A stretch of 64,000 nt of DNA, from positions 106,539,102-106,603,101 of the forward strand of contig NC_068985.1 of assembly GCF_001194135.2 (NCBI RefSeq), given 5' to 3'. Position 1 is the stretch's first letter. Every line of letters starts with the position of its first letter. The notes below the pieces were generated by a model. It was not told the origin of the DNA. It worked only from the letters and a program-made list of their open reading frames with translations, and ran no database searches. Positions 1 through 64,000 of this stretch are shown piece after piece. The stretch is from Octopus bimaculoides (lineage: Eukaryota). The position numbers and the translations under genes were made by a program.

Positions 1-2325
1 GGGGAAAAAATAGACACAAAGTTTTGAAATATTGAAAGAAAGGGAGTGTGAACATATTACGTCATCTGGAGATGGTTTAAAAAAAAAAAAATGTCTTTTC
101 GTAGAGTTTCATGCAAAAGAAGAATTGTATGGTTGCTTTTTTTTTCTGTATCATTCTTTTTTCCTTTTAAACAGGGATTGTATAATGTTTCCAATTATAT
201 TTTTTAATTCTTTTTACAATTTATATCTGTATCTTACAATTTCTTTTCTCTTTGTATATGTATGTGTAACTGTGCACGTATGCATGTGTGTTTAAATGTG
301 TATGTATGTATGTATATATATGTATGTATGTTTGGGTTGCAATTTTGCAATTGTTTGATAAAATGACAATATACAAATGTGTGTGTGTGTGTGTGTGTGT
401 TAAAATATATACATATATATATTCACACACACATACACAAATGTATATGTATATAGATGACACATTAGTTGGATGTTTATCGTTTTAAATATATATATAC
501 ATATATATATACTATATTGCACAGGGGTGAACACAATGTTTGCACCGTTTGGCGTGGCGACACACGTTGTTCGGGCCAACTTAGCATTGGAAAAAGCAAC
601 AAGCAAAAGAATGCACTAAGATTCCAAAAAACAGATGAAAGAATACTCAGAAAGCTAAAATGTGTTTTATTATCATTATTATTATCATTATTATTATCAT
701 CATCATCATCATCATTATTATTGTTTTTATCATCATCATCATATATATATTTTTTAAACATATTTTTGGTTAGGTTTTTTTTTCCTTTTTTTGTTTTTGT
801 TTTGGGATTTAAATTTTATTTCTTTGTAGCAAACAAATAGAATTTTTTTTTAAATATATTATTGATCATATTATTATTATTACTGCACTGAAGAAGATAA
901 GTGATTCAGGTGGGCACTGGCCAGACCAGAATGTGGTGGAGGTGGCGACAGCGTTGAGTAAACCCTCTCACTCACCCGACCAACCTACAGGAGACACTTC
1001 ATTTCTCAGCAGAGATGAAATTAAAGATTCATCACATATTCCTCAGATACAGCATGGTGGCGAATTTTTTTTTTCTTTCTTGAGATTTATTATATTATTA
1101 TTATTATCATTAATTTTCCTTTAAAGTTTAATTTAGTGAATTTGAAAGATTTCAATAGGAAAAAAAACAACAACAAAAGACATGAATTTGTAATATCTAT
1201 TTTTTTTTTTTGTTTTTCATGCATAATTCATTATACATACATGTAGGAGTGCAAATATGAATGCATATACAGGTATGTATATACAGCTATGCAATACGGG
1301 TATGTATATACAGGTTATGTATGTAAAGAAACATGCATGCATGCACACTTTCATAGACAAGTTATCTTCTGAAAGGTGCTTGAAAGTTCCACTCAGTCCA
1401 TTCGCTGATGCACCCCCAATAAATCCACCATCTAATGCATTTACTATGCAGGCAGCACACAAACACACATGCTCAAACATGCACACATACATCCATACAC
1501 ATTCAAATGTATGACGACCCTCCAACCAGCTAGCCACCTCATCACACCATACATTATAATAGTTTTCTTTATAAATAAATAGATTTAACATTTGTTAAAA
1601 ATAATGAGATGAAACCATATNNNNNNNNNNNNNNNNNNNNNNNNNNNNNNNNNNNNNNNNNNNNNNNNNNNNNNNNNNNNNNNNNNNNNNNNNNNNNNNN
1701 NNNNNNNNNNNNNNNNNNNNNNNNNNNNNNNNNNNNNNNNNNNNNNNNNNNNNNNNNNNNNNNNNNNNNNNNNNNNNNNNNNNNNNNNNNNNNNNNTATA
1801 TATATTGTGTATATTTTGCATTTTTGGTTTTGAATTTTGAATTCTCAAATTTTCTTTCTTTTCTTAGTTCTGCTCAATTACTGCTGGAAATCTTTTCTCT
1901 CTCCAACAGATTCAGTGACACTCCAAACATCAGCACTATCAGTGTCATGAAAAAAGTTTCATACAAGCTGTATTATTTTGTTTTTAGTTAAATGTTAAAG
2001 GAGAGAGAGAAAGGGAAAGAGAGAGAAGGAGAGAAAGATAGGGAGAGAGAGAGAGAGAGTGGGAGTGAAAGAAGAGAAACAGGGGAGAAAATAAAAGCAA
2101 GGGGTTGGGAAATGCAAATTTAGAAGAACAGTTTGAGATTTACCGAATTAAAGAAAATGTTGAGAAGAAAATGAGAAGAAAAAAAATGAAGAAAAAACTA
2201 ATTTGTCAATCAATCTATGACTTACAGTTTACTGTGTATATTTATAGATATCTAAATTGATATAACTTTGTACATATGTATGCATCTAGTATGGTAGGCA
2301 TGCAATGGAGTGTATGTACATGTAC

Positions 2326-2376
<51 letters not shown>

Positions 2377-2948
2377 CACATACAAACACAAAAAAACATA
2401 CAAACTCTTAACCTAGAGTGTGAATACTAATGACTCTAGCTCTTTTGTATAGAGCTATTAGCATCATTTATAATGACAACATCAAGATTTTAGCTGATAA
2501 ACATAGTATGTGTAAGTGTGTGTCTTGGTAATTCTTCTCCCATCATTGCATGTGGTCTTCTCACAACAGAATCTTCCTAGGTGTGATAACACTGTGAGAA
2601 ACCAGCCAAGAAAAATGCAGGCATCTTGTGTACACAGTTAAGTTGTTAGTACTACACAGTTTGACTAGCCCTAGTTAACTACTTAATGCACATACATACA
2701 CACACCAAGTTAATATTGATATCTTTTTTACCATGTTGTCAGTAAAATATTATGAACAAAAATTATATATGTATGCAAATATACATGTGTGTACGCATGT
2801 ATATGTGTTTGTATATATATATATATATATATATACATACATACACACATATACATATATGTGTGTACAGATTTATATATATATACACAAACATGCTGTG
2901 TTTAAATATTTGTGCATATATGTACACAAATGTATGTGTGTGATTAGA

Positions 2949-3010
<62 letters not shown>

Positions 3011-4404
3011 TATATATATACACATATATATATGTATATATATATATGCACATAGACATAAAATAGTTAAATCTGTTGATTTATTTTATATATTATTTAA
3101 ATTTTGTTAATTTACAACACAGGTCATAATAGCAAGAATATTAACAGCGAGAGAGAAACAAATCTGATGGTCATAACAATAACAATAACAACAATAATGA
3201 TAATAGTAATAATAATTATAATGCTAATAATAATAATAATAATAATAATAATGATAATAGTAATAATAATAATAATAATTAGACACTTTGGAACAATTTT
3301 AGCATCAAGTTAGTTTGTTGTGTCCAAAAAGAGAAAGAAAGGAAAAATGAAATTGTTCATTATACAGAGTTTGGTAGATTTCTATCAATAGTTTGTAGCA
3401 GAAGCATGGGTAACCACCAGAAAGAATAATGATGATGAAGGGGGAGACAGAGAGAAAAGTAGGGGAGAATATTGTCATTTTTGTTTTCCTTGCTGGTACT
3501 GAGAGAGAGAGGAAGTTAGAGAGTAGGCAGATCAAGAAAGACAGACATTAGATCAACAGGTATCAGAGAAATAGTGAAATATCCCATAAAGGGACAGATA
3601 AATAGTTAGGTAAAGAGAGAGTTGATGGTGGGAGCAAGAGTTGTGGAGGAAGAGGTAGAGGACACTGCTGTGGTTTTGTGTCAGTAGTCTAATTTGTATA
3701 TTAAATGAGATTGCTGCAAATAGTACCCCTGCCCCCACTTTACACAGCCACTAGTAGTCACGGCAACCACATCATATAAGGGAAGGATCTGAGTATTTCA
3801 ATATTATATTATGGGTAGACGTGGGGGGAGGGGGAAAAAGGGACAACGACGACAACAACAGCATTAATATGTTTTTAGAAGGAAGAGGTGGTGTTCACAC
3901 GTAACCCCCAATACATTATTGTTTTATATTTTATCGACAACTCTGCACACAGCCCAGAAGGATGAAAGGCAGGATTCACTGCCAGTTAGATTTGAACTTA
4001 GAACAGACAGGTTATAAAACTTTAGAATAAAGTATCTTGTACATTTCTCTATACACTGTGCCATCATCAAAGTGTGTGTGTGATACCTCTAGATATTTTA
4101 ACTTCATCAACCCTGATAACTAAAATACCCTAAATTGTTAGGGTTAACAGTAAATAGATGGTAATCCGTTAGCTGTACAGTGAAGTGTACAATGGTATTA
4201 TTGTTTTGTTGGTACATGGTGGGTGTATTAGAGTTCTATAGTTGAGGTATAGAACCATAGTACAATTGGTCTATAGTGGTAGTATTGTATAGTTGGTATA
4301 TAGTGATATTATTGAGTTGGGTTGTGATGGCTGGGTAGTTTATGTGGTTGTACAGCTGGTATAGTTTTGTGGTAGTGTTGCATCATTAATGTATAATATT
4401 TATA

Positions 4405-4414
4405 TTTATTTATT
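4405..4414 (-). promoter_or_regulatory. Possible proximal polyadenylation signal of CaMKII (two overlapping AATAAA)
   Basis: Plus strand tttatttatt, about 460 nt past the stop codon. The AT-rich context makes a chance match plausible. Confidence 0.3.
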
Positions 4415-4871
4415 GTTTGGATGGTATGTATGTTTAGCTGGTTCACAATGGTGTGGTACCCTATTTGATAGAATAGTAGAGTAGTTTGCATGTGTGTGTG
4501 TGTATACATATGTGAGAGTGAGAAAATGATAAAAAAGAAGAGAAAGACAGAAACAGCGAGAGAGGTAAGCTAGAAGAAGAGGGAAAGAAACCAAGAGAGA
4601 GAGATACCAGACAAGGTGAAAAGACAACAGGAGAAAAAGTCTATGTAAGTGGTTAGTAGCAACTTTTTTTTTTACATCTGCTTATTGTGGTAGTTATCGT
4701 AATGAAAGAAGTCGATATCTTCATCATCATCATCGTCATCATCATCATCATCGTTATCCTGTTGTTTGTAGTGGTCATGGTGGTTGTTGGTGGTTGTCGT
4801 AGTATTTGTAGTAGTAGTGGTGGTGGTAGTAGTTAGATTTGTTGATAGAGTTAAGTAGATTTTTTACACTT

Positions 4872-4992
4872 CTATTTTGATGAGACAGCTTGCAATGATC
4901 CTGAGCGATGAAAATGTACATTCTGCCATTTGCCATCCTTCCTTTGCCACACTCTTGTCTCCTCTGACTGAACAGTGATTGGAACACCGTCT
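4872..4992 (-). CDS. CaMKII: CaMKII last coding exon, hub C-terminus: (R)[39 protein letters not shown]
   Basis: Manual translation gives the CaMKII signature [21 protein letters not shown]. Acceptor gctattccAG; phase 2 start matches the upstream exon; TAG stop at 4872-4874. Confidence 0.97.
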
Positions 4993-5896
4993 CTGGAATA
5001 GCAACAGCAACAGCATTGAACAACAGCTTTAATCATGGATTACTTACAACTGAAATACATACCTCACAGTGGTACTAATAATATTAAAATATGCAGTTTA
5101 CCAAAATGTATAAAAATAGGATAGATTTGCTACAGAATAAATACCTTCAGGGCTAAAATGACATAGATAAGGGGTAACCAAAGTTCCTATCTTGTTAAGC
5201 ATTGTCTGTTGTTGTTTAATCTGAGACCACTTTTAGTTCTTTGATACAAACTTTCTGTTTTAAATGGAATCTAAATTAGAACTTTTCATTAAAATTTCAA
5301 GTTAATTTATGTTCTAAACATCAGTTTCTTAATTACAGTTATTTCACTAAATTTGTTATTTTCAAAATAACTCAAAAGAGAAGTATTGATTTTTCAACAG
5401 AAAGGGTTAACCCCAATGTTCTGAGATCACAGCTTATAACTCTCTAGATATATGAGTTAACAAGACAGTCTCTAAGTGGTTACTTGACCTGTTAGAAATA
5501 TCAGGCAAATCTCATCAAATCACATCTTAGTGTGTAAAGTAAGTGATGATACTTATATGAAGCTGGACTGAAAAGTACATGACTATGAAAGAATGATGCT
5601 AGAGCTATGAAATCTTGTATGCATTAATTTCAACACTTATTATTAACAACTACATTGTTTCTTTCCAGGTAAACTCATATCTGATTGTTAAAAGAAAACT
5701 TCAAATGTAACTAGTAGCAACTTCTCTTGAAAATGGACAGATTTTAAAAGAGTAATAATGTCGAAAACAATGAGGACAACAGTTATTATAATGATGATGT
5801 TATGGTGATAGTGATATTATGAGCAATGGTTATAATGATTATTATGATGATAGTGGTAAGTGAAGATAGTGCTGAGATTGGGAAAGTTGTCTTTAC

Positions 5897-6011
5897 CTGT
5901 CAATATACTGTGTGAGTCGAACATAGGCAATGCATGCTGCATCGTCACCAAGAAGGTGTACATGAGGGTTCAAGATTGTGGTGTTCAATGTCTTACTGTT
6001 CTTTGATAGCA
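5897..6011 (-). CDS. CaMKII: CaMKII hub exon: (V)[37 protein letters not shown](R)
   Basis: 115 nt, phase 1 to 2. Acceptor ttctccttgcAG, donor AG|GTAAAG. Typical Ca[28 protein letters not shown] motif. Confidence 0.97.
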
Positions 6012-6488
6012 CTGCAAGGAGAACAACAACAAGATGATAATGATGATGGAAACAAGGGAGACAAGACAGTCAGATAACTAGAGAGAGTGAGATATGTAAC
6101 TCCAGAGTAGAACTCAACTAAAGTGCCATAAACACAAAATTTAATAAGTCAAGAAAATCACAGACTTCCAAATCAGCTTTCATAAATTTTCCATCTCTGG
6201 GCTAAAAACAAAAGACAATAATCATGATAATTGTTTCTAATTTAGACACAAAGCCAGTAATTTTGAAGAGAGATGGTTTGTTATTATATAGGCTCTGTAC
6301 TTGACTGGTGCTTTATTTTATCGACTCTGAAAAGATGAAAGACAAAGTTAACATTGATTGGATTTGAACTTAGAAAGAAAAAAGACCTGAAACAAATACC
6401 CCAAGGTATTTAGTCTTACACTAGAATTTCAGCCAACCCATCACATTCAATAATAATAATAATAATAATAATAATAATTTATACTATA

Positions 6489-6685
6489 GGCACAAGACTT
6501 GAAATATTGGGAGGAGGGCTAATCGATTACATCGACCCCCAGAACTCAACTGGTACTTATTTCATCAACCCTGAAGGGATGAAAGGCAAAGTTGACCATG
6601 GCGGAATTTGGACTCAGAACATTAAGACAAACAAAATACCACTATGCATTTTGTCTGGCATGCTAATGATTCTGCCAGCTTGCCA
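6489..6685 (-). mobile_element. tRNA-derived SINE; related copies near 3890-4070, 6270-6440, 6745-6870 and 8650-8830
   Basis: Minus strand has an A-box-like 5' end (ggcaagctggcagaatc) and a B-box-like gagtccaaattcc. The body ttgcctttcatcc...aagtaccagt recurs in the window. Confidence 0.7.
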
Positions 6686-9600
6686 TAATAATAATAATAA
6701 CAAGAACAGCAATAAAAATAATTGTTTCAAATTTTGGTACAAGGCCAGCAATTCTTTAGAGGGTGAGAGTTAGTAAATTACACTGACCCCAGTTGGAAAT
6801 CAGATTGTAAAGAACCAGAAAGAAATGCTGCAAAGTATTTTGTCCAATGCACTAACAATTCTGCTATTATAGTAATTATAGTAACATTATAGTAATTATA
6901 GTAACATTTATAGTAACCTAAACACTTGACTGATATTATTTTCATCATCTTGATCAAGACTGAACACAAATGCAAAAGTACATGAATAAAGCAAGGCATT
7001 TTGCATGGCATATTCTGAAATACACCACCCTCAATACTAATTAGAACAATAATAACAATTATTATTATCATTTCTAATACAGGGACAAAGCCAGTAATTT
7101 GGAATATTTTATCAATCCCAAATGGATGAAAATCAAGTTGACTTCTGTTGGATTAATACTAATGATGATAATTTGTTTTGCCTAGATACCAGACAAACTA
7201 GAGTAAAATGATGTGTGTATATTCATTTCAAGTGACACCAGTACATCAGGTCACAAATCTCATTAAGGTTAGCAAGAATTAGTAGAGTGTTGGACACAAT
7301 GCCTAGCAGTATTTACTCATGCCCTTTATGGACTGAGTATATCTTGCTAACATTGGCCTTGTCTTTCTTCCTTCTGAGATGGAGTCTTAATTAAGTATTG
7401 GGTCAATTTTCTCAATTGCTTTCTCTATTAATGTGTGTCTTGCTGCCAACAGAATAGGTAGAGCATTGGATAAAATGCCATAAGGTATTTAGCAATGTCG
7501 ATTTAATTTACAAGTTCAAATCCTACTGGGGCTGACTTTAATTTTCTCCTTCTGTAGTTAATCAAATAAAGACCCAGTAAGACAGTGAAGTTACTTTAAT
7601 TGAATGTTTTCAACTCCAAATTTGAGGCTTTGTACTTATGTTAAAAATCTTTATTGTAGCAATTAGGATGATGGTTGACAGAATTGGTGGAGCATGAAAT
7701 AAATGCCTTATTAACTATTAAGATACAATCATTTAGATTCTGACTTCAAATCTTTTCTTATTATTTGTGCTCTTGCAATAATTGCACCAAGGTTGACTTT
7801 GTTTTTCATTGTCCTGGTAATACAAACAACTTTTGTTTCTGCAAATATGTAGCCTTATGTTAGAAATCATTATTTAGAGACACGATACTTACATCATGAA
7901 ATGCTTGGCTAGAGAGATTTTCGCATTTAAGAAAACTTCAAATACAACACCAGTAACAATATAACAACACTTTAGCAATGTAGCAATGTGGGTTACAAAA
8001 TACTGCATCTGGTTACCATGGTTACAATTTTAACAGGGAATAAAGGAGGAGGCTAGTGGGGATGGAGGAAACTACAGCTATTGAGCAAAGCAAGCTAAGA
8101 AGACTGGGTGAAGGACAGGAAACCAAGAGATCGTGGGGACGCAGATCAACTAGGAACGTGGAAGTGGGGTAAAATAACAGGCAATCTCAACCTTATCTCT
8201 AGAAACTACATGTATTGTAGTGGAGGAGGGAAATGTGAGGTAGGGGGAATATTAGTTGTGCTAATATAGTAAGACATGCTAACTAAAATCAGAAATGAAT
8301 GGACTGCAAGTCTGTGGTTGTGTGTGTTTATGTATGTGATGCATGTCTGTATAAAATAATGTCAAAGAAGCCATCATAGAAAAAAAAAACAAAAACAAAG
8401 AAAAGAAAAACTTCATACAAATTTCAAATGTAATGTTGAAAAGGTGACCCTGATCCCTAGCTGGAAAAGAAAATCTTGAGTACAACTATAGCTTACTGGT
8501 GATGGCTGAAACAACAGCCATCCTAGTTGGGGTGGATTTAAAAGTATCAACAATGAATAATGGAATTAGCTTCCAATACACAGCAACATTTTCACTGTAG
8601 GTTAATGCTGCTGCCTTACAGCAGCAACATTTATAGAAAACATTAGAATAATGAATTGAATTCGCTCCTAGTATATTACTGGTACTTACTTTATTGGGGC
8701 CAGAGGATGAAAGGTGAAGTCAATTCTAGAAAGGTCTCAACTCAAAATGTTTTAAGGACCTACCTAAATATTGTCAGGTATTTTATGCATTTTCTACAGA
8801 TTCTACACTGTATTGCCCTCAATGTACTTTATTTGCTGCTTCTTCTATCAATATTTCTCACAGCCTATATGGGAATGGTGCAGACTGTGTCAATAATGTT
8901 AGGGTAATACATTAATTAAAAACATGAGACAATACTCAGCTGGTTAACATGGCCCTTTTAACAACTGACTTTGTTGTTACCAATATTTCTTCAATTTGTG
9001 CTGTGGTGTTTGTTATTGTATTACCATAATACTGAATCAAACTGGAATTGATAATAAATTCATCTGCCAAGAGAGATTGTTTTCTGTGTATCAAATTCTA
9101 CAGGAAGTATGGTGAACACAGAACCACACCACAAACTATCTAGCTGCATGTAAAAATCAAAACTGGATGAGAAATTTAGTGTAAAACTTTTGCAAAATTC
9201 ATCTCAGTAATTCAAGATATCAAAAAATCACAAAAGTTGGTTGAATATTTGAACGGATTGTGAGTTGCTACTGAGCTATAGGTGATATGATGTACAGGTA
9301 TCAAGCTACTACACAGCTACAAGTGCTATATGTACAGTTGTCTAGACACAACACATTGCTTAGTCAGCAGGCTAGACAAATGATTACTGAAGTGGAGTAT
9401 TGTGGTAGTTATAATAGTTTTACAGAAGATGGGAGTGTGACAGTATAGTTGGGTGGATATAGGAATGATGGCACTTTTATAGGTGTAGTGGTGGCAGTTG
9501 TAACAGTATAATGATGGTTGAAGAGGAGTAGCAGTGGTCGGAAAGGGGTAAAGGCAGTTGTAGAATAGTGGTGATTGTATAGAGGTGATAGTTATATAGT

Positions 9601-10293
9601 GGTAGTGGTGGTTGTAGAGGGAGTAATAGTGGCTGTAGAAGTGGTGAGTGTTGATGATTGTGGTTGTAATGCTATGATAATAACTGTACCTTTATATAAA
9701 ACTGAACAATCAAACAGTGAGCATACATCCACTTAGCACTGAGTTGTAATTCTCTTTGAAATCAACTGAGTATAAGATGTCTTCTACATTAATTATGCAA
9801 CTTATTCTGTATCAATAATTCACTAATGAGCTCTTCTTTAGATACTTAATTCAATCATTGTGTGCTTATTTAAATAATACTTTGTGAGAAACATACCACA
9901 CATCCACACATGCACACAAACACATACTTACAATTTTACAAGAAAAGAGGTTGAGAGTGACCTCAGAGATTTTGTAGATTACTGACTTCAACAAGGTTAC
10001 TGTGTACATCTCCCCTAACGTCTTTGTTCCTCCCCCTCTACACACATCACTGTCATATAGGCGGTGTCATTCATGAAAACATGTCTGGCCATGGGAAACA
10101 AGTGAGGGTTGGCAACAGGAAGGGCATCCAGCAATAAAAGATCAGCTTCAATGAATTCCATCTGACCCATGTAAGCATGGAAAAGTAGACATTAAAATGA
10201 TGATGATGATGAAGATGGTGGTGAATTTCCATTGTTTGATGATGAGGATTCAGTTGTTTGATCAACTGCATTACCTGCTCCTGAATTAACAAG

Positions 10294-11550
10294 TACAAGG
10301 GGGTACCCAAAAGAAACCGGAATTTTGCAATATTATTTTATTCACTTAGTTTTACATGTTTACACTTTTATTGCCTTCAAAGTATTCTCCATTTGAAGCA
10401 CTGCATTGGTCCAGACACATTTTCCACTGTTTGAACCAGTTTTGGAACTCTTTCTTGCAAAGTGATGCCTTTTAATGCCTGTCATTGTTTTCTTCACTTC
10501 TTTCACATCTGCAAAACCTTTTCCTTTAAGGACTTTTTCATTCAAGAACAAAAAATGTCACAGGGAGCAAGATTGGATGAATAGGGAGGGTGAGCAAGCA
10601 GGATCATGCCATTTTTGGTCGAAAACTGCCCCACACTCAAGGTGGTGTGCATTGGCACATTGTTGTGATGAAACCATCACTCTCCACTTTGTCACAAGTT
10701 GGGGCATTTTCATCTCACCACATCTCACAAATACTTCACAAAATGTCTGGTTAACAGTTTGACCAGGAGTTCAAACAAATTCTGTGTAAACAATTCCTTT
10801 CACATCGATGAAACAAACCAGCATCATCTTGACATTGGATTTCACTTGATGCACTTTTTGGGGGCATGGCAATACTAAAAGCTTCCACTGACTTGATTGC
10901 TGCTTCGTTTCTGGGTCACGGCCATAGCAACAGCTGTCATCACCAGTGATGACCTTTGAAAAAAGGTCCCGGTCAACTTCCAACTGTTCTTTCAGTTCAT
11001 GGCACACACTCAGTCATGAATGCTTTTGATCTTCAGTGAGCAAGTGAGGTACAAATCTTACTACAACTTTTTTCATTTGCAATTCCTCATTCAAAATTCA
11101 TTGGCAGGAGATCCAGGACATACCAGTTGTATCAAGAAGTTTGTCAATTGTTCAGCGTCAGTCCTCCGAAATCAGTTCATGAATTTTCATTATGCTTTCA
11201 TTCATTCGTTCAGGAGGTCGATAGTCGCCCTGAATGAGGTTGATCTTCAAGCAACAAGGGACCATTCCTAAAGCATGAAAACCACTCGTAGACTTATGTC
11301 TTGCTCATGGCAGTGTCTAGAATTTCATGGAAACATGCTGTTCCTTTGCTTCAGCCATTGCAAAATTTGATGAACAGAGGAGAAGCACTGTGTAACAAAG
11401 ATACACCACATGGCAGCACAGCACGACCCCACCCGACAATGCTGGTTGGCAGACTGATGCCAGAGGGTTGCATCAAGTGGCGGAAGCTTGAACTACAATG
11501 GGGTTGTCCAACAGAGAACATTTCTAGTTACTTTTGGGTACTTCCTTGTA
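10294..11550 (-). mobile_element. Near full-length degenerate mariner (Tc1/mariner) DNA transposon
   Basis: Imperfect TIRs (TA-CAAGGGGGTACCCAAAAGAAACCGGAA and TA-CAAGGAAGTACCCAAAAGTAACTAGAA) with TA target sites. Transposase remnants KVITGDDSCCYGRDPETKQQSSQWK and KMMLVCFIDVKGIVYTEFV. Confidence 0.9.
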
Positions 11551-12097
11551 AATGTCTGTGACTGAGTATTCCACAGACACATGTATTCTTAACATAATTC
11601 TTAAGCAAAATCAGTATGATATAGTGTTTGACAAGGCTGTACTTTTTGAATTTCAGGTACAATCCACCAGTCAAGCTTCTATAGCTTCTCTCTACCCAAC
11701 TTCACACACAATATGTAGCTCAAATTAAGGTTACAGTAAACAACATCTCTGGTCAAGATATCATGCTGTGGGATTGATTCCAATGTCTTGTGGTTATGGA
11801 GTGAACTTCTTAACTATTCAGTCATACAGCACCTACATCAATGATTCACTAATGGTTCTGTGTGTTTGTTTGAGTAACACCATATAGAAGACATGCTATA
11901 CAAACATATATAATTTGACAAGAAAAAGGTTGGCAACAGTAACCTAAGTGTTTTTCCAAGCACTAGCTTAAACAGAACTTGTGTGTGTGTATTTATATTT
12001 ATATACATTTTGCTTAGGCGTTGCAACACTAATAACCTGGTGTAGAACACTATATATGTATGCTTCAGAATGAAGTGCTTGATGAGTGTAGAGCCAT

Positions 12098-12293
12098 AAT
12101 ACGAAAATGAGATGGCAAAGAAATAAATGATTATCTTATAAACCTTATTAGCCCTACAGCTGTTTCTGCAATAAGACGCAGTGAACTATCAGGCACTCAA
12201 CTATGAGTCTACAGCATCTTATAACAGAAATAGCTGTAAGCTAATGAAGTTCATAAAATAACCATTTATTCCTTTGTCATGTCATTTTCTTAT
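12098..12293. repeat. Fold-back inverted repeat (arms about 80 nt)
   Basis: gaaaatgagatggcaaagaaataaatg...ctacagctgtttctg pairs with cagaaatagctgtaag...catttattcctttgtcatgtcattttc. Confidence 0.8.
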
Positions 12294-12308
12294 TCTTATA
12301 TATATATA

Positions 12309-12468
12309 AGTGGTTGGCGTTAGGAAGGGCATCCAGCTGTAGAAACTCTGCCAAATCAGACTGGAGCCTGGTGTTGCCATCCGGTTTCACCAGTCCTCAG
12401 TCAAATCGTCCAACCCATGCTAGCATGGAAAGCGGACGTTAAACGATGATGATGATGATGATGATGAT
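12309..12468 (+). mobile_element. Young RTE LINE 3' end, 5'-truncated, with (GAT)n tail
   Basis: Nearly identical to copies at 25106-25268, 34367-34508, 42681-42845 and 46399-46550. The 46.4 kb copy is contiguous, across a gap, with an RTE ORF tail. Confidence 0.85.
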
Positions 12469-13341
12469 ATATATATATATATACATACATATATATACCT
12501 TTGGGAAGACATTTAGATTAATAATTATATTTCTCTTCATGAATGGAAATTTTGAACTATAATCTAACAGAGTTCTAAATATTGGTTATATGTTATACTC
12601 TACCTACCACATCACACTAATATACATATAAATTATAATGTAACAGTTGTATAATACATTAAAATGTATTTTATGTAATTCAAACATCATTTGATATAGA
12701 ACTGCAGAAGCTGGGTAGAGTGGATAGGTATTTTTTATTATCAAAAGGGGACAGTCTACTCAGTGTTTTGCTTCAGGCTGGGCTCTCAGTAACTGTGGAA
12801 TAGGAAACAATTTACAGATTATATAAGGGTGTATTGACTTTAGATGGATGTGTGTGCATGGGAGGTAGGGTGATAATTCTAACAAAACTCATTTAAAGAT
12901 GTAGAAATTGTGGTGTGTGGAAGTATAAGTATGTTTGACAATCCTTAGTTCCATTCATGTTTGTAATCGATAGATTAAACTGAAACTAAATACGAGTGTG
13001 CATGGCATGTATGTGCTTGTTTATATCTGTGATCATTTGTATGAATGTTGCAGTGGTTGTGCTGTTATTGTTCTCCATTCAACAGATTATCTGGTCACTT
13101 CATGCCTTTGAAGCTGTGTGGAATGAAAGATCCCTCACTTGAGAACAGGTAAGGGTTAGCATTAGAAAAGACATCTGGCTGTAAAACAATAACTAAAATA
13201 ACATATTCATCCAACCCACGGAAGCATGGAAAAAAAGGATGTAACACACACTCACACACCTACATACATGAACATACATATGTGTGTGTGTGTACTACAC
13301 ACATATATATAAACAAACACACATACGTATACAAAGATATA

Positions 13342-13406
<65 letters not shown>

Positions 13407-15856
13407 TGTTTTTTGGTTAATTATAGTTAGTGTAGCATGCTTTACTACAGAAAATATGACTACTGTTTGACTTACCATTTGAACGTTTATTGTGAAGAAA
13501 TGTGTAGATATAACATAGTATGATGTGGACATGTGTGTGTGGGCCATTTGTTGATGGATTTTTTTAGTGTGAACTAGTATGAAGCATCTGGGCTGTATGA
13601 TGATGGATGATAAATGAATTAAACAAGGCTGGACATTAACACATATACCAAACCTGGATTGTAAGTTTTAAATAAACAAAATTCCATTTTTTTTTCTTGA
13701 GCATTCCAACCTAACAGAACTCTGTGCTTTTAACTATGGATTTAAACTACTTTGGAAGCTAGACGTTTCAGCAAAAAACAAAACAAAACTATTGAAAACA
13801 AATGGAAAATAAAAACAAACAAAAAATGAACAAGACAAAAATTGAGGAACAATTCAAATAACAACAACAACAATAGCAGCAACAACAAATATATTGCAGT
13901 AATATGATAGAGAAATTTCTATTTAAAAGGTGTTTCTAATTTAACATTTTAAAATATGAGGTTGCTGGAATTGAAAGAGATAGGAAGAGTGCTGGACTAA
14001 GTCTCTATTTTTACCATTCTTCTAAGTTATTAGTTGGAATTCTGTTGAAGTTTTATTGTAGTTTTCATCATCAAAATCTTATTAAATTAAATAACAGTAA
14101 TGAAATGTTTTTAATGTAATTAACTGTTATAGTTTAAAATATAAAAGACAATTTAATTGTTAAGATTATCAATTTCACTTTGAACAAGGTTACTGTTAGA
14201 CATCCAAGTTATGCAAGAATTAGTTACGAATACATTCCATCAAATTATCTTGTAACACCCAGCAACCTCAATGAAATGTTGGAATATGTCATAATTTATA
14301 AATACACCTAACATAATGAAAGGAAATACCCTGAAAAACTATATGCAAATATGTGTTTACGAATTTATTTCAGTGTGTATGTGTGTTCAGTGAATCTGTG
14401 TATATGTAGATGAATGTCTGACAGTAATAATAGCATTGATGTACTAAATACTTCCATACAATTGATCTACAATACAGATATGTGGCAGTGCTATTAGCCT
14501 ATATAACCCAGAGTGCTACACATCTCAACTCTTAGTTCAACAACCAGCTCACCATACCATTACTGTAAGTAATGTCACTTTGGACATCATTCACTGCCAC
14601 CATTATGTGAATCGTTTGTGAATAATAAGCATTTATATGTTCGATCTTAGTTTCCATAGTACTAAATGGATAAAAACTAAATGTTTCTCAATCATTTTCC
14701 CATGGGAAGAATTAAACTTAGCTATCTAAGCATTTCTCAGTTCCACAGTTATGCTGTAATGTACTGTAAAGTACACCACAGTATGGTACCTACTTACACT
14801 TACATAGACTGAACTGTTGAAAGTCATATCTTGGTTATGGACACAGTACATTGAACTGAAAATACACTGTGGTGTCTACTTACAATGACGTGGTCTGGGC
14901 TGTTAACAGTTAAATGTGCTGGTTATGAACCCAGTAGAGTGTAGGTGGTACAATAAGTTTTCACCTTTTTAGCTTTCATCCTACTAACCCAACTGTCCAC
15001 AACTTCTTTCCATTTTTTCACTCTGATATACATTAGTTGTTTATGAGAAAGTAAATGAGCTTAGTGGGGTTAATGCTTAATGCTCTAGGACCTCAATCTA
15101 AAAGCTTTACATTCAGTAACAAAATTTAACTGTGAAAAGTCTTATAACTATATACTTGACATAAATGTCAACTCAGTCTCATATATAGCATTTCAAAGTC
15201 TTATATACTATTCCAATGTCATATTTATAAGATAACCTATTTCTGTGTCACAACCCCTTCTTAGTGCCATATATTTTACCTCAGAGTTGTATAGCCTACC
15301 TTGATGGCATATTACTGCTTTCACAATGAGATATCCTATTTTTGTCACTTATCTTACATGATCCTTATGTATTCCACATCAAAGTTATATCCCACCCCAA
15401 TGTCACATATTCTTTTTCAAAATGACATTTATACCACTTTAATGTCAAATATCTTGTTTCCATGTTACTTACTCTGCAGGTGAAATCTTATCACAACCTG
15501 CCTCAATGTTGTATGTCTTCATTGTGAAAACCTTTCTTCGAAAAGAAGCCATGCTTTAGAACTATCACATCACTGCAATGTATACTTGTTGTTATAAGAT
15601 AAGCAATCAGGATGACGAATGGGGGAGGGCAAATACACAGGGAACACCTCAGCCAGTACAAATAAATACAAAACAGAAGAGGTGATAGAGTTAAGGAAGA
15701 GGAAGTAGGAGGCGAAAGACAACAAGGACAAGAAGATGAAGCAGTAGCTGCCTAAGATATCTAGCTGTAGCAATGAGCCACCTATGATCAGTCATCAGCA
15801 TCAGCATCATCATCATCACCAGCATCATCATTATGATCATCAGGTTCAGCACTTAC

Positions 15857-15967
15857 CAGGGTTGTCAGCAGGAAATTTGCCTTGTTCTACGATGGTGGGA
15901 GTCCGAGGGATACAATATTCCAATATTCCATCATTCTTAGATATTGTGTCTCTATGACAGTATTTAG
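15857..15967 (-). CDS. CaMKII: Candidate cassette exon inside the CaMKII hub: (A)KYCHRDTISKNDGILEYCIPRTPTIVEQGKFPADNP
   Basis: 111 nt, phase 1 to 1, open in the frame set by the flanking hub exons. Acceptor ttttactcttctctttactgaAG, donor CTG|GTAAGT. Non-repetitive sequence. No transcript evidence available. Confidence 0.55.
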
Positions 15968-16815
15968 CTTCAGTAAAGAGAAGAGTAAAACAGGGCATTA
16001 AAACCACCACTTCATGGGCTAGTGAGCTGGCAAGCTGGCTGGACAGTTAGTTTGTTAAAGCCGCTTCTGCTGGCACAGCTAAACATTCTAGAGTAAGTCT
16101 TCAGTTGTCCTTCAGCAAACACAGTGTAATAGTCACAGCTAGTTCATGCTATCCACATGTGGAATATGGTTCTCTTATGGATAATATGGTATTCTTACAA
16201 AAAATATGGGATAACTTATGAAAAGTAAGGATGTATTATGGTCAAAATGGTTAACTAAAGAAGTTGCTTGTGTCATAAAGAATAGAGCAATTTGTAATGA
16301 ATAGCAAATAATACATAATGAAAATATCAGTGCAAATTAGTTTAAATTCAGATATGTATATAAATATATATTACATCTGAACAATAGAAGCTGTGGCAAT
16401 ATAAATAATTTTTCATAAAATAAATGACATTAAATTTTCTCTTACATTTTTCAAGCATAGAAAAACTCTTCTTCGTAATGCAGCAGGATAAAAAATAAGT
16501 GTGAAATACATGGGATCAAAAGTTATTTCAGCTCATTCATAATATTTAGTATCATAATGAAGAAAGAGTACATTATGGCTTGAAATACTTAAAGAAAGCA
16601 CAGAATGTCATCTATTTTATGATATGAAAAAAAAGTTACATTGCCATGCATTCTTTAATTCAAATTCTCAATACTATCAATACTACATACATTTTCTCAA
16701 TATATATATATATATATATCAAATCTTATCTTTCTATCTACATGTGTACATGCATGTGTGTGTGTATGTGTGTGTGTATGTGTGTGTGCATGTGTGTGTG
16801 TATGTATGTGTGTGT

Positions 16816-16863
<48 letters not shown>

Positions 16864-16974
16864 ATATATATATATATGATGATGTATATATACATATATA
16901 TATATATTTATCGTCAAAGTATCATCTATCCGAAAAAGAAGCACACTCTAAAGCATAGAGCAGTAATGTATTTC

Positions 16975-17360
16975 CATGCAGTTAAGTCTATGCCTGGTCA
17001 TAGAGTGACCAATGGTTTCAAAGCCATAAAGGGCCTAGCCCCATGGATGGCTCATCAGACTCTAAAGTTGAAGACACATATGACTCTTCAACTCTGGGAG
17101 GCAGGAATCTGTTACAGTCAGTTATTAAGTAACCAAAGAATAAGCAATCCAGTTTGGTGACGATGGGTTATCTCCTCACCAACCCAGATTGTTTATTCTT
17201 TGGTTACTTAACAACTAACTGGCTCTAACAGATTCCTGCCTTGCAGAATTGAGTTATATATGTGCTTGGCTTTAGAGTCTGATAAGCTGTCCATGGAGCT
17301 AGGCTCTTTATGGATGCGAAACCATTGGTCAATATGACTGGACATAGACTTATCTGCATG
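16975..17360. repeat. Fold-back inverted repeat (arms about 190 nt), each arm carrying a hammerhead-like motif
   Basis: Arms are reverse complements, e.g. gaccaatggtttc / gaaaccattggtc and ttaagtaaccaaagaataa / ttattctttggttacttaa. Short central loop near 17160-17172. Confidence 0.85.
17002..17063 (-). ncRNA. Minimal type I hammerhead ribozyme-like motif, sense to the CaMKII pre-mRNA
   Basis: AGAGT-CTGATGA-[stem II]-GAAA-CCA-T-TGG-TC-ACTCT: stem I, catalytic core, palindromic stem III and GUC triplet are all present. The base of stem II is imperfect. Confidence 0.6.
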
Positions 17361-18219
17361 TATGTATGTATGTATGTATGTATGTATGTATGTATGTATA
17401 TATATATATATATNNNNNNNNNNNNNNNNNNNNNNNNNNNNNNNNNNNNNNNNNNNNNNNNNNNNNNNNNNNNNNNNNNNNNNNNNNNNNNNNNNNNNNN
17501 NNNNNNNNNNNNNNNNNNNNNNNNNNNNNNNNNNNNNNNNNNNNNNNNNATAGGTGCAGGCAAAGCTGTATAGTTAAGAAGTTTGCTTCCCAGCCACATA
17601 TTTTTGGTCTCACTGCATGGTACCTTGGGTAAATAAATGTCTTGCGAGACAATGGTAAAAGAAAGAGATCAGTCGCACACGCATGTATGCCTGTATGTGT
17701 ATGTGTGTGTATGAGTGTATGCATGTGTTTGTTTACATTTGCACTGAGAAGATGAGATGAATAAAAAATGTTTAACTTGAAAAACAAGTAGGAGTTAATG
17801 ATAGGAAGGGCATCAGACTGTAAAACAATGCCTCGATAATATATTTGTCAAACCCATGCTACCATGAAATAATACAAGTAAAACAAATTACACACACACA
17901 CACATGCTACAGAACCTCACAACACTAGATACCAATATTCAAGTATAATCTAAGGCCTAATTAGATAACCTATGAATAAAACCAAACAACACCAATGTAA
18001 GTGATTTCCAGAAACTATGAACCCACAAACACTTTCCACTTTACAAGAATGAAAGACAACTCAAAATAACAAGACTAAGATACAAGAAATCCACAACCAA
18101 GCATAACAAATGTGTATTCTCATCATTAGCTGCCAAACAGATATCACTATGGTTTTGACACCTGGGCAGTACAATCTGATCCAGCAGTGTCACATATAAC
18201 TGGCACTATGTCAACTGCA

Positions 18220-18512
18220 ACAGTGAGTGTTTCAGTTGATCTGATCCACAGATGAGCTTACTTGTGAAATTAATGTACAAGTGGCTGAGCACTCCACAGA
18301 CATGCAAACCTTTAATGCAGTTCTCAAGGAAGTTCAGTGTGACCCCAAATGTGACAAGGCTAGCTTTTTGAAATACAGGTATGACTCGGTTTTGCCAGCT
18401 GAGTGGAGTGGATCAATGTGAAATAAAGTGTCTTGCTCAAGGACACAATGCATCACTAGGAATCAAAGTCACAACCTTACAATTGTGAGCGAATACCCTA
18501 ACCACTAAGCCA
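18220..18512 (-). mobile_element. tRNA-derived SINE; related copy near 11555-11830
   Basis: Minus strand begins ggcttagtggttagggtattcg (A-box-like) and carries the gtgtccttgagcaagacac CORE-like box. Confidence 0.65.
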
Positions 18513-18656
18513 TATATATATAGCAATAATTGGGTACCCTCCCAGCAGTATACTGGATAGATACTATCCCTTAGTGGGTTGAACCCCCAACCCCTAACTC
18601 TCTCACGTTATATATATATATAGATAGATAGATAAACAGACAGCCAAACATCATGT

Positions 18657-18779
18657 CAAGCAATATATTACTGGTTATGATTGATAACTCATCAGAATAT
18701 TGTAGTGGCAATACATGACATGAATACCAACAGTAATATTCTGATCAGTTATATGTCATAACCAGTAAAATATTGCTTG
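18657..18779. repeat. Fold-back inverted repeat (arms about 45 nt)
   Basis: caagcaatatattactggttatga...catcagaatatt pairs with aatattctgat...tcataaccagtaaaatattgcttg. Confidence 0.8.
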
Positions 18780-19332
18780 GTGATATAAAGATATACTGCT
18801 CTATTATATTGTGTGTGCTTTTCATTCTGACTTATAGACAATTAAGGAAAATATATACACACATATATTCTATGCACACACACACTTTCAAGGGTCAGAC
18901 AAAATTCATTGAGGCAGATTTTCTATAGCTGAATGCCCTTTCAGTTGCCAAGTCTTAGCTGTTTCTCAGTAATGTAATATTTCCCAAGTTGATTTGAATA
19001 CAGTACATATCCAGCCATTGTAATGTATGCATTTGAGGGTCCTAAGGAAAACGTTACCTTGTTTCAAATGATACTACTTGTATGACAATGAGAGTTTTAT
19101 AATTTACATGTGCTGTTGAGAGAAGAAGAGATACACACTCATATACAGACAAATACCTATGCAAACATGCAGCAAAATTTTGTCAGATTCCATTTACTGA
19201 ATTCACTCACAAGGCTTTGGTTAACCTGTGGATACAGTATAAAAAAACGTCTTCAAGGTGCTGTGCAGTGAGATTGAACCTGAAACCATGTGGTGGCATA
19301 GAAAAGTTCTTAGCCATACAGTCATACCTGTG

Positions 19333-19382
<50 letters not shown>

Positions 19383-19512
19383 CATACAGACACACACAAA
19401 GACATATTCTGCATATAAGTATACAAATATAAATATGCATATACATACATTACATACATATATGTATGTGTATGTATATATGCATACACACACACATATA
19501 AGCATATGTATA

Positions 19513-19581
<69 letters not shown>

Positions 19582-22500
19582 ATACACATACATACACATA
19601 TAACATGAACACATATATTTACATACATTCACATATATAACATACAAATGTATATATATTCTGTACGCATGTAGTTATACATTTATTCGGTATATACATA
19701 TATGTATGTCAGTGTATATACACATAATGCTGTTTTTCTATTCAGTCTCCTTATCAATAATTTGTATGTCTATCACAGTTTACTTTTCATTTCTCTCTCT
19801 AGCACTTTCTAGTTTCTATCACTTTATTTCCCCTATCACGTTCCTACCCTTCACACTCTTAGTCACCACACTCTCATCTTGTCAGTTACATTTGCCTTGA
19901 ATAGAGACAAAGAGAACTGATTAGTTTGCAGTGGCAACCTCTCTAGTGGTGGTGCTATGATAAAATGCACCAAATGCAATCTGTAAATAGGTTGGAGTGA
20001 GACAGAGACAACATAAGCTAAAGAGAGAAGTTTTTGATCTTGTTGACAGCATGATAACCACTCTTCTTGGTACTGTAATAAAATGCACTGATATGTGTAA
20101 ATACACATTCATGTGTGTCTATTATAACAAGCACATCACATTATGCTTCTGGACAAGTAACATCACATCTCTGTTCCTCTTAGCCTATGAATGATCCCAC
20201 TTTTATTTCATATCTGTCATTCGCAATAGGAATTGCATCCAAATGTAAAAGTAGTTGCTTCAGCCATAAAAAAAACCATCCAATTTATATTAGCATTAAA
20301 AAAATATTGTAAACAACGAAGAAAACAATTAGGAACTGCACTGCATTATAAATACTGGCTGTGTATTCTGCAACTAATACTAACCCCCAATCCAGTAAGT
20401 CTAACAAAGATACTTTGACTCTATATATAGAGTGCTTTCTCTACATAAATCTCTCAATCCTGTTAAAATCTGGAGATTTTGATGAAATGCAGTTAATCCA
20501 ATATAAAGATTATTAAAAAAAAATATAACTATTGCATGAATTTGGATAAAATCTGGTGATAAGATGTTATGATTGTTGATGCATATAATGAATATGGTTT
20601 TTACCTGTTGTCATGTTACTTTCACCTATCTAGGTAGGTTGAATACAGATAAGATGATTACACGTAGGTGTTTGTGTATATTTTTTTATAAGATACTGAT
20701 TCTTGGGTAATGGTTAATTGTCTTGGGTATTGTTTTATTGTCTTCAGTAGTTTCTGTAACTTGGAAACTGCACAACTCCCATGAGAAAAAGCATTCTGAA
20801 GTATGCCTTCATAGCCTCCATTTAAATGTTTTGTAAGACCAGCCTCACCAACAAATACTGTTATTTCAATAATTAGACACACCTCATAAACTTACCCACA
20901 TGCAGAGACTATACATTTAAAATATATCAGTAGATTAATCATTGACATAATGATCAAATATGTAATCACACTACTGCTTAGAATCAATAAATCCTAATAT
21001 AAATTCCCTGCTGGTGCATACAGATGACACTGAAATATTATATTAATTCTTTTCTCCAAGTCCAATCTCTCTTCCACTAACTAAATTATAAATAAATAAT
21101 TTCATAAATGATAATAATTAAATTGTTAATGCTGAACTCTAACTCATTACCCACCATAATGCTTGAAAATTGAAGGAAGGAAAGAATCCAAAGAAACTCA
21201 CTTGACAAATCACTTGACAAAGAAGTTCTTTCTATAATGAGGCTAAACTTTGTTTCTCACACAGAAGAAGGCTTAATTCCTGTTTTTCAGCCCCAAAGAA
21301 CACTATTCAAATAGTGTTTACATGGTGTTCAAGACTTAGCCACAACAGTGGTCAAGATTTAAGTCCAGAACTATGATATGGCTTACAACATTAAAAAAAA
21401 ATCATTATTTAATGCCAAGACATTTATATAAATATTAGACGCATTTATCACAAAATTAAACCAGGCTTCTGCTTGTAAGTTGTCCAGGTGTCTTTCATAA
21501 AGCAACTCTGATTTGCATGCAATCTTCATGGAAGCTGAAGCAGCAAAGAGAGATAACAAAAAAAAAAGAAAAAAAAAGAAAAGAAAAAAGAAAAAAGACA
21601 CACACACACACAAAAAAGAATGGGTGAGAGTTTAAGGGGCACAGAGAATGTAAACTGATAAGCTCAATGGACATATAACCATGAAGAAACTAAGGAAACT
21701 CAGATCATGCATCTCAAGAATGTTTCCCTTCATGTATTTGCTGATTCTTAAACTAATACTAATACGACAAGTATTACTATTTCCATTCTAAGCAGTAGTT
21801 TTGGACCAACTGATATGTGTAGAGAATTAGTATTAATTAATCACATAGTTATGATATAAGAAACTCAGTGAATAATTAATACAGTAATTTCAAATTGATT
21901 TACAGGAAAAACAGAATGTCAAGAAAATAATGTGGATGGGATAGGAAAGATAAATGATTCAGAAGATGAAATATTAAATTGCATGTAATGAGAGAGAGAG
22001 AGAGAGAGGAAAAAGAGGGAGAGAACAAGAGAGAGATGGGAAAAGATGTGGAGGAAGAAAACTTAACTGAAGATATGTGGGAAAAAGCAAAATATATACA
22101 CATAACAGAATAATTGTGGAATGAGGAACCATAGGCTGTTAACTGAATAAAGGTGATGAGGTTCTTGTCAATTGATTGATGATGTTAATTGGAGAATGTT
22201 GGTGCTGGAGGCAGAGACTGAAACTTCAGACTTTGAATAGTAAGTGTAGATTCTGTTCCATAGTTTGTTTGATAAACACTATAGTTGGTCAAAGTAGCTA
22301 GCTTCAGTTTTATTACATGCATGCACACATGCTATCATTTTCACTAATACTCAACAGGTCATTACAGTTTGTTGTTTATGGAGTTCTTTTAAATTAGTGT
22401 GTGGTCAGTTTGCAATAATGAATATGATAAAGTAGGTGGTCAGTATATGAAATATTCTCTTAGAGAGACTATGTGTATTAAATATTTCAGTTAACCTCAT

Positions 22501-23087
22501 TCTACATTTGTATATTTTAATCAAATACTACTTTAAATGCATACACTGTTTTAATTTAAGTTTGGTCAGCTTCTGCACAAAATCAGCAAATATTTTTTTT
22601 ACTGATTTCTACAGTGGAACAAAAAATTCTGACTTAACTTAGAAAGATCGGGGTGTTTGTCACTGAAGGTTGCTAAATCAAACCAAAACCCCAATGTGTA
22701 ATGGTATGCTAATGACATTCTTAGCATGTTCTATGTTTTTGACACACAGAGTCTCTGAAGAGAAGTTTCTCTGAAACAATATTATGGTTAGCGCTGTTCT
22801 GTATATATATATATACTAAAAATGTTATGCACATCATCAATTTAATCTAATGCTGTTTCAGTTGTACACACACACAGGTACATACATATGAATATGCATA
22901 TATAGACATATAAATATACATACATGTGTGCATGTATGTGTATACATATATGCATAGACAGATAGACACACATGCACACGTACTCATATATATACACACG
23001 TATATGCACACACACATATTTATATGTATTTATACAGATACCTATATTATATTATATTATATTATAAATATATATATATATATTATA

Positions 23088-23134
<47 letters not shown>

Positions 23135-24115
23135 ACCTTTATACATATACCATAACTAATATATATGCATGTGAATGTCTGTTTGTGTGTATATATATAC
23201 ATATACACACATACATACGCATAAGTGTGTGTGTGTGTGTGTGTGTGTTTGTTTACATGCACACACATGTATATCATCACGTTCAGCTATCCCAGGAATT
23301 AAATGAAACTCACTCCTAACCCATTTAAAACCAGTCATAACCTCCATACATTTTCTTTCACACACAGCACCAGAACAAATCTCATGCTTGTGTTTGGTAT
23401 TCAAAAACCAAGAATACAACACACAAGCCGTGGTTTACACCAAGGATGTGACAATTTTCATAACCTAGTCCAATAGTTTGGTATCTCTGTAATTTCATCA
23501 ACCTACTGTATATCCTTTATCTTTAGGATATTTGGCAATGATTTAACTATACCACTTATTGTGTACGACACTTTACTGTCCTACCTAACAGACTAGAGGA
23601 TGACAAGCATACACCCTACTCCACCATATATTTTAAGTATTTTAATGGTAAATGCACATGTCCATATATTCATATCTATACACACAAAAACACCCACAAT
23701 CATTGTTTTAATAGCCACCTTTCCATGCTTGCATGGGTTGGCTGGAGTTTAGTGCAGCATATTTTCTACAGCTGGATGCCCTTCATATCACCAACCCTTA
23801 CCTCTGTCCAAGCATAGTAATATTTTCTTATGGATGGCCATGTTTTCACAAAATATTGGAAATGAATGATGCTGTGTGTATGATAGTGATACTTATTTAT
23901 AATTATCACATGACACCAATTCAAGACAACACAAATGTACACACATATGCATATATGACAGGATTCTTTCTGTTTCCATCTACCAAACTCACACACAAGG
24001 CTTTGGTTAGCCTCAGGATGTAGTGGAAGACACTTTCCCAAGGTGCTACACAACAAGATTAAACCTGACACAAATATACATGCACATTTATACACACACA
24101 CTTTATATACAAACA

Positions 24116-24154
<39 letters not shown>

Positions 24155-24201
24155 CATACAAATATATAGTCATATATATATATACACATACATATATATA
24201 G

Positions 24202-24240
<39 letters not shown>

Positions 24241-24789
24241 TATATATATATACACACACACAAACATATATACATACACACATATATACATACACACATA
24301 TATACACACACACATATATACATACACACATATATACATACATATGTGGACTACTTGTACTTTACACCTTCAACTCTCAATCTATGGCTAGATTCAAAAA
24401 GAACCTCCAGAATTTTGTTAAGAATCTGGGTTTTTCATAATCAGTGAAGCACATTTCAAAACAGTCAACTATCTGAGATGCAAATTTAAACTTTAAAAAT
24501 ATCACACATAAAGATGTTCATGAAACTTATTAAAATACTTATGCATTTATATGAACACATTCTCAAACTCCCTTTAGAGAATCATCAAGAATTTAGAGAA
24601 CTATTCATTCATATTTCCTACACTTTCTTCTAAAGAAAAAAAAAACAAACAAACAAAAAACAACCCAAAAAATGTTTAGCCCTTATAATGAAATACTTGT
24701 GAAAATTGGATTCCATGAAAAAGTCCATTACTTTTAGACTATAAAGTCAAATCATACCAAAAAATGGAATTTGCAATTATCTACCTTTG

Positions 24790-25268
24790 TATGACCGAGA
24801 CCTTTGGAAATGTGCTGTGCGTGAGAAGACCCGGCAAGCCAAGTAAGATNNNNNNNNNNNNNNNNNNNNNNNNNNNNNNNNNNNNNNNNNNNNNNNNNNN
24901 NNNNNNNNNNNNNNNNNNNNNNNNNNNNNNNNNNNNNNNNNNNNNNNNNNNNNNNNNNNNNNNNNNNNNNNNNNNNNNNNNNNNNNNNNNNNNNNNNNNN
25001 NNNNNNNNNNNNNNNNNNNNNNNNNNNNGGCACATAAAAGACACCATTTCGAGCGTGGCTGTTTTCGTGCGGGTGACACGTAAAAGCACCCACTACACTC
25101 TCTGAGTGGTTGGTGTTAGGAAGGGCATCCAGCTGTAGAAACTCTGCCAAATCAGACTGGAGCCTGGTGTTGCCATCCGGTTTCACCAGTCCTCAGTCAA
25201 ATCGTCCAACCCATGCCAGCATGGAAAGCGGACGTTAAACGATGATGATGATGATGATGATGATGATG
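24790..25268 (+). mobile_element. RTE LINE 3' end (end of ORF, gap, 3' UTR, (GAT)n tail)
   Basis: gaccgagacctttggaaatgtgctgtgcgtgagaagacccgg resembles the RTE ORF end and matches, on the opposite strand, the 47950-48000 copy. Same 3' UTR as the other copies. Confidence 0.85.
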
Positions 25269-26817
25269 TAGCAAGCTTTTCTTTAAATTCTTACACAAAT
25301 ACAATCCATCTTCATGCAAACATCACAAACTACTAAGCCAGAAAAATGTGAAACTTTCACATTTCACTATCATCAACTTTGTACATTATACTAGCTGGGT
25401 CTAATAAATTACAGCTTTTAATCACAAATACTACCCCACAAACATGTATTGCAACTTCAGAGATCAACTCAATATGTCCTACATAGGTTTAATAAAACGT
25501 ACTATAAACATACATACTTATTCTGCAATACTAACAGAAAAACTGTTCTATCAAATTACAACACTAAAAGATAGTAATGTACTCTTTAACACAAAATGGA
25601 AAATTCATTACTTTGCAAAGCCTACCCCAGTAAAGAAAAAAACATTACAATGACATAAAAACTCAGAACCCGTAGATATTTCAAACCTGTGAAATTTCCC
25701 AATGAATAATCCATCGATACTTCCCTATTGGGTAAGAATTAACTAACTTTCTCAATCCTTAACAACTCAAGCTAAGTATACTTATATTAATTCCAATCCC
25801 ATTTTCTCACTCTCCATACTTGTACAGGATATCAAATCTATTAACACACATAAATGAGCAAGTATAAGTTTATATGACAAAATACGTATACATAAGAATT
25901 CTGAGTGCATGTACACACACACATATACATTTACACAGATATGTACATGCATATTCACAGGCATGTCTTAGTAAGGGTATGTTCATGTGCAGACATATAT
26001 GAAGGCAGGTATTTATAGGAATATATCTACCTATGTGCATGTACATTCACACACACACACATACATATTTGCAAGTATTAATGTATATGTGTATCTTTAT
26101 ATGTAAGTATACTTGTGTATGCATGTGCAAATACAGCTATCTGTAAATTTATATACATATATATCTATCTAGGTGTATTTTGTTTATCGGGATATATATG
26201 TGGTTCTTTTATCATCAGCTTTTCATGAATATCACCCTTTAATTAGTACTCTTTCTCTCACCTGTTCCTCCAAACATATGTGTGTATGTGTGTGTGTGTG
26301 TGTTCACAAGAGAATGATGAGTAACTAAGAAAGAAAATAAGACATCAACATATATAGAGACTTCATTCAAAGAAATCACGGACAAAATTCCCTTTAGACA
26401 CCTAAAAGACAGTTTGTTGCGTGAAATATGTTACAGTATTGGTGCAACTGAGGCAAAAATAATTGCATATGAGCTTGTACTTTATATAGAGATAGGAGAT
26501 CTGAAAGGTAATATACTAAATGGATACTTTAGGAATCATAATAACAGTGGTATTAGTTATGTTGATGCAGCCAAATGTAAATGATGAAACTCAGACATGA
26601 CTTTCTGTGTGATCTGGTTTGCTTTCCTGTTACCATATAAGGTAATATATATATGTACAAGGCTAAGTATGGATAGTCTGAACAAACAGCACTGCTTGAG
26701 AATAGTAAGAATTGGTAGTCTGATTGTTACAGGGTTAAACCTTTGTGTGCATATGTGTGTCTTTGGATGGGGTAGGTAAGATAGGAAAAAAACAAAACAA
26801 AACAGATACCAACTTAC

Positions 26818-26912
26818 CATGATCAAAATAGAATTTATGAAAATCCATTCCAACTATCAGATTTCCCAAAGCTTCTGGTTCAAAGCTTGTGACATGAGGG
26901 TCAACAAATCTT
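26818..26912 (-). CDS. CaMKII: CaMKII hub exon: (T)[31 protein letters not shown]
   Basis: 95 nt, phase 2 to 1. Acceptor ttttgtctttcAG, donor G|[26 protein letters not shown] motif. Confidence 0.97.
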
Positions 26913-40574: not shown

Positions 40575-42249
40575 CTTGAAACAAAGGAAAAAAGAGAAAC
40601 AAAATAGACTAGAGGCTTTAGTAAATGGCCTCAGGCCTCCATTGACTTGGATTGACAAAGTAGACAAAACATTGGATTAGTTACTAACATTATAGAACAA
40701 CATAATGGCAGTGAAAGGGTTTGGATGATGTGGAGGTGTCAGAAATAAGGTTGTGTTCACCAGCTGTCACAATACTCTTACAACAAATGTTTGTGTACAA
40801 TGTAGAAGAGTGACAAGAACCACAGGTGACAAAACAATAATCATCATAGCAACATCAAACATGGAACTGGAAGCTTAGAAGGTGGGTGGAGGGTAGAAAA
40901 TGTTCCAATGAGAAACAGAATAAAAGCTGAAATATTAAAATTTAGTCTGAAATAATTAAAAAAAAAAAAAAAAATACAATAAAAAGTGGTTATGAATTTC
41001 ATAAAATCATATACTATGTGTTGGAATTTAATAGATTAAAAAAAAATGATGATGATAATAATAATAATCTGCAGTGTCATCTGGTCTGTTGCTGAAATGA
41101 AGATATAGCAATTAAACAAATTACAATAATAATAAAGAAAAAAAATAAATAAAGAAAAGTTTGATGAAAGACTAACTAATACTGTCAATAGTGTTGGATG
41201 TATTTTGGGTTGTTAAGCAGGTTAACATTATACATATAATGAGCATTAAGTACAGACTATCTTCACTGGAATCCACATATAAATACAGTTGAGTAGAAAG
41301 AGATGTTACTTTATTACAAAAAAAATAAAATAAAATAAATCAGTGAAAGGTCTTAGGGGACAGGGGAAAAAAAAGAAAAGATTTCAGAAAATTAAAAAAT
41401 ACAACATAAGCAAACCATCCTACAGCATCTAAGACACATTACACAACTAACTACTGAGCAGCATCAAGCTGTATTAACACAAAGAACTGATTGCAAGTAA
41501 CAATGCTATCAATTCAAATTGACCTACAAATGTCAAGCTGAGTTTGAAATTAAATAAAATAATAGAAAAAAAAAAGGTTCTTTCTAGGAGGCAGTATCAC
41601 AGGTTTATAGTTTCTGTAGTTATATTAGTTTTGTTTTTACATAAAAGAAAATATTAACCTGATGGAAACCAGTTACGTATATACGAGAAGTATTTAAAAT
41701 ATATCTTTAGTGACCCCGAATCATGTATTAAACAGATATTTTGTTTAATCAGTTCACAGACTATGTAATTTTAAAGTAATCAATTAACAGTAACCTAGTT
41801 TAAAAGTAGCAGCCGTCTCTAAATAGCAGCTTTGAGAATTTACCAGAAGCGAATTAATAAAGAGAGATTCTTTGAAAAATACATTTTGTTTTAGAAGTGT
41901 TATGCAAAGAATTAACGTGGCTTTTAATCCAGATTATACTGCAGGTTTCCAATTGAATATTGACATAATGGAGTGAGTTTGCAGCAGGAAAAAACTATAT
42001 CAAGATTATCCCATGTGAAAATATTTTGATAAGTCTACTGCAGCTCTTTAATCTACAAAAGATTAATGAAGATACATTCAACTGAAAGAATCTAATTGAA
42101 GTCATGCACTAAACACAGCACAAAGTGATGGAATGGCCATGCTAAGGATGAATGGAGATGCAAGGGTTTATTTCCAGAAACGCAAGGGTTTATCCCTTAC
42201 ATTAAAATCTGTGTACATGGTAGATTAGTTGAACTAATTAACTACCATG

Positions 42250-42304
<55 letters not shown>

Positions 42305-42680
42305 GCATTATTATATGTACAAATGTAGATATGAGTGATCGTTGTTTTGTTTAGCCCCCACCCACCACCATCGGGCCTGACCAAGAAGGCCTATGATCAG
42401 AGACGTTCCACTGTTAACATCTTGTGGTTTCCTATGTGCAGGGAACTCAGGATCATACAGTATAATATCTTATTTAAAGGCAGTAAGGTGTGACTTGCGG
42501 AACATAAAGCTGCTATTTCCAGTAGGTCGAGAAATGATGTAGAGGCTTTCTCATTGGCTTGAAGTATGAGCCACAAAGAATGAAGGTAAACATGTAGTAA
42601 TCCATGTCTAACATAGTTTTGATTCTTGGTTAAAGCAGGAGTGACATCTAGGCATGTATTCTTATATCTGTGTGCATATA

Positions 42681-43046
42681 TCATCATCATCATCATCATC
42701 GTTGTCGTTTAACGTCCGCTTTCCATGCTAGCATGGGTCGGACGATTTGACTGAGGACTGGTGAAACCAGATAGCTACACCAGGCTCCAATCTGATTTGG
42801 CAGAGTTTCTACAGCTGGATGCCCTTCCTAACGCCAACCACTCAGAGAGTGTAGTGGGTGCTTTTACATGTCACCCGCACGAAGGCCAGTCAGGTGGTAT
42901 TGGCAACGACCATGCTCAAAATGGCTATTTTATGTGCCACCTGCACAAGAGCCAGTCCAGGGGCACTGGCAACGATCTCGCTCAAAAATCCTACGAAAGC
43001 CAGTCAGGCGGTACTGGCAACGGCCACGCTCAAAATGGTGAATTTT
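42681..43046 (-). mobile_element. RTE LINE 3' end with internally repeated 3' UTR units
   Basis: (CAT)n followed by gtttaacgtccgctttccatgctagcatggg..., the reverse complement of the plus-strand copies. Confidence 0.85.
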
Positions 43047-43659
43047 NNNNNNNNNNNNNNNNNNNNNNNNNNNNNNNNNNNNNNNNNNNNNNNNNNNNNN
43101 NNNNNNNNNNNNNNNNNNNNNNNNNNNNNNNNNNNNNNNNNNNTACACACACACACACACACACATTAGCAAAGCAGGTCTTGCCACTGACTCAAGAAAA
43201 TATCTAGTAAATGATCTACAAGCACGCGAGCAGACTGAGTCCTAAACTTGTTTCATTTGTGAAGGCAAATGATTTACAAGGCACCAGAAGGCTTCAAGAG
43301 ACACATACGTGTCCACAGAACATGATTACTGCTTTATTTTACTGAATCCTCATTTATCATTCATGAAAAGCCATCATATATATATATATATATATATACA
43401 TATATACACACATACACACATATATTATACATATATACACATACATATATAGTCCTACACATTTATGCATATTCACATACACACATATATTCATACAAGA
43501 CTGCAGTTAAGTTAATGATAATAAGGTCCTTAAAAAACTGATAGATAACTTGGAGGTGGAGAAACGTAAAAATCAATACATAAAACCAACCCCATACGGT
43601 CAGTTCATCATACTAAAGGAGACGGTACTCTCCTCCAGAAGAGCATCCTGCAGGAAGCA

Positions 43660-43830
43660 CAATCATGGGAGATGAAGTTGGACCTGGGAAAAAGATACAG
43701 TTACCCAACATGTCCTTTTGGCCTGAGGAGATAAAAGTCATTTTGATTGAAATGACAGTCCCATAGGAAGAACGATGCAAGAAAATTTCGAGCAGAAAAG
43801 TCATTAAGTACCAGGACATGGCCCAGTAAT
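43660..43830 (+). mobile_element. REL-endonuclease relic of an early-branching non-LTR element (HERO/NeSL-like)
   Basis: WEMKLDLGKRYSYP, then after a frameshift EIKVILIEMTVP*EERCKKISSRKVIKYQDM, matching the V.LIELTVPWE....RK..KY motif. Confidence 0.6.
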
Positions 43831-44708
43831 AAAAGGATACAATGAGGCAGGCCTAATTGCATTCACTTGAGGTTAGCTGCAGCAATTCCCTCACACGTGT
43901 ATGTATATATATATACACATATATCATCATCATCATCATTTAACATCTGCTTTTCATGCAAGCAGGAGTTCGATGGTTTGACAGGAGCTGTCAAGGCTCC
44001 AATTGTTTGTTTTGGCATGTTTTCTATGGCTGGATACCCTTCCTAATGGCAACCACTTTACAGAGTGTATTCGGTGCTTTATACATGGCACCAGCACTGA
44101 TGTTCTATATGTGACACCAGCATTGGTGCCTTATATGTAGACTGGCATGGGTACTTTCTATGAGGCACTGACACAAGTGCTTATATATGAGAACAGAAAA
44201 AGACACAGAAACTTTTTTCAGTGGATAAAGACAAGAGTTAAAGGGGAAGTTATTAAACATCAAATGTGCAACTATTAGAGAGCTTACACACTCTATGGCT
44301 ATGACAGCATATTGCATAAGGACAGTACTGAAAGATCTTAGGTAAGACCAAAGAGTCACAAAAAAGATGCCAATGACTGCAAGAACTAATGTAAGACAAA
44401 AATGTTTGAGTGAGTAAAAGACAAGGAAGATGAATTTTGGCAAGATTATCCTAGTTATTATTATGGGGTATAATATTAAAAAAAAAAAATCATTATTCAT
44501 AGGGCTAATTTCAATATTAATTCAAAACAACACACAGAAGGACTAAATATCAGTAATCATCATCAATACCTGGACAATACTACCTTGACTTCTGGGACTC
44601 ACAGGGCTAGTTAACTGGTTGCTATTGCATATCAGTAACTGAGATCACAGTACACCAGTTTGTCACAGAATATAAGCAATAAGTCCATAAAAAATATTCA
44701 AATAGACA

Positions 44709-45250
44709 CAGGCATGGTTCTGTAGTTAAGAAGCTCACTTTGCAACCATGTGGTTTGGGGGTTCCATCCTACTGCATGGCACGTTGGTAAGTGTCTTCTA
44801 CTAAGTGAATGAATTTGATAGATGGAAACTGTGGAGAAACCCATTATGTGTGTGTGTATATATCAGTGTATGTGTCTATGTGTTAGCCCCCTCACGCCAC
44901 TATTTGATAATTGGTTTTGATTTGTTTACATTGATGGCACCTTGGGTAAGTGTCTTCTACTATAGCCTCGTGCCAACCAAAGCCTTGTGAGTGGATTTGG
45001 TAGATGGAAACTGAAAAGAAGCCTGTTGTATATATGTATATATATGTGTGTGTGTGTGTTTGTCCCCCCAACATCGCTTGACAACTGATGCAGGTGTGTT
45101 TACGTCCCTGTAACTTAGCAGTTTGGGAAAAGAGCCTGATAGAATAAGTACTAGGCTTACAAAGAATAAGTCCTGGGGTCGATTTGCTCAACTAAAGGCG
45201 GTGCTCCAGCATGGCCACAGTCAAATGACTAAAACAAGTAAAAGAGTAAA
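44709..45250 (+). mobile_element. tRNA-derived SINE with CORE-like ccttgggcaagtgtc box; related copies near 17555-17690, 19205-19335, 23960-24065, 35015-35160 and 35780-35960
   Basis: tRNA-like head, internal (TG)n, 3' tail ggcggtgctccagcatggccacagtcaaatgactaaaacaagtaaaag. Parts recur several times in the window. Confidence 0.7.
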
Positions 45251-46398
45251 CAGCATGGTGGCTGCTGCAATATTTTTTAAATTTCTAACTACAAATATTT
45301 TGAATCTTTACTTGGGAAAATATGTTCAGAGGGGCTTGAAATAACTAGAAATAGTGACCCAGTAGAGGAGCTTAACACTTTAGATGTTAAGGGTGGTTCA
45401 TGAAGGTAAAAATGTTGTGATTAGTATTTACAATAAAACTAATAAATTTAATTTTCATATTGCTTTCTTGCCCTTGGTACTATGTAGAATTCCTCTAAGA
45501 GCAGAGTATAATGTGTTTCCAAGTTATTAGATGAAGAAGAATTATAAATGAAATTTGGTGTGTTTTTGGAAAGAGTTAATTCATATTGGATGTAATGTGA
45601 ATGTGTTACAATTTGTGGATAGGTTGTCATATTATTATTGTGCATTGTTGTTTATAATACCATTTCCATTAAGGAACAGGTATGGACTTCTGCTTATATT
45701 TTACTCATGGTCTTTTGGCTACAGGCTTTGTAGTGCAAGTCTTAAAAGTACAAGAATGCTGGGGTCAATTTGTATGACTAAACCCTTCAAGATGATGTCT
45801 AAAGATGGTCACAGTCCACAGACTGAAACAAGTAAAAGATGAAATAAGCCATAAACATTAAAAGCCAATATAGACAACAACATTACTCCCAAATATAGAA
45901 AGATGCAAAAGTCTCTATGAGGTGATAAATAAAGATCTTAAATTGCTTAAATAAATAACTTAAGGGTAGCAAGGTGTCCCACTTAAAAAGAACACTTCTT
46001 GAGATAAAACAAAAAACAAAAGAACAAAAAGACTCAAGTCAGATGCTCTCATAAAGAGTGGCAGGAAGAAGGAGAAACTCTGGAAAAGATATAAGAATGA
46101 ACTTCTATATGACCTTCTATAAATTTGCAAAAGAATCTGCCTCAGTGCATCACAAATGTAGCTGAAGGAAAAAAGCTCAAAGACTGAAAACCACAAACTG
46201 ATAAGTGAAACATCAAATGAGTAACTCAAAGGTATTTTCACTTCCCCACTGAGAGATATGCAAATAAGCATTTTAACTTCTTCAACACCATAATTCTATG
46301 TAAGAGTTAACCATTGATTATATTGATAAACATTATGCATTTGTGTGTGTGTATAAAACATATAAACACACATGCACATATGTATATATATATATATA

Positions 46399-47300
46399 TC
46401 ATCATCATCATCGTTTAACGTCCGCTTTCCATGCTAGCATGGGTTGGACGATTTGACTGAGGACTGGTGAAACCGGATGGCAACACCAGGCTCCAGTCTG
46501 ATTTGGCAGAGTTTCTACAGCTGGATGCCCTTCCTAACGCCAACCACTCAGAGAGTGTAGTGGGTGCTTTTACGTGTCACCCGCACGAAAACGGCCACGC
46601 TCGAAATGGTGTCTTTTATGTGCCACCCGCACAAGCCAGTCCAGGGGCACTGGCAACGATCTCGCTCGAAAATCCTACAGGAGCCAGTCAGGCGGTACTG
46701 GCAACGGCCACGCTCAAAATGGTNNNNNNNNNNNNNNNNNNNNNNNNNNNNNNNNNNNNNNNNNNNNNNNNNNNNNNNNNNNNNNNNNNNNNNNNNNNNN
46801 NNNNNNNNNNNNNNNNNNNNNNNNNNNNNNNNNNNNNNNNNNNNNNNNNNNNNNNNNNNNNNNNNNNNNNNNNNNNNNNNNNNNNNNNNNNNNNNNNNNN
46901 NNNNNNNNNNNNNNNNNNNNNNNNNNNNNNNNNNNNNNNNNNNNNNNNNNNNNNNNNNNNNNNNNNNNNNNNNNNNNNNNNNNNNNNNNNNNNNNNNNNN
47001 NNNNNNNNNNNNNNNNNNNNNNNNNNNCGGGTTCCCTCAACTGTTAGGGTGTGGCACTTTTTCACGCAGCTATCCTCCTCCATTCTCACCACATGTCCAT
47101 ACCAGCGCAATCGTCTCTCTTGCACGCCACAACTGATGCTTCTAATGTTCAGCTTTTCTCTCAAGATACTTACACTCTGACGGGTATTCACATTGACATT
47201 ACACATCCAACGGAGCATACTGGCTTCATTCCTTGCGAGCTTACGTATGTCCTCAGCAGTTACAGCCCATGTTTCACTGCCATGTAGCATGGTTGTTCGT
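46399..47300 (-). mobile_element. RTE LINE 3' fragment with C-terminal ORF remnant
   Basis: YDACVRTTMLHGSETWAVTAEDIRKLARNEASMLRWMC...RRLRWYGHVVRM is the typical RTE-clade post-RT domain. The 3' UTR and (GAT)n tail follow across a gap. Confidence 0.9.
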
Positions 47301-47353
47301 ACGCATGCGTCATACAGTATATACATATATATACACATATATATACACACACA

Positions 47354-48180
47354 TGTCATCGTTTAACATCCGCTTTCCATACTGGCATAGGTTGGACGGT
47401 TTGACTGAGGACTGGCAAGAGAGATGGCTGCACCAGGCTCCAATCTGATCTGGCAGAGTTTCTACACCTGGATGCCCTTCCTTACACCAACTACTCCGAG
47501 AGTGTAGTGGGTGCTTTTATGTGCCACCGGTACAAGGGCCAGTCAGGCACTACTGGCAATGACCACGCTGAAATGGTGTTTTTTACATGCCACCTGCACA
47601 GGAGCCAGTCCAGCGGCACTGGCAACAACCTTGCTCTAATGTTGCTTTTCACATACCACCGGCACAAGTGCCGGTAAGGCAATGCTGGTAAATATCACAC
47701 TTGAATGGTGCTTTTTACGTGCCACCGGCACGGGAAACAGTCAGCGGCCCTGGCAATGATCACGCTTGGATGGTGCTCTTAACGTTCCACTAGCACAGAT
47801 GCCAGTCAGGTGGTGCTGTCATCGGCCAGGTCAGCGAATTTGATTTCAATTTCACTTGCCTCAACAGAGATAGTGTCCAATGAAAGGAAGGTATGCATTA
47901 GTGGGCTGGTTACACCACTGGCATAGGCCATGGGTTATGGTCTCACATGGCTTGCTGGGTTTTCTCAGGCACAGCGTATTTCCAAAGGTCTCGGTCATTA
48001 GTCATTGCCTCGGTGAGGCCTAATGTTCGAAGGTCATGCTTCACCACCTCATCACAGGTCTTCCTTTTCCACAGGTTCCCTCAACTGCTACAGTGTGACA
48101 CTTTTTCACACAGCCATCCTCATCCATTCTCACCATATGACCATACCAGTGCAGTTGTCTCTCTTGCACATCACATACAC
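47354..48180 (-). mobile_element. Second, older RTE LINE 3' fragment in tandem
   Basis: VQERQLHWYGHMVRMDEDGCVKKCHTVAVEGTCGKGRP plus a diverged copy of the same 3' UTR. Confidence 0.85.
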
Positions 48181-48267
48181 ATTTTATATATACATATACA
48201 CATCTATATCCATATACATATGTTTTCCTGAAATTTCTTTGTTTCTTCTGTGTTACATTTTTCATTA

Positions 48268-48319
<52 letters not shown>

Positions 48320-51300
48320 CATGCACACACACATATATATATACATATATAAACGTGTGTGCGTGCGTATACACACACACACGCAAATAGAAAGGTGTTA
48401 TAACGACTATTTGATAAACAACTGATGAGGGTTCGAGGATGTTTGTGTTCACTCGTGTAAGGCTTTTATTTACCCATAAATTTCTTTGTGATCGCTCTTC
48501 ACTACCTTTTCTCAAGAGTCATGAAGCAAATTCTCAGGTTCAGTTTAAAAAAAAACTATACATATATATGTATATACACATATATGTACACACACACATG
48601 CGTGCACGTACACACACGCATGAACACACACACATACATAGACAACTGTATCTTCATGTTCAACAGTACTGTTTTATAAGAAACACCATGACATTAATGT
48701 CATCTTCATCTCATAATGGTAATTATCATGAGAAAAAGAATCATTAAGGACAATCAGCAGAATAAGTGAAATTGAATTTGTATTGAGCACAAAATGTAGA
48801 AATTGTTGAACACTATAGTACTAGGCAGTCTGTAGACACGTGGGCAGTGAAAATGATGGTGAAGGGGCCATTCCAGCTAGAATGTTAAAAGAAAGATGTG
48901 AAATGAAATCTCCAAGACAGAAATACTATCTAGCAAGCTAATTATGATATGGAAAATAAATAAATAAAATAAGAAACAAAAAGAAAATAAAACCACAAAG
49001 AAACCAAGTCTGAAGCAGTCACTACTGTTTCTAATGAGAAACAAACTAGTACAAAACATTTTTTGAGAGATTTGTTAAATTTTAGATTAGAGAATTTGAT
49101 TGGAATGAGTTATATATACGTTTATTAATTATTATTACTAATATTTTTGGATAAGTTTAGTCAATGGAAGAAGGCAGGATCTACAGGCAACATTCCTAAA
49201 CTGGTGAGACTAAAGCCTTGAACCTTAGCCTAAACAGCTGCAGGGGAAAATGTAGGTTGGGATAGAACTGAACTTAGTCTGATTATTTGCCACAGAATGA
49301 ACTTCAGTAAAAGCCCCACCAAAAACCAGGAGGTGATGTTAAATTAAGCTGTGTATTTAGGGGACTTATTGTTAAGAAAAACTGAAATTTCTGGATTCAT
49401 TCCCATTTTTAAAGTTTCTGTGTTTTCACCATTAGTTTTTAGTCAGTCTATTATTCAACCACCTTTAAATATCTCAAGGAAACATGAAATCTATGCAAGG
49501 TTTTAAGATAGCTATGAGTTCAAATACTTAAATCTGCAAATTTTATGACAAGTGAAAATGCTATGTTGAACTGGTTCAGATGCTGGTTTAATTGTTAAGC
49601 CATAGATGAGCCTTGATTTAAGAGAACCTATGATTAAAAATGTTGTAGCCATGATCATCAAACCTTTTTCAGACAAAGTTTTTAAAATTATATTTTCTGT
49701 TCTTTTTTTTTTCGCAAGCCAGTAGGGTGTGATTTGAGAGATTTTACTGTTATTTCTAGCAGATCAAGAGATCAATTAGAGGCTTTCCTGAAGGATTCTT
49801 CGACTATGTAGAAGCTCTGCTGTTGTCTCAATGTTTCAACAATGGATTTGATAAGTTTTTCATGAAAAATATAAGCAGCAGTGATACATATGCATGACTG
49901 AAAATAACTTTTGCCAAATATAACTACAATCCCTCACCATTAGTGGACAGCCTTGATCTCTCTGCTTTTCCTCACATATTTCATTACCAGTAATGTCAAT
50001 GGGGTACATTCAACTATTTATATCTACTCCTAGTATAAAATTATATCTCTGCAACGGTAGATATTGGATATAGTTATTACTATTCATGTAGAACACATCA
50101 TTTGAATCATTAGATCTGTATGTGTGCGTGTTTTCCTAGCCATAAGATTTTCAGTGTCTAGAAGTTGTCGTTTTGGATATATTTCTTGATTATCCAGCTT
50201 TTGCTGACAAAATGTGACAGTTTTAGCAGTTACATAGATAGGTGCCAGCTTCTTTGTTGCAGTCATAAATGTGACTATTGAAAGCACATACAACTTGTTT
50301 GTTTATCAATTCTATGAAGCTAGATTGCAAGCAAAAATACTGTACAAGTGGCCTCTTGTATGCTTTACACATTGGAAAAGTAAAGATGTGTGTCAGTCTT
50401 CTTCCTTACTCTCTCTCTTTCCTGGGGCTTCATATGATATGGTCTGAGATTTTTACTAACCTCTGACTTAACAACAGGCAACAATCTGTCTTCTATCAAA
50501 ATTGTAACTAATATCTAACATAAACCCTTCAATCCAACCTATAAAGGTTCTATCATACACTGCATCTTCTTTCAATTGCAATATTCTGAGAACATATCAA
50601 AAAGGATTTTATTAATGCCAAGAGCATAAATGCTATTTTTCTGCGGGTGGTATTGTGTTCTGCTACAAAATCAAACAACATGCAAAATATAAATTTGATG
50701 TTATCTCACGACTAGCCTCCTATTCTTCCTCTACAGCTAAGCTTCATCATAATTTCTGTCACTGAGTAAATTTCTAGAATCTGCAACAGATTCTTTTGTT
50801 TTCCATCAAATGAATGAAGAAATATTTTTTCTCAGTAAACTCCAAAGATTTTATATTTCAAAGAATTCTAATTTGATAACCACTTATTGGAAGTTAAAGT
50901 GAAGTTGAGAAGTTTTTCCATAATGTTTTGTACAAGCCAAACTTTGGTTAGGGAAATCTAAGGAACATCAAGTCATGCCACATAGTTGGAGAAAGGAAAA
51001 AAAAAAATAGCTGTCACATAACTAACAAAATATGATCAACAGCATTATCTATATCCTTACTGATTTAGATCGAGACCAAACAACAGCTGTACGTTAGTTG
51101 GCTACTTCAGTACTTTATTTTTATACTGCCAGAAGGAAGATGAATGGCAGATACATTTATATGATGCGTGACTATAGACAACCAATAAAAGCATGAACTA
51201 ATAAGCTATAACAATGCATACATGTATGTGTCTGTCTGTCTGTCTCTATCTATCTATCTATCTATATGATGAATAACTAGCTATACAAATGTGTGTACAT

Positions 51301-51985
51301 TTTTAAGTTTCAAAAAAGCACTCAATATAGGAAAGTAGAGTGCAGTAAGTTTTATTCATACATGAAATTCATCTGACAAATGCCTTTTTCAATATACCAT
51401 AGACTTATAGTGATTGGTTCTGCAATAAATTTGTGTGAATCATGATAGTGGAGTAACACTGTGATCTGCTGCTCTACTGTATATCTTAAACACTAAGACG
51501 GGCTAAGGGATGACTTCTATAGAAGTTATCTGCTTGATATAAGGGCCACAACACAAATGCTAGAGCAACACCCAGACTTTATAAAACACTCATTGTACTA
51601 CTTTATTCAATCAAACTATGGGTGGCAGAATAAAGTACTGAGATATTAGTTTTTTACTCTACTAGAATAAAAGAATATTAAACAGTTAGGTAAACTGTTG
51701 TGGTAGATCAGAGAAACATATACATGTTTATATTCCTTTAAACTAAGTGTAAATACTAAACTTCTTTATCTCTTAGATACCCTTAATTACAATTTTAATA
51801 ACCGAGATCGCTGACCACGACATTTAAAATTTTTTTTCTCCTTGTTCTTCTCCTTATTTCTTTCTGTTGAAGAGCGTAGCTCGAAACGTTAAAGACTTTC
51901 TCTATTCCCGAGCGTTAAACTAATACATCCTTTTGTTGTTTACACCACCTGTCCTCGTCTGTTGTTGTTTTTTTCGTAAATTCTC

Positions 51986-52065
<80 letters not shown>

Positions 52066-52807
52066 GTATATATATATATTATATACACACACACACCTAC
52101 CAGATACTGACTTTTGGGGTACTTTCATTCATATATATATATATATGAAAGTACCCCAAAAGTAGATACCTGATGGGTATCTTTCAATCACTTTTGATTA
52201 TTTTATAAACATCTCATTTGCATCTACATCTACACTCAGCCTTAAAAGAGATGATTTATAAAAAACAAATTTCTACTCTGGAAGATTGTTGGTGGCACAA
52301 CCTGAGAAGAATATGTTGTTCCAAACCTTGTTTAATACCAGCTAACTATATGTAAGAAAGGATGAATAAGTATGTTGACATCATATATATTGTTAGTAAT
52401 GTGACAGAACAATCAGCAAAAGAATCTAGATTGAGAACCAAGGCTTGCAGTTTCTTTTCAAACTACTCAATTCTACCATGTCAAACTTGAACCAAGATCA
52501 TAATAATGGTAGCAAAACAGCAGCAGCAGCAACAACAGCAGCAGCAGTACTATTAGTAAGTTTGTATAAATATTTACAGAGATATACACATGCACATAAT
52601 GCACTGGTTAGTGTGCATGAGCATGTCTGTATAAATATCTATGTTTCTCTCTATATATACATGTGTGCATGTGTGTGTGTATGTGTATATATATATATAT
52701 ATATACACATACACACATATATATATGTACATATAAATATATGCATATATATATATATATGGATACACACACACATACATGCATATATGTTCACAGAATT
52801 TACCTAC

Positions 52808-52885
52808 CTGACGTTCCTAACCAGCATTGTCTGCTCAGAAGGTCCTGCTCTGTGGAACAGCGAGAGTTCGTCTTGGAAAACGAAA
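52808..52885 (-). CDS. CaMKII: Candidate CaMKII variable-linker exon: SFSKTNSRCSTEQDLLSRQCWLGTS
   Basis: Donor CAG|GTAGGT ending in phase 1. A long AG-free pyrimidine tract lies upstream. Three possible acceptors (exon starts 52885, 52871, 52849) share this open frame. Locally CpG-rich. Confidence 0.45.
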
Positions 52886-53666
52886 CTAACCCATGGAAAA
52901 ATGTGGTGGGAAGAAGAGTAGTAGTAGTAATAGTAGAAAATAACATAGATGAAGACAGAAAGGAAAAGTGAGCAAAGTCAAGAAAAGGAAAAAAAAAGGG
53001 AGAAAAAACATTAAAATTAGGAATTCCCAACTATAGGAAAATGGAATTCCAAACTGTGATAATTTTAAATGGCAATTTTGTGGAGGTGCTTAATGATAGG
53101 GACACATTAAAAGCTGCGTGTCTTCAAGCTAGTGTATTTTAAACTAAGCTACAGATATTGGTGGAATAAGGCAACATAAGACAACAGATAGAACTCATAC
53201 ATAATATACATAGTAAATCATTATAGCACACATTGATTTCAGGTAAAAATAACACACATTTCAAATGCAATATAAGAGAAAGGTTGAAATTCTAACTCAC
53301 TGCAAGTGATAAGAAAGAAAATGCAAGGCATTCTGCATGAATTCTTTGCACTGTCTCTTTAGTTTTCTTATCCACTTCTGATCACTAAATATTTCAATTT
53401 CTTTTGGAATCTCAAAATTATTGAAATTATCATTGGTACCATCATCATCATCATCATTATTTTAAAAGCTATTATTAGAACTATTACAAGCTATATTAGT
53501 TAGCAGGGATGTTCTCTTAAGGTTTGGTGACAACAAGCCTCCTCAGATATCAAGAATCTTTTTAAAGATTCTTGCAGAATTTAGGAGTGCACTTTTCTGT
53601 AGGCTGACAATGTGCGTCTCAATTCCAATATATATATAATACTGAATATATTATATATCAAGTCTC

Positions 53667-53712
<46 letters not shown>

Positions 53713-54132
53713 AGGAAGTCAAAAGGTGACTGAATTGGTAGAGCAAGACAGAATTCAGTTGTACCACTGAGTTGAAATCAGCTTTGCTTTTCAGTCTTTC
53801 AGGATTGATAAAACACGTACCAGTTATTAACTGTGCCCTCTCACAAAAATTATACCTTTGTGCTTACAATAGAAATCATTATTAATAATATTATTGTACT
53901 ATTTTTTTAGCTGAAATCTAGCTAGAGCCATCTTAGCAGATCATTCATCCTTCCATGAACAATAAAATCTATAACTCTAATGCATTCTGATAAATTTTAT
54001 CAACTTCATCAAATTCCTGAGAAAGGATTTTTACATCTACAATAAATAAATAAAAGAACAAAATTCAGGGTATTTTTGCATAACAGCCTGATTGTAAAGT
54101 ACAGAAATAAAATTAAAATGGTTAAATTCTAT

Positions 54133-54134
<2 letters not shown>

Positions 54135-54202
<68 letters not shown>

Positions 54203-54235
54203 TAATAATAATAATAATAACAACAACAATAATAA
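54135..54235. repeat. (AAT)n microsatellite
   Basis: Read directly from the sequence. Other (AAT)/(TAT) tracts at 3170-3280, 53667-53711 and 62997-63055. Confidence 0.95.
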
Positions 54236-54279
54236 TCTAAGCTAAAACTGGAACTACAAAATACTACGATAAAACAATG

Positions 54280-54900
54280 ACTAGAAAACCCTTACATGGC
54301 AAATACAAATAGACAATATTAACTCCCCACACTGGCTGAGACTGAAGGTTTCTTAATTGTGGCACAAGATCAAAGCCTCCTTACCAGAAACCACCAAAAC
54401 TAGATAATGAAGCAGAATACAATAAGTAACTGTAGAATATGCGGTGATGGGGAAGAAACAGTTAATCATATTTCTGACAGCTCAGTCTTGAACAAGAAGG
54501 AATATATTCCCTGACATGACTCAAAGTTATGCCAACACTGTGAAATTCAACAGAAAAAAAAAATGGTATAGGCATACCCGAGAAAAGATCTCAGAAACTG
54601 ACAACACTACCATAGTCTGGGATATGCCAATACACACATAGGGAGATCAAGGTTAACTGACAAGATATTGTTATCAAGGACTGTCCCAACAGACAACACT
54701 GTATCTCTAAAAGAAATGAGAAACTCTTGAAATACAAAGATCTGGAAATAGAGATAATCTAAATATGGAGTCTGGAAACAGAAACAATCCCTATAATATA
54801 GGTGCTTTAAGTATGATAAAAAAGGAAAAAGAGCATACAGACAAATACATAAAACACCAGGACTTACAGATATATAAAACATACAGAAAATAATACTGCA
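54280..54900 (+). mobile_element. R4/Dong-like non-LTR retrotransposon 3' relic (zinc knuckle and REL endonuclease) beside an (AAT)n tract
   Basis: KPLHGKY, AETEGFLIVAQDQSL, CRICGDGEETVNHI, DIVIKD, KYKDLEIEI and TIPIIIG motifs, with stops and frameshifts. An RT relic (FYVDDLKLF) lies at 55481. Confidence 0.75.
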
Positions 54901-56207
54901 AGGCATCACACAAATCACAGCACATACCTAAGGCACACAGAGCTTCACTCAGTAGTACAGTGAAAGCACACAATAACAAATAAGACTGCTAAATAAATAA
55001 TTATAATGATGATGATACAAAATAACTTAAGAATGCTAAATAATTTTATATAAAGTCCTGACAACTACAGTTTTTAAGTGGTTTGTTATTCTTTAGGAAA
55101 ACAATAAGTACATTAAGGGATGTATGGATGTAGATGAATAGAATAGTAATTGATGAATTGAGTAATTTTTGAAGACAACAGAAAAAGAAATTCTAACCAG
55201 AGCATGTATTGAACTGAAAAACATTTGGCAGCATTTCAAAGTCCTGGATAAGGCTATGGATCATAGATGTTAAATGATGATGATATAGTGTAAACATGGA
55301 AAACCTCCAATAAGCTGCATGATAAAGAAAAGATAAGAACAAAATCCCCTTAAAAACCAGATCAATCTAAATAAGAGGTGGAAGTTTTCAAAATGTTTTT
55401 TCTTTCACACTGACCTTCATGTCTAGCTCTAAATTCACTAACCACAAATTATTACAAATAATATAGATGAACTGTAAGCCTTCTATGTAGATGATTTAAA
55501 ACTATTTACAAGAAACTACACCCAGTTAGAGAAACTGAAGACATAAATTAATTGAAACTGAGAACATTTAATCAAGTTTCAAACAGTTAATTTTGAGAAT
55601 TAGAAGAAAAGCAGCTTAGGATGAAACTGCTAGAATTACAACACAAAAATGATAGAGAAAAGTACAATACAAGAACTAGACTAGCAAACTATAATTCAAG
55701 TGAAGGTTGTACATACATAAATTAAATACCAAAAGACCTTTTATCTGTTGCTTTACTGATTCCATTATCCACTATTCTTGTAATATTTTCAATAATGGTT
55801 ATGAATGAGTAAATGACATATTGACACAAAGGAAAGACAATCAGTGAAGAGGCTGACAATAAATAAAACTTAAGCCATAACTATAAAAAAATATATATAG
55901 GAAACAGAATAAACAACAACAAAAATAGAATGTTCACATGGAAGATTGGGTAATGAACAAAATCATAATTCTGGTATGCAGCATGGTGAACTAAAGAACA
56001 GTGTAAAGAAAGAAACATGAGAGGGGATGTATTATCTCTACTGTGAGATCTGTTATGGTTGAAGGGAAGTACAATAAGTGAGAAATATATACACAAACAT
56101 AAATCTAAATCTATGTACAAACAAGCACACAGTTTCTGTATACTAAATTCACTCACAAACCATTGATCAACAAGGGGATATAGGATTCGCTTGATCAAGC
56201 CGTGTAT

Positions 56208-56330
<123 letters not shown>

Positions 56331-57009
56331 GTTGTGTTTGTGTGAGTAATGTGTATATATGTAAATAAATACCCTTTTAACAGTTGTCTGTGACTCCATG
56401 GGTTGGATGGGGATACTTATGGCAGGATGCTCTTTCTCTAACCAACTGTTATCTGCTTTTCAAATAATGGTATCTTGGAAAGTACAGAGAATTTGGCCAC
56501 AATGTCAACAAAGAATGTAAACATCATATAGCATTTTGTTCAAGCGAGTCTGTGGATATCACCATCCAAGAATACTGACACACACACACAACACAACTCC
56601 CTTACAGTTTCCTTCTATCAAATTCATGTAGAGGATGTTGGTTTTTATATATTTCTCATGTCAACTCATGGTTGAATGTAATATATTTATTTGTGTTTTC
56701 CTTTATGAGACTTTTGATTACGTGCTCATCCTTTTTGTACCTGTTATGCATCTAATTCATATTATACACTTGTGTATGATATGTGTATTTTTCATACAAG
56801 CACTGTCTACTCTATTTGTTGCATTGTATTTCTATTTATATTCATCAGAAGCTTAGTCTACCTATCTATTTGAATATCTGTTAATTAGTTTGCTTTATTC
56901 TGTGGATTTCTTTAACAAGTGTTGCATTTGTAGAAGAGAATCTAAATGCTCTTCCCAATAGTGATATTATACCTACACACTCACACACATATGTATACAC
57001 AGACACTTA

Positions 57010-57916
57010 TATATTAAGGGTACTAAGAAGCTGAGAGTCTGATGGAACACAAATTTGTTTACAAGCCAATGAAAGGTGTCCTTGCAATCAACTGATCAGT
57101 ATGGAGTTAATGACTAAACATTAACAAAGACAGGTGTTGTGTCTGAATATGCTCTGTCTGATATCCCATAAACAAGGACTTTAGTGAGCTGCATGTTTGG
57201 TATTGTATGTTTTACAAATTTCATAGGGACAACAATGCAACATGTGTAAGGGAAAGCATATGAGCTGTATATCCTGATGGTCCAAGTGTTTGGAAACACC
57301 AATGGTGGTTTAACAAATTCAGAAGGAGTGATTTTGTTCTTATGGATGGGTGCTAATCAAGAAGACCAAATGTTTTTGATAATGATGCAGTAAAAACAGC
57401 AACCGAAGAGGATCCATGCCAAAGTATTGGGAACTTATTCTGGAGAATAAACCTTGGTCCACTGTGGAAAATCATCTCAAGCAAATTTGAAAATGGAGCA
57501 GAGAAGGGAAATGGGTATCTCCTGAGCTGTCCTTCAAAAATTAAGCAGCGTGTTCAACAAGATAACACAAGAAAAGAGAAATTCATTAGGCAGGGATGCT
57601 GTACATCATTCTTCCTACTCACCAAACCAAGCACCGTTGAATATTTACTTATTCTGATCACTTGAACACTTTACTAGTGGAAAACCATTCAGAAGCAGAG
57701 ACGATGTCAAAATAGCACTCCAAACATTTTTTTATTCTAATTTACCTGATTTTTTAAACTTGAGGAATCAGAAAACTGGTTTTGAGGTGGGAAAATGTTA
57801 TTATTCATAATGATCGTAAATATATTTTGAATGAATAAATACATTTACAATATGTTTTATTCTAATTTGAACTCATTGCATGATATGTAACATTACTCTT
57901 CTGTACTCCTAATGTA
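57010..57916 (+). mobile_element. Internally deleted degenerate mariner
   Basis: TIR-like ends tatattaagggtac and gtactcctaatgta. Remnants WFNKFRRSDF and SPNQAPLNIYLF*SLEHFTSGKPFRSRDDVK (the mariner YSPDLAP motif). Confidence 0.7.
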
Positions 57917-60900
57917 CACACACAGACACAATTAGAAATCACAGTTATCATTTCTATGTCAGATGGTCCATCACTAAATAAGAAGATAGTGGGTGGATCT
58001 AATGCAGAGTACACACTTCATGCTATTTTGCTTGTTGTCTTGCATATTTTACTGCAAATACTTTGTTCAGTCAATCAGATCAGAATAGGGGCATTGCACA
58101 GTAAGGAGCAGGTAACTAGAGTGTGACCTCTTTTTACATAACTACAAACTGTATCACAAGACAGAGATCTGTAAAATGCTAGTTATTACATCATTATAAT
58201 TTCAATTAGTTTAAATAAGCCTTGAAAATTGATAAGATATCTGTTATTTAACAATATCTTGAAAGCTTATTTCATACAAACATGAAACATAAAATCAAAT
58301 GTCAATTATATCTTTCTATTTGACTATTCATAGTCAATGAATAACTTGAGTAATGAGAGAGAAATTATAGTTGTTGTTCATCCCTTCTTGCAGGACATTA
58401 GCAATGCAATGAAAATAAAACCCAGGCTGTAGGCTTGGCTATTAAGGAATGAATTTTTTTTCATGGCCGGATGAAGCATTCTACATGTTATTAGAAGAAT
58501 TAATATAGGTGGGATGCGATTGTAAATTTGACAATTTGTATGTGATTTAGTTTGAGAGTTGGTTGACTTCTTTACTGTCAACCACTGTTTTTAACAGAGA
58601 CAAACATTAACTATTCAACCCATGTTTACATGGAGAGAAAATAGTGGCAAAAACTCAAAAAGCAATTTTAACTTGAGTAATTGTGACTTTGGTATATAAG
58701 ACCTAAATCTATACTCTGCACTATTAAAATCAACACAAAATAGTGAAAAAAAAAAATAACAATAATTTCACTTTCTTGAGGAAGAATAATAATCACATAT
58801 TAAAAATAAACATATTGGCTGCATTGAATATTTGAGTTAGAGGTGGTTGCTTGCTGCTCTTTCTAAAAAAGCGGCCTACAAAAAACATATTTAACATGCA
58901 TATGCAACAAAATATGACGCATTCTCTCCATCTTCCTAAAAAAGGACTGGCAGTAGAGAAGTAAGTTTTCATTGGGAAAGCATGAGGATTAAGAAAGTAT
59001 CTACCTGTAGAATTTAAGATTTAGTAATAAACTTAAGACTATAGTCAGCAACTTGACTTTAAATACCACACCTAATACCATTTAAAATTCTTCATTCAGT
59101 GATCTCTCACTCAATGGAACCGATTTTCTCACAATAAATCAACTTCCAACTATCTAAACTCCAGATTATGGCCTCTATTTCGCTTATATGCTCGCCACCT
59201 GTATTATACAAACACTCCTAAAATGGGTAATGATGATACTTTTCAAGCAAAATAAAAGGAGAAATTTTCAAAAAGTAAAAAGAAAAACAAACAAAAAGCA
59301 TCAGCAAATTTGAATGATATGAGGCCTACTCTTGAGTGGTTATGGGTAAATCTTATGTTTGCACCAATCCAGTTTCTTCATTAACAGTAACTTTTCGATG
59401 TTCAAAGACATAATTAACAGAAAATTGTTTCAATAATGAAAAGGTGGTATCAGTGAGTATTTATTGCAGAACAATTTAATGAAACCAAATTCAACATTAG
59501 AGCATGGCAATAGCAGAAACATACCATCAAAATGAACACATGCCTTGAGTAAGAGAAAACTAGGATATTACAATAACTTCTCTAAAATGGTTTGTATATT
59601 AGTAAATGTACAGTGATTTATGACCTCTATCTTATTTGCCTTTCTTTATGGTTTTATGAACACATTTTAGTTAATAAAATCTCTGATTGTCTTTTATCAA
59701 CTGAAACATATTAGTGAAGTAAACCAAATCACACAACATATGGTTGAGTAATTACTTAGTAAAAACAGAGAAAAGAGAAAATTTGTTATCACAAGGTTGC
59801 AGCAGTTTGGCTGCAGACCGACAGAGGTTCATGTCTTGTTTTTAGCACTGTGTTGTGTCAATTGACAAGACATTTAATTATCCCTGGCTCAGTCTGCATT
59901 AGGATAGTAAATTAAGAGCACATCTGTGAAAAGTAAAAGCATTGCATAATTAATGAGTGTTATTTTAGCTTGAGCTACAATCATAATAAAAAAAGGATGA
60001 TTAGCTTTCACTGGTCTAACTCACCAAGCTGTAAATAAGTGACATGACAAGTTCAAATGAAAATGGAATGGATGCTTTATATAGTACATGAATGTTTTCT
60101 TCAAATTCTACCAAGAATACAACCAATCTGTGAACTTAGTAGGGTTAATAATAACCCACTGATAGATACAACTGATTAAAAGTTAAACAATTAACTGTAT
60201 ATAACCCACTTGCATGAGATAGCTAAATATTAATTTAACAAATCTTCTAACAAGAGACAAGAGATTAAGAATAACAGATGTTGTTAGCTAATAATTTAGT
60301 AGCTAACTTGTAGCTTTGAGAATACATTTATCTGTAAATTAACATTTATTAATCATAAGGTGCTCAGTTGTAAGTCCCTAGCTAGCTGCACTTCAATCCA
60401 TTTCTACAGCTTCTAAACTATCCATATATACTCCCACTCATCCATATATATTCCAAGGATTCAAACCTGTCAATTTATAATCAGTCATATGCAGTTTTCA
60501 TTTTTATAACAGTTCTATAATAACTATCTGTCTCTGAGTCATATTTAATATGTGGTAGCTTTCAGTTTATGCGTGGTAGTCTACATTAACTTGTGACATC
60601 TCTGGTTAACTGTAGCAACACCAGTTAATTTGTTGTAGTCCAGTTTAATATGTGACAACCCCAGTTAATCTATGACATGATTAATTAATCTATAGCAGCT
60701 CCATTTAAATTGTGACAAACCCATTTAATCAGTGATAGCTCTGGATCATTTGATTTTAAAAGATTCAGGAGATTGCTTTCATTTGCCCAGTATCTGAATG
60801 GTGAGATAAATCACTGTTATATCTCTACCACTAATATCAACGGCAACACAAAAGCTAGATACACTCTTTTCAAAGAAACTAGAGTGAAAATTTTCATGGG

Positions 60901-61717
60901 AATTAGTAAAACTAAATCCCTCAAAACAAACTAAAAATCCATGCAGGTTAAAAAACAAAAAACAAGAGGATAAACAAAATTAAACAAAAATCAAAACCTC
61001 ATTTAACCAAATCTTTGTTGATGTTGCTGCAAATGCTATTATAGATCAATTCTCATCTGTTTTATAGTTGACAGAAGGCAAGCTAACTGAATATTTAGGA
61101 GCATCCTGCAGATGCTGCAGCTTATTTAGTGTTTCAGTTATGGTCATCTAGTTTGAAACATGGACATGAAAAGCAAGTAAGCTCTGTTTTCATAAAGTTT
61201 GTAGATGGAAACTTGGCTACTGTGTTGTGCAAGTCAAGTGTCTATGAAGAAGTTAATTCACTGTTAAAGTGCTTCCAACTGGCAGGCAGTTTGTTGAGGA
61301 AGATTTGCTTGATTGTTATGCTGATCATGTCAAATGATTATACAGAAGGTTCCACTCTGGTTTAAGTAACCCACCATTTTAAATTCAATAATAAATATTT
61401 GTTAAGGGAGATTTGGCTACTATACTGAACACAACGACTACAGAGAATCTTCTTTGCTAGCACATGCAGATCCTATTGTGGAGTGAGTAATCATAGGATA
61501 TAAAATTTTAAATCCATGGTTTATATTTTAGAGACAGTGGAAAGTTGAAAACAAAGATTTGGCTATTATACAGAACTGGAGTGACTATATAGAAGCTCTC
61601 TTGAGGTTCAATAAGATGTCTATATATTGTGTAGCATATGGTGTATCTAGGAAAAATGTTAGTAGGAAAAGAGCATAATCGATAAATAAGTGTTGTAGTT
61701 TGCTTGAAGCATTGTAA

Positions 61718-62143
61718 TATCAAAGAAGGTAAAAGAGAGGAAATAGAAAGCTTTTGACAATGTGGAAAGTTTTATAAAACCTTTATATTTCAGGTGCAAA
61801 GCCCATCTTCAGAAAAAAAAAGAAAATCTGGGAAATGTCTGGTTATGTAGGTTCCATTAACCCATTCAAATCCCTTAGCATAATGTAGCAACAGCAGTCA
61901 CTCTCCAAACATAGGTGTAATCAATGCTCCAAGCATTGATGTAAATGAACTTCCAGCTTGGAAGTTTGTTGCTGCTACATAATGCTAGGTAATTTAAATG
62001 GGTAAATGGAACCTACATAACTGGACATTTCCCAGACTGTTTTTCTTCTGAAGATGGGCCTTTGCATCTGAAATATAAAGGTTTTATAAAACTTTCTGCA
62101 TTGTCAGAAGCTTTCTATTTTCTCTCTTTTACCTTCTTTGATA
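61718..62143. repeat. Fold-back inverted repeat (arms about 175 nt) with two small hairpins in the spacer
   Basis: 61719-61896 is the reverse complement of 61967-62142 with few mismatches. The spacer contains atcaatgct-cca-agcattgat and aacttcca-gct-tggaagtt. Confidence 0.9.
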
Positions 62144-62439
62144 ATTGATAAAATATGAACTGAATGTTTAGACAACTCCAGATAAATCAAGCAAGGAATA
62201 TAGGCCACACATTAAACATAACATTGAGATAGATTGAGAAAGAAACATGAGCTAGCAATATATTAGAAATAACAAATTTTAGTTATGGATTATAAAAGAA
62301 ACTAAGTTTCTACTTACTCTCACTATCCATTTTACCTACATTTTGGGGGAGGAGAAATAATAAATAGCTATAATTAAATGTGGTTATCATGTTATCACAG
62401 CTCTCATATTATGAGAATGATGTTATGGGAAAGACTAAT

Positions 62440-62770
62440 GTGGTGTACAGTGAGGACAGCATATTGTATAAAATCCAAGAAAGTTTGGAGGTGTCAACAA
62501 CTTTAGAGTGTAGTTTGCAGCTATGATTGTACAACAGTGATACAGAGTAGCACACAACTGAATGACAGTGTAGTCTTCACTGGGGAATACTGTAGAATGT
62601 ATAGTTGTAGGACAATGCGGCGTAAAGCTGTGGGATAGTACAGTGTAATGCACAACTGTAGAACAGTGTTGAAGGACAGTGTAGCGCACAACTGCAGGAC
62701 AGTATAGCGAACATGTACTGGGTACTGAGGTGCATAGTTGAGGGGCAGTGTAGTATATAGCTATAGGTTA
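62440..62770. repeat. Degenerate GT-rich minisatellite; similar tracts at 4180-4480, 9400-9680 and 60540-60745
   Basis: Recurring short units such as cagtgtag, gtatagttg and acaactg. Confidence 0.55.
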
Positions 62771-62996
62771 TATATTTATTTATTTCTCTCTTTTCTTACT
62801 TTAAGAAAAAAAAAAAAAACGACTCTATATCTATCTGATCTGATTAAACAACAAAGGACTTTCTGATTTATCTGATTTCCATTAAAAGTCTTGAATTTGA
62901 TATCACACTGATGAGGTCATGATAAGATTGAAATGCGTATTATTTTTATTACCTTCATTACTACAGATTATCTATAAAATAAATTAAACAGAGTTC

Positions 62997-63032
<36 letters not shown>

Positions 63033-64000
63033 TACTACTACTACTACTACTGCTATCAAATAGTCAATCTTCACTTCAATAATGTGAAATGGATTGGACT
63101 GATCAAAAAATGCTTGTTAAAGGAAAACATTTCCAGTCATTGTTTAACGACAGTTGTGGGCTCATTAATGTATGACGATAGTTATCATCACATGTTGTTT
63201 GTCATGAAGGCAACAGCTAAAAGAATGCAAAGAACTGAGTGTTCATGTTGCTTGTCTCATGATGTATGCACATGAAATATGGCTGCAGTTGAATACGAAA
63301 AGGCTTAGATGGAAAAGAATTTGCATTGAACATTTGAATTTAGGAAAGACCTGCCATTAAAATCTGTAGCAGGGAAAACTAATGAATTCATTCAACTTTC
63401 TCTTCTCTCTCACTCTATCTCATTCACATCTATCTATCTATCAATTTGAAAAAGATCCAGGCACTTTTATTTTCTCTTGCCACCTTTTTTATATTAAAAA
63501 CTGTAGCCATCTGATTTCATTAAAAACAAAACAAAAACAGCTTTCTGATTTAACTGTTCTCCATAAGTTATCGTGAATTTGATATCACTTTGATGAAAAT
63601 TGAGATATGTACATATGACTGGAAATTTATCTCTATAATTTTTTGTTACTATGAAATAGATTGAACACAGTTCTACAGTTGGATTACTATTATTGCAAGA
63701 AAAATAAATAGATAAGTATGAAATAGCTTCTCTCCCTCACTAAAGTAAAATGAATGGACCAATTTTAAAAAAAGAATTATGTTTGCTTTTTATTCACTTT
63801 TATTTTTATACTATTACTATTATTATCATTATTATTATTGCCTTAGCTTGACTTGGTGCTTATTACAATGAATTCATCACTATTAAATAATGTTGAATAT
63901 ATTATTTAACAATGTACTCAGCCATTACCAAGTTCTTGATGAGCTATGCATTCTTCAGATAACATTTCAGTGATAACTACACAGACATTCAACTTTAATA

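Follow-up and report, generated by a model that had tools for sequence, protein, structure and literature searches.

A probable coleoid-wide cassette exon that extends the hub pocket loop of cephalopod CaMKII

Organization of the CaMKII gene in the analyzed window

The window analyzed here, a 64,000-nucleotide stretch of the Octopus bimaculoides genome (contig NC_068985.1), carries on its minus strand the 3′ part of the cephalopod CaMKII gene. Its exons were placed by tBLASTn with hub proteins and long RefSeq isoforms; the kinase and regulatory exons lie outside the window. All translated window exons are 100% identical to proteins of O. bimaculoides, O. sinensis, and O. vulgaris, and the closest short models to the hub exons are O. 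bimaculoides UniProt entries from 2015. Reading along the minus strand, two variable-linker cassette exons, 52885..52808, encoding (I)SFSKTNSRCSTEQDLLSRQCWLGTS, and 40574..40473, encoding (A)KKGNLMHDDKSTGTMCMASLVNMSTSSKDGPTC(C) behind an AAG|C acceptor, are followed by the constitutive hub exons A (28669..28594; (G)RKQEIIKLTEQLIAAITSSDFEGYT), B (26912..26818, ending in phase 1), and C (6011..5897, beginning with (V) and ending with (R)), and by the last coding exon D (4992..4872), which ends with the stop codon. The second linker cassette, KKGNLMHDDKSTGTMCMASLVNMSTSSKDGPTC (40473-40574), is also kept in Sepia (L001:4139-4225) and in Argonauta.

Exon B ends with ...FHKFYFDH (TTT GAT CAT G|gtaagt, at 26818), and exon C starts with (V)LSKNSK (cag|TG CTA TCA AAG, at 6011), so that the 20.8-kb intron separating these two hub exons is a phase 1 intron. 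Runs of N, marking assembly gaps, occupy positions 1621-1796, 17414-17549, 24850-25028, 30280-30289, 31816-32457, 34760-34780, 43047-43143, and 46724-47027. Since two of these runs fall inside the 20.8-kb intron, more small conserved elements may hide in it.

A phase-symmetric cassette exon within the hub intron

The intron between the FYFDH and VLSKNSK exons houses an alternative cassette exon of 111 nt (15967..15857, minus strand, phase 1/1), where the minus-strand sequence runs ...ttttactcttctctttactgaag|CTAAATAC...GACAACCCTG|gtaagt. Entered in phase 1 with the G supplied by the upstream exon, the cassette reads AKYCHRDTISKNDGILEYCIPRTPTIVEQGKFPADNP free of stops and leaves a G for the next codon. 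It thus has an AG acceptor (AAG|C), a GT donor (CTG|GTAAGT), a length that is a multiple of three, and an open frame in register with its neighbors. The initial annotation had described a 111-nt phase-symmetric, stop-free segment with a CTG|GTAAGT donor between FYFDH and VLSKNSK, and this description proved correct to the base on the minus strand. The cassette is not a variable-linker exon, as it lies downstream of hub exons A and B and not between the regulatory segment and RKQEIIK.

The A at position −3 of the AAG acceptor is a weak choice; the linker exon 40574..40473, likewise in use in the CaMKII gene, has the same AAG|C acceptor. Scored with a crude splice-site matrix, the acceptor (2.5) and the donor (6.8) fall within the range of the gene's constitutive exons. 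With the same crude matrix, the 20.8-kb intron holds two open, phase 1-symmetric pseudo-exons of comparable quality, against 0.12 expected per dinucleotide shuffle, which makes the cassette somewhat unusual already on sequence alone. Its reality is settled by the comparative and database evidence given below.

Deposited isoforms that include or skip the exon

The initial annotation had proposed an in-frame 37-residue cassette in the CaMKII hub that is included or skipped. In support of this notion, the exact window peptide was found in 50 deposited CaMKII proteins of O. bimaculoides, O. sinensis, and O. vulgaris, alongside sister isoforms lacking it. The insert-bearing proteins were retrieved with a 207-aa query (for Argonauta) and a 444-aa query (for the Octopus isoforms), and they imply the junctions 26818>15967 and 15857>6011, the very pair that had been predicted from the letters of the window. 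The exon is included in O. bimaculoides XP_052823861 to XP_052823875 (isoforms X1-X7 and X9-X15 but not X8; for example XP_052823862.1, isoform X2), in many O. sinensis RefSeq isoforms, in O. vulgaris QHX41517.1 and CAI9723207.1, and in the 2015 O. bimaculoides models (UniProt A0A0L8GYT6 and A0A0L8GXP2). It is skipped in O. bimaculoides X8 (XP_052823868.1) and X16-X19 (XP_052823876-79), in O. sinensis X9 and X31, in O. vulgaris QHX41518.1, and in the 2015 models A0A0L8GXG3 and A0A0L8GXU4. Both products of one gene are therefore on record for O. bimaculoides, for O. vulgaris, and among the 2015 models, and because both forms are deposited, the exon counts as annotated as alternative; the majority of the annotated Octopus isoforms include it. 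The evidence for inclusion consists of deposited protein records, and RefSeq and UniProt models can contain predicted exons; among the proteins collected, none of the insert-bearing ones derived from a Logan transcript contig.

The impression that such an isoform had never been described was thus mistaken for the databases, where the exon is already annotated, and held for the literature, where a search for the isoform or its accessions found no paper discussing the insert. The cassette is accordingly not new as a sequence feature, and as far as the literature was searched it is functionally uncharacterized.

Conservation in Argonauta and Sepia

The orthologous locus of the cuttlefish Sepia (Acanthosepion) pharaonis (L001) was reached through a cluster member of the Octopus hub model. 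The tBLASTn check of cuttlefish suggested in the initial annotation returned AKYWRREPVAQNAGILEYCIPRTPTILEQSKIPADN in the orthologous S. pharaonis intron (E 3e-15). The similarity between Octopus and S. pharaonis extends past the exon through the acceptor tract and the donor. When the two introns were compared as DNA, the best match (263 bp at window 16002..15740, 77% identical, E 1e-53) contained the cassette and was the only single-copy conserved block, the remaining matches being microsatellite. A second seemingly conserved block (window 16842..16700) was dismissed as a (CA)n microsatellite with hundreds of matches in every locus. Octopus and Sepia share the acceptor tract CTCTTCTCTTTACTGAAG|C and the donor CTG|GTAAGT letter for letter, and in the alignment of Octopus, Argonauta, and Sepia the 111-nt exon contains no indel, whereas its flanks contain several.

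A second Sepia species is represented at this locus by nine Logan genomic contigs, with an intron 93.4% identical to that of S. pharaonis. Between the two Sepia species, the exon is identical at 110 of 111 positions, the sole change being synonymous, and the 60 nt upstream and 49 nt downstream of it are 100% identical. In Argonauta hians the cassette is present on two contigs, BAAFZT010000101.1 (L003) and BAAFZT010000040.1 (L004). The Argonauta protein GAB1610141.1 reads FYFDH-AKYCHKDTMSKTDGILEYCIPRTPTVLEQGKFPADNP-VLSKNSK, with five substitutions in the insert relative to Octopus, and has a twin protein without the insert. The Argonauta CaMKII 3′ region exists as two near-identical copies on these contigs, probably haplotigs, and of the gene models at the two copies, GAB1610141.1 includes the cassette and GAB1604667.1 skips it. 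The Argonauta annotation pipeline took Octopus proteins as homology hints (PMC12682272), so its model is not independent evidence for the exon. The frame is open in Argonauta and in both Sepia species, and the splice sites are kept in Argonauta and Sepia; the frameshifts, stops, or lost splice sites that had been named among the grounds for abandoning the exon did not appear. Because the cuttlefish transcript-derived sequences retrieved (Logan contig L002 and model CAE1300189) both lack the exon, the case for its inclusion in decapodiforms comes wholly from conservation.

The conserved intron flanks differ in extent. The upstream flank (16040..15968, minus strand) includes the pyrimidine tract CTCTTCTCTTTACTGAAG shared by Octopus and Sepia; conservation of the flank extends as far as 16002 in the comparison with Sepia and 16040 in that with Argonauta, with positions −60 to −1 being those that are invariant between the two Sepia species. 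Within it, a conserved TTTTAAT (16003..15997), about 31-32 nt upstream of the exon, is the likely branch point. Besides the GTAAGT donor, the downstream flank (15856..15569, minus strand) has a (GAT)n-rich stretch and other conserved sequence; its conservation reaches 15740 when Sepia is compared and 15569 when Argonauta is, and the flank presumably regulates splicing. It contains a 25-nt intronic element, TAGGTGGCTCATTGCTACAGCTAGA (15784..15760, minus strand), about 75-95 nt past the donor, that is nearly invariant among Octopus, Argonauta, and Sepia. RNAalifold gave no covariation support for a conserved RNA structure in the exon and downstream flank (covariation term +1.01).

No sign of a transposon or repeat origin was found, the cassette being single copy in the window and in loci L001, L003, and L004. 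A HMMER scan of 1.84 billion representative proteins yielded no transposon protein and no homologue outside cephalopods; it returned only the Sepia ORF and two low-complexity matches, one to a PQEPIVEEEGKFDV-repeat protein and one to a bacterial protein, both of which were rejected as spurious. An origin by duplication of a linker exon was considered from the likeness of TISKNDGILE (15918-15947) to the conserved linker segment VAKKNDGIKE and was likewise set aside, the likeness being significant for Octopus only (shuffle P 0.002) and weaker in Argonauta (0.045) and Sepia (0.14); it is probably coincidental or derived.

Selection on the coding frame

Nei-Gojobori estimates of omega for the cassette are 0.25 between Octopus and Argonauta, 0.26 between Octopus and Sepia, and 0.16 between Argonauta and Sepia. 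Differences between Octopus and Sepia fall at codon positions one, two, and three in the numbers 9, 2, and 12. When the same number of substitutions was placed at random in a Monte Carlo procedure, the frame stayed open with as many synonymous changes as observed, or more, with P 0.003 for Octopus-Sepia and 0.0004 for Argonauta-Sepia, and the other two frames of the cassette contain 1-5 stops. For the same Octopus-Sepia pair, the constitutive hub exons gave an omega of 0.012 with a dS of 1.09, compared with 0.26 and 0.63 for the cassette. Purifying selection acts on the protein sequence of the cassette, far less strongly than on the hub core, and on the nucleotide sequence of the intron flanks. 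Faster protein change, slower synonymous change, and conserved intron flanks together form the signature of a regulated alternative exon, and in these alignments the cassette shows this usual signature.

Position of the insert in the hub

The flanking exons match the CaMKII association (hub) domain (Pfam PF08332, precomputed on all matches), and in the Argonauta protein (P0124) PF08332 is matched in two pieces around the insert. In a PDB sequence search, all 19 distinct solved hubs matched query residues 2-57 and 95-166, and since each chain runs from one stretch straight into the other, this junction is free of inserts in every solved hub. In human CaMKIIalpha, the corresponding point separates Asn401 from Leu402. 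In CaMKIIalpha, residues Asn401-Val410 form the pocket loop, which follows the N-terminal helical part, precedes the first beta strand, and lies on the upper rim of the GHB-analogue cavity; the loop carries the alpha-specific Trp403, is flexible, adopts in and out conformations, varies between structures, and affects hub stability and ligand access, and a contact with the docked kinase domain had been suggested for it earlier (PMC12148480). Inclusion of the cassette, which inserts at the start of the loop, extends it from 10 to 47 residues.

We modeled the Argonauta protein with AlphaFold2 from a 115-sequence alignment. The pLDDT values were 27-45 over the insert and 88-94 over the beta sheet, and the model predicts no stable fold for the insert. 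A control without the insert showed modest confidence around residues 131-160, just before the junction. The confidence of the helices just before the insert was about 49-64 without it and 40-45 with it; because both models have low overall confidence, the comparison supports no conclusion on hub stability.

Other length changes were seen in this region. In Argonauta hub exon C (L003:73858-73986 and L004:73225-73353), five residues of the pocket loop are tandemly duplicated relative to Octopus, and the genomic sequence of each contig shows this. Together with the snail inserts described below, this duplication indicates that the junction tolerates length change. The RefSeq CaMKII beta-like isoform X5 of the fish Labrus bergylta (P0035) reads FYFDN-HPSLPS-VLSKNSKP, with 6 extra residues at this junction. 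Many short ORFs with apparent junction inserts starting G-K, G-I, or C-E, drawn from Logan, ENA, and bird genome models, were rejected, as they result from read-through of the phase 1 intron (G|GTAAG.. or T|GTGAG..; examples P0006-P0008, P0015, P0016, P0026, P0048, and P0112-P0116) and are not isoforms. Such read-through ORFs could mislead searches for hub inserts.

A candidate kinase-consensus core in the insert

The first third of the insert is variable (AKYCHRDTISKND versus AKYWRREPVAQNA), and the first cysteine of the insert is not conserved, making a conserved disulfide unlikely. The core GILEYCIPRTPT(I/V)(V/L)EQxKxPADN is nearly invariant, and the most conserved stretch is IPRTPT(I/V), present in Octopus, Argonauta, and Sepia. 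The CaMKII substrate or docking consensus is R/K-X-X-phi-X-R/K-X-X-S/T-phi (10.1101/2020.10.25.354241). In the insert, I20-P-R22-T-P-T25-I26 agrees with it at four of five positions (phi at −5, R at −3, T at 0, and phi at +1), the residue at −8 being Glu and not basic. By a rough estimate, phi-X-R/K-X-X-S/T-phi is expected by chance in about 4% of 37-mers, and the Pro at −1 may be unfavorable. P-R-T-P also fits the generic proline-directed P-X-S/T-P pattern. The fit of IPRTPT(I/V) suggests that the loop extension could be phosphorylated by the kinase domain or dock onto it.

Alternative readings of the segment

An open stretch of 111 nt between an AG and a GT might occur by chance in a long AT-rich intron and never be spliced in, as long introns contain many AG...GT pairs, the segment was picked after the fact, and the A at −3 makes its acceptor weak. 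A shuffled intron is expected to hold only 0.12 such segments, however, the exon and its splice sites are conserved in Argonauta and Sepia, and the identical peptide occurs in 50 deposited proteins; this comparison refutes the chance reading, to which we assign a negligible probability. The block could instead be conserved for a non-coding role, for instance as an intronic enhancer or a splicing silencer, and be open only by accident, having been drawn into gene models ab initio and then spread between species by homology annotation. The intron flanks are indeed about as conserved as the exon, and the Argonauta annotation made use of Octopus protein hints, but the substitutions avoid second codon positions (9/2/12), the excess of synonymous changes is hard to obtain at random (P ~0.003 and 0.0004) while the other two frames hold 1-5 stops, indels are absent from the 111 nt and present several times in the flanks, both splice sites are perfectly conserved, and inclusion and skipping are both deposited for O. 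vulgaris (QHX41517.1 and QHX41518.1). We therefore regard a non-coding element as highly improbable.

A different possibility accepts the exon as real and holds that its inclusion breaks hub assembly, yielding monomeric, lower-order, or dominant-negative subunits. A 37-residue insert in a compact NTF2-like domain could disturb folding, the AlphaFold confidence of the preceding helices falls (from ~49-64 to 40-45) when the insert is present, and earlier work suggested that hub splicing can affect oligomerization (10.1101/721589). Yet the two AlphaFold models, neither of them confident overall, differ little; the insert enters a flexible loop that varies between structures (PMC12148480); the same junction tolerates the snail inserts and the 5-residue Argonauta duplication; and the exon is included in most annotated Octopus isoforms, an odd pattern if its effect were purely disruptive. 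A hub-breaking role is thus distinctly unlikely. We favor the reading that the single cephalopod CaMKII gene has in 15967..15857 an authentic cassette exon that coleoids, both octopods and cuttlefish, have kept, at a probability of roughly 85%, a figure given jointly for this reading and the proposal for the function of the insert.

A proposed role for the loop extension

The initial annotation had hypothesized that the insert changes holoenzyme stoichiometry or adds an interaction surface. The insertion site, in the pocket loop at the rim of the cavity, is not evidently an oligomer interface, so the insert is at least as likely to affect the docking of the kinase on the hub or access to the cavity as to change the number of subunits. 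We tentatively propose, at odds well short of even, that the insert would act as a flexible extension that leaves the beta-sheet core and the ring assembly intact, would change how the hub cavity is reached or how the kinase domain docks on the hub, and would thereby tune the threshold of activation by Ca2+/calmodulin. Through its IPRTPT(I/V) core, the insert may also be autophosphorylated by a kinase domain of the same holoenzyme or occupy one transiently. Rather doubtful is a more specific version, in which the optional exon would place a conserved substrate-like docking motif in the pocket loop, so that the kinase domains of the same holoenzyme could bind or phosphorylate the hub itself. 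If this were true, the compact autoinhibited state, the activation threshold, or subunit exchange would have a hub-encoded regulator under splicing control, for which vertebrate CaMKII has no described counterpart. A concrete, testable hypothesis thus follows from where the insert sits in the pocket loop and from its conserved kinase-consensus core.

Comparison with known CaMKII splicing

The CaMKII hub is usually treated as constitutive, and splicing diversity is assigned to the linker. The octopus and cuttlefish lineages separated some 250-300 million years ago. On the reading favored here, coleoid cephalopods, with one CaMKII gene and large brains, would have kept an optional 37-residue loop extension since that split, and the insert would offer a natural experiment on hub-mediated regulation. 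Recent work has shown allosteric effects of the hub, above all of its pocket loop, on activation and ligand binding.

The nearest counterparts of the window exon are the deposited Octopus CaMKII isoforms, which carry the same peptide at the same junction with no difference at the sequence level; they are database records and carry no functional description. Variable-linker cassettes (vertebrate exons 13-21; in the window 52885..52808 and 40574..40473) are likewise phase-symmetric, optional, and relatively fast-evolving, and are thought to tune activation (10.1101/721589). The linker exons, however, sit between the regulatory segment and the hub, whereas the octopus cassette lies inside the hub, between its helical part and the first beta strand.

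Outside cephalopods, hygrophilan snails, namely Physella acuta (isoforms X5 and X14; P0272 and P0298) and Biomphalaria glabrata (isoform X3; P0289), have an optional insert of 22-23 residues at the identical phase 1 junction, FYFDH-ANAVETISLDPAMSGDGSEGPPR-VLSKNSK, or with ANAVETNSPLDPTQDGSDLPPR in its place, which also begins with Ala. The similarity between the snail and cephalopod inserts is not significant (shuffle P 0.4-0.98), and the snail insert, known here from RefSeq proteins alone, may represent either an independent exonization or divergence beyond recognition.

In our literature search, the closest hub splicing event was the human CaMKIIbeta "short-hub" variant, in which an alternative splice site in hub exon 23 removes 26 hub residues and the EC50 for Ca2+/CaM shifts from 25 to 43 nM, showing that hub variants can alter activation (10.1101/721589). 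Both cases are splicing within the hub; the short-hub form, however, is a vertebrate deletion made with an alternative splice site elsewhere in the domain, whereas the octopus form is a cassette insertion. The structural position of the octopus insert is that of the vertebrate CaMKIIalpha pocket loop, but the vertebrate loop has 10 residues and varies by point substitution (Trp versus Leu), whereas the octopus loop reaches 47 residues by means of an optional exon.
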